Positions 1-64,000 of a stretch of 64,000 bases of DNA are shown in pieces; position 1 is the first letter of the stretch; each line of letters opens with the position of its first letter. Location: assembly GCA_951406725.2 (NCBI GenBank), contig OX597820.1, forward strand, positions 126,480,001-126,544,000. Reading direction: 5' to 3'. This DNA comes from Octopus vulgaris (lineage: Eukaryota). The notes beneath the pieces were generated by a model that was not told the DNA's origin, ran no database searches, and saw only the letters and a program-made list of their open reading frames with translations. Position numbers and translations under genes: made by a program.

Positions 1-594
1 GGTGCCCTTTTTACGTGCCACTGGCACAAAAGCCAGTTGGCTGCTCTGGCAACGATCACGCTCCATCAAAATTTCATCTTAATTTTTCTTCCAAACACCA
101 ACCGGCTCGTTAACTATAATATTACTTCACTGAATTCTTCAATGTTCTCAAAATTGAGATGAAAGCAGTGGCAGCGAAAGGGTTAATACCGACAAAATTA
201 TTTTACCAACTTCTTTGGTATCTACAAAATTAATTGAAAAGGAAACTGTCATGTATTTCATTGGAAATATTGAGACGAAAGGGTTAATTAATAAAGGCAA
301 GGTTTTTTTGTTTTTTTACTAAGTTCTTTGTTATTTTCATAATTGAAATAAAGGTAGTCTATTTCAACATATATGTTTTGATGAAAGGGTTATTAGTGAC
401 AGTTATTTTATTAAATTCTTCATTCGTTTCAAAATTAATTGCAACGAAGGTAATGTATTTCAGTAGAAATATACTAACGTAAGAGTTAATTACAAATCTT
501 ATGGATATGGTACATTTCTGCTGATAGTCTAATTAATAAGAACCAACAACTTTTCAGTTATTAGATCAATTCTCTGTTGGTTTAGTCCAAGACA

Positions 595-827
595 GGTGGC
601 GAGCTGGCAGAAACGTTAGCACGCCGGGCGAAATGCTTAGCGGTATTTCGTCTGTCATTATGTTGTGAGTTCAAATTCTGCTGAGGTTGACTTTGCCTTT
701 CATCATTTTGGGGTCGATAAATTAAGTACCAGTTACGCACTGGGGTCCATGTAATCAACTTAATACCTATGCCTGTCCTTGTTTGTCCCCTCTATGTTTA
801 GCCCCTTATGGGTAGTAAGGAAATAGG
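595..827 (+). mobile_element. tRNA-derived SINE with Meta-type core (copies ~1794-2025 -, 6754-6960 +, 11400-11631 -, 18116-18325 +, 35886-36118 +, 46020-46250 +, 63770-63997 +)
   Basis: A-box-like tggcagaaacgttagc, B-box-like gagttcaaattc, core gcctttcatcctttcggggtcgataaattaagtaccag; multiple dispersed copies, some with TSDs. Confidence 0.85.
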
Positions 828-950
828 TTTAGTTCAAGATGACTTTGTCACATACAAATCAGTACCGGAAATGGGACATCATCTGGAGAATCTTTGATTG
901 CAGGTTCAATACTCTAGTGTTACAACTAACTACAGATCCTCAAAATAATA

Positions 951-972
951 ATCATCATCACCAAACCACAAC

Positions 973-1016
<44 letters not shown>

Positions 1017-1331
1017 CCACCACCATCATCATCAACACTACCACCATTATCATCATCATCATCACCAACATCAACACCACCACTACCACCACCATCACCA
1101 TTATCATTAGCATCATCGTCATCATCATCATCATCAAAACCACCACCATCATCATCAAAACCACCCATCATCATCATCATCATCATCATCACCATCATCT
1201 ACCCCACCATCATCATCAACACCACCACTACCATCATCATCATCACCACCATTATCATTAGCATCATCGTTATTATCATTATCATCACTATGTCCACCAT
1301 CACTATCATCATTATCATCATCATCATCATT
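951..1331. repeat. (CAT/CAC)n compound microsatellite
   Basis: Direct reading. Confidence 0.95.
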
Positions 1332-1739
1332 GTAACATTCCTTTCTCCATATTGGCTCAGATTATTAAATTAGCCTGCAGATATGGCTGAATGCTTAAGA
1401 ACTTTGCTTTGCAACCATGGAGTACTGGGTTCAATCACAGTGCATGGTACCCTCATTGAAATGTCTTCTGTCACAGTTTCAAATCAATTGGTGCCTCATA
1501 AATAAAACTGAGTTGTTCTCAGTGTCATTTACACCTACATCAACTTGGTTGATCAGACCTATGACCAGAGGCATTCCAACCTTGACCATCCCAACTTTTT
1601 GCCAGGATATGAATAAAAGACACATTGCTAAATGTTTCCTTTCTTTGTTTAAGGTGGTTTGGGTGTGATTTGAGGGAGATGTGGCTACTGTTTCTAGCAA
1701 CTCAGGTGACCACATGCAGTTGACAGTAACTGTCTAGAA

Positions 1740-2321
1740 CAGAGGTTCTCGACCATTTTTTACCTGTGGACCCTTTGATTACTATTCTATTCTTATTTCT
1801 TTAATGCCCACAAGGGGCTACACAGAGAGAGGACAAATAAGGACATACAAACAGATTAAGTCGATTATATCGACCCCAATGTGTAACTGGTACTTATTTA
1901 ATCGACCCCGAAAGGATGAAAGGCAAAGTCGACCTCGGAGGAATTTGAACTCAGAATGTCGCGACAGACGAAATACCGCTAAGCATTTCGCCCGGCGTGC
2001 TAACGATTCTGCCAGCTTGCCACCTTCTAATTACTATTCTATTCTGGTGGACCCCCATGGCCATTCAGTGTTTAAAAACTAGTATTAAAGAAACTTCTTT
2101 CAAAATTCCTATTTTGTTTTTCACTCTTTAACTTGTGTAGGTCGGAGTATGTAAAATGTTAGAGAAAAAAGGCCTAGTTGTTTCTTGCAATGCATATATC
2201 TCAAGAAAAATCTTTTCAGGGCCTCTTAGAATATTATTGTAGATATCCTATCTACTATTCTGTCGTGTGGACCATCCCCACTGCCATCAGAGGCCACATA
2301 GACCCCAGTTGAGAGCCACTT
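1740..2321. mobile_element. hAT-type MITE interrupted by a SINE
   Basis: CAGAGGTTCTC...GTTGAGAGCCACT ends; inner SINE has 16-bp TSD attactattctattct (1778-1793 / 2030-2045). Confidence 0.75.
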
Positions 2322-3069
2322 ATCCTGTTTGATGAGTGATACCTGTAATTCAAAAGACCTGTCTAATCACATCCACTGTGACACCGATGCTGACTGAGAA
2401 TTATGTTAAGGGTATTTCTGTCTATGGAATACTCTGCCACTTTACAAAACCAATATGAGATGAGATTATTTTATTGACAGTCAATCACCTTCACTTTTCT
2501 TCAGAAACCATCATCTTATGATGATGTCATCCCTTTATCCTATGTTTACCTTTTGTCTTCTGCTCTCATAAGAGGTGCCTACCATTTTCCGCACTTGGTA
2601 CTTCTGCACTTATTATGTCTTGCCAATCACTCGGCATGTGTCTTCCATCCCGGCATGGGTTAGACAGTTTAACTGGAACTGGTAAACTGGAGAACTGCAC
2701 CAGACTCCAGACTGTTTTGGTTTGGATGCTGCAGTTGGATGCCTTTCTTTACACCAACCACTCCACAGAGTGTACCAGGTACCGTTTGCATGTCACCAGC
2801 ACAGGTGCCTTTAACGTGTCACTGGCACAGGTGCCTTATACATGTCACCATTGCTGGACAGAACCACAATTACATCATCAAAATCTTGAAGCTACAAAAC
2901 AACGCATGATTAATTCAAATTACATTTGGCAGACAAAATCTGAATACAAAAGGGCTAAAATGCTTCTCTTTTCTTGTATTGTAGTCCCCCCCTCCTGCAA
3001 TCATTTTGGCTATAAACAAATTATAGGACAAACAATTATCTTTAAAATTTTCTATTTCTTTATTTGCAG

Positions 3070-3218
3070 GGTTTGACTGCTGATTGGTTAGATCGTTTAG
3101 ATTTTAACATGGTTCTTATGAGTCCGCCATGCCAACCATTTACAAGGGTTGGCAAAAGACTTGACACTAAGGACAGCCGAACTAGATCTTTTTTACATTT
3201 TCTTGATTGCCTTCAAAA
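3070..3218 (+). CDS. TRDMT1: DNMT2/TRDMT1 internal exon containing catalytic motif IV (first exon visible in window)
   Basis: ttgcag|GGT...CAAAA|gtaagt; translates GLTADWLDRLDFNMVLMSPPCQPFTRVGKRLDTKDSRTRSFLHFLDCLQ. SPPCQPFTR is the DNMT2 catalytic motif (Cys codon 3130-3132). Not in the ORF track. Confidence 0.95.
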
Positions 3219-3455
3219 GTAAGTTATGATTTTCTTTTTACTGGGTTCTTTAACTGTGCACTTTTCTTCTTATATGTATGTGTGTGTGTGTGTGCATGTG
3301 TATTTATGTGTGTGTGTATGTATGTATGTGTGTATGTGTATTTATGTGTGTGTGTGTTTTGCTTAGATATTGTGAGACTAATAACCTGGTGTAGAACTCC
3401 ATATATGTATGTTTCAGAACAAAGTCTTGGCTGAGTATAGAGCAGTAATAATGTA

Positions 3456-4735
3456 CTTTGGGGTACCCAAAAGTAACCAGAAACATTCTTTGTGGGGCAT
3501 TCCACTACTAGAAGCCACTTGATACGACAGTCAGGCACCAGTCTGCTGACCAGTGCCATCGAGTGAAGTCATACTGCCATGTGGTGCATCCTTCTTTTGC
3601 AGTGCTTCTCCCCTGTTCAATGATTTTTGCCAAAGCTGAAACAAAGGAACAGCATACTTCCATGAAATTCTATTTTCTGCTGGGGAAAATGGCAGCCGAA
3701 ACAGTCGTCATGCTTCAAACAGCTGACAAGGAAGCTACTATGAGCAAAGCACAAGTTTACAAGTGGTTTTCACATTTTAGGAATGGTCAGTTGTTGCTTG
3801 AAAGCCAACCTTGTTCAAGATGACGGTCGACCTCCCGAACAAATGAAAACATCACAAAAATTCATGAACTGGTCTTGGAGGGCTGTCGCTGAACAATTGA
3901 CGAACTTGTTGATATGACTGGTGTGTCCTGGAGCTCCTGTCAATGAAATTTGAGCAAGGAATTGCAAATGAAAAGAGTTGCAACAAAATTTGTGCCTCAC
4001 TTGCTCACAGAAGATCAAAATCAGTCAACTGAATGCGTGTCATGAACTAAAAGAACAGTTGACCTTTTTTGGAAGGTCATCACTGGTGATGAAAGCCGCT
4101 GCTATAGCTATGACCCTGAAATCAAGTCAGTGGAAGCATTCAATGTCACCATGCATAGAAAAAGGCATCAAGTGAAGCCCAATGTCAATACGATGCTGAT
4201 TTGTTTCATCGATGTGAAAGGAATCATCCCCACACAGGATTTGTTCCTCCTGGTCAAACTGTTAACCAGACATTTTACTTGGAAGTTCTGAAGCGATTGC
4301 GAGACGCGGTGACAGGAAAACGCCCCGACCAGTGGCAAGGTAGAGAGTGATGGTTCCATCACAACAAAGCACCTGCAACACTGCCTTGAGTGTGAGTGAG
4401 TTTTTGACCCAAAATGACATAATCCCATTTACCCACCCTCTCTATTCACCCGATCTTGCTCCTTGCGATTTTTTTTTTTTTGTTCCCCCAGTTGAAAATA
4501 CTCCTTAAAGGAAAACATTTTGCAGATATGGAAGAGATAAAAAAAAAACGACAGGGGCGTTAAAAGGTATCACTTCGCAAGAGTTCCAGGACTGCTTTGA
4601 ACAGTCGAAAATGTGTCTGGACTGTTGCATTGCTTCAAATGGAGAATACTTTGAAGGTGATAAAAGTGTAAACATGTAAGACTAAGTGAATAATATAATA
4701 TGGCAAAATTCTGGTTTCTTTTGGGTACCCACTTG
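3456..4735 (+). mobile_element. mariner element, full length but decayed
   Basis: TIRs (GGGTACCCAAAAGWAACCAGAA) flanked by TA; fragments EQHTSMKFYFLLGK..QVYKWFSHF, KFVPHLLT, TGDE, YSPDLAPCDF with stops and frameshifts. Confidence 0.9.
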
Positions 4736-4737
4736 TA

Positions 4738-4769
<32 letters not shown>

Positions 4770-7024
4770 GGTAGTTGCTAACATAGCTGTCTGGTTTCAC
4801 AACTTTTGGAGGTTCCATCCCTTCTCTGCAGAAGCCATGAAATGTCAACCTTAATGATTTATTGAGGGCTTCCTTTATTGATACTGTGGCTTAGTGGTTA
4901 GGGTGCTGCACTTACAAGATTGTGGTTTCGGTGGGGAGTGCATCTGTGTTCTTGCATAAAATACTTCATTTCACATTGTTCCATCCACTCAGGTATATGA
5001 GTAATGCTGCACTGGACGACCCTCCCTTTGAGTCCTAGATCTCGAGACTACTTACTTATTTCTCCCTGAAAATCATTTAAATCAGTTGCACTGGGATCAT
5101 TTAAAAAAAGGGGTCACTGTTGCTTCTGCAGAATCTCCCCCATTTCTTTGACATCGTTATGCAAAAACATTGTTCTCTTTCAATCAGTGGACCAATGGAT
5201 AAAACAGCTGCTCTCTGCTTTTGGGCAAAAGAGTAGAATATTTTGAGGTGATGTCTAATTTTCTCTTGATGGCCTCGTCTACCTTGGTAGGCTTTTGATT
5301 ATTATTAATAGACATCATACTGTTCTGGATATGATAGTTTTTTGATTGAAGTCTTCTGTTTTCTGCCAAACTTGTTGCTGTTGGCAATATTTTTATCAGC
5401 TTGATTTGTTGATTTTTTCTCTAAAATTTTTGTTTACTTTTCATTTTCTAAACGAGTTTCTCTTTCTCTCTCTCTCCACACTCACCCCCTCTCTCTCTCT
5501 CTCTCTTTCATCCTCTCTCTTGCATCTATTTTTGTTGTAAAATGGGGTGTGGTTTGAGCATATGTTGCTGGCAAATGTATCTTCAAATATCTGCCAAGAT
5601 GCTTCAAAGTGTGGGGAAGTAAGTGTGAAAGACCAGTTGACAAGTGATACGTCATGCATATATATATATACTCCAGTTTGCATTGTATACATCCATAGTG
5701 TCACATGAGTGAGCTGGGTGGAGTGTGTGTGTGTTTGGCTTAAATCTTGAGTGTTGGAAACTAAAATCACGGAGAAACCATGGCATGTTCTGAGAAGAGA
5801 TTTTGTAAAACTGATATCTTATGGTTGCTTAAAACTGGGTCTGCGTCACTTTTGTTGTGTCCCGTTGCTCAACATCATCTCTTATCTTTATTTGTTTTAG
5901 TCATTGGGTTCTGGCCATGCTGGGGTACAGCCTTGAGGATTTTTCAGTCAAATGAATCAACTCCAGTACTTATCCTTTTATATCTGATACTTTTTCTATC
6001 AGTCTTTTTTGCTGAACTACTAAGTTACGGGGATGTAAACACACAACCATTGGTTGTCAAGCAATATTGGGGGGACAAAAACAGGCACACAAATATATAC
6101 ACACATGCATTACATATATATACATATATACGACGAGCTTCTTTCAGTTTCCGTCTACCAAATCCACTCACAAGGCTTTGGTTGGCCCGAGACTATAGTA
6201 GAAGACACTTGCCCAAGGTGCCATGCAGTGGGACTGAACCCAGAACCATGTGGTTGGTAAACAAGCTACTTATCACACAGCCACTCCTTTTATGGTTTAT
6301 TTTTTTCTTGTCTCTCTCATTGGACTGTGGCCATGCTGGGATACTGCCTTGAAGGGTTTAGTTGAACGAATTGATCCAATACTTATCTTTTGTTAAGACT
6401 GGTACTTATTCTATCAGTCTCTTTTTGCTGAACCACTAAGTTACAAGAATATAAACAAACTAACACTGGTTGTCAAGAGACGGTGGGGGATAAACACATA
6501 CACACATAGATATATAATATATACACATATACAATAGGCTTCTTTCAGATTTCTATCTACTAAATCCACTCACAAGGCTTTGGCTGCCCAGGGTTATAGT
6601 ATAAGACACTTGTCCAAGATGTGACACAGTGGGACTGAACCTGAAACCATGTTGTTGGGAAGCAAACTTCTTTCCACACAGCCATGCCTATAGCTGAGAT
6701 AGGGAAGGAAAAAAATCACCCATGAAGTTTAACAATATTTTTACTTCTGAAGACGGCAAGTTGGTAGAAACGTTAGCACACCATGCAAAATGCTTAGCGG
6801 TATTTCGTCTGTCTTTACGTTCTGAGTTCAAATTCCGCCAAGGTCATCTTTGCCTTTTATCCTTTCAGAGTTAATAAATTAAATACAAGTTGCCTACTGG
6901 GGTCCATCTAATCAACTGGCCCCCTCCCACAAAATTTCAGGCTTTGTGCTTAGAATAGAAATGAATATTTTTACTTTTTTACTTCTGTTTTATTTGAGAT
7001 TGATATGCAAATGTCTAGTCTCAA

Positions 7025-7255
7025 TCAATTTATGAACCAATCAATACAGGTTAAGTGGAAATCACTCATCATTAATATGTTTCCAAAGCTGCATTGCTGG
7101 ATAAAGCATTTACTTTTGTTGAGGCATTCATTGAAGCAGATAAGAGACCCTTGAAAAGGCATGTGGAGCCCAATTATAGTCATTTCATTAGTTTTGTTGT
7201 TTGTAGGAGATAATTTGCAGAGGCCATTAAGGAATAAACCCTTTGCATCTACAAT
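7025..7255 (-). mobile_element. possible LINE AP-endonuclease remnant
   Basis: NILMMSDFHLTCIDW resembles the ILMGDFNLPxIDW motif of CR1-type endonucleases. Confidence 0.4.
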
Positions 7256-7584
7256 AACAGATTCATAGACTAACAGCATACACAAACGCACGCACGCACA
7301 CACACGCACACACACATGAATATATATATATATGTTATTATTATTGTTTTTTAATTGGCAGAAAGTTTTGTGCTTTTGACCTTTGGGTCACTTTTGTAAC
7401 TTTCTGCTTGTTTAATGATAAAAAAGAAGAAGTTATTTAATACTCATGAAGTGAATTATGTTCTTTTGTTCTCCTAAACCAGGGGTCACCAAACTTTTCA
7501 TGGTGGGCCAAATAACTGAGTGATTGACAAACGTGGGCCGTATACCCATTTTGTTCAATACAATACAGTGAATACACAAAAAAT

Positions 7585-7845
7585 AAACAATTGCAGCATG
7601 GAAGGTGTTTATAAGCCATTTAAGAAACACACAAAACCGTTAGATTGACTTCAACATTTAAATTTAATTTGTCAAAATATTTTCGTCGCTTTGAGACCGT
7701 GACCTGTTCACTGACAAAACTTCGTGCTGCATGAAGTTTTGTGTGTTTCTTAAATGGCTTATAAACACCTTCCACACTGCAATTGTTTTCATTCCAGCAC
7801 ACAATCTCAGATCAAGTCACTCGCTATGCAAGTACATCTCCGTAA
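7585..7845. mobile_element. Penelope-like inverted-repeat remnant inserted in the hAT element
   Basis: ~53-bp inverted arms (~7585-7637 / ~7736-7788) around a hammerhead-like spacer; a related, more decayed copy lies at ~9000-9300. Confidence 0.6.
7668..7718 (-). ncRNA. minimal type I hammerhead-like motif, G3-C8 core variant
   Basis: Minus strand TTTGTCA-GTGAACA-g-GTCAC ggtctcaaa GCGAC-GAAA-ATAT-TT-TGACAAA; 7-bp helix I; one extra G before stem II and one stem II mismatch. Confidence 0.6.
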
Positions 7846-8555
7846 TAAAAAATAAAGACAGCCAAAAAGTTATCAAAGAAGGCAGCGTTAACGATGTGAT
7901 AGTCATGTCACACCCAGTGCACACATATCCAAATCTCACAAACTGAGCAGCAAAAATGTGAGACTTGTGGAACTGGTGTCTAGCTTTTAAGATATAATCA
8001 GTATTTGCTTTGGAATTGCTGCATGCAACCAAGAGAATTCCTTTCAAAGTTTCCTCAGTTAACCTCGTTCGATGTGTTGACTTCACGTTCTTCCTTTTTG
8101 AAAATGTTTGCTCACAGACATAAGTTGTTCCAAGAACTGATGCCATACCAGAGGCAAATGAACTCCCATTACAGGTATTTACACAAAAGGTACAGTACAG
8201 TGGCAGGCTGGATGAAATAACCTCACAGTACAGATCCGGCCCATGGGCCATAGTTTGGTGACCCCTATCCTAAACACATACACACACACACACACATCAC
8301 ATGGACTTTCAAACTTCTTAGCACTATTTTTTTTTTTTTGCTTCTCTCTATTGGATACATTACTCAACCTTTATTTTGAACAATAGACTTACCTAGGAAT
8401 GTACATTAGGAAGAACTCTTTCGTGTGGGTCTGAATAAACCCCCTGTCTTCTTCCAGAACACAATAAGCTATAACAAGCCATGAACTTTCTGCTGCGCTA
8501 ATCATTTTTTACAACAAATGTTCCTGCCTATAATTTCCCACTTATATTTCTTATA

Positions 8556-8645
8556 TTTCTCTGATGATGGAAATCCCAGTATATGGAACCTTGGATCAAT
8601 AGGATAATCCAGTACCTGGGATATCCCAGAAGCAGCTGTAAGAGA
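8556..8645 (+). ncRNA. degenerate hammerhead motif in DNMT2 intron
   Basis: TTTCT-CTGATGA-tgg..atcccag..ctgggat..cca-GAAG-CAGCTG-TA-AGAGA; GAAA changed to GAAG, probably inactive. Confidence 0.5.
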
Positions 8646-9316
8646 CTATATTAATTCTACCTACATTGCATTACCATTAACTCTCTTCAATTAAACTAAA
8701 CAAATCTAAATGTCATAGTCCTGCCTTGATTAATTGTTTTGCTCTTATTTAACCTATTTCTAGGGACTCAAAGGTAAGATACTGATTGCCAGTTCTCTCC
8801 CACCTGGACATTTGTTCTACCCCAGCTTCAGCTCCAGCCCCTGTTTGAACTGGGATTCTAGTGGCTTGTCAACTGGAGCACTCTGACTGCATACCTCTAT
8901 TAGCTTTGGTTAACTTGACCTAAACTCCTCAACTCTGTGTGTTTGTGTGTGTGTGTGTATTTAGCAATTGTAGTATGGAAGACACAAGTTAGCAATTCAG
9001 AACCACATGGAAACAGTAAGCTTCAGTTAAACATCTATTTGTAATTTAGTGTCAGACTTTTTTCATTGTTCAAAACTGCAACCTGTTCACAGGTAAAAAG
9101 TTTTGCTGTATCTTTTGTCAGGTGAACTGGTCACAGTTTTGAATGAAGAAAATTTTAACAGTGTTACAAATAGATGTTTAAGTGAAGTTGGCAGTTTTTG
9201 TGTGTTTCCGAGTGGGTAACTTACATCTTCCAGCTGCAATCGCTTTAATTTCAGTAAGTGATTGCCGATCAAAACACTTACTATGCAAGTATATCTCTGT
9301 TATGTATATATATAGT

Positions 9317-9618
9317 GGAGGCGCAATGGCCCAGTGGTTAGGGCAGCGGACTCGCGATCATAGGATTGCGGTTTCGATTCCCAGACCGGGCGTTGTGAGT
9401 GCTTATTGAGCGAAAACACCTAAAGCTCCACGAGGCTCTGGCAGGGGGTGGTGGCGGTCCCTGCTGTACTCTTTTACCACAACTTTATCTCACTCTTTCT
9501 TCTGTTGGCCTGCTTGCTTAGCCAGTGGCGTGGCGTCATTTGAAGGCTAAAACACTGCAAAGCGCATTGTGACCAGCGATGTGTAGCAACATCTGCTAGT
9601 CTGGTCGGTCACGGTGAT
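9317..9618 (+). mobile_element. tRNA-derived SINE, third family (related ~9670-9880 -, ~36435-36680 +)
   Basis: tggcccagtggttaggg...ggtttcgattccc tRNA-like head followed by non-tRNA body; ends in (TA)n. Confidence 0.7.
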
Positions 9619-11645
9619 ATATATATATATATATGTATCATGTGAAAGACTAAACTATCAGATATTGTTACACATCACCAGTCACAATGCTTTGTTCTGG
9701 CCTTTCAATGAAGCCACCGTGATGGCTAAGTGAGTGGATCAACATTCCTCCCAGATCGAAAGGTGGACTGCAGCAATGTGAAATGAAGTGTTTTGCTCGA
9801 GAGCACATTGTATTGCCTGGTCTGGGAATTGAACCCACGATTATGTAATCATGAATGCAAAAACCTAACCACTGGGCCACACCCCTTCACACGCACACAC
9901 ACACACACACATACATACATGTTTCAGTTTTACAGAAGACAAAGGATAAAGACAAATGTAGGAACAACAAACAGGCTTATTAGTTTGACACTTGGGAAGA
10001 ATGGGAAAATCTTTGATGCTTCGAGCCTTTGCCCTTTGGCAAAAAGGATTGAGTGGGAAAAAATGGAGAGAGAAAAAAAAAGGTGGTTCAGTAGGATGAA
10101 ATATATTTTTACTCTTTTATTTGTTTCAGTCATTTGACTGTGGCCATGCTGGAGCATCATCTTTAGTTGAGCAAATTGACCCCAGGACTTAGTCTTTGTA
10201 AGCCTAGCACTTATTCTATCGGCCTCTTTTGCCGAACCGCTAAGTTATGGGGATGTAAACACACCAGCATCGGTTGTCAAGCGATGTTGGGAGGAGAAAC
10301 ACAAACATATACATATATATGATGGGCTTCTTTCAGTTTCCGTCTACCAAATCCCCTCAAAGGGCTTTGGTCAGCCCGAAGCTATAGTAGAAGACACTTG
10401 CCCAAGGTGCCACGCAGTGGGACTGAACCTGAAACCAGTGGTTCGTAAGCAGGCTACTTACCACATATGATGAAATATATATACCTTTTATCTTTTTACC
10501 TGTTTCTGTCATTAGAATGTGGCCATGCTGGGGCACCGCGTTGAAGAATTTTTTGTCAAACAAATCAACCCCAGTACTTATGCTTTTCTTCTTCTTTTAA
10601 CCTGGTACTTATTCTATCAGTCTCTTTGCTGAACTGCAAAGTTACAGGGACATAAACACACCAACACCTGTTGCCAAGTGGCATGAAGGTGGGAGGACAA
10701 GCACAAACAGAAAGACACTCATACATACATATCTGCATATATATACATGTTTGTGTGTGTACACACGACCGGCTTCTTTCAGTTTCTGTCTACCAAATCA
10801 ACCTACAGGGCTTAGGTCAGCCCGGAATATAGTAAAAGATACTTGCCCAAGATGTCATGCAGGAGGACTGAACCCAAAACCATGTGCTTGGGAAGCAAAC
10901 TTCTTACCACTCAGCCACACCTGCACCTATATACATAATAAGATTAAGCACCTGTATGAGAAGCTAAAGTAGACTGCAATATCATTGAAATAGGGGAGCA
11001 AATTTGATGTAGTATAGAAACATGCAACACCCAAAACATACAGTGCTCAGAATATGAAGTTATCTCATTTCTGATCTCTGCCCATTTGGGAAATAAGCAA
11101 TGGCTTTACTTCACTCCAGCAACTACTGTACAGCAAGTGCTGTTCTCCAAGGGACATAACACTTACAGTCTTTTGTCATGATGTGTCAATTTGATCCCTT
11201 TGTGAAAACTCTGCCATATCATTAAGTTCCACCTTAATGGAGCGACAAAGGTTTTCAGTGTCATTGGAAGATTCTATACTGTATAACCCAATCTGCATGA
11301 ATGCTCCAGTCTGTCTTCTCCATGAACTTCAAGCTCCATGTTGACTTTGAAGATTGTGAACAAGATTTTTTTTTTAGCAAGAATGGTGAAGCTTATACCT
11401 ATTTCTTTATTACCCACTAGGGGCTAAAGACAGAGGGGACAAACAAGGACAGACATAGGTATTAAGTCGATTACATCGACCCCAGTGCGTAACTGGTACT
11501 TAATTTATCGACCCCGAAAGGATGAAAGGCAAAGTCAACCTCGGTGGAATTTGAACTCAGAACGTAACGACAGACGAAATATGGCTACGCATTTCGCCCG
11601 GCGTGCTAACGTTTCTGCCAGCTCGCCGCCTTATACCATCTAGAG

Positions 11646-11993
11646 CAGGGATTCTCCACTATTTTTTTTATCTATGGACCCCTTTTGATTACTATTTTAT
11701 TCTGGTGAACCTCCATAGCCATACAAAGCTTAAATGCTAGTTTTATAGACACTTCTTTCAAAATTTTGATTTTGTTTTACACATGTTCACGTGCGTAAGT
11801 TAAACTATGTAAAATGTTAGAGAAGGAAGCCAAGCTGTTTCTTGCAATACATACCAATACGTACATCTAAAGCATGGATTTTTTTTTTCAGAGACTCTTA
11901 AAATGCTGTTATGGACCCCCAATTTATTAATTTTTTTTTTTTTTTGTTATGTGGACCCCCAAAAGTCTTATGGACCCTGGTTGAGAATCACTG
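11646..11993. mobile_element. hAT-type MITE, same family
   Basis: CAGGGATTCTC...TTGAGAATCACTG; flanks atctagag / ctctagag. Confidence 0.8.
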
Positions 11994-12029
11994 CTCTAGA
12001 GAGAAGCAGGCAGACAGACACCTACATAT

Positions 12030-12968
12030 TGTTGTTGGCATCCATTTTGTCTCGAGAGACAATGGAGTTGTGCATAAAATAATCTAGTCCGGCTTTTACA
12101 TTTCATGTCCTGATACATCTCCTGCTGTGGCTGTGTAGTCCTATCCTGGACAAACACTCCCTCTGGCAGGTGCCGCAAATGTAGAAGACTTTGCCTGGCT
12201 GGTTGTTGTGTCATAGTTTCTTATTGACGTCTTTTCTTGTCTTTCCATTTCTCCTCTCTCTCTCTCTCTGTCACTCCTTTGTGTTCCCTCTTTTACGGTA
12301 CGTCACCAATCTCCACGGTTGCTGGCAATTGCTTCCCAACTGCTAATATTGGTGTTGCAGGCCTTCATGTCCCTTTTGCAAACATCCTTGTAACGTAAGA
12401 ACGGTTTTTCCACAGACCTAGTGTCCCTAGCAAGCTCTCCATTGAGTATGTCCTTGAGTATTCTGCCATCTTCCATACGGCTAACATGTCCAAGCCATCT
12501 CACACGTGTTTGTGTGAGGAGTGCTAACATGCTTGCTTGAGGACATCTTTGTTGGGGACATGATTCTGCCATTTGATGCCAAGGATTTTCCGGAGGCAGC
12601 ACAGGTGAAAGATATTTAGGCGACACTCTTGGCGCATGTATGGCATCCAAGTCTCACTTCTATACAGTAGAGTGCTAAGCACAAATGCCCGGTAAATCTT
12701 CATTTTTGTGGTCTTGGTCAGCTCATTGTTGTCCCATGCCCATTCGGAGAGTTGGGCCGTCACAGCAGCTGCCTTGCTAATGCGTATATTGAGCTCAGCA
12801 TCAAGGGATAGGTTGTAGGTGACGGTAGAGCCAAGATAGGTAAACTTCTCCACCTCCTGTAGTCTGTGGTCTCCAATATGTATGTTTGGGTTGTCCGATG
12901 TAGCCTAACCCATGATGTTGGTCTTCTTCTTGAGGCTGATAACTAAGCCAAAGTCGCTATATATAGCG
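12030..12968 (-). mobile_element. 5'-truncated RTE-clade (BovB-like) LINE with ~70-bp target duplication
   Basis: EKFTYLGS, TLLYRSETW, RVRWLGHVSRMEDGRILKDILNGEL; short (CAA)n tail; direct repeat 11961-12029 / 12969-13039. Confidence 0.88.
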
Positions 12969-13215
12969 AAAAGTCTTATATGGACCCTGTTTCAGAATCA
13001 TTGGTCTAGAGAGAAGCAGGCAGACAGACACTTACATATGTGCTGAAGATAATGTAATAAATATGCTTCTGTCACTCATGGGGTTTGACTAATGAATAAG
13101 CTACTGGGGATTGATGTGATTTATGCATTTGAGTTTTGTCTTAAAAGTTGTGAACTTCATAAATCTTAGTTGCTACATTGAACACTCCACAAGTAGAACA
13201 ATATTTCTGCTCAGT

Positions 13216-13237
13216 TACTACTACCACCACCACCACC

Positions 13238-13289
<52 letters not shown>

Positions 13290-13557
13290 ACGCCATAACC
13301 ACCACCACTGCTACTAATGCCAACAACCCCACCACTACTACTACTAATGCCATCACCACCACTACTACAACTAACACCACCACACTACTACTTATACTAA
13401 TACTAACACCACCACCACTATTACTGCTACTACTAATACTAACACCACCACCACTATTACTACTACTAATACTAACCACCACCACTATTACTGCTACTAC
13501 TAATACTAACTACTACTACTACTACTAATTCTAACTACTACTACTACTACTACTACA
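13216..13557. repeat. (ACT/ACC)n compound microsatellite
   Basis: Direct reading. Confidence 0.95.
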
Positions 13558-13795
13558 GCTGTTGCTATTGTTAATACTTCTGCTATTTATTCTCTTCTTC
13601 GTCCAAACACTCATAGCTATTTCTCTCATCTGATACAACTTCTTGGACAATTAAAAATAATCTTTTTTTTTTTCTTTTTAATTCTAATAACTGCCAAAAG
13701 AATCTGTCTGATCCACTGGTGCAAACCTTAATTAGAACTCTTTCTCTCAGATGCCAACTTTCTTGTCGTTAATATTAATCCTTCACCTATTCCAG

Positions 13796-13907
13796 GATGA
13801 AGTGTCCACCCTCGTTCATGCTGCTGGAAAATGTCAAAGGGTTTGAAGTGTCAGAAACAAGACATCTTTTTCTGAAGACTCTCAAGGCCTGTAATTACAA
13901 ATATCAG
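13796..13907 (+). CDS. TRDMT1: DNMT2/TRDMT1 exon with motif VI (ENV)
   Basis: ttccag|G ATG...TATCAG|gtgagc; MKCPPSFMLLENVKGFEVSETRHLFLKTLKACNYKYQ; phase matches the previous exon (AA|G = Lys). Confidence 0.95.
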
Positions 13908-13932
13908 GTGAGCTCTTGTTTCAACAGCATTG

Positions 13933-13988
<56 letters not shown>

Positions 13989-14328
13989 TGCAATAATAAT
14001 TTATTGCTGTTGTTGTTACTGTTGTTGTTTTTGTTTATTTTCTATGATAATATTTGATCAATCTTTTATATTGTTATTCATGGACAATTTTCAACAAGGA
14101 ATATATCTTTATGGTAGATTTTTCCTTCTTTTCTTATATATATGTGTGTGTGTATATGTATATATATATATATATATAATAATATTAGGGATTATATCCA
14201 AATTTACAGGGAAAAATTAGATTTAGGATTAAATCAAATTTCACAGTATAATTAATTATAATTAATTGCTTGAGTTGCCTAATAGTGGTTTTATCTCTAA
14301 TTTAATTTATATGTATATATATGTATGA

Positions 14329-14359
<31 letters not shown>

Positions 14360-14457
14360 TATACAGATAGACATTTTGTGTCATTAATTTCATGGGCTCC
14401 TCGTGAGCGTTTGTCGAAAAGCTTGTTGTGCATTTTGTTGGAGAATTAAGTTCCTGG

Positions 14458-14543
14458 ATTTTCCTGAAGAGAAAGCTGCAAAATGGACTCCTTATTCAAT
14501 CGGAATTAGGGACTTTGCAGACTTCGAAACATATGTCGAAAAT
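14458..14543 (+). ncRNA. type I hammerhead ribozyme in DNMT2 intron (sense)
   Basis: ATTTTC-CTGAAGA-[gaaagctgcaaa...tttgcagacttc]-GAAA-CATATG-TC-GAAAAT; helices I, II, palindromic III and core all intact. Confidence 0.85.
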
Positions 14544-14592
14544 AAAATAAAGGAATTTGGTTAAATCTTCGTTCAGCTCCATTCTTTACAAT

Positions 14593-14623
<31 letters not shown>

Positions 14624-14825
14624 GCATATATATATATAAATAATGTATATGTATACACATACACACATATATATGCATATATGGGTACAGGACGTCACAA
14701 ACCATAAACAACATGAAATATAAAAACAAAAGAGTTGAATACGCAAACGAGAGAAACAAATGGAAAACAGGACAAGTAACATAAAGAACGACCCTTCATC
14801 AATTGTCGGCTGTCCATCTACTCCT

Positions 14826-15026
14826 CAGGGTGTTCACAAAGTCATTAGACAGAAAAAAATGTTTATTAAAATTACAACATTAATTGCAGTCTGAGACTTA
14901 AATAGATAACATTAATATTAAGTTTGATAATAGCATCTTTACATGCAGCAAAAATTTAGTTGCCACCTCTTCTAAATTTTTTGTGATGGCCTTTTGAAAT
15001 TGTCTGAAGATTTTGTGGACACCTTT
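14826..15026. mobile_element. Tc1/mariner-type MITE
   Basis: cagggtgttcacaaagtc...gattttgtggacacctt terminal inverted repeats. Confidence 0.6.
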
Positions 15027-15456
15027 AATATACATATCTATGTTTTATGTATTTTATTTTATCTTTTTTTTTTATTTTATCTTTTTTTTTATTTTATCTA
15101 GTTTCAGCTCACGAGCTGTGGCCATGCTGGGGCACCGCCATTTACATATATATATATTCAATTCCCAGACCGTGTTCATGTTGTGTTCTTGAACAAGACA
15201 CTTTCTTTCACATTGCTCTACTTCACTCAGCTGTAGAAATGTGTTACAGCATCACTGGTGCCAAGTTGTGTCACCCTTTGTCTTTGTAGGGTTAGATGAA
15301 CCCGTGGTCACTGCCTACGGTTGATAAGTATCAAGTAGGATATTCTAGTTGTGTATGCAGAGAACAACAACCCTATGGGTATTTAGCACGATAAGCCTCA
15401 ACAGAATTCAGCCACATCCCTGCTGTATTCTTGGAATATATTTTGTTTTCGAAACT

Positions 15457-15546
15457 GCTTCATCTGATGATTATGGTTTTTTTGCAGTGAAGTAGTTTTC
15501 TCATTCTTCTATTTAAAAAAGTGCATAAGAAACAGCTGTAAAGAGC
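15457..15546 (+). ncRNA. degenerate hammerhead motif in DNMT2 intron
   Basis: CTGATGA-TTATG...CATAA-GAAA-CAGCTG-TA; core intact but helix I poorly paired. Confidence 0.55.
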
Positions 15547-16557
15547 TGACAATCATTCATTGTCTGTCATTATTCATTTGATTATTATACCACACCACAT
15601 CATGCCACACCACACCACACCACACACTGCAACACAACATACAACACATCACCACTCCAACACACCACAACACAACACACCACACTACATTGCACCACTC
15701 TGCACACACTAGCATTGACCACTTCCCATCACCCACACCACCACACCCTATCACACCACCCCGTACATACTAGCACTGACCACTTCCCAGCACCCACACC
15801 ATCATCCACACACCTACACATTTACACACCCACACGTCAATGTCACCAGCCCCTATCTACGTGCATATACATGCTCTCACAAACACACACGCACACCTTC
15901 ATTTTGGGATTACCACTACTTTATTATCTCCCCTTCTTCCTAGCTCTCCTGTCTGACTACCTCTGTCCGGCCATTGCCATGATTGACCGCTAGCCATTAA
16001 AGCTTTTTCTATTCTCTCTCTGTTTATTTTCTCATGTTTCTTTCTGTTGAAGAGTGTTGTCTCGAAACATAAAAGACTTTCTTACCTTACCGAGCGTTAA
16101 ACTAATACACCTATTTGTTGTTTACACACCTGTCTTTGTCTTTTGTTTTTTTGTAAATTCCAACTATAGGTAGGGGGTCTCCAAAAGGGGTCTCAGGGAG
16201 TAGCATCCCTGCTTTCCTGAGCTAGTTTTCTACTACGTTTCTTAAAAATCGTGATGGAGGCTTTGGTCTTGGGACCACTCATGTCTAGAAACTTAGTTAT
16301 GGGTAAACAAGGGCATGCTCCCTGTTGAAAATCCAGCTCCAAAAAAGCCTCATGATAGCAAAGGAGAATGGGCACCAGCCAGCCCAAAGGTTGGGGTTGG
16401 TTGCACCTGCCTACCTTGGTTGCTATTGAATTGAGATAGATCCGTTCACTCCCATTAACGGGGACAAAACTCGGATTTAAAACACTGAATGATGATTATG
16501 ATAATGATAATGATGATATAAATGATTCACTCTCCTCTCAATCTTTCTGTTCTGCAG

Positions 16558-16665
16558 GAGTTCATATTCACCCCACTACAGTTTGGTATCCCAAATAGTC
16601 GATCACGATATTATCTCGTAGCAAAAAAATACCCAGGAAAGTTTTATTTTGATTTAACAGACGAA
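16558..16665 (+). CDS. TRDMT1: DNMT2/TRDMT1 exon with motif VIII (PNSRxRY)
   Basis: ctgcag|GAG...GAA|gtaagt; EFIFTPLQFGIPNSRSRYYLVAKKYPGKFYFDLTDE; phase 0/0. Confidence 0.95.
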
Positions 16666-16789
16666 GTAAGTATAATTTTCTTTTGAAAACTTTTCACTCT
16701 TCTTTTGAATATTGGCATCAATATTCTTTGATTAAGGTTGGTGATTAACAGACTCGTTATTGCATCAGCTAAAAATGCCTTTACAATAC

Positions 16790-16976
16790 TTTACAAGTAT
16801 TAACACTACCTTAGCACGCTCAGTTATGGCTTGAATGAATCTCAAGAAAGAAATCGGTGAATCATTGAATGAATTCAACATGATAATAATTATTTGTTTT
16901 TTTAAAACTTCAGTCAGTAAAAGATGTCTATGACTTGAAAATGTAGACACAGCAGCTGAAAAACTCCGTAAGCAGT
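16790..16976 (+). pseudogene. duplicated intron end plus 5' part of the DNMT2 exon at 20132 (pseudo-exon)
   Basis: Aligns by eye to 20008-20192 with few differences; acceptor CAG retained (16911-16913); reads SVKDVYDLKM then TAG at 16944-16946. Confidence 0.85.
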
Positions 16977-17568
16977 ACTCACTGATGTTGACCTTGCTTT
17001 TTGTCATTTGGTATGGAGGGTGGGTGTAAGATATATGGCAGTCCAGTACTGGTCTCCATATAATTGACTGTTTTCTTCCCCCTCCTCTTTGCTTGCAGCT
17101 AAATGGATTCTATTAGACGGTGCAGTTAAATGGGGTGGTCGATTAACCATTGAAATCAAGTCAAAGGACATGTGAGTACCTGGTCTTTGGGAGGTGACTC
17201 AGACCATGATGAACTGTCTAACCCATACCAGCTGGGGAAGCAGGCATAAAATGGCTGCCTTCATTTGGTCAATAACCCAATAACTGTGGTCAGTAAATGA
17301 CATTTTTAACCCCTTTGGCAGATTTCTCTGTCAAATGTAATACTTATTTATTCACATTGATTTGAATTAGTCTTGCATTACCTTATACCTCTGAGACTTC
17401 AATGACATGATTGTTTATATTCAGAATAATATTGTAGGGTGAGTGTGATAGGTCAGATCTGGTTGGTTTAAAGATAAAGCAGGTAGATTATTTTGATTGG
17501 TTATGGCCAGTTTAAATGCTAAAGTGTTGAGAAAATGAACTTTTCATGAATTCTTTGCTTCATTTCAG

Positions 17569-17936
17569 TTGCAGGAAGAGTTACCAGCTTGCTCTAAACA
17601 ATGGTTGCATCACATAGAGCCTTCTGAAGACTGTGGTGAGACCACTTGCCTGTCACAAGACAAAGACATCAACTGCTTACTGACTTGTAAAACTGAAAAG
17701 GAAGAAATTAGGGATTTTTTGGACTATTATAACAAATATAGTACAATCCTACACCAAGAAGAGTTTGAAAATGGTATTTCTTACCCTAACTGCAAGGCAC
17801 TTAAAGGTTTCTTAGAAACTAATCAATCAAAAGAATATTATGACCAGTTTCTAATGCCAGAAAAGTACTTTTCATTGTTTGTAATTTTAGATATTGTCTG
17901 TCCTCATTTACGTAAGAGTGTCTGCTTCACAAAAAG
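17569..17936 (+). CDS. TRDMT1: DNMT2/TRDMT1 variable-region exon ending in the CFT motif
   Basis: tttcag|TTG...ACAAAAAG|gtaaag; ends LDIVCPHLRKSVCFTK. An in-frame alternative acceptor exists 6 nt downstream (17575). Confidence 0.92.
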
Positions 17937-17954
17937 GTAAAGTTTTACATTCTG

Positions 17955-18044
17955 TTATCATTATTAATATTATTATTATTAAAGTTATTATTATTATTAT
18001 CATTATTATTATTATTATTATTATTATCATTATTATTATTATTA

Positions 18045-18096
<52 letters not shown>

Positions 18097-18113
18097 CATT
18101 ATTATTATTATTA
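17955..18113. repeat. (ATT)n microsatellite just 3' of a DNMT2 donor site
   Basis: Direct reading. Confidence 0.95.
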
Positions 18114-19050
18114 AGGTAGCAAGCTGGCAGAATTGTTAGCATGCTGGATAAAATGCTTAGCAGTATTTCGCCTGTCACTACGTTCTGAGTTCAAATTCCA
18201 CTGAGGTCAACTTTGCCTTTCATCCTTTCGGGGTCGATAAATTAAGTACCAGTTACGCACTGGGGTCGATTTAATTGACTAGTCCCCTCCCTGCAAATTT
18301 CAAGCCTTGTGCATTTAGTAGAAAGGGTTAGGGTTATTATTATCATTATTATTCGGCAGCAAGCTTGCAGAATTGTTAGCTTGCTGGAAGTAGAAAGGAT
18401 TATTATTATGATTATTATTATTATTGTCATTATCATTATTTTTTTTGTATTTAATTTTATTATATTTTTACTATGGTATACTACGATGCTTCTCTTCAAT
18501 ATCTTATTGCATTCTGTATATATTTTCTGTACATTTGTGGCTGTGTGGTAAGTAGCTTGTTTACCAACCACATGGTTCCGGGTTCAGTCCCACTGCGTGG
18601 CACCTTGGGTAAGTGTCTTATACTATAGCCTCGGGCCGACCAAAGCCTTGTGAGTGGATTTGGTAAACGGAAACTGAAAGAAGCCCGTCGTATATATGTA
18701 TATATATGTATGCATGTGTGTCTTTGTGTGTCTGTATTTGTCCCCTACTTAGTGGTTCGGCAAAAGAGACCGATAGAATAAGTACTGGGCTTACAAAAAG
18801 AATAAGTCCCGGGGTCGAGTTGCTCGATTAAAAGGCGGTGCTCCAGCATGGCCGCAGTCAAATGACTGAAACAAGTAAAAGAGTAAAAGAGTAATATATT
18901 TTTTCTTTCATTTCATTATATGTAAACCCACCACATTTGATGTCTGTCTTTGTACTGTCCCACCTCATCCTTTGCCCTGGTGGCAAATAAAAGAAATCAT
19001 TACCATTATTATTATCATCATTATCATTTTCATCGTTTTGTTTCTATTAG

Positions 19051-19108
19051 GTATGGTCACTATATTGAAGGTGCCGGTTCCATGATTCAAATGTCCACAG
19101 ATGGTCAA
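19051..19108 (+). CDS. TRDMT1: DNMT2/TRDMT1 58-nt exon completing CFTxxYxxYxxGxGS
   Basis: tattag|G TAT...CAA|gtaagt; (R)YGHYIEGAGSMIQMSTDGQ; phase 2/0. Confidence 0.95.
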
Positions 19109-20131
19109 GTAAGTATTTTCGCAATGGTTCCATCTAGAACTCTTCCATTAGCACTGAGTCATTCAAAGTTTATTTCAACAAGGTTTTTGGTGTTACACCA
19201 GGATTACACAGTCGTTACTTCAAAGTTTTTAAAAAAGAAGCACTTATGGAAATAGATATGAACATGGAATAGAGGTGTAACAAAAATGTTGTTTTTTTTT
19301 TTGTCAGTAAGTGTTATTTCCTATTTGCTTCTTTTTAGAAATCAAGGGAAATGACTACCGTTCCCTTCAAAATTTGCTTTTGTGACATGGACATCAGTGT
19401 TTTGAAACTGACCTATTTCCCATTACATTTCAGACAGGTTCAGTGCTGAGTTGCTGAAGCAGAACTATCGTTATAGCAAATATTCTGCTCAATACCACAG
19501 ATCTGCTTGTCAGTTGCTTGACCTTAACCACTTGAGCATGTCATTTAGCAGTTAACACTATGTGCAACTCTGATCATGAGCAGGAGTAGAGTAGTGGTGA
19601 GACATCATAGCCATGTGTTGAGAGGAATTTGGAGGGGTTTGAGTAAACGTTTGAATAAATGTAACAAAAGAAACTAAATACCAGCTGCCTGCCAGGGCAG
19701 TATTCTATCCGTCCACCGCTTTGGACTCTGTCAGAAACCCACAGTCAAGTTATCCAGTGCATAGTGTGCACCTATAAAATGAGGTTCCTCTAATGGGTCT
19801 TCGGAGTTACGCTACTTGACAATGTGCATAGCTCAGGGTTAACAACATACCCTTAACATCTGAGATGTTAAAGGTATGTTGTGTGGGAGATTTGGCTGTT
19901 GCTTCTAGCCGGTCAAATGATCTCTTAGGAACTTCTTCATTGGCTCCTAGTAATACCAATAGCCATCAGTATTTATCGGAGGAATTCTATTACATCTTTC
20001 TACCTATTTTACAAGTATTAACACTACCTTAGCACACTCAGTTATGGCTTGAATGGATCTCAAGAAAGAAATCGGTGAATCATTGAATGAATTCAACATG
20101 ATAATAATTATTTGTTTTTCCAAAACTTCAG

Positions 20132-20288
20132 TCAGTAAAAGATGCCTACGACTTGAAGATGAAGACACAGCAGCTGAAGAACCGAAAGCAGTGGAGCGAG
20201 GAAGAATTTGATGTCGTACGGAAACTAAAGCTACGTTTCTTTACCCCAAGAGAGATTGCTAATCTCTTATGTTTCCCTCACACATTCG
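20132..20288 (+). CDS. TRDMT1: DNMT2/TRDMT1 exon with motif IX
   Basis: cttcag|TCA...TTCG|gtgagt; [52 protein letters not shown]. Confidence 0.93.
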
Positions 20289-20315
20289 GTGAGTATTTTG
20301 AACAAGATTTGTCAG

Positions 20316-20317
<2 letters not shown>

Positions 20318-20368
<51 letters not shown>

Positions 20369-20406
20369 TTTCTCTCACTCTCTCTCTCTCTGTATATATA
20401 TATATA

Positions 20407-20472
<66 letters not shown>

Positions 20473-20640
20473 TACATTATATATATATATATATATATAC
20501 GTATGTATGTGCATGTATATATGTATATGTATATAAATATATATACAAAAGATATGTACGTATGTATGTGCATATATATATATATATATATGTGTGTGTA
20601 TGTATATATAAAATATGTGTGTGTGTGTGTGTGTGTATTT
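20318..20640. repeat. (CT)n-(TA)n-(TG)n compound microsatellite
   Basis: Direct reading. Confidence 0.95.
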
Positions 20641-21936
20641 CTCTTTCTCTCCCCTTCTGTATTTCCGTCTTATTGCAGCTTCTTTCTCTCTCTCTCTCTA
20701 TTTATCTTTTTATCTATGTATCTGTCTCTTCTTATTCATTATCTGCCTCAAGCGCCGCATCCCCCCATCTCCCCCCTGTCATTCTGAATTTCCTTATATC
20801 TTTCCGCTTATGCTGATTCCATCCTTTTTTCCATTCCTTCCCTACTTCCTCTCTCTCTCTCTTTCTCCCTCTCTCTCTCTCTCTCATACACACACACACA
20901 CATCGTGATCATCCTCATTGTCATCATCATTATCATCATTATCATCAGTTGCCATTGAAACTCAGGGCCTCAGAGATAGAATGGAAATGATAAGGAATAG
21001 TCAGCAGGTGAGAATGGGATTGATTCCACACCGGTCTGACACCACCACCACCACCACCACACTCATGCTTCATGTTATTCGCCCCCACCCCACCCTGGAA
21101 TGTTGCTCCACCCTTGTTCCTCTTTGCTTTCTCCACCCTTTTGACTGGAAGGAACCTTGTACCAGAGAATTCCTGTTGGTGGTGGGATGAAGACAGGGGC
21201 CAGACACGATAAGCAGTGAGGGGTGGTGGTGGGGGATAGAGATGCTGGGTGGGGGTGGAGAAGGAAGTGCCTGGACAAGAATGGTTTTGGAGTTTATCAT
21301 TTTAGCACAAATAAGCTACTACCACCACTACTCTCACTACTACCCGCACTAACTTCAGTACTTCCAATTCAATCACTACCACCAGCATCATCATCACCAC
21401 TATCACCATCATCATCATCACCACCAGTCATCATCATTCCCATCCCTGTATTGCTGAAGCATCCGGCTTCCATTGTCCCCACCACTATAGATGGCGGCAC
21501 CATTATTTAAGCCAACGAGGAGGCCATTACTTGGCTGCTTGGTCTGGTAGAAACAGCAACCAAATCTTCTTCAAATAACATCCTACCAACTTAAAAATGT
21601 AGTCCTGGGCTTCCTGCACATAAAAAGAAAGAAACAATGGGATGGTCACATCTGGAATATGTTTGGTCATAGATCTGCTCAGGGCTAACCTGTGACTAAC
21701 CACCAATACCATCAGGAGCCCATGATTAACCTTTTCTCAGCCATATCCTGCCAAAATATTCTACCAGTTTTACGCTCAAATTGCCCAGATCTGACTTCTC
21801 ACACTCACCTTACAGTGTCATTCTAGAAATAAACAATCATGTCATTGAATCCCCAAAGTTACAAGATAATGCATGATTAATTGAAAGGGATGTCAATAAA
21901 CAGACATCACATTTGGCTGAGTGATCTGAATGTTAA

Positions 21937-22362
21937 CCCTTTCGTTACTGTTTTTTTATTTTGAGATGCTCAGTGTTTCTTTCAATTACTTTAACCCTTT
22001 CATTACCAACCCGGCTCTGGCTCTGTAGTACAAATGTCTTGTTTTCATAAGTTTTGAATTAAAATCTTCCACCAAACCTTAGTCACAATTTATGTTCCTA
22101 ACACCAGCTTAATGATAACGAAGTTTTTTTTACTAAATTCTTTCTTATATTTAAAGTAATTAAAAGAAACACACAGCATCTCAAAATAAATACAGTAACA
22201 AAAAGGTTAAATATAGCAACGAATTTAGTAAAATAACTTTGTTATCATTAAGCTACTGTTAGGAACACAAATTGTGACTAAAGTTTGGTGGAAGATTTTA
22301 ATTCAAAACTTATGAAAACAAGACATTTGTACTCAGATCCAGGGCTAGTTTCAGCGAAAGGG
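21937..22362. mobile_element. piggyBac-like MITE family A with an inverted copy of itself nested at 21995-22206
   Basis: TTAA at 21933, 21991, 22207 and 22363; outer halves rejoin to match 28494-28714. Confidence 0.85.
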
Positions 22363-23813
22363 TTAAAATGATAAGCTGCTAACAAACTCTCTCAATGCAA
22401 AAAGATAAGGAAATCTTTGTAGTGTTTTTGACCTGTTAGAAATAACTAAATCTCCTTTAACCCATTAGCACTCAGATTACTTTGTGAAATATAGGGTTTA
22501 CATATTCACATTGTTTTCAATTAATCATTTGGGTGCTTTTTATGTGCAGGTGGCACATAAAAAGCACCCACTACACTCACAGGGTAGTTGGTGTTAGGAA
22601 GGGCATCAAGCTGTAGAAACACTGCCAGATCAGACTGGAGCCTGGTACAGCCTTCTGGCTTCCTAGACCCCGGTCGAACCGTCCAACCCATGCTAGCATG
22701 GAAAACGGACGTTAAATGATGATGATGATGATGATGATGCATTATCTTGTAACTTCAAGATTTTGGTGATGTGATTGCATATTTTTAGAATGACAATGTA
22801 GGCTAGGTGTGAGAGGTGGTAAAGACAGGTAAAATATTTTGGTTGAATATGGCCAGCTTAAATGCTAATGGGTTAGACTGCTAGCAAACCCCCTCAAAGC
22901 ATATCTTAGATACACAAGAAGATAAGGAAACCTTTGAGCAATCCTTCGACCTGTTAGAAATAGCTAAATCTCCTGTAACTCTTTAACGTTCATTTTACTT
23001 TGTGAAATATAATGCTTATATATTCAAATTATTTTGAATTAATTATACATTAGCTCATAGTTTTGAGATTTTTATGATGTAATTGCTTATTTTTAGAATG
23101 ACATTGTAGGGTAGGTGTGAGAGGTGAGATCTAGTTGGTATGAGCATAAAAACAGGTAAAATATTTTGGCCAGAAGGAGCAGGTTGAAATGCTAAAAGAT
23201 TAAATCACACAATACTGTCTTTGCATGGAAAGAGACATTGAGTAATGTAGTCCTAGATACATTTAGCACCTCTGCCAATGCAGTTGATCTCTCAGACTTT
23301 CTTCCTCGTTGGCATGAAACAATATGGAAAGACTAAGAAGTACAGGTATGAGGTAAGAGAGAAGGGAAGGGTAAATGGACAGGTACACAGGTGTGTGTGT
23401 GTGTGTGAGGAGGTGATAACAATGTGCCAGTGAGAGAGTGAGAGCATGTGATATAAGGAGAGATTGGAGAAAGGATGATGACAGAATGATTGGGAGGAGA
23501 TGAAGAAGATTGAGAGAATCCCATGAAGTAGGAAGGAGAAAGAGAAAGGAAGATAAGATGTGTGTTTGAGGAAGAGAGAGAGTAAACTTCAGTGAGTGTG
23601 AGAGAATGAGAAACACTTTGAGAGAAAGAGAAAGAGAGAGAGAGAGGTGGAGCAGAATAAGTGAAAGATAGTATTGAAAAAGAGGATGTTTAACATGGAA
23701 TTTCCCCAAGACACTCTGATTCCAAGTGTGACCATCCTGACATATTTTTGGAGGTTTCTTTTATATTTTGTTTCAGTCATTGGATTGTGGTCATGCTGGA
23801 GCACTACTTTAAC

Positions 23814-24032
23814 CCTTTAGCATTTACACTGGCCATATCCAGCTTTGATATACTATTTGTTTTCTGTTCAAACTGGTTAGGTCCTGCCTCTCACACCTAC
23901 CCTACAATGTTATTCTGAAAATAAACAATCACATCATTGAAATCTCAAAGCCACAAGATAATGCAGGATTAATTCAAAACAATATGAATAAGTAAGCGAT
24001 ACATTTGACAGAATAATCTGAATGATAAAGGG
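23814..24032. mobile_element. piggyBac-like MITE family B (other copies ~17310-17526, ~21730-21936, ~22460-22872, ~22980-23200)
   Basis: ttaaccctttagcatt...aatgataaagggtta ends; shared internal ctcacacctaccctacaatgt. Confidence 0.7.
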
Positions 24033-24544
24033 TTATAGGGTTCAGTTGAACAGACTGACCCCTGTGCTCAGGACTGGACTTAAACCAGGGGCAGGTGGCA
24101 GGCACTTCAAATTTGATGGGCCCCATCTCATGCACAAGAATTAAAATTTTGGAAAATTAGCAAATTTATATCTCAAAACCCATCTATTGCATGTAATTGT
24201 ATTTGACGAGGAAGCAGAGAAAGTTGAAATAAACGGCTGAAAATGTTGCTTTATAGATACACTTTTCATAATTCAAATTTTTTCCTCACACATCCACTTG
24301 CGGTGTTTGACTTTTCCTTCATTGTGAAAAGTACAATGAAGGAGGGAAGAGGGAGTAAGATTTTCTTTTTCTTTTAACGTGAGTTACAAATGTTTCAGAA
24401 TGTAAAATACATAAAATGACGGAAAATTACAGAAAAGAAAAACATATCATTTTATTTAGTGGTTGTTGTTCCGAAGGTATGATGTGTGTGTCTGTGTGAG
24501 GGAAGAGACAATCATTGAAAAGACATGGATTTTTAAACTTCATT

Positions 24545-24962
24545 GGGGTCTTTTCGGTTTGAACGGCAGTTTTTTCTAGCGATGTCATATGAAATTGTCA
24601 ACCATAATTATGACCCTAGAATCGATCTATTGCATTTCAATCTGTTTTAGAGTTAGGGTTAGGGGTGGGGGGAAGGGTATCTTTTTTCTTCAGAAATGTA
24701 AATAAACCCAATCTGTTTCTTAAATGAGAGACATATTCATACGGCACAGGATGTTTTCACCTCAATAGATGTCATTGATTGGTTGAAATTGCAGAAACTG
24801 AAAAAAATAAACAACAAATATCTTACAAACTATAGAATTTTCTCAAGAAAGCCAAGAGAAAAAGATGTTTTATAAACACATTCTACCAGTATACGAAGTT
24901 TAAAAGTGTTTAGTTACGTGGAAATTATTTTTAAAAACTGCCGTTCGAACCGAAAAAATCCC
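24545..24962. mobile_element. unclassified non-autonomous TIR element with 6-7 bp TSD
   Basis: ~30-bp TIR ggggtcttttcggtttgaacggcagttttt / aaaaactgccgttcgaaccgaaaaaatccc; flanks ttcatt(g); internal ttagggttaggg. Confidence 0.8.
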
Positions 24963-26907
24963 TTCATTGTTTTGCAATGCATGGAAAAGAGGGAAAATCC
25001 TGACAAAATTTGTGAAATTCCATATATGTGTGTGCGTGTGTGTGTGTCTATATATATAATATATGTGTATGTGTATTCTTTTACTTGTTTCAGTCATTTG
25101 ACTGCAGCCATGCTGGAGCACCACCTTTAGTCAAGCAAATTGACCTCAGGACTTATTCCTTGTAAGCCTAGTACTTATCCTGTCGGCCTCTTTTGTCAAA
25201 CTGCTAAGTTACAGGGACATAAACACACCAGCATTGGTTGTCAAGCAATGGTGGGGAGACAAACACACATACACATACATATATATACATATATATACAA
25301 CAGGCTTCTTCCAGCTTCTGTCTACCAAATACACTCAGAAGGCTTTGGTCGGCCCGAGGCTATAGTAGAAAACGCTTGCCCAAGGTGCCATGTAGTAGGA
25401 CTGAACCTGGAACCATGTGGTTTGTAAGCAAGTGACTTACCACACAGCCACTCCTGTGCCTCATATGTATGTGTCCTTGTGTTTGTATGCATGTATATAT
25501 ATATGTATATGTATATGTATATATTATATATGATGAGCTTCTTTCAGTTTCTTTCTATGTAATCTACTCACAAGGTTTTGATTATCATGAGGGTATAGCA
25601 GAAGATACTTGCCCAAGGTGCCATGAAGGGATTGAACTCAGAACCATGTGATTGGGAAGCAAGCCTCTTACCACACACAACACTGATATCAACAAATACA
25701 TTAGTGTGGCTTTCCTTTTTTGCTTTGAGTGTTATTTAAGGGAGAGTTGGCTGCTATTTCTAGCTGATTATACCACCACTTGCGTAGGGGCCTCCTGATT
25801 AACCCCACAATACAGTTTAGAGTTTGTGTACGTGTATGTGTACGTGGTGGAGGGTAGCCATAGCTGTCAAGGGCTGAGAAGTGGCACACTTCTTTACATT
25901 CAACAATTCCATATCTTCCTTTACCTTCTTCCACCCCTGCAAGTCATACCCTTTCTCCGCCCTTGCTTGCTTCTCATCCTCACTTAAAGACAACAATATA
26001 TGCTCCCCCCCCAACTCTACTATCACCACCACCACCACACAGACACGCATTCCAGAAAGAGGAAGGTTATGGCAGTAGTGTATATGTATCTGTGTATGTG
26101 TGTATGTATGTATGTATGTATGTATGTATATATGTAACACTGTCCCTTTTCTGCCTGCTTCTGCTCCTTCTTCCTTTTACCTTCACCCACCATTTCAGGC
26201 CTTCCATGTGTTTGTATTTACAGTACATACATGCAGAACTAAAGCATTGGAGATATCCTTCTATCTCCCCCTCGTCTTCAACCCACCTTTTAATGGTTGA
26301 TGGGCACACTTAGAAAGTGTGTGTAAATATGCCGGGTATTTGCTTGTCTGGCATGTGAAGGGGGAGACGGGTGTCCTGTTGCCAGGCGCTGGTGTGTCTA
26401 CAGCCATGTGTGTCTTCATCCGCATGCCAGGAACATACACTACCCTCTCTCCTTTCCTTCATTCACAAACATATGCACATCTGTTTTCAAGGAAAAATCT
26501 GTCAATGATGATAGACGTGCATGTTTGTGTGTGTATGTTTGTATATGTGTATATGTGTTTATATACATATATATATATGTATGTTTGTATATGTTTATAT
26601 ATGTGTTTGTAAATATGTATGCTTGTATCATCATTGTCATTTAATGTCCGTTTCTCATGCTGGCATGGGTTGGACAGCTCAACAGGAGCTGGCAAGGCCA
26701 GGTTTTACACCAGGTTCCATAGTCTGTTTTGGCTTGGTTTCTACAACTGGATGTCCTTCCTAGCACCAACTACTTTACAGAGGCACCATCACCAATTCTT
26801 TTTATGTGGCACCAGCACCAGTGCTTTTTATATTTATTTAGTAGATATATATAGATAGACAGATATATATACACATGTATGTATATATATGTGTGTGTGT
26901 GTGTGTA

Positions 26908-27122
26908 CAAGATGGTGCTGAAAAGTTTCTGGCTTTGGGTAAAAGAAAATAGAGGAGGATCAGTTAATTATGATTTTATTCAACATATCCCCCTCTTAGA
27001 TTCAAACACTTACACAGTGGTCCTTCATTTTTTTCTAAGCCCTGTAAAAGAACTCAGAAGGTTGGGCCTCCAAACTGGCATTTCATAATACCCAAAAAGT
27101 CAGGAACTTTGCAACACCCTTT
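26908..27122. mobile_element. mariner-type MITE (inverted second copy ~35660-35872)
   Basis: ggtgctgaaaagtt(t/c)ctgg...caggaacttt ends; the two copies are reverse-complement homologues. Confidence 0.7.
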
Positions 27123-28481
27123 CATATATATATATATTTATGTATACATGTGTGTATGAATGTATATTTGCTTGTGTGTATATAAATGTGTGCATGTAAG
27201 CACCAAGTACACTGTAAAGTGGTTGGCATTAGGAAAGGCTTCCGGCTGCAGAAAGCATGCTCCATTGTCTACTTTGACAGACACTGGAGCATGAGACAGT
27301 CCTCTGGTTCACTGGCTCATGTCAAACCAGCCAACCTATGCCCACATGAAAAACAGACATTAAATGATGCTGATGATGATATAAATACTGTAAAAACCCA
27401 TATTGTTAAAAAAAAAACAGCTTCTACTCGTTTAAAATTTGCACCCAAAAGTTTACAGAATTGCTGATAAGACCAGGGGGAAAGGTTTTCAGTTTAGTTG
27501 TATTTAGCATAATTTCACTTACTTATGATTAGATATTATTAAATTTTCATTAAATAAAAATAATTTCTGTTTAACAGGTATCGCATTGAAAGCTATCAAA
27601 TTATGAAGTGTTTGCGCTGTTTATAATAAACTTTATTTTACATTTCTTGCCTACAAGAGATTAAGTCCAATCTTTAGCATACTGCTGTATGCCTTCTCAA
27701 ATCATAACCACAGGAAAAGTTGTTGATAATTCTTATCAACAAAAACAAAGCTGATAAATATGTACAAGTGTTGCAAAATAAGTTTTAATTACCAATAAAC
27801 ATCAGCTTGGATGACACTTTACTCAACTGACAAATTCAACATGCAAGTCAAATGACATTAAACATCGTGCAAGGTAAATGAAGGTTTCCATAGGAACACT
27901 AAGTCATATTCACTTAATGAGTTTACATGCGCAAGGATGAATTATGATGTTGTCATCAGCCTTAGATGCAGTAAGAGCTGGTAGCGGCAACGTCGGTGGT
28001 GATGAATTTCATTGTCCTAACACGGAGAAAGTGAGCAATAACTTCCTGAAGGCAAACTCAAACTAGACTTCTTAAGTGGAGAAAAACTGATTTATTTAAG
28101 GAAATTACTGGGCTCCGTTGCAATTGGTAGAAACTCCAAAAAATGTAAAATATGGCCCAGACCATGATTACCTTACATGAACATCAAACTTCAAAAAGTA
28201 GTTAACCATCTAATAGTTTTAGTAAATTTATACGGAAAGAGTAAGCACTATACTGCCCAGCGTAAATAAAAGTCAACTTCATTATATTTTTTCTGTGAAA
28301 ACCTATTCTGACATTAAATGAGTCAACTTCAAATGTGAATGTACGTGATTTTGCAACAAAAATTTTTTTTTTTAAATTCTGGAAATGATCTGTTCATGTA
28401 ATTTATGCACACCCTAAACTTTATTTTTGTTTTTGTGAAAAAAGTGCATAAATTACATGGTTTTTTTTATATATATATATA

Positions 28482-29951
28482 TCAGGTCATTAACCCTTTC
28501 GTTACTGGATTTATTTTGAGATGCTCTGTGTTTCTTTCAATTATTTTAAAATATAACAAAGAATTTAGTAAAATAACTTAGTTATCATTAAGCTAGTTTT
28601 AGGAACATAAATTGTGACTAAGGTTTGGTGGAAGATTCTAATTCAAAACTTATGAAACAAGACATTTGTACTATAGAGCCAGAGCCGGTTTCAGCCGGGT
28701 TGATAACAAAAGGGTTAAGAATGAAATGTCTGGTTTTCTTATGCAACAAGTTTGACAGTCAGTAACTCTTATGTTTTATCCTGACAATTCTTTGTTTTAC
28801 CTCATTGAAGAATTACATCATCACTTTTCGAAATGCAATTCATGGTGTCTGATTCTATTTTGAGTTTTCTCTTGTAAATCAATTTTTGTGAACTCATGAA
28901 TAGATAAAAAATTTGTGTTGTTTATGAATATGAGTTCTGTCGTGGAACCAATGTGTCCCAGACAGCTCAAAACATCAAAGAGGTGTTTGGTGAAGATGTG
29001 GTGGATGAGTGCCCTTTACGTTGACAAGTTCCTGTCTGATGACTTTAGTTTTGAAAACCAGCCCTGTGGTAGACCTGAGACCAAGGTGGATAATGATGAG
29101 CTGGAAACTGTAGCGGAAGCACATATATCTCAAACTATGCATAAGTTAACAGCAATGTTTGATGTTTCGATTCCAACTGTATTGGACCATCTGAAACAAA
29201 TCAGCAAGGTAAAGAAGCTGGACAAGTGGGTACCACAAGAATTGAACAAACATTGTCTTGAAACTTGCTGTTCTTTGCTGTTGCAGCATAAAAGTGAACT
29301 ATTTTTGCATCATGCTGTTACGTGTGATGAAAAATAGATTCTTTTCAACAATAGCAAGCATTCTGCACGGTGGTTCAATAGAGACAAAGTGCCAAAACAA
29401 TCCCAAAAAGAATATTCACCAAAAAAAGTTAATGGTGTCTGTTTGGTGGTCTAGCACTGGTTTCATCAACTACAGCTTCATGAGACCTGATAAGTCGATT
29501 ACAGCGGATGTATACATCAACCAACTGGATGAAATGATGCGTGAACTTGCAAACTGAGATTGGTCAACAGAGACAGGCGGCCAATTCTCTTGCAAGACAA
29601 TGCTCGACCACATGTTGCACAAAGAATGCTACTCAAGTTACAGGAACTGAACTTGGAAGTTCTCCATTATCCACTTATTAACCAAACCTTCCACCGACTG
29701 ACTATCATGTTTTCCAGGCATTAGACAACTTTTTGCAATGAAAATACTTCAAATCTGAAGAAGATGCAAAAATAGCCTTTTGTGATTTCATTACCTCTTG
29801 CTCTCCAGAATTCTTTGCTGCCAACATAAATAAGCTACCGATAAAATGGCAGAATTGTGTGCATACTTTGATTAACTGCATTGCTTTTTGTTGAGATAGA
29901 ATAAAATAAACTCTCAGTTCAGAATTGAACATTTCATTCTTAATGACATGA
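28482..29951 (+). mobile_element. mariner element, decayed; left TIR split by a TTAA MITE
   Basis: KKLDKWVPQEL, VTCDEK, LQDNARPH, PTDYH motifs; right TIR acatttcattcttaatgacatga matches left TIR once 28494-28718 is removed. Confidence 0.9.
28494..28714. mobile_element. piggyBac-like MITE family A (~220 bp)
   Basis: TTAA|CCCTTTCGTTA...TAACAAAAGGG|TTAA. Confidence 0.85.
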
Positions 29952-30799
29952 TATATATATATATAGTATTTAATTAAGACTGAAATTGAGTGTTTGCCTC
30001 ACGATTCGAGTTTCACACTGATCTTCAGACAAAACTACAGTGGAGCTATATATATATATCATCATCATCATCATCGTTTAACGTCTGTTTTCCATGCTAG
30101 CATGGGTTGGACGGTTCGACCGGGATCTGGGAACCAGGAGGCTGTACCAGGCTCCAGTCGGATCTGGCAATGTTTCTGCAGCTGGATGCCCTTCCTAACA
30201 CCAACCACTCCATGAGTGTAGTGGGTGCTTTTTACATGCCACCGGCACAGGTGCCAGGCGAGGCTGGCAACAGCCATGATCGGTTGGTGCTTTTTATGTG
30301 CCACCGGCACAGAAGCCAGTCAAGGTGGCGCTGGCATCGACCGTGTACGGATGGTGCTTTTTACGTGCCACCAGCACAGGTGCCAGGGGAGGCTGGGAAC
30401 GGCTACGAACAGTTGGTGCTTTTTACATGCCACCGGCACAAGCCAGTCAAGGTGGCGCTGGCATCGACCATGTATGGATGGTGCTTTTTACGTGTTGCCT
30501 GCACAGGTGCCAGTGTAAGCTGGCAACGGCCACGATCGGTTGGTGCTTTTTACGTGCCACCAGCATGGATATATATATGGCTATTTTATTTTTCATTTTT
30601 GTTCTCTAAATATATGTATAGTACAAAAATAAAAGTAATGAAGATGAGGTAAAAAAAACAAAAGATAAATAGGGTATAAACAGTGTGATTAAATAAGCAT
30701 AATATTTGATATAGTAATCTGAATGTTAAAAGGGTTAATGTAATTTTTATTCTATATACATACATTTTATACATATACTTATTTTTGTTTCTCTTGTAG

Positions 30800-30918
30800 A
30801 TTTCCCTCCCGAAACGACGCTGCGTCAAAAGTACAGAGTCCTTGGCAACAGTCTTAATGTACACGTTGTGGCCGTCCTTATTAAACTTCTCAACCAGGAC
30901 AGTAACCTAATGTTATAA
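30800..30918 (+). CDS. TRDMT1: DNMT2/TRDMT1 terminal coding exon with motif X
   Basis: ttgtag|AT TTC...TTA TAA; (D)FPPETTLRQKYRVLGNSLNVHVVAVLIKLLNQDSNLML*. The seven exons sum to 1071 nt in a single frame. Confidence 0.95.
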
Positions 30919-31297
30919 CACGAGTGGTGCTCTCTCTCTCCCTCAACCAATCACAGACAGACAGATATATATTTATTTTTATAAGATACACATAATGTAA
31001 AATTTGAATTATGAGACTGGCTCTGTTGAGACAGATTATGTTGGGATTTTTGTAGAGCCATGTTTATTTTTATTTTTAAAAATTTTATTTTTGGCTTGCT
31101 ATTTTGTAAAACCAGAAAGAGATATAGATATTTCTTCATTTTATTCTTTTATTATTGTACTTCTTACTATCCAAGCCGTACATGAAATTCTTTGCAGCTG
31201 CTGCTGGATATTAGCAGTAAGTAAATTGAATGAGAAAGGAGGAAGGTAACAACAAAGTTTGGTTTTATGAATTGGTAAAAAAAAATAAAAAAATACA

Positions 31298-31311
31298 ATA
31301 AATAAATAAAT
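31298..31311 (+). terminator. candidate polyadenylation signal(s) of DNMT2
   Basis: Overlapping AATAAA hexamers about 380 nt after the stop codon, but inside an (AAAT)n run; no transcript evidence. Confidence 0.3.
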
Positions 31312-32443
31312 AAATACATAAACATTTATAATATGCATTTAACTGTATTGCAGAATTCTTGTGTGTTTGTCTGTCTGCCCCCCCTCTCTCTCTCTCTCTT
31401 TCTCTCCCCCCTTCTCTCTCTCTGCATGCACATATACATACATATATATATGCATATGTCATCATCATCATCATCATCATCATCATTTAATGTCTGTTTT
31501 CCATGGTTTGGCAGGAGCTGGAGAATTGCCGAGGCCCCATGTCTGTTCTGGCATGGTTTCTACAGCTGGATGCCTTTCCTGACGCCCACCACTTTTCAGA
31601 ACGTGCTGGATGCTTTCATGCAGCTCCAGCATGGGTTTTACGTGGCACCAGTACGGTTATTTTTTACATGGCACCAGCACCCCCAAGCCTACAAGATTAG
31701 GAATGCTCAGCAGTGGACATGCCTAAATGCAAGGACTTCCACAATCTTACTTAGCTTGACATGTCTTCCCAAGCACAGCAAACCGCTGGGTGTCTCGGTC
31801 TCTTGCCATCCCCTCTGTGAAGCCCGACATCTGAAGACCCTTCTCACCACTTCATCCACGCACAATGTTTGAAGATTCTTTCTCACCAAGAAAAGAGATA
31901 ATGTAGGAATAAATGATTATTTTATGGACTTCATTAGAGTACAGCTACAGGTTGCAGTGGGCTCAGAGTTTAGTGTCAGAGACATTGATGTAAATGTAAA
32001 GTCACTCAACTGAATCCAGCATGTCTTGCAGCAGAAACAGCTGAAAGCTAATGAAGTTCATAAAATAATCATTTATTCTTTTGCCATCTGTTTTCTTATT
32101 ACTCTTTTCTACTTGACGAATGTTTTGTTCAGGAGCATATATACACTGAGTTCTACACCAGGTTATTAGTATCACAATACATACATACACACACACATAT
32201 ATATGTGTGTGTGTATGTGTGTGTGTGTGCAACCTCATGGTTCCAGGTTCAGTCCCTTGAGCCAACCAAAGCCTTGTGATTGGATTTGGTAGACGGAAAC
32301 TGAAAGAAGCCCATTTATATATATATATAGTAATATAATAAGAGTACATAATAGCTTTAATGGTTTTTAAAAACCCAACAATTATTTATTGGTAGATTTC
32401 AGCATCTAAATATAACAACGGTAGGAACTTCTATAAAAGTTCA

Positions 32444-32506
<63 letters not shown>

Positions 32507-32568
32507 TTACTGGAAAAACGATATAAGTATTTGCATTGGGACTCCTTTCATCGAAAACCGGTGATTGT

Positions 32569-32613
32569 CGTACGCTGAGGACAGGTCAATACCTAGAAAC
32601 TGCAGTCCATGCG
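32569..32613 (+). ncRNA. minimal type I hammerhead motif
   Basis: CGTACG-CTGAGGA-cAGGTcaatACCTa-GAAA-CTGCAG-TC-CATGCG; one mismatch each in helix I and at the base of helix II. Confidence 0.7.
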
Positions 32614-32933
32614 TATCACTTAGATTGACGAGGGAAGGATGACCTCCTTTGCAAATACCATAAGGAGCACAGAAAGTGTGCCTAAAGCCAGGTGGAGACG
32701 ATGATCTCCTGGGGCTAACAAAAGCATATTAAGACAAGTATACCTCACACACACACACACACCTTAGTGGTTAGCTCATATTGAGATGGCAGCCTCGTCT
32801 GGCACCTGTCGGTGGCACATAAAAACACCATCCGACCTCGCCAGCCTCGTCTGGCACACACCCACTACATATATATATATATACAGCCTTCGGGCTCCCC
32901 AGACCCCATATATATATGATGATGATATGATGA

Positions 32934-33000
<67 letters not shown>

Positions 33001-33559
33001 ATCCAAACATGAAAACACAAGGAGAAAACACAACAACGCGAGGACGTGGAACGAGTATAGTATTATTGGACACTCAGGAACATACACATATATATATATA
33101 TACATACATATATATATATATGTATGTATTTGTGTTTGTGTGTCTGTGTTAGTCCCCCTCAACATCACTTGACAACTGATACTGGTGTGTTTGCATCTCC
33201 GTAACTTAGCAGTTCAGCAAGAGACCAATAGAATAAGTACTAGGCTTACAAAGAATTAGTCCTGGGTCAATTTGCTCGACTAAAGGCAGTGCTTCAGTGT
33301 GGCCGTAGTCACATGACTGAAGCAAAAGAATCACTTAATGTCCATTTTCTGTGGTTGGACGGTTTGACTGAAAACTGGTAAGCTGGGGAGCTGCACGGGG
33401 TCCTAGTCTGATCTGGTAGAGTTTCTACAGCTTGATGCCCTTCCTAATGCCAACCACTCTGAGAGTGTAGTGGGTGCTTTTTACGTAAAAAGCCTATGTC
33501 AAATTCAATTACAATAAAGAAATATCAATGACCATTATTTATGCCTTGTCAAGCATCTT

Positions 33560-34224
33560 GAGAGAAACGTTAGGTATAAGAGGCATCAGATGTGGTGTGC
33601 CAGGGAGGTGACTGTGCAGGTATGGTCACGTGATGCAACTGGACAAAGATAGCTGTGTAAAGTACCAATCTTTAACTGTGGAGGGAATCTGTGGTAGAGG
33701 TAGACCCAAGAAGACATGGGACGAGGCGGTGAAGCATGATCTTCAAACTTTGAGCCTCACAGAGGCAATGATTAGTCACCGAGACCTTTGGCAATGTGTT
33801 GTAGTTGAGAGGACCTTTCAAGCCAAGTGCACCCATGTTGGTGGTACGTAAAGTACACCTTTTGAGCATTGGGCCTCACAGAGGCAAAGTGATTGAGTTC
33901 CTTTCAAGTGTTGGGCCTCATGGAGGCAATGACGGAGACCTTTGGTATTATGTCATGCTTGAGAAGAAGACCCATCAAGCCAAGTAAAATTGCAGTCGTG
34001 GCAGATACTGGTGTCATGCAAATTGGCACATAAAAGCACCTTGGTGTCACGCAAATGGCACCTATGATGGTGACACATAAAAGCACTCATTACACTCTCA
34101 GAGGGGTTGGTGTTAGGAAGGGCATCCAGCCATAGAAAACCATGCCAAATCAGACTGGAGCCTGGTGCAGCCTTCCAACATGCCAGCCCAGTCAAACTGT
34201 CCAACCCATTCCAGCATGGACAGT
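33560..34224 (+). mobile_element. RTE-type LINE 3' fragment
   Basis: GRGRPKKTWDEAVKHDL and same family 3' end. Confidence 0.8.
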
Positions 34225-35309
34225 GGACATTAAATGATGATGATATGTGTGTGTGTGTGTGTGCATGTACGTATATATGCATGCATACTTACATTCATAT
34301 ATTTGTGTGTGTGCATGTACACATACATATATATGTCTGTGTTTGTCTTAGTGAAATAACACCTCTCCAAATATTTGTTACTCAGTAGACTAAGAAACAG
34401 GTTGTTCATGTTAGAAAGGGCATCCATTGTACTCGTTTCACCCACACAAGCATGGAAAAGGAGATGTTAAGAATAGTAATGAGGATGATAATTAATATCA
34501 TATCTGAATCAAAACTAGGTCACAGATTTCGTTGAATAGGAACTGGTTTTTTAATCAATTAACTGGGTTAATGATTCTTTGTTTTTTCTTGCTTCTTGTT
34601 TCTTCTGAGACAGTGATAAGAAAAAAAGCAATTAAATTTCTAAAAAAAATAGAAATCATATATTCTGATAAAAATAAGGAATTCATTAAATATGATAAGA
34701 TTCATGTTAATGTTACCACACCTATTCATTGAGTAATTAAGATCTTGGGCTGAGTTTGATGTGGGATAGAGTTTATTTTGTTTTGTTTGTATTTGTTTTT
34801 TGTTTTGTTTTTGTTGTTATTTTGGTTGTTATTGTTATTATTATTAATTGTGTTACTGCCAGAATGTAACTGAAACAGATGCAGCATGGAAAGAAATAGA
34901 TATTAAGCCAATAATCATGATGCCCTTAAAGATAAAGACATTGCTGGTGGATGGTAGCTGGTGGAGGCTGCAGTTGCTGCATTGATAGTGAGGAGGGTGA
35001 GGACGAGAGGGTGAAGGTTATGTCCATGATTGTCATGGCAGAGGTCTTTATGATGACAAACTTGAAAAGAAGTGGGATTTTGTTAACCCTTTTGATGCTA
35101 ATCTGCATGAGACTGTCTATAAGTTCTGTGGCAGAACCTTTTTGTTTTAAAGCTATTTGAAATAATAATGATGGACTTACAGCATGCGATGCGATGCGCT
35201 CAGGTGCATCAGAAAAGAAAGCAATCAAAGCTGCACGAAACAGTGCACAGAATATGCAGAGGAAGTGAACGGTGAGACAGTCTTGAAAAGGAAACGAGGG
35301 AGAGCAGCA

Positions 35310-35560
35310 TCAGAATGGAAGTCTTGAAGGGTGTAGAGTCCCAACGACTAAGAACTGATGTAGGTAGTTGATTCCATGCTTCAGCAATTCCGAGCATGAA
35401 AAAACATTTTCAAAAGTTATGGGAGCTGCGTCATTTTTTTTTATTTTGTAAGCAGGTTCACAAGTGTTAGACATGGAATTCAAAAAGGTGCCCAAGGTCG
35501 TTGTTAGAAAGACAGTGGATAATCTGATAATCCTGTGGTGTCTACCAAGTCAGTCGCCTG
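35310..35560 (-). mobile_element. CR1/L2-group LINE 3' remnant
   Basis: FFMLGIAEAWNQLPTSVL..PFKTSI resembles the conserved WNxLP C-terminal motif. Confidence 0.55.
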
Positions 35561-36936
35561 ACGTCATTGCAAATCTTCCATAAAAATTTCATATTAATTG
35601 ATGTTCCAGACAATAATCTAATCATTGAATTATTTAACAAAATCTTCGATTATTTACTCCTCGGGGTGCTGAAAAGTTCCTGGTTTTAAGGGTATCATGA
35701 AAGACTTACTTGGAGGACCAGCCTTCCAAGTTCTTTTTACAGGGCTTAGAAAAACTGAAGGATGCTGCAATAAGTAGGTGATCTGAGAGGTGAATGTGTT
35801 GAATAAAATCATTATTAACTGATCCACCTGTATTTTGTTTTACCCAAAGCCGGGAACTTTACACCCCATCATACTTTATTTTATAGGGTTGCGAATTGGC
35901 AGAATCGTTAGCATGCCGGGCGAAATGCATAGCCCCTATTTCGTCAGCTGCTACGTTCTGAGTTCAAATTCCACCGAGGTCGACTTTGCCTTTCATCCTT
36001 TCAGGGTCGATTAAATAAGTACCAGTTACGCACTGGGGTCGATATAATCGACTTAATCCGTTTGTCTGTCCTTGTTTGTCCCCTCTGTGTTTAGCCCCTC
36101 GTGGGCAATAAAGAAATTAAAAAATCATACTTTATTTTATTTTCTCAGCTCTGAGTGGATCAAAATCAAACTCATCTTCTACAAGATTTAAATTCAAAAT
36201 CTAAAGGGACTTAGTTAAATGCTGCACTGACATTTTTGTCTGACACTCCACTGATTCTCCTCAGGTCACTCTGAAATAAATGACACAACAATACAAAGAA
36301 ACTATAGAGTTTCTGTTAATGCTTTTGTATTGCTCCTAATGAGACTTGGTTAATCTGGCCGACAATTAAAGGCAATCCACCCATGACCATCCCTATTTTC
36401 TTACTTTATTTCCAAGACTACTTTATCCAAAGTGAAGGCATGGGGCCTAATTGTTAGGATCGTCAGACTGTGGGTTTGATTTGCAGGCAAGGCAGCACAT
36501 TGTGTTCTTGTGCAAAACACTTTATTTTATGTTGCTCCAGTCCCCTTTCGATGAAGGGAGAGTATTGGCTTGCTCGCCTATCCAGTGGGGTGGCATCATT
36601 TGATGGCTAAAACAATGCAAAGTGCATTGTGACCATCGATGTATAACGGCATCTGATAGTCTGGTCAGCCATATGATCACTTTATCCAATGTAGTTCTTT
36701 GGGGTTTTTTTTTTCTAAGACATTAAAATTGCAGCCATGGAGCAATTTGGCTGCTATCTCTAGCAGGTGCATGGTGTAATGATTACAGTTCTGAGGTCAT
36801 GATTGTATGATCATGAGTTTGCTTTCTAATTCAAGTAGTGCATTGTATCCTTGAGCAAGACACTTCATTTTCCCATTGTTCTTATCCACTCAAATGAAAA
36901 TAAGTACCAACAGCAGCTGGAATTTAAATCTATCGA

Positions 36937-37326
36937 CTGGCCTCTGTGATGTGGGCACATAACAAACACCATCCGATCGTGGCCGTCCGCCAGCCTCATC
37001 TGGCACCTGTGTCGGTGGCACATAAAAACACCATCCGAGCGTGGCCGTCTGCCAGCCTCGTCTGGCACCTGTGTCGGTGGCACATAAAAACACCATCAGA
37101 GCGTGGCCGTTCGCCAGCCTCGTCTGGCACCTGTGTCGGTGGCACATAAAATCACCCACTACACTCTCGGAGTGGTTGGCGTTAGGAAGGGCATCCAGCT
37201 GTAGAAACACTGCCAGATCTGACTGGCCTGGTGCAGCCTTCGGGCTCCCCAGACCCCAGTTGAACCGTCCAACCCATGCTAGCATGGAAAACGGACGCTA
37301 AATGATGATGATGATGATGATGATGA
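36937..37326 (+). mobile_element. RTE 3'-UTR-only copy (others ~2630-2850, 22521-22740, 26630-26825, 30058-30565, 31455-31890, 37340-37662, 42978-43225, 44905-45232, 53295-53475, 54395-54660)
   Basis: aacccatgctagcatggaaaacggacgctaaatgatgatg terminus and 60-bp units, no coding sequence. Confidence 0.8.
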
Positions 37327-37679
37327 CAACAGACTCACATCCCATCCAGAGGCAATGACCAAGACCTTTGGCATTATGCTCTGCTTGAGAAGACCCATCA
37401 AGCCAAGTGGAATCACAGTTGTGGCAGACACTGGTGTCATGCAACTGACATCCATGCTGGTGGCATGTAAAAGCACCCATCACACTCTCAGAGTGGTTGG
37501 CATTAGGAAGGGCGTCCAGCTGTAGAAATCATGCCAAATCAGACTGGACTCTGGTGCAGCCCCTCAAGGAGTCTGGTGTAGCCACTCAGCTTACCAGCCT
37601 GGGTCAAACCATCCAACCCATGCCAGCATGGACAACAGACGTTAAATGATGATGATGATGATGTTTACAGAAGTGAGTT

Positions 37680-37717
<38 letters not shown>

Positions 37718-37721
<4 letters not shown>

Positions 37722-38135
37722 CACAGGATTGGCTGTGTGGTAAGTAGCTTGCTAACCAACCGCATGGTTCCGGGTTCAGTCCCATTGCGTGGCACCTTGG
37801 GCACGTGTCTTCTGCTATAACCCCGGGCCGACCAATGCCTTGTGAGTGGATTTGGTAGACGCAAACTGAAAGAAACCTGTCGTATAGATGTACATATATA
37901 TATATATGTATGTGTGTGTGTTTGTGTGTCTGTTTGTCCCCCTAGCATTGCTTGACAACCGATGCTGGTGTGTTTACGTCCCCGTCACTTAGCAGATCGG
38001 CAAAAGAGACCAATAGAATAAGTACTGGGCTTACAAAGAATAAGTCCTGGGGTCGATTTGCTCGACTAAAGGCGGTGCTCCAGCATGGCCACAGTCAAAT
38101 GCCTGAAACAAATAAAAGAGTAAAAGAGTAAAGAG
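37718..38135 (+). mobile_element. tRNA-derived CORE-type SINE with internal microsatellite (copies ~5885-6290 -, 6305-6692 -, 10108-10465 -, 10485-10930 -, 18537-18893 +, 25075-25460 -, 44386-44787 -, 60852-61310 -, 61678-62043 +)
   Basis: tggctgtgtggtaag / gggttcagtccc boxes, ccttgggcaagtgtct core, (gtaaaaga)n tail. Confidence 0.85.
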
Positions 38136-38319
38136 TATATATATATATATATATACATACATACATTGCTGCTAGCTGTTTTTGATTTCATTTGGTACAT
38201 ATATAAATATATATATATATATAAAAACTTATAAATAAGGGCTAAAGAAAATTATTTCAATGCCAATATGCTGATAACAGACTTTTAAATCGTCAATTTC
38301 CACATATTATTTACTCACT

Positions 38320-38320
38320 A

Positions 38321-38365
<45 letters not shown>

Positions 38366-38419
38366 CGTATATATATGTGTATATATATATGTATATATAT
38401 ATGTATATATATACGTATA

Positions 38420-38478
<59 letters not shown>

Positions 38479-39125
38479 CTATCTATCTATCTATATATAT
38501 ATATATATCATGCACACAGACATACTTCATGCAAGTGTCTATATTTTCATAATTCTTATCACTTCACAGCTGACAAGTAGTTCAGTAAAAAATGACAAAA
38601 AAGAAGAAGAAACAAGAAATTATTTGCTAAAATATGATGGAATTTTTGTATCTTATGGTGTTCGATTTTTTAGGTTGATTCAGTACAAAGAATTATAGAC
38701 CTAAAAAAAAAGATCAATAATTATGTTATGGGGGTAAATAAGGGAAATCCCCACAGGAGTTCAATAACATAAAATTCTTGAGCTGTTGAGAAATATGAAG
38801 AAAATTTACACACTGTTCTTTAAAAATCAATCAATAAATATTTGTGGATGTGTGTCTGTATATGTAAATGTACAGAATTTTGTGATTTATGCATGTATGT
38901 ATATATATACATATATATATATATGTGTGTGTGTGTGAGTGATTGCGTGTGTGTGTGTATATATATATATGTGTGTACACATGTATACATATACATAGAC
39001 ACACACTCATACATGTATGCTCCAATTGATGCATATATATGTATACATATATAAATATATATGTGTGTGTGTGTATATATACATATATATGTATATATAT
39101 ATGTATATATATGTATATATATATT

Positions 39126-39158
<33 letters not shown>

Positions 39159-39266
39159 GCATGGATATATATATGTATGGATATATATATGTATGTATAT
39201 ATATATGTATCGATATATATATGTATGGATATATATATATATGTATATATATATGTATGTATATAT

Positions 39267-39307
<41 letters not shown>

Positions 39308-39726
39308 TATATGTATGTATATATATATGTATGTATGTATATATATATGTATGTATGTATATACGTATATATGTATATATATATATTATATATATATATA
39401 AATACACACACATTTATATGCCTGTTAAATGATGATGAACATGATGACAGACGCAAACATACATTTGTGAATAATGCATTTATGTAATTTACACTTTAAG
39501 TACTTCAACTGAAACACACACATACACACAAACACACATACACACACATATGTATGCATTGTATTATAATATGTCTGAACACGCATGCACACATATTGCT
39601 TATCGATGCACTTAGCGGCAGATTTTTGGGTAATGGAAATGTACTATTGGGTATACCAAAAAGTTCAAGCTTTTTAACAGTCGATGTGCTGTGTAATCGA
39701 ATATACTATGTAAACAAATATCTCAT

Positions 39727-39768
<42 letters not shown>

Positions 39769-39881
39769 TATATATACATAAATATATACATATATATATA
39801 TACATATTTATATATAATATATATATATATATATATTCCAATGCTTTCTCTCCAATATAATGCTTTCTCTCCAAGAATTTA

Positions 39882-39969
<88 letters not shown>

Positions 39970-40111
39970 GTATATATATATACCTGTATATATATTGTCC
40001 AACCCATGCTAGCATGGAAAACGGATGCTAAATGATGATGATGATGATGATGATATACATACTTATATAATATATTATAATATATCTATAATATAATATG
40101 ATATATATATA

Positions 40112-40179
<68 letters not shown>

Positions 40180-40409
40180 TATGTATATATATATATTATA
40201 TATATTATATATATATATATATATGCGCTTGGCTTAGATTTTCATTTGGGGCTGGCCAGATCGGAACAATCTCAAGATTAATCAGCCGAAATTGCGAGGA
40301 TGATCCGGTTCTTGACCGAAGATTGAAGGCTTCAAATGTTCCGTCCGTGTTTTTAGTGTCGTCTCCTAAATGTTTTACGTTCTTGTCCCAGTTTGTATTT
40401 TTTTACATT

Positions 40410-40446
<37 letters not shown>

Positions 40447-40538
40447 GTACTCATATAATATATATACACATAGTATAATATATATATATATTTCATATTA
40501 TATATATCATATATACATAATATAATATATACATATAT

Positions 40539-40626
<88 letters not shown>
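38320..40626. repeat. region dominated by (TA)n/(TATG)n tracts
   Basis: Several interrupted tracts of 100-500 bp. Confidence 0.9.
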
Positions 40627-40630
<4 letters not shown>

Positions 40631-41972
40631 TCATCATCATCATCATCGTTTAGCGTCCGTTTTCCATGCTAGCATGGGTTGGACGGGTCAACTGGGGTCT
40701 GTGAAGCTGGAAGGCTTCGTCAGGCCCAGTCAGATCTGGCAGTGTTTCTACGGCTGGATGCCCTTCCTAACGCCAACCACTCCGCGAGTGTAGTGGGTGT
40801 TTTTTACGTGCCACCTGCACAGGTGCCAGACAGAGCTGGCGAACGGCCACGAATGGATGGTGCTTTTACGTGTCACCAGCACGGGGCCAGGCGATGCTGG
40901 CAACAGACACGGACGGATGGTGCTTTTACGTGCCACCGACACGGGGCCAGACAGAGCTGGCAAACGGCCACGAACGGATGGTGCTTTTATGTGTCACCGG
41001 CACGGGGGCCAGCCGAGGCTGGCAACGGACGCGAACAGATGGTGCTTTTACGTGCCACCGACACGGTTGCCAGACAGAGCTGGCAAACGGCCACGAGCGG
41101 ACGGTGCTTTTACGTGTCACCGGCACGGGGGCCAGCCGAGGCTGGCAACGGACACGGACGGATGGTGCTTTTACGTGCCACCGACACGGGGCCAGACAGA
41201 GCTGGCAAACGGCCACGAACGGATGGTGCTTTTACGTGCCACCGACACGGGGTCAGACAGAGCTGGCCAACGGCCACGAACGGACGGTGCTTTTACGTGT
41301 CACCGGCACGGGGCCAGGCGAGGCTGGCAACGAACACGAACGGATGGTGCTTTTACGTGCCACCGACACGGGGCCAGGCAGAGCTGGCAAACGGCCATGA
41401 GCGAATGGTGCTTTTACGTATCACCGGCACGGGTGCCAGACGAGGCTGACAGCGGACACGAACAGATGGGTCACTTAACCCCTGCTTTCTGATATATGAT
41501 TTGATTTTGATTGTTCTCACTGGTCTTGCCGGGTCTTCTCACGCACAGCATACTTCCATAGGTCTCGGTCTCTGGTCATTTCCTTGGTGAGACCTAGAGT
41601 TCGAAGGTCGTGCTTCACCACCTCGACCCAGGTTTTCCTGGGTCTACCTCTTCCACAGGTCCCCTCAACTGCCAGGGTGTGGCACTTTTTCACACACCTA
41701 TCTTCATCCATTCTCACCACATGACCATACCAGCGCAATCGTCTCTCTTGCACACAACATCTGATTCCTCTTAGGTCCAACTTTTCTCTCAAGGTACTTA
41801 CACTCTGTCGACTATGAACACTGACATTACACATCCAACGGAGCATACTAGCTTCATTTCTCGCGAGCTTACGCAAATCCTCAGCAGTCACGGCCCATGT
41901 TTCACTGCCATGTAGCATGGCTGTTCGTACACATGCATCATACAGTCTGCCTTTTACTCTGAGCGAGAGGCT
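40627..41972 (-). mobile_element. 5'-truncated RTE-type LINE with tandem-repeat 3' UTR and (ATG)n tail
   Basis: Open ORF 41517-41918 MLHGSETW..QERRLRWYGHVVRM..GRGRPRKTW; ~11 units of ~60 bp at 40800-41465; tail tgatgatga. Confidence 0.88.
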
Positions 41973-41980
41973 TTATATAC

Positions 41981-42948
41981 ATATTGTATAAAGGATCGTG
42001 GGTAAGGCCAAAACAATGCAAATTAAATGATGCAAGGTAAATCACAAGAAAATAAATATGTCAATTAATGTAGACTTACCTTGTATTCAATATTTCGTGG
42101 TTATGACTCCATTTTCAAGAAATTAAAGAATGTTGCCAATATGCATGTGTGGAGTGAACATACACAGAAGGGTGTTGCTATTCAACCAGCTAGCTTCCTG
42201 TAACTCCCTTTTATTGTTTTTCTTAGTTTTCTTTTGGTGTATGAGGATGGCCTCAGAGATTCTAAGGTTGCCCCTGTTTCGCTGTGTTGCCTTGATGTGC
42301 ACTGTGAATTCCTGGGTCTGCTATTTCCTTAGATGTTTCCTCATGGAAGTGTCTGCCTGCATGTTTTCTTGTCATGCTTCCGATGTACTATGTGCCATAT
42401 TTGCCACAGATGATCTTATATACAACATAGGTGTCCTCTGGCGCATTGATGGAGCAGTTTGACAACGTGCACTCCTCAGAGTAGTGAGAGATGTTGTTCT
42501 TGGACAGAGCTTTTCTCAGGGAAGGGCGGGTGTGCATTACCTGTATGTCGAGTCCTGTCCTGTGGACTGTGTGTTCTATTGCGATAGTAGTTCTGTTGTC
42601 AAAATGTGGTAGCTTCAGGAAGTTTGTGCAACACAGTGGAACAGGGGCGACCTTAGAATCTCTGAGGCCATCCTCATACACCAAAAGAAACTTAAGATCA
42701 ACAACAGAAGGAAGTTCCAGGAAGCTAGCTGGTTGCTATAGCAACACCCTTCTGTGCATGTCCACTCCACACATGCTCACACATATGCACATCGGTAACA
42801 TTCGTCAATTTCTTGAAAATGGAGTCATAACCCCAAAATATTGAATACAAGGTAAGTCTACATTAATTCATATATTTGTTTTCTTGTGACTTACCTTGCA
42901 TTTACTTCCCATTGTCCTGGCCTTACCCACAATCCTTTGTACAATATA
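41981..42948 (-). mobile_element. Penelope-like retroelement 3' fragment with GIY-YIG endonuclease remnant and inverted 3'-end duplication
   Basis: Minus strand reads CTLSNCSINAPEDTYVVYKIICGKYGT*YIGSMTR; LRISEAILIHQKK-type C-terminus; ~310-bp imperfect inverted arms 41981-42290 / 42628-42948. Confidence 0.75.
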
Positions 42949-43237
42949 TTCTACACAATGCTTCATAGTAATTATTCCATGTGGCACGTAAAAAGCACCA
43001 TCCGACCGTGGCCGTTTGCCAGCCCCATCTGGCACCTGTGCCGGTGGCATTTAAAAAGCACCCACTACACTCACGCAGTGGTTGGCGTTAGGAAGGACAT
43101 CCAGCCGTAGAAACATTGCCAGATCAGACTGGGCCTGGAGCAGCCTTCTGGCTTCCTAGACCCCAGTTGAACCGTCCGACCCATGCTAGCATGGAAAGTG
43201 GACGCTAAATGATGATGATGATGATATATAGATATAT

Positions 43238-43292
<55 letters not shown>

Positions 43293-43923
43293 TATGCACA
43301 TCACTCTCACCCTGTCTTCTTTAATCTGAGTAGCCATGTAGCTCCTCTTCAGCAGAAATGACTTTTGTTCCAACTTCTTTCATACTCTCATCTCTTAGCA
43401 TAAAATTCTCTCTCTCTCTCTACGGTATACCCACCCATTTGGTCTTGCATCACCACTGCTGTTGCGACAAAAAAAGAAACTTCCAGTACACACTGTAAAG
43501 CGTTGGCATTAGGAAGGGCGTCCAGCTGTAGAAACCATGCCAAAACATTGGAGGTTGATGCAAACTTTGGGTCCATTGGATCCTGTTAGACTGCCTCAGC
43601 ATAGGACAAAGATCTTAAATGATGATGACGATGGAATACACACACACACATGCAATCACACACACACACACACAATTTTTATTAATAATCAGTAGGTGTT
43701 ACAAGGTGATTCAAGGGTTGAGAGTTTCACGTATTGGCATTTACCAAACTTTTTGATAAAGTGTTAATGCACGAATCTTTCAGCCCTTGAGTCACTCTGT
43801 AACTTCTTATCAGGTCAGGCGTTGCTACATTCACTGTTTGTTGCTATATCCCTGCCCAGACTGAGCAGTTTCGCTCCTATTTAAATCTTTTACCAGAGGA
43901 CATGTATACCTCTTTACCCAGAA

Positions 43924-43968
<45 letters not shown>

Positions 43969-44286
43969 CACACACACACACATATATAGCTTATAGTTAT
44001 TTATATAGTCATTACAAATAAGAACATCTATAAATTGGTAAATCTAATTTGCCTGAATAGGTACTTTGCTGCTAGCTATACCAATAAATCAATTATTGGT
44101 GTACTAAGTAGCATATGGATGTACTAAATAAATACATAGCAGAAATGTAGAATATAGTGAAGTTTATGGTGTTCTAAATACAGGCTGTACAAGTTTTTAG
44201 CTGTTGCTGCACTGTTTTACCAAATATACTGAGAAGACCTAAACGGTATTTTGTCTTGATTTCTCTATTGGCACACATTTACACAA

Positions 44287-44329
<43 letters not shown>

Positions 44330-44873
44330 TACATACATACATACATACATACATACATACATACATAATATATATATATATATATATCTTTTACTCTTTT
44401 ACTTGTTTCAGTCATTTGACTGCGGCCATGCTGGAGCACCACCTTTAGTCGAGCAAATCGACCCTGGGACTTATTCTTTGTAAGCCCAGTACTTATTCTA
44501 TCGGTCTCTTTTTGCCGAACCGCTAAGTGACGGGGACGTAAACACACCAGCATCAGTTGTCAAGCAATGTTGGGGGGACAAACACAGACACACAAGCACA
44601 CACATATATACATATATATATACGACAGGCTTCTTTCAGTTTCCGTCTACCAAATCCACTCACAAGGCATTGGTCGGCCCGGGGCTATAGCAGAAGACAC
44701 TTGCCCAAGATGCCACGCAATGGGACTGAACCCGGAACCATGTGGCTGGTAAGCAAGCTACTTACCACACAGCCACTCCTGCGCCTATATTAAAATATAA
44801 TATATACACACACACATATATACATACATACATATATATAGATATATGTATACACAGACATACATACACATCT

Positions 44874-44905
<32 letters not shown>

Positions 44906-45232
44906 CATCATCATCATCATCATCATCATTTAGCGTCCGTTTTCCATGCTAGCATGGGTTGGACGGTTCAACTGGGGTCTGGGGAGCCCGAAGGCTGCAC
45001 CAGGCCAGTCAGATCTGGCAGTGTTTCCACAGCTGGATGCCCTTCCTAACGCCAACCACTCCGAGAGTGTAGTGGGTGATTTTATGTGCCACCAACACAG
45101 GTGCCAGACGAGGCTGGCGAACGGCCACGCTCGGATGGTGTTTTTATATGCCACCGACACAGGTGCCAGATGAGGCTGGCGGACGGCCACGATCGGATGG
45201 TGTTTGTTATGTCCCCAAAGCACGGAGGCCAG

Positions 45233-45282
<50 letters not shown>

Positions 45283-45420
45283 ATATATTTATATTTATAC
45301 ACACACACACAAACATATATATATGTGTGCTTATATAACTATATATGTGAGTATATATAAATACATATATATTTGATTAATGAGAGAGACTAAGATGGAA
45401 GATATGAAAATGTTTATTGT

Positions 45421-45524
45421 TCACTACAATTGTTTCGATCAATCTAGCATTCATTCCTCACAGGTGGGATATTGAACAGCTTGTTCAGGTGTATCCATTG
45501 GTGTAGATGTGTCTCCTCAGGTGA
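45421..45524 (-). ncRNA. type I hammerhead motif with long stem II insert
   Basis: Minus strand TCAC-CTGAGGA-ga...tc-GAAA-CAATTG-TA-GTGA. Confidence 0.65.
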
Positions 45525-46504
45525 CAAGATGTACTTTGTTAGAATAATGTCCGTTCCGCAAGATTTCTCCTTGGTATGTTTATACAAAAACAGCAAATTA
45601 AAGGACACAGCTTCATTATTACAGAAGATCAATAACGAATATCAGATGCAAAAAGAAACAACACACAATATAGCAAAAAAAAAAACGTATTAGATATAAC
45701 ATTTAGTGGATATGGATATACAAAAGCCCTCACTAATGTTGTCTGGTGCACGTACACTTGCTCATACAAACTTACACAAAGTTATAAGCATACACACACG
45801 CATGGTTTGGTACACATACATTCACACAGTGAATTAAACTCAACACCCAAAAGTGGCTAGTGGTATGATACCACTTGATGATGAATCACAGATTCTGTGG
45901 TGGGGTTCACTAGGTCTGACCAATATTCTTGTAGCACTTGTAGAGTCCAGGATACATACACAAATACAAACATAATAGATGAGTATTTTTCGTATAAATG
46001 GTTAATGAAATAACAGATAGCCTGTGGCAGACACATTAATGCGCCGAGCAAAATGCTTAGCGGTATTTCATTTGTCGTTATGTTCTGAGTTCAGATTTTG
46101 CCAAGGTCGACTTTGCCTTTCATCCTTTTGGGGGTCAATAAATTAAGTACCAGTTACACACTGAGGTCAACGTAATTGAATTAATCTCTTCGTCTGTCCT
46201 TGTTTGTCCCCTCTGTGTTTAGCCCCCTTGTGGGCAATAAAGAAATAAGAAAGTATTAAAGCCAGTGTTAGGATCACTTGTGTAGATAAGCGTATGTTTT
46301 TTACATTTTCATCCCACAGTGAGCGATACTTATTAAGAGGCTGAAGTTGTTATTTATCTTACATTAATCAGTATACAATGGTCAAGTGGTATTACAGTGA
46401 TATTGGTCACTAGTGTAGCATTGCGTTTATAAGAATGGGGGGGGGGGGTAATTCATGCATACATTTAGGTAAATTGTGTTATTAATTTGGTCATGTGAAT
46501 CTAG

Positions 46505-46948
46505 GTACGTACACAAGTATGTACATACGTACATATGCATTTATGTATGTATATATATGTATGTATGTATGTATGTGTGTATGTATGTATGTATGTCTGT
46601 ATGTGTGTGTGTATGTATGTGTGTATGTATGTATGTATGTGTGTATGTATGTATGTATGTATGTATGTGTGTATGTATGTATGTGTGTATGTATGTGTGT
46701 ATGTATGTGTGTATGTATGTATGTGTGTGTATGTATGTGTGTATGTATGTATGTGCATGTATGTATGTGTGTATGTATGTGTGTATGTGTGTATGTATGT
46801 ATGTGTATGTATGTATGTGTGTATGTATGTATGTATGTATGTATGTATGTATGTATGTATGTATGTATGTATGTATGTATGTATGCATGCATGTATGTAT
46901 GTGTGTATGTATGTATGTATGTATGCATGCGTGTATGCATGTATGTAC
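46505..46948. repeat. (TATG)n microsatellite
   Basis: Direct reading. Confidence 0.95.
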
Positions 46949-47007
46949 AAACTTAAGACCAGGCAAGTCTGAGCTGGTTAGAAAACTTTGTTTCCTAAGC
47001 TTGGTGT

Positions 47008-47050
47008 CTGCTGCTGAAGAGAACTAACAAGTTTGAAATGCATTCATCAG
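47008..47050 (+). ncRNA. minimal type I hammerhead motif
   Basis: CTGCTG-CTGAAGA-GAACTaacaAGTTT-GAAA-TGCA-TT-CATCAG; one helix I mismatch; AUU triplet. Confidence 0.6.
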
Positions 47051-47725
47051 TCCTATAGAGTTTGCTCTGAGGTAACCATAGTGTTTTTGACACACATTTT
47101 GTCTTATGCAACAACGTTTTCTCCTGACAAACAGCATTGGAAAGCCTTAAGAGGTTCAAAAAATATTCCTCAAGATATTTGGACTGGTCTTAAGTTTCTC
47201 TTTCAGTCACTGCTTCACACATCTATACGTCTATGTCCTGGGTATGACTTTAAATTGCATTCAGTAATATGGTCCTGGCCCAGGGGTTCCTAGATTTTGA
47301 GGCATGTGAAACTATCTCTTAGCAATTATTGTTCACATGTCTGCTCTGACCCAGAGTAGTAAAACCTGTTAAAGTCCCAGCCATGGGTTAATTAGCATGT
47401 GAACCACAGGGAGCAAAGGATCCTTAGTTCTTATTAGATCTTCCTTCTAGGAGAAGGTCAACTTGTATGAAAAGAACTTGAAGTGCAGTTGGTTTCTGAC
47501 CATTTCAACCTCTGTTGCAGAATGGGTTTTATAGCTGAGGGTGCCAAAAAGTGGGTTCAGTATTCTGGAACCCTTTATCCATGCAAAACAAATTCATGCT
47601 TGGAAACTGCTTGAACTCTGAGAGAATTGCATGAACTTACTCAGGTTATACAATGGTCAAGCTTGGCCATAAGTTGTCTTCCACCATGTATGTATGTAAA
47701 TCTTCCTTTTCTCTTTTTAATTTAA

Positions 47726-47947
47726 CCCTTTCATTATTGTATTTATTTTGAGATGCTGTGTGTTTCTTTCAATTACTTGAAATATAACAAAAAATTTAAT
47801 AAAATAAATTAGTTATCATTCAGCTAGTGTTAGGAACATAAATTGTGATGAAGGTTTGATGGAAGATTTTAATTCAAAACTTATGTAAACAAGACCTTTG
47901 TACTACAGAGCTAGAGCAGGTTTCATCCAGGCTGGTAACAAAAAGGT
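47726..47947. mobile_element. piggyBac-like MITE family A
   Basis: ttaaccctttcatta...taacaaaaaggttag; colinear with 28494-28714. Confidence 0.8.
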
Positions 47948-47993
47948 TAGAGTAAATTTTGACCAACCATCCACTTGGTAGCAAGGTTGTGAA

Positions 47994-48352
47994 TCATCCT
48001 TTATATATGAAGAAGGTCTTGCAGATCTTTATAGTCCCAGATATTGCAATCAGTTGTAGTGTATGAATTAAGGATTTGCATTCTCTCCTCAAGATCCCAA
48101 GTTCTGCCATACTTTGCTCCAAACAGGTTATCTTGTTGCTCGCGTAATAATGGTATGAAGCTGAAAGTGTATCTTGGATACTGGATTTGCAATCTCCTTG
48201 GTAATAGTCCATAGATGTCCTCTTTCTCTTGTATTTTTCTAACCACATTATTGTCCAGAGGGAAGCTGGTTTCTACAACCGAACATATCTTTTCATTGTG
48301 GTCCCCCACAATGATTTCTGGCCTGTTGTGTTTTAACTTGGTGGCTGTTTTA
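47994..48352 (-). mobile_element. RLE-type (R4/Dong-like) non-LTR retrotransposon 3' fragment
   Basis: KHNRPEIIVGDHNEKICSVVETSFPLDNNVVRKIQEKEDIYGLL matches the RPD..E..K..Y restriction-like endonuclease pattern. Confidence 0.7.
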
Positions 48353-48737
48353 ATGAATGTATGTATGTATGTGTGTATGTGTATGTATGTGTGCATGCGT
48401 GCATACATGTGTGTGTTTGTGTGTCTATGTATGTATGTATATGTATGGTTTTAGATTGCAGTTAATGGCTCACATGGCCTTTAATTAGTTTAAGCACACA
48501 CAGTAATTTTAAAATCAAAAATTTTTATAAGTATTAAATCTTCTTAACGACCATTTTGATAATGGGTTAAAATCAATCATTCATCTCTGTGCAGACATAG
48601 ATCTATAAAAATATTCTTTTTAAAATAAATAAAACAATTTTATTACAGACTTCAATTGCACCAAAGGAAGCCACTTGGGTATCAACTAGTCTATATATGT
48701 GATGCTTGTATGTGTGTGCATGTATATATATAATACG

Positions 48738-48772
<35 letters not shown>

Positions 48773-49122
48773 TAGTTATCGCCATACTAATATGGCATTC
48801 TTATAAAAATAAGAATAAAGCTGTCCGCTTATTAGCTCCATGAGGCCATCGCCTTAAGTTAGCTATTTGATACACAAACTGTATCCATATAAGCGACACC
48901 CACTGGTCTGGCTACGCTGCATTGAAAAGGGGCAATACCCCGAAACGCGTCTGTAGCTGCCGGTCAAGTAGTGTGGAGCGACTGACCTCCCTTGTTCGAA
49001 GGTTATATGGATACAGTTTGTGTATCAAATAGCTAACTTAAGGCGATGGCCTCATGGAGCTAATAAGTGGACAGCTTTATTCTTATTTTTATAAGAATGC
49101 CATATTAGTATGGCGATAACTA
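48773..49122. repeat. 120-bp near-perfect inverted repeat (Penelope-like remnant)
   Basis: 48773-48892 vs 49003-49122, one mismatch seen; hammerhead in spacer; flanked by (TA)n. Confidence 0.9.
48916..48957 (+). ncRNA. minimal type I hammerhead, U3-A8 core variant
   Basis: GCTGCA-TTGAAAA-GGGGcaataCCCC-GAAA-CGCG-TC-TGTAGC; located in the spacer of a 120-bp inverted repeat. Confidence 0.75.
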
Positions 49123-49186
49123 TTATTTTCCGGGAACGCTGCCGTTGTTCTCTTTTAGAGAGACTTAGTAATTTTAATATTTCTAT

Positions 49187-49220
<34 letters not shown>

Positions 49221-49430
49221 TATATACATATATATATACATATATATATACAATTAAGGGTTTAGCAACGAATTGCCTCACCACACACCGAATTTAGATA
49301 TAGCAGTCAAAGAGTTATAGCTATTCTTTATACTAAAAGGGAGATCTCAGTAAAAACAGCACTTGAAAGGCAAACACAGACAGGTAAGAGAGAATGAAAT
49401 GACGGCAATCTATCATACAATTTTAAGTCA

Positions 49431-49521
49431 CCTACGGACGTACGTTTCGAAATTAAGTTTTAGGAATGCATAAGAATTAGATAATTATATCTTACCCAAC
49501 TTCTTTTCTCATCAGCGTAGG
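49431..49521 (-). ncRNA. type I hammerhead ribozyme, inverted copy
   Basis: Reverse complement of the same motif; substitutions only in stem II. Confidence 0.9.
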
Positions 49522-49615
49522 ACACTACAATTATGAATAATTGTATATTAAATTTCGAGATACTAGAAGGCATCATCTCAACTCAGTATCAGAGCGACAT
49601 TCATAATTGTAGTGT

Positions 49616-49706
49616 CCTACGCTGATGAGAAAAGAAGTTGGATAAGATATAATTATCTAATTCTTATGCTTTCCTAAAACTTAATTTCGAAACGTACGTC
49701 CGTAGG
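49616..49706 (+). ncRNA. type I hammerhead ribozyme (Penelope-type, palindromic helix III)
   Basis: CCTACG-CTGATGA-[gaaa...tttc long stem II]-GAAA-CGTACG-TC-CGTAGG; perfect 6-bp helix I; GUC site at 49698-49700. Confidence 0.9.
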
Positions 49707-50198
49707 TGACTTAAAATTGTATGATGGATTGCCGTCATTTCATTCTCTCTTACCTGTCTGTGTTTGCCTTTCAAGTGCTGTGTTTTTACTGAGATCTCCC
49801 TTTTAGTAGAAAGAATAGCTATAACTCTTTGACTGCTATTTCTAAATTCGGTGTATGGTGAGGCAATTCGTTGCTAAACCCTTAATTGCTTAGTATTACT
49901 TAAACTTTCCTCGAATGAGGCTTTTACATGCCGAAATCTACTTGGTGTAATTAATGATTATTCCAAATTAATTAATTTCACCCTATATTGTTACTGATAA
50001 CCATATTTCATCCCAGTAAATGACCACAGCATCTTGTCTTGGCTACACGCGGGTGGGAAGGGGTTGGTGACACAAACATTCATTCACACTTTGAATTTGG
50101 TGATACTGGTAATGGCTTTAGCTCGCTCTGAAACTGAGTTGAGATGATGCCTTCTAGTATCTCGAAATTTAATATACAATTATTCATAATTGTAGTGT

Positions 50199-50289
50199 CC
50201 TACGCTGATGAGAAAAGAAGTTGGATAAGATATAATTATCTAATTCTTATGCTTTCCTAAAACTTAATTTCGAAACGTACGTCCGTAGG
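50199..50289 (+). ncRNA. type I hammerhead ribozyme, tandem copy
   Basis: Same sequence as 49616-49706, offset 583 nt; GUC site at 50281-50283. Confidence 0.9.
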
Positions 50290-50585
50290 TGACTTAAAAT
50301 TGTATGATAGATTGCCGTCATTTCATTCTCTCTTACCTGTCTGTGTTTGCCTTTCAAGTGCTGTGTTTTTACTGAGATCTCCCTTTTAGTAGAAAGAATA
50401 GCTATAACTCTTTGACTGCTATTTCTAAATTCGGTGTGTGGTGAGGCAATTCGTTGCTAAATCCTTAATTGCTTAGTATTACTTAAACTTTCCTCGAATG
50501 AGGCTTTTACATGCCGAAATCTACTTGGTGTAATTAATGATTATTCCAAATTAATTAATTTCACCCTATATTGTTACTGATAACC

Positions 50586-50667
<82 letters not shown>

Positions 50668-50974
50668 GGAACACTCCTGTCACAACCTAGGACCTTGAAG
50701 ACTGCTTAAATGCAAGAAAGTATACCAGTCCCTTAATATTTGATATTCAGCATTTCATCTATTCAATAAGACAACCAATACTTTATTTCATTTTACTATA
50801 TCTATACTATTTATACTATATATTCAATATTCTACATTAATATTACAAAGAATATAAATAAAACATAAAAAACAGAGTTGGAATTTCTTTGAATAATATA
50901 TATCCCTCTATACACAATCATACAAACCCCTTTATATATACATATATATATACATATATATATATATATCATTT

Positions 50975-51345
50975 CATTTTCATTTAATTTCATCTAGTTT
51001 CAATTCACGAGCTGTGGCCATGCTGGGGCACCGCCATTCGGTGTTGCTACATGATTTTACTTCACGAATGCTTTTTAGCAATTGACATTTGGTGCATGAG
51101 AGAGTTTGATGCAGCTACCCTCATCTGCACCTCCTGCTGTGAAGTTGGTTCATCTGGGAGACCTGACAGGAAGAGGTCCAGCTTTATTTTGAAGACATCT
51201 GCATTCACCCCATGCAGGTCTCTCAGGTCCTTCGGGAGGATATTGAAGAGCTGTGGACCTCTGAAGCTCAGGCTATCGCAGTATCTTGTCCTACATCTTG
51301 ATGGCAAATTTGGAGTCCTTGGCACTATGCAGTGGCGCCCAGTTC
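50975..51345 (-). mobile_element. CR1/L2-group LINE 3' end
   Basis: SLSFRGPQLFNILPKDLRDLHGVNADVFKIKLDLFLSGLPDEP followed by short 3' UTR stem and A-rich tail. Confidence 0.75.
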
Positions 51346-51932
51346 TCTTTCTCTATATATATATTATATATATTATTCTTAAGCAAGAATGTTGTTGACA
51401 GTCACTTCAAAGTTTTAGCCAACTAAGCTATCATCAGACTGCATGTGTGTATGTGTGTGTGAGCGAATGATTGTATGTGTATATATGTTGTCTTAAAACA
51501 GTGTCAGCATTTCTCAATCAATCTTTATATCCTTTCCAAAATTTGCATAGAAAATCAAATACCAGTTCTGAATAATGTATGAAAATTAAATAATTTTTTT
51601 TTAAAATATCAGACCCAAAATCTCACAAGAGTAAAACATGGAAGACTCAAGAAAAGGACTTGTGAAAGACTGATACCAGTGAAATGGTAGAAGAGTTGGT
51701 GTGGTAACATGAGGTACAGAAACACTATCAGTTTATGTAATCTAAAACCTCATTCACTTGTTTTACACTTTCAATTTTCTTCAACACCGCCTTCTCTCTC
51801 TGGAAAATATTCACAATTTTCTCCAAGACATTTCCAGCATTAGATGTAGTCAGATAAGAGTTCCTGTCACCTCATCCAACTACTGGTAGTATAGTTAACA
51901 AAAATGATGATACTGATGATGTTAATCATTAT

Positions 51933-52201
51933 CAGTGGTTTTCAACTATATTTTGCCTATGGACCCCTTGATTACAATTTTGCTGCACTGGACCCCCATC
52001 GCTATTGAATGTTCTAAAAAAGGTCCTATTATATTTTTATAATTAAATATTATTAGGAATTGTATTTTAAAAAATTGTTAAAATATTTTGTGTATTATAG
52101 ATGTAAAAGCAATTTATTTGCACATAAATTTCAACAACAAAATTTTATATGCCCCCCCCCCCACTCCCCTAAGGGCCATGAACCCTAGTTGAGAACCAGT
52201 G
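51933..52201. mobile_element. hAT-type MITE
   Basis: CAGTGGTTTTCAACT...AGTTGAGAACCAGTG; exact 8-bp TSD ATCATTAT. Confidence 0.85.
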
Positions 52202-52536
52202 ATCATTATGATGATAAACGTGAAGATTATGAAGATGCGGAGGAAGAGGAGGCAGAGAGTAAGATACTACCAGTAACAAAGGTGATAGCTACCAAGGCAG
52301 TGCACTGTGGGGTTTTTTTTTGTTTTGTATGAGATTGATATTGATAAATTATATACAAAGCTTAAGTCTTTCGGTATCGATTCTTGTATTGGTGATGTTC
52401 TTTTCTGCATTGCTATCATCGTCATCACCACCACCACAGCCATCATCATCACTAGTATTGTCTTAATGGTATATCTGTGTATATATACAAATGCAATATA
52501 TATGCATATAAATATATATATATAGATATTATATTC

Positions 52537-52584
<48 letters not shown>

Positions 52585-52686
52585 ATATGTATAAGGTTAC
52601 TGATAATGGTTCTTTTAACATACCAAACTACTTGGTAAAATTATTAATTATTAATTGATTAATTAATTTTACCCTTTTTATTATTG

Positions 52687-52725
<39 letters not shown>

Positions 52726-52762
52726 TTATATATATGCATAAACATACATATATGCATGTACC

Positions 52763-52822
<60 letters not shown>

Positions 52823-55485
52823 GGTGTCTGTAGTAAACATTCAAGAACTCAATACCCACCTGATGAGAAATGTGTGTGTGTGTGTTTGCAAAGCTTCAAT
52901 CCATTGAAAAATCAATGAGTGTGAAATCAGTGTATTGATTCAATTGTATAGGGACCACTAAATACATGGACACACAGACACACATGCATACAAACACACA
53001 CACATACTCACACACACATGAACCTTTGATAAATCTTATGAAGCTTTATTTATGTTGCTTTGTGTAATCAACAGTTCAGTGTTTGATATATTTTCTTTGT
53101 TTCTCTTTCTTTTACAAAGTAAGAGTTATGAGGTAAGCTTTTTCCATTTTTCCATCATTAGGGCAGTAAACTGGAAGAATCTGGCTAGAGCTTCAGACAA
53201 AACAGCTTTGTAGTACTTATTTTCAGTGCTTTATGTTCTGAGTTCAAATCCCAGCTTGAGTTAGAAATTATTATTTTCTTTCATAAATCTTACCATCATC
53301 ATCATCATCATATAATGACTATTTTCCATGCTAGCAATGGTTTGACCAGAGCTTGTAAGGCCAGGGGCTGCACCAGATTCCATTGTCTGTTCTGGCATGG
53401 TTTCTTTGGTTGAATGCCCTTCCTAATGCCACCCACTGCACAGAGTGTACTGGGTGCTTTTTATGTAACACCAGCTTGTTGTGATAAATAAATGAATAAT
53501 TATTGTTAGTATTGTGATTTTTGTCTCTGCCTTTTATATTCTAAATTCAAATCCTGTTGTGGCTAATTTTGCTGTCAGTTAGATTTTATTAATCTCTTTC
53601 ATACACTTATCTATAATAATAAATGTGAAATTCTGTCTGTCCATCTGTCCTGGACCCCTGTATATCAGTCTACATTTACTCTGCATAGACATATTATACC
53701 TTTTTGGAATCAGGATGATCCTGGGATTGAAAATCTGCCCTTCATTTGGTTCTTGAACATCCTGCGTTGGGATCAAGCCTGGATGAGGATTTGTTATATG
53801 CCAACTGTTGAAAATTCAAATTTTAAAAGAACTCTAAAAATATGTGGACTTACAAATTTTCAAGCTGAATTTAAAGTAATACCATATTGGTAGGGTACCA
53901 ATAAATACTTTATTATTATTGCTCCCTTTAGTTTTCTGCTGCAGACCCAATTAGCCCCCTGCAGGTGCTAGCCTGAAAGTCTGCAGAGAGTGCAGCTTTT
54001 GATCTAGGGATAAATAAATTCATGATTTTGTGGTTTTTGTCTCTGCTTTCACATTCTGAGTTAAAATGCCACCAAGGTTATCTTTACTTTCCATTCATCC
54101 AGGATCAAGAAAATGAAGTACCAGTAAAATACTGTGGTTGATTTAATCAACTAAATCTCTCCTTACAAATTTCACATATTGTGTCTGTATTACAGCGCAT
54201 TGCAAAAAGAAACTCCCATTCACCGTTCTTGATAAACATTTCAACAGCTAACACATGGTGTTCATCAATATTAACCATAATGGTAATTGAAAATAGACAA
54301 ACAAATAAAGGTTACCTTCATGAAGACAGCATACCTAACCTCACTGGAACCATTCTATGGAAGGTTTTTTTCACTCACACTCTGTTGAAACATGGAAGAG
54401 GGAAACCCAGGAAGACATAGGATGAAGTATCAAAGGCTGATCTCAAACTGCTGAGCCTTATGCAGAAAATGACAGAGGACTGATATACGTGGTGCATTGT
54501 TGTACACTAGAAGACCCACCCACCACAGCAGAATTGAGATCCTAAAACCAAGGTGCCATGTGAAAAGCACCCAGTACACTCTGTAAAGTGGTTGGTATTA
54601 GGAAGGACATCTAGCTTTAGAAACCAAGCCAAAACAGACTGAGGGACCTGGTGCAGCCCCTGCATACATGCAATAATTATAATTTAGCTTTTATCAAATG
54701 AATACTAATTTTCAAAAAGACAAATATCTTAAAATAAAATTAAACAAAACATATTTCTTATTTGCATATTTACAATAAATATTCATTATTATTTTTATAA
54801 ATTTTATCAACATAATTACAATCTGCTCCACGAAAACCTAACTCAGCAAAAATTCATTAAAAACATGGGTTTATTTGTTTTTTGTCTTTTTGTCTTTTCA
54901 GAAATTTATAAAACATTCATCCTTCCCCTCTCTCCGTATCCCTCTTATACTCTTTTCCCCCTTTCTCTCTATATAATATAAGCATGACTAGAGAAATCAA
55001 TCAACCAAAGAATCAAATTCATATTGGCTGTTATTATTATACTGTTATTATATAGCGCTTAATATATTTTCCAACATTTTTCTGCAAGTTTCTACTGAAT
55101 TGCCAAGTGCCCCTTTATGCTCTTGAGATGCAAGTAGCATTGCCTTTTAGTGATGTGTACTTGTGTGGGATTTAGCTAGTTGTTTCAAGTGTCATTGTTA
55201 AAGTCTCTTTTGCTGGGTAAATACCAAGGCAGGATTTGAACTCAGAATGCAAAACGCCAGAACAAATAATGCAAGGTATCCTGACCAACGTTAATGAATC
55301 CACCAGTCCACTACTCCAGACGGCTATGTTATCAACTTCAGAAAGATGCAAGTGCAAAGTTCACATCAGCAGGATTTGAGTCAAGAATGCAAGGATTTAG
55401 ATTAAATGACCATTACCATGTCTCACAAACTTAGTGGAATGACAAGCAAAGTCAAGACCAGAGTGAGTGATGTTATGATGTTAAA

Positions 55486-55703
55486 TCTATTATATAAAAT
55501 CCGTTCTGTCTGTGTGTGTGTCTTCTAGGATCTCAGGCATCCTCCATCCGATTGTGCTCAAATTTGATATGTAGATACCGACGGTATCAGGGCGTGTATA
55601 AGTCTTGAAAAAATTACAAAAATCGATTCCAGGTGAGAATATGATCGATAAAGCCGTGGGAACGTGCATTTGTATGCGCAAGTACATCAACTGTTGCCAC
55701 TAG
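55486..55703 (+). mobile_element. possible non-autonomous Helitron-like element (similar start at ~53610-53971)
   Basis: A|TCTAT(T/A)ATA..AAA..TTCTGTCTGT start shared by both loci; candidate CTAG ends; no convincing 3' hairpin. Confidence 0.3.
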
Positions 55704-56611
55704 CTTTTCTATGCCCTTGAACATCCCGTAAAGTAAGTTAGCTTAAAATTAGTTACTTAGTTCCCTAGGTTGTTGCTTTTCATCAAAAATTACCCCAAGT
55801 TGATTTCCTACATACTTTATCGGATAATTCTATTATTGTCCCAAGTACGTTCTCATAAATTCCTCATGCTTTTCCATCTAGAATTACCTCCAGCTAACCT
55901 ATTTGCAGGCATCGTTTTTGTCCTGCTTTTCTTCCGTCAACCTGTACATAACTGCACCTTCCATTTTTTGTTGTTTTTGTACTGCTTAAAGGCACATTTC
56001 TTTCCTGCCAAGCTTACTGTTTAAACCATGTCTGTGTTCTCCCAGTCAACAGACTTATCATTACTGGTATTTTAAACTCTCCGGTTGCATATTTGTGTGA
56101 ATAAAATCGTTTTTCTTTGGAATAGAAAAACAGTCTATCTTTATTTCTTCTTTTGCTGGTGTCTCAAATTTAGGTTAAATCAGTGTTTCTCTAAGAAGAG
56201 GCTTATGGGACAGTCGGACAAGTTGTTTTGAGAAAATTTGGTTTAAATGTTTGACAACTCAGCACCAACCATTGGACGGAGGTGGGTGGGGCGTTGTGCT
56301 TGTGATACTATAAAGAGACAGAACTAAGTGTGTTTAATCCAAATTACTTTTGGTTCTTCTACATCATAACCTTTATTTCTGTTATAATGCTTTTTCTCTC
56401 GACATAAACATGGATTGAGTTAAGGAGTTTGCTTTCTAACCACATGGTATTTTCAGGTTCAATCTCACTGCACACAACTTGGATAAACGTCATCTATTAT
56501 AGACATTTATTTTATGTTGTTTCATATTATATATGTAAGCTTGTTTGGTAGGATGGATACTAGGTATGGGCAGGTGTGTGAACACTTAAGCCTATGCTGG
56601 GGCATCTGAGT

Positions 56612-56936
56612 GAAGGCGCATGGCTTAGTGGGTTAGGGCATTCGGCTGACGATTGTAAGGACGTGAGTTCGATTCCCGGCGATGCGTTGTGTCCTTGAGC
56701 AAGACACTTTATTTCACGTTGCTCCAGTCCACTCAGCTGGCAAAAATGAGTTGTACCTGTATTTCAAAGGGCCAGCCTTGTCACAATCTGTGTCATGCTG
56801 AATCTCCCTGAGAACTACGTTAAGGGTACTCGTGTCTGTGGATTGCTCAGTCACTTACACGTTAATTCCACGAGCAAGCTGTTCCATTGATCGTATCAGC
56901 TGGGACCCTCGTCGTCGTAACCGACGGAGTGCTCCT
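56612..56936 (+). mobile_element. tRNA-derived SINE (related ~63155-63365, ~63420-63645, ~4885-5040)
   Basis: tggcttagtgg..gagttcgattcc head, gtgtccttgagcaagacactt core. Confidence 0.7.
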
Positions 56937-57571
56937 TGATGCTGGGGCATTTATACATCTGTGTGTTCATTTGCGTCTGCTTGTGGATAAATACTTTCCC
57001 CTTACAAATAGGTTCAGTAAAGTTTTTAGTAGGTTCATCTTTAACTGTGACCTAGTATAAAAAAGATATTGGATGGACCGATACCTGAAATAGAGGCAGG
57101 ATGCAGTAGTCATATTTTTTCCATACCTTGCAGCTTTGACAAGCATGTGGTACAACTTAACTAGGCTGTTACTGAACATCCAGTTTAATACCCAGTGCAA
57201 AATCAATTGGTACGACTGGCCGTAAGGATCTATAATACTGTACTCTTTGTTTAATATATGCACTCTGTTGGCAAGTACACAAGTGTATAGTGATTTATGG
57301 ATTCTTAGACAACTACATATATATATTTAATCATATCAAAGGGAAATGGAAATGAATTAAAATTTACATTTCCAGTGTCTAACGTGTAAAAAATTTAGTC
57401 AGAAAGACAATATATAAGTCATACGATATAGTGTATATTTAAACACATAAGGAATCCACTTATAGGAATTCAACACGCTAGAAAGAACAGCTAGGTTCTA
57501 TAACCACAAAAATTAGGGATAAAATTCGACAGGAATAAATTGAAAAATGTAAAACATTTTACCATCTAGTT

Positions 57572-57645
57572 TCCTGGACCAATTGGTTTCTAATCTTAGT
57601 TTAGCAAGTCAAGGAACTCGCTAGGTGTGATCTTCTTCAGCAGGA
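57572..57645 (-). ncRNA. type I hammerhead motif
   Basis: Minus strand TCCTG-CTGAAGA-agatc..tagcgagt..acttgcta..gatta-GAAA-CCAATTGG-TC-CAGGA; A-A mismatch at base of stem II. Confidence 0.7.
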
Positions 57646-57692
57646 CCACCTAGGGTTAAACGCAGGACGATCAAAACTACTTATATATATAT

Positions 57693-57753
<61 letters not shown>

Positions 57754-57758
<5 letters not shown>

Positions 57759-58967
57759 GGTTTTTTTATACTTCTTTTATTTTTCAAAATTAAGATTAAG
57801 TTCTTTTTTAATCTAAAATATACTCTCTTTCCTTTTCAACAATGCTCTTCCATCTATCTGGTAGACTTGCGAGGCCCCTCTTCCAAAATTCACTTGTCTG
57901 TGACAAAAAATATTCCTCCAGTACTGTTCTGACCTCGTCTACAGAATTCATATTTTTTCCATTCAAATGATTTTGAAGACTGCAGAATAAATGACAATTA
58001 GATCGGGCAATGTCTGGCAAATATGGTGGGCGGAGCATCATTTTCCCATCCAAACTGCTCTAGCCTTTGGAATGTCATCCTCACTGTATGAAGCCAAGCA
58101 TTATCCTGATGGAAGAACACCTTTCGTCTTGAAACCAAAGATTGTCATTTTGCCTCAAATGCAGACTTAAGCAACTCAAGCTACTCACAGTAGATCTCCT
58201 TTGTTATTGGCTGGTTTGGGTTTAGAAGTTCAAAGTGGACTAAACCTTTTATACCCCACCAAACTAGATAACAACACCTTACATGGGTGAAGACCTTCTT
58301 TAGCCTGGGGTGCCAGTGTTTCTCTTTTCCCTATCCACTGTCTTTGACACTTGACATTTTTATAGAGAACCCATTTCTCATTACCAGTAACTATTCAGTC
58401 CAAAAAAGGTTCATTCGTGAGACATGACAGCAAAGAAAAGCACACATTCACTCTCTGCATGCTATTAGACATAGGTGTCAATGAATGGTTAAATGACCAA
58501 ATCAAATGCTTCTCTATTAGTTTCTCAACAGTTATGATGAGATTTTGTTCCATCAGGGTTCACAGGACATCCTTGTCAAGCTCTACAGATCTTCCAGGAT
58601 GAGGCTCATCTTCTAGGTGGTAGTTTCTGGCTCAGAAGTTCTGGAACCACCGTTGACACTGGCTTGTGCTTATTGCCTGATCCCCATACACTGCATTAAT
58701 ATCCCTTGCATTTCCCATTGTGTTGTTGCCTTTATTGAACCCTTAAAGCAAAATATGCTGGATATGCTCCTTTGTCACTTCCATTATAGTTTTGAAAAAA
58801 TAACTGTTAAAATCGAACTGCACTCTTCAAAACTTACACTAAGAATAAGTACAAGGTGAAATTACTACCTGCTTCTACAGTAAGGCGATGCAGGTAGTTT
58901 ATCCCATCCTCCTCTGACTTTCATTTCATGCAATTGAAAAAACTGCATTATTTATGGGATGACCCAA
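57754..58967 (-). mobile_element. mariner element, decayed
   Basis: Minus-strand VTGNEKWV, FHQDNA, PPYLPDIARSNCHLFCSLQNHL; TIR ttgggtcatcccataaataatgcagtttttt at right end; left TIR eroded next to (TA)n. Confidence 0.85.
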
Positions 58968-58971
58968 TATA

Positions 58972-59850
58972 CATGGTCTGATCTTTATGTATCTGGATTG
59001 TTTCTATACTAACATAGCCAAAGCACGCAGAGTGAAGCTGCTTGGCACAGGTTGACCTTAAACTCTGTTGTGCATGAATACTAAGTTTTAATGTTCTAGC
59101 TTGCTTCCGCTATTTACAGCAGTGATTAGAAGGTAGGCATGTAGCGTATAATTGTCTCATTGGCCATGACAGATAAAGGTGAGCAGAGAATCTGCATAAA
59201 ATTTTGCAAAAGCTTGGCAATACCAGCTCAGAGGCCTATGCAAAGTTTTCAAAAAGTTTACATCGTTCTTGACACAATTAAGATTTTGTGCAACTGAAAC
59301 CCAAATGTCTTTTTGGTCAGCTGAAAGCAGTTATGGCACAAAATTGGCAGAAACATGTCTCATACCCAAATCTTCTGTGATAAGGGACCAAACTGTGTCT
59401 AATCTTCACATCTGATAACTCACAGATGGTGATTCAATGATTCCCCTCACAGCTGCATGCACATCTGGATGTCTTTCTCAGTTCAGCTGGTTGCCGGTCT
59501 CCCAGAACATTCGTCAGTAGTGACATTTTCGACCATCTTGGAAATGTCTAACCCACTCAGATACTTGTGTACGGCTCATGCACTCCTCTCCATACACTTT
59601 CTGCAACTTTGCATAGGCGTCTGAGCAGGTATCACCATGACAACTTTCTCTGTCATGGTCAATGCAACAATCACATGCTACACACCTTCCTTCCAAGCTC
59701 TGCTGTAAACAGCGGAAGCAAGCTAGAATGTTTAAACTTTGTGCACATTTACAGCAGAGTTTAAAGTCAATCTTTGCCAAATGGCTTTACTCTACATGCT
59801 TTAGCTTCGTTACTATGGCAACACTCCAGATACATATTGATCAAACGTTG
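58972..59850. mobile_element. fold-back mariner derivative made of two opposed 5' ends
   Basis: TA-flanked long inverted ends; + strand MTDKGEQRICIKFC; - strand MTEK..GDTCSDAYAKLQKVYGEECMSRTQVSEWVRHFQDGR. Confidence 0.75.
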
Positions 59851-59898
59851 TACATACACACATATATGCACACATACACACACACATGCACACACACA

Positions 59899-60020
59899 TA
59901 TTATTCTTATATTAGAATGTTGTTGATAGTAACTTCAAAATTCCAGCCAGCTTAGCCATCATCAGATTGCTAGCTGAAACTTCGAAGTCACTATCAGCAA
60001 CATTCTAGTATAAGAATAAT
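59899..60020. repeat. inverted repeat with hammerhead half-motifs (Penelope-like)
   Basis: ~52-bp arms; GAAACTTCGAAGTC on + and CTGATGA on -; related degenerate copy at ~51384-51442 (-). Confidence 0.6.
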
Positions 60021-60107
60021 AAATTTGTACACCACAAACATATAGAGTAACCCGTCAGATTAAAGTAAAACTATTTTTATTATAACTGAATGTAAAAACA
60101 AACATTA

Positions 60108-60150
<43 letters not shown>

Positions 60151-60196
60151 TGTGTGAATAGAAATAGAAAGTCTTTGGTGCAGTATTATAATTTGA

Positions 60197-60350
60197 GAAA
60201 ATGAATAGAAATGGTTTTCCTGATAATTTTTCCACTTTAGTAATTAGACGTTTATGAATTATTAGGTGTTTACAAATCATTTAATAATTTATAAACGTCT
60301 AATTATTAAAGTGGAAAAATTATCAGAAAAGCCATTTCTATTTATTGTTT
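60197..60350. repeat. ~67-bp imperfect inverted repeat
   Basis: tagaaatgg..tgataatttttccacttta..taattagacgtttat mirrored at 60283-60350. Confidence 0.75.
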
Positions 60351-60379
60351 CAAATACATCTATATTCTTTCTTATTTTT

Positions 60380-60797
60380 TTTATTTTAGCGTCCGAATTC
60401 CATGCTAGCATGGGTTAAATAGTTTGATTGGAACTGGTAAGACAGAGAGCTGTACCAGGCTCCAGTCTGATTTTGGCTTAGTTTCTAAAGCTGGATGCCC
60501 TCCCTAGAGCCAACCACCCCAAGAGTATAGCGAGCACCTTTCACATGTCACGGTATGGGTGTGTTTTATGTGTCACCAGCACTGTCCGTGATTATGATTT
60601 CACTTGGCCTGGCAAGTCTTCTCGAGCACAGCAAACTGCCAAAGGTCTCAGTCCTTTGTCATCGCCTCTGTGAGACCCAACGTCAAAAGATCATGCTTCA
60701 CCACCACATCTCATGTCTTCCTGGATCTACTTCTTCCACAGGTTCCCTCCATAGTTAGGGATTGGCACTTCTTTATGCAGCTGCCCTCATCCATACA
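60380..60797 (-). mobile_element. RTE-type LINE 3' fragment
   Basis: Same 3' end plus GTCGRSRSRKT remnant. Confidence 0.7.
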
Positions 60798-61312
60798 GCT
60801 GCATAAAAGAACACTGATCCCTAACTGTGGAGGAAACATATATATATATATACTCTTACTCTTTTACTCTTTTACTTGTTTCAGTCATTTGACTGTGGCC
60901 ATGCAGGAGCACCACCTTTAGTGGAGCAAATCAACCACAGGATTTATTCTTTGTAAGCCTAGTACTTATTCTATCGGTCTCTTTTGCCGAACGGCTAAGT
61001 TACGGGGACGTAAACACACCAGCATCGGTTGTCAAGCAATGTTGGGGGGACAAACACAGACACACAAACATATACCAACACACACATACATATATATATG
61101 TATACATATATACGACAGGCTTCTTTCAGTTTCTGTCTACCAAATCCACTCACAAGGCTTTGGTCGGCCCGAGGTTATAGTAGAAGACACTTGACCAAGG
61201 TGCCACGCAGTGGGACTGAACCTGGAACCATGTGGTTAGTAAGCAAGTCACTTACCACACAGCCACTCCTATGCCTAGCTACTTACCACACAGCCACTCC
61301 TACGCCTACATA

Positions 61313-61543
61313 TATATAAATACAATGTACATTTAAACACATAAGAAGCATCCATCATAGGACTCCTTGCACGCTAGAGAGAGCAGTTAAATTCCAAACC
61401 ACTAGATGATAAATGTTTTTATTTTTCATTCCCTTCGAAATTTTATCCTTAATAGTGGTTTGGAATTTAACTGTTCTCTCTAGCATGCAAGGAGTCCTAT
61501 GATAGATCGCTCTTATATATTTAAATGTACACTGTATTTATAT
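61313..61543. repeat. ~90-bp imperfect inverted repeat, related to hammerhead-bearing element at ~57330-57680
   Basis: Arms 61313-61404 / 61453-61543; shares atttaaacacataag..ataggA..cacgctaga with 57437-57490. Confidence 0.75.
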
Positions 61544-61639
61544 GAATAATATATAGACTATTGACTAAATTTTTACACGCTAGGCCACTGGTAATGGAAA
61601 TTTCTAATATTTCCGATTACCCTTTGATATTATTAATTA

Positions 61640-61679
<40 letters not shown>

Positions 61680-62435
61680 CAACCACATAGTTCCGGGTTC
61701 AGTCCCACTGCGTGGCATCTTGGGCAAGTGTCTTCTGCTATAGCCCCAGGCCGACCAATGCCTTGTGAGTGGATTTGGTAGACGGAAACTGAAAGAAGCC
61801 TGTCGTATATATGTATATATATGTATATGTGTGTGTGTTTGTGTGTCTGGGTTTGTCCCCCTAGCATTGCTTGACAACCGATGCTGGTGTGTTTACGTCC
61901 CCGTCACTTAGCAGTTCGGCAAAAGAGATAGAATAAGTACTGGGCTTACAAAGAATAAGTCCCTGGGTCAATTTGCTCGACTAAAGGCGGTACTCCAGCA
62001 TGGCCGCAGTCAAATGACTGAAACAAGTAAAAGAGTAAAAGAGAGAGTATAGGAATATATATAATATGTCAGTATACATGTGTGTGTATGCATACATATG
62101 TGTATGTATGATTGTAATTCCTTGTCTGGCATTATGCAGACATGCAGTAGTTGTAAACAGAAGTGGTTGTTGCAATGTTGTTACCAGTTCGAATAGGCCA
62201 GTGGTGCATTCGAACTTGTAAACGAACTATTCAATGTGTTTTGCCATGGAGAAAATTTCTCACTGTAGATAAATGAAATACTTCTGACCTTTCATGAAAA
62301 CATTCCTAGCCATGAGGGAAATATAGCTGGCATGGAAACAGGTGAAGGCAGGTGACAAGAAAAGCAGCAAGACATAAAATAACCTGCCTCAAAGAATTTC
62401 CTCTTACCTATGCAAGCAATGTAAGAAGTGAAAAA

Positions 62436-62504
<69 letters not shown>

Positions 62505-62564
62505 ATGTGTGTATGTGTGGAGGCACATGGGTTAGTGGTTAGGGTATTTGGATCATAAGGTTAT

Positions 62565-63115
62565 CATCATAATCATCATCGTTTAACATCCGTTTTCCAT
62601 GCTAGCATGGGTTGGACGGTTCAACTGGGGTCTGGGAAGCCAGGAGGCTGCACCAGGCTCCAGTCTGATCTGGCAGTGTTTCTACAGCTGGATGCCCTTC
62701 TTAACGCCAACCACTCCGAGAGTTTAGTGGGTGCTTTTTATGTGCCACCAGCACAGGTGCCAGGCGAGGCTGGCAACGGCCAGTCAGGGCGGCGCTGGCA
62801 ACGGCCACATTCAGATTGTTCATTTACATGCCACTGGCACTGGTATCACAGCTACAATTTCCATTAATTTTTTATTGATTTCAATTTCGATTTCACTTGC
62901 CTCAACAGGTTTTCACAAGCAGAGTTTTGTGTCCCAAGAAGGAATGGTATGCATAAGTGGACTGGCTACATCCCAGATAGAAGGCATGGGTTATGGTCTC
63001 ACTTGTCCTGCTGGGTCTTCTCATGCACAGCATACTTCCAAAGGTCTCGGTCACTTGTCATAGCCTCTGTGAGACCAAATGTTCGAAGGTCGTGCTTCAC
63101 CACCTTGTCCCAGGT
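62565..63115 (-). mobile_element. RTE-type LINE 3' fragment
   Basis: Homologous to 40627-40860 and 41520-41635. Confidence 0.8.
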
Positions 63116-63651
63116 TTATGAGTTCGAATACTGGCAGTGTGTTGTCTCCTTGGGGGAAGCACATAGCTTGGCCGTTAGGGTGTTGGACTCATGATCATAA
63201 GACTGTGGTTTCAATTCCTGGACTGGGCAACACGTGTTCCTGAGCAAAACACTTCATTTCACATTAGTCTTGTCTACTCAACTGGCAAAAATGAGTAATC
63301 CTGTGATACACTGGTGTCCTGTCTGGGTGGGGAATATATACACCATGAAACCATCCCTTATGAGTCAGCGTGACTCAGGAAGGTAACTTTACTTTTTACT
63401 CATTGTCCCCTTGACTAAGAAAATTTTTTTCACATTGCTCCAGTTCGTTCAGTTGGTAATAATGAGTAGTACCTGTGATTCAAAGGGCCATTCCTATCAA
63501 TCTCTGTGTCATGTTGAATCTCCCTGAGAACTATGTTAAGGGTAAGCATATCTGTGGAGCGCTCAGCCACTTGCACGTTAACTTCATGAGCAGGCTGTTC
63601 CGTTGATCAGATCAACTGAAACTCACGTTGTTGTAACCAACAGTGTCAGTA

Positions 63652-63724
<73 letters not shown>

Positions 63725-64000
63725 TGCATGTGTGCGTTTCTGAGTGTGTATGTGTGGTATATGTGATTGCAGCAAGCTGGCAGAAACGTTAGCACGCTGG
63801 GAAAAATGCTTAACAGTATTTCGTCTGTCGTTACGCTCTGAGTTCAAATTCCACTGAGGTCGGCTTTGCCTTTCATCCTTTCAGGGTCGATAAATAAAGT
63901 ACCAGTTTTGCACTGGAGTCGATGTAATCGACTTAATCCATTTGTCTGTCCTTGTTTGTCCCTTCTATGTTTAGCCCCTTGTGGATAGTAAAGAAATATA

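Follow-up and report, generated by a model that had tools for sequence, protein, structure and literature searches.

The cassette between two (TA)n tracts in this stretch of Octopus vulgaris DNA carries three hammerhead ribozyme motifs, two in tandem and one inverted, and raises the question of what kind of element leaves such an arrangement behind. The original prediction set a truncated Penelope-like element (PLE) against an independent retrozyme. This opposition is not clear-cut, as a recent preprint argues that animal retrozymes are themselves PLEs of non-autonomous origin (Li, Clavereau & Pollet, 2026; bioRxiv 10.64898/2026.07.22.740005). The cassette is probably a single insertion, into (TA)n, of a multi-copy, non-coding 583-nt unit with a type I hammerhead, which likely represents a non-autonomous PLE of the animal non-LTR retrozyme kind; the enzyme of another element likely made the copy by reverse transcription of a tandem or circular RNA. 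The window, meaning the whole 64-kb stretch that was analysed, is AT-rich and holds many SINE-like repeats, MITE-like hairpins and DNA-transposon remnants.

Scanning the window on both strands with a type I hammerhead descriptor, against 200 Markov-1 simulations as the null, gave three canonical motifs at the predicted positions (Table 1), with cores at 49622(+), 50205(+) and 49515(−). The chance rate is 0.005 hits per simulated window, and 0 when a palindromic helix III and a 6-bp helix I are required. All three motifs have the core CUGANGA / GAAA / UH, helices I–III and an open helix I. Each comprises a 6-bp helix I followed by a small internal loop and a 4-bp helix II domain of 60 nt in all; helix III is the palindrome ACGTACGT, and its palindromic character had been correctly anticipated. 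The two sense motifs are identical, and the third differs from them at two places, both in the helix II cap. A helix I of 6 bp and a helix II of 4 bp are canonical metazoan dimensions; what had been read as an unusually long stem II of ~60 nt proves to be a helix of only 4 bp, capped by 52 nt of structured sequence. Such a cap is not unprecedented, because plant PLE motifs described in the available part of Craig et al. (2021; PMC8557442) have loops of ~30–35 nt. Rfam gave no hammerhead match, either in the window at the gathering score or in 48500–51500 at E ≤ 10; the long cap and the missing helix III are a likely reason.

Table 1. Positions of the cassette features in the window.
Feature	Position	Strand	Basis and remarks
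Left (TA)n tract	49187..49250	.	TRF period 2, 32 copies; insertion target
Inverted 5′-truncated copy, 347 nt	49251..49597	-	Alignment; reverse complement of 50123-50471; blastn 97.7% over 349 nt
Hammerhead motif 3	49431..49521	-	Descriptor scan; predicted cut after 49437
First direct copy, 5′-truncated, 408 nt, 0.7 unit	49599..50006	+	blastn
Hammerhead motif 1	49616..49706	+	Descriptor scan; predicted cut after 49700
Predicted cut-to-cut monomer, 583 nt, 36% G+C	49701..50283	+	Folding prediction; stable as circle or line
One complete 583-nt unit	50007..50589	+	Junction 50006/50007 bridged by diverged contigs in public runs
Spacer, 175 nt, single sense-orientation copy, non-coding	50007..50181	+	Includes hairpin 50091-50172 and the 5′ arm of hairpin 50175-50194
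Hammerhead motif 2	50199..50289	+	Descriptor scan; predicted cut after 50283
Helix II domain	50212..50271	+	4-bp helix, 50212-15 with 50268-71, capped by 52 nt
118-nt 'tail', missing from the inverted arm	50472..50589	+	Ends in ATAT, merging with the (TA)n target
Right (TA)n tract	50586..50664	.	TRF period 2, 39.5 copies

Read in ribozyme sense, the insertion consists of the inverted piece, the 0.7 unit and the full unit, so that 1.7 direct units stand head to tail with two complete hammerhead motifs one unit apart. The direct repeat, 49599–50006 against 50182–50589 at a spacing of 583, has three mismatches in 408 nt (49726, 49855 and 49879), which agrees with the proposed ribozyme-to-ribozyme unit and with a young copy. 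The inverted arm, measured at 347 nt where ~345 bp had been estimated, differs from 50123–50471 by a 2-nt gap and six substitutions. It is 118 nt shorter than the direct copies at the 3′-end, and it includes 59 nt of the non-repeated spacer. A single extra base (49598) separates the arm from the first direct copy, which begins in the loop region of the equivalent of the 50175–50194 hairpin. With (TA)n on both sides and the ATAT overlap at the 3′-end, the cassette fits a microsatellite target without a discernible TSD. Its partial tandem (pLTR) and inverted 5′-truncated copy are the features of a PLE insertion. In the typical PLE layout set out by Craig et al. (2021; PMC8557442), a partial tandem is headed at the 5′-end by an inverted 5′-truncated copy, one end carries a tail, and insertion is biased towards microsatellites. 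The suspected kinship with Penelope elements and retrozymes is supported. TRF at the settings of the preprint did not call the locus as a tandem.

The left (TA)n tract also borders a neighbouring element (48769–49186), an unrelated second insertion of the same layout between (TA)n tracts. Its inverted arm (48769–48892, 124 nt) has two mismatches to 49003–49126, and its direct body extends 60 nt beyond the arm. It carries a hammerhead-like motif at ~48909–48959 with good helices I and II and the palindrome ACGCGT; the 5′ core reads CTGCATTGAAAA in place of CTGANGA, which would make it a decayed copy or a core variant. Downstream, a ~77% diverged 3′-end fragment of the same or a sister family lies at 52607–52688 and is followed by (TA)n. 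Elsewhere in the window, MITE-like hairpin elements are found at 7585–7788, 8963–9244, 21990–22367, 59899–60021, 60191–60355 and 61314–61543, and the descriptor scan detected no hammerhead motif in any of the six. Transposase remnants of Tc1/mariner (HTH_48, Transposase_1) and hAT (weak) type occur at 3512–3820, 29246–29554 and 7820–8269(−), and ~61-nt tandem repeats attached to a dispersed SINE-like family at 40802–41469 and 30224–30568.

As originally supposed, the cassette has no evident coding capacity: no ORF of at least 100 aa overlaps it. Pfam comparison covered 72 reading frames of the window, namely 70 of the 86 frames of at least 100 aa (the other 16 lie in simple or tandem repeats) and two spacer frames. 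None of the 72 matched a reverse transcriptase (RT) or GIY-YIG domain, and the spacer frames had no Pfam match at all. Neither a tRNA gene nor a B-box-like motif was detected in the unit. A pattern scan of metagenomes returned three matches, none with helix I or blastn similarity and all attributable to chance, and viral contigs returned 0. Two short unit motifs had no match in the Craig et al. supplement (PMC8557442). Among candidate relatives, Hydra-1_Obim was rejected as a parent since its hammerhead differs, the comparison covering the hammerhead and the first part of its consensus. Naiad was rejected as a mobiliser: its target is compatible, but Naiads lack canonical hammerheads according to the portion of PMC8557442 at hand. 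That source also links Neptune to microsatellite bias. By analogy, (TA)n targeting combined with a canonical hammerhead would fit the Hydra clade as mobiliser, as far as the available descriptions of that clade extend. The family is not described in the literature searched, and it may already be catalogued in Repbase, Dfam or the supplements of several papers, which lie beyond that search.

Part of the unit is present in 20 of the 24 public sequencing runs listed, under four coded organism labels, and no RNA run is named among them. The family evidence is drawn from four runs under two labels, whose contigs were mapped on one permuted unit (49840–50422). Contigs cover 30 of 30 bins in each of the four runs (1922, 1232, 153 and 111 contigs) and are of mixed identity, so the unit forms a family of many diverged copies, found with at least two of the coded organism labels. 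Summed contig depth in the DNA runs, 10^4 to 10^6, is not a measure of copy number. The junction 50006/50007 is bridged by at least 31 nt per side in 5 of the 32 pieces listed (there are 3416 further pieces), namely records 10, 11, 26, 27 and 28, each with 3–12 other letters. All five come from runs guessed to be RNA (X8 and X11) and are not taken as a sign of expression. In the two DNA runs the listed pieces cross the junction by at most 14 nt (X3 record 19), and variant rows imply 12–23 nt.

This junction bears on the possibility that the cassette is an ordinary 5′-truncated, partial-tandem insertion of an autonomous, ORF-bearing PLE whose 583-nt spacing records nothing but a local stop of reverse transcription. 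The layout is standard for autonomous PLEs in the available text of Craig et al. (2021; PMC8557442). X3 record 22 departs from the unit upstream of 50057 for 323 nt and could be an ORF-bearing relative, and the junction evidence stems from the 32 pieces listed. Such an origin nevertheless seems unlikely, given that the same junction appears in five diverged contigs and that the three bridging pieces of run X8 contribute 266.4 of the 293.5 depth (91%) at 50009. The one loose end before 50009, among those listed, corresponds to the 3′-end of the unit itself in variant form, the spacer frames resemble no Pfam domain, and the predicted fold described below requires spacer and repeat together. On balance, the contig sequences point to the junction as a family trait, which is predicted by an ORF-less derivative and not by a locally truncated autonomous element. 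X8 record 25 departs from the unit for ~557 nt upstream of 49894; together with X3 record 22 it might offer a route to the autonomous partner, or the two may simply mark insertion sites.

The 3′-ends of the unit are also shared. Of 24 loose ends listed (176 further), three lead into (TA)n after 49884, 49995 and 49999 respectively, and at 49892 there is a joint with intervening (TA)n. Two 3′-ends in (TA)n, the same two as in the window, recur in other copies, 110–118 nt apart. The pieces listed from the four runs include no array of two or more full units, and no joint among those listed matches the splice-like AG sites at 50356 and 50388. The listed joints and ends likewise include neither a change of strand nor a clustering at the cut site, features that contigs are unable to reveal. 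Contig cover is deepest over 49860–49960, where loose ends belonging to other upstream sequences also occur, so that several families may share the unit's 3′-end. It is highly improbable that the assembly of a high-copy repeat went wrong here and created the three-copy layout. PLE insertions do trouble short-read assemblies (PMC8557442, available part), and no listed contig piece spans even the 583-nt stretch, the contig evidence covering the unit itself. The copies differ at private sites, however, the unit junction is found in independent runs, and the layout follows the published pattern and recurs in the unrelated neighbour.

Folded as a circle, the predicted monomer reaches −149.9 kcal/mol with 60% of its bases paired (z = −5.5; 0 of 60 shuffles as low). 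By strand, z is −5.2 for the ribozyme strand and −2.0 for the opposite strand. The 408-nt repeat alone (z = −1.5) and the spacer alone (z = −1.9) fold weakly because a predicted long-range helix joins 49744–49782 to 50025–50063. Background folding gives z ≤ −5 in 2 of 12 windows and −3.5 to −4.3 in 2 more. In the monomer, the cap strand 50250–50256 is predicted to pair with 50272–50279, the GAAA/helix III strand, and thereby to keep the ribozyme inactive; the active fold is placed 5.1 kcal/mol above the monomer's best fold. The inverted copy carries a substitution in this cap strand, at the equivalent of 50253.

The idea that the tandem copies swap helix III strands is supported in part by folding models. 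When the direct part alone is transcribed, a swapped dimer is sterically nested and gains 3.3 kcal/mol over two monomer folds, yet it lies 7.8 kcal/mol above the free fold, with a swapped-pair probability of 0.001 in the direct-only transcript. Once the inverted arm is included, the arm can pair over either sense copy, in line with the proposed block on folding, and the dimer fold costs ~196 kcal/mol. In these models, whose scope leaves tertiary contacts and proteins outside, cleavage is predicted to be slow or assisted, and RNA reading through this cassette copy from the left is predicted not to release a monomer.

In its strong form, the original idea would have the locus itself free a 583-nt circle through the swapped dimer, with the inverted arm regulating release. 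The nested dimer and the ability of the arm to pair over either sense copy would suit such a scheme, but the folding costs weigh heavily on it, with or without the arm, and make it very unlikely. The start sites open to a productive transcript would in addition be limited to a short interval immediately upstream of 49616, and the 175 nt that should precede the first copy are missing from it. This cassette copy is likely a poor source of circles because read-through RNA from the left would form a ~300 bp duplex over one of the two sense hammerheads. Nor is the third hammerhead evidence of a designed regulator: PLE insertion is known to leave inverted arms with hammerheads on the opposite strand (PMC8557442, Figure 2 legend and File S2; PMC4209133), and the neighbouring element has an inverted arm of its own. 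In File S2, Penelope-13_HM has an inverted copy with hammerheads on both strands, and opposite-strand hammerhead pairs 100–700 bp apart are reported in the accessible portion of Cervera & De la Pena (2014; PMC4209133). The 50283-to-49701 junction, once suggested as a test for the circle, cannot tell circle from genome, because the sequence from 50284 onward equals that from 49701 onward.

The preferred reading, a reverse-transcribed non-autonomous unit, can also be examined in the variants of the family, of which the best-supported 40 of 96 were analysed. Twenty-four lie at unpaired sites and 16 in predicted pairs, where 12 keep the pair and 4 break it. The null expectation is 9.7 ± 2.2 breaks (P about 0.006), and pair-keeping at stricter pair probabilities gives P values of 0.005–0.03 for the plus strand and 0.04–0.14 for the minus strand, all of which overstate independence because variants are linked in subfamilies. 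Two compensatory pairs are each found on shared contigs. One (50181/50188) lies in the hairpin 50175–50194 before helix I and has equal depth and contig count in X8 and X11; the other (50214/50269) lies in helix II (X11, 13.1, equal to records 13 and 14 together). The ribozyme variants listed comprise a helix I wobble and cap changes, and core changes are confined to N7 and U4. U4 (50206, 49623) is C at 12–46% of depth in all four runs, often together with the helix I wobble variant at 50202. The core of a viroid hammerhead tolerates such a U4-to-C change.

A minority allele at 50225 is common to both direct copies and absent from the inverted arm. At this one site, the pattern fits one template read 1.7 times with a second template for the arm, and it also fits later conversion. 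The allele would equally suit duplication or conversion after insertion, as expected if the unit derives from a PLE terminus and now spreads mainly at the DNA level by local duplication and unequal crossover, with a largely vestigial ribozyme and no circle. DNA-level spread is proposed as a route in the available part of the preprint (bioRxiv 10.64898/2026.07.22.740005), U4C is common, and the predicted fold is inactive. We regard this account as quite unlikely, since the inverted truncated head and the recurrence of 3′-ends in (TA)n speak for retrotransposition. Fold and variant pattern alike are more pronounced on the ribozyme strand, and a compensatory change falls within helix II.

Animal non-LTR retrozymes were defined by Cervera & de la Pena (2020; PMC7229834), in whose available sections units of 150–450 bp are given, retrozyme circles are reported in coral, mussel and axolotl, and PLEs are named as likely mobilisers. 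Like them, the cassette family has a non-coding head-to-tail unit in multiple copies, with one type I hammerhead per unit, a 6-bp helix I, a 4-bp helix II, a weak palindromic helix III, G+C under 50% and a predicted self-paired monomer. At 583 nt the unit exceeds the older range and falls inside the 51–972 bp of the preprint, as far as its available text goes. Unlike animal retrozymes, the cassette has 1.7 units and a 52-nt helix II cap, its circles and cleavage being predicted. Unlike most metazoan retrozyme circles, which are predicted to leave the ribozyme free (PMC7229834, in part), its monomer is predicted to hold the ribozyme inactive. In the available text of these sources, retrozymes are not said to have an inverted head, two fixed 3′-ends or a (TA)n target. 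Judged from sequence, the cassette would share most testable features of retrozymes, with strict membership limited by the 1.7 units and by the predicted status of circles and cleavage. For comparison, of the nine Xenopus dimers assayed in the preprint one cleaved and eight did not, and PLE ribozymes are described as of low activity, dimers included, in the accessible part of PMC4209133.

The likeness to canonical EN+ PLEs, within the published descriptions available, lies in the partial tandem, the inverted 5′-truncated copy, the one-end tail and the (TA)n target. It is closest for (TA)n-inserting, hammerhead-bearing clades such as Hydra, where the hammerhead also lies a few hundred bases from the 3′-end. 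Unlike autonomous PLEs, the cassette lacks an RT/GIY-YIG ORF; its tail is 118 nt, compared with 30–40 nt in the available part of PMC8557442, and its ribozyme is of the canonical 6/4-bp type and not the minimal PLE type. The hammerhead matches neither Hydra-1_Obim nor any row of the portion of File S2 at hand. Non-autonomous PLEs with head-to-tail insertions are known from Chlamydomonas in the available parts of PMC8557442 and PMC9977147. The cassette resembles such Chlamys elements, for example MRC1, as an ORF-less passenger with pLTRs and head-to-tail insertion in microsatellites. Unlike the cassette, however, MRC1-type elements are green algal, and most Chlamys elements are without a detected canonical hammerhead in that source (PMC8557442).

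A non-autonomous PLE derivative is the likely identity of the unit because it is family-wide, its ends recur in (TA)n, its ribozyme strand folds stably, and its variants mostly keep pairing. Its insertion could have proceeded as follows. A tandem array of the unit elsewhere in the genome would be transcribed, and cleavage by the hammerheads would probably be slow and depend on swapped dimers or on help from a protein, because the monomer is predicted to misfold. Cut monomers could then be ligated into 583-nt circles. A PLE RT/GIY-YIG protein acting in trans would nick both (TA)n strands, and reverse transcription would start at two internal sites ~118 nt apart. Frangieh et al. (2024; PMC11167929) describe a PLE protein by which AT-rich DNA is nicked on both strands and each strand extended; in their system two internal RNA start sites set the tail, and the PAc hammerhead needs protein to cut and is dispensable for in vitro insertion. 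The longer cDNA, of 991 nt, would extend over the unit junction and the two cut sites, which leaves either an uncut multimer or a ligated circle as its template, at about even odds. The shorter cDNA, of 347 nt, would be primed on the other strand and joined head to head, giving the inverted arm and the third hammerhead. By analogy with PLE insertions, the arm is best read as an insertion by-product.

A more specific version is possible, although we would sooner doubt it: a 583-nt RNA circle may have been copied more than once round by a PLE RT from two fixed starts, with the cap strand 50250–50256 acting as a switch that protects the monomer circle from cleavage until it is refolded by the PLE protein or by a second unit. 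If true, this would tie the rolling-circle model of retrozymes to the twin-start mechanism of PLEs and explain how circles survive their own ribozyme.

The link between PLEs and retrozymes has so far been drawn from co-occurrence and pLTR homology, mainly in vertebrates, and the mechanism is listed as open by the authors in the available part of the preprint (bioRxiv 10.64898/2026.07.22.740005). The cassette family combines a retrozyme-type unit with a PLE footprint, that is, an inverted head, staggered ends and a (TA)n target, and the link is therefore testable within it. Such families may be undercounted, because the cap probably keeps Rfam from recognising the motif, and a TRF-based pipeline overlooks a layout of 1.7 units. 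PLE-mobilised retrozymes are already a published hypothesis, and the cassette likely represents a new family of known animal retrozymes, not a new class of element. What it adds is the 583-nt unit as a family trait, the PLE insertion footprint and a candidate inhibitory cap.
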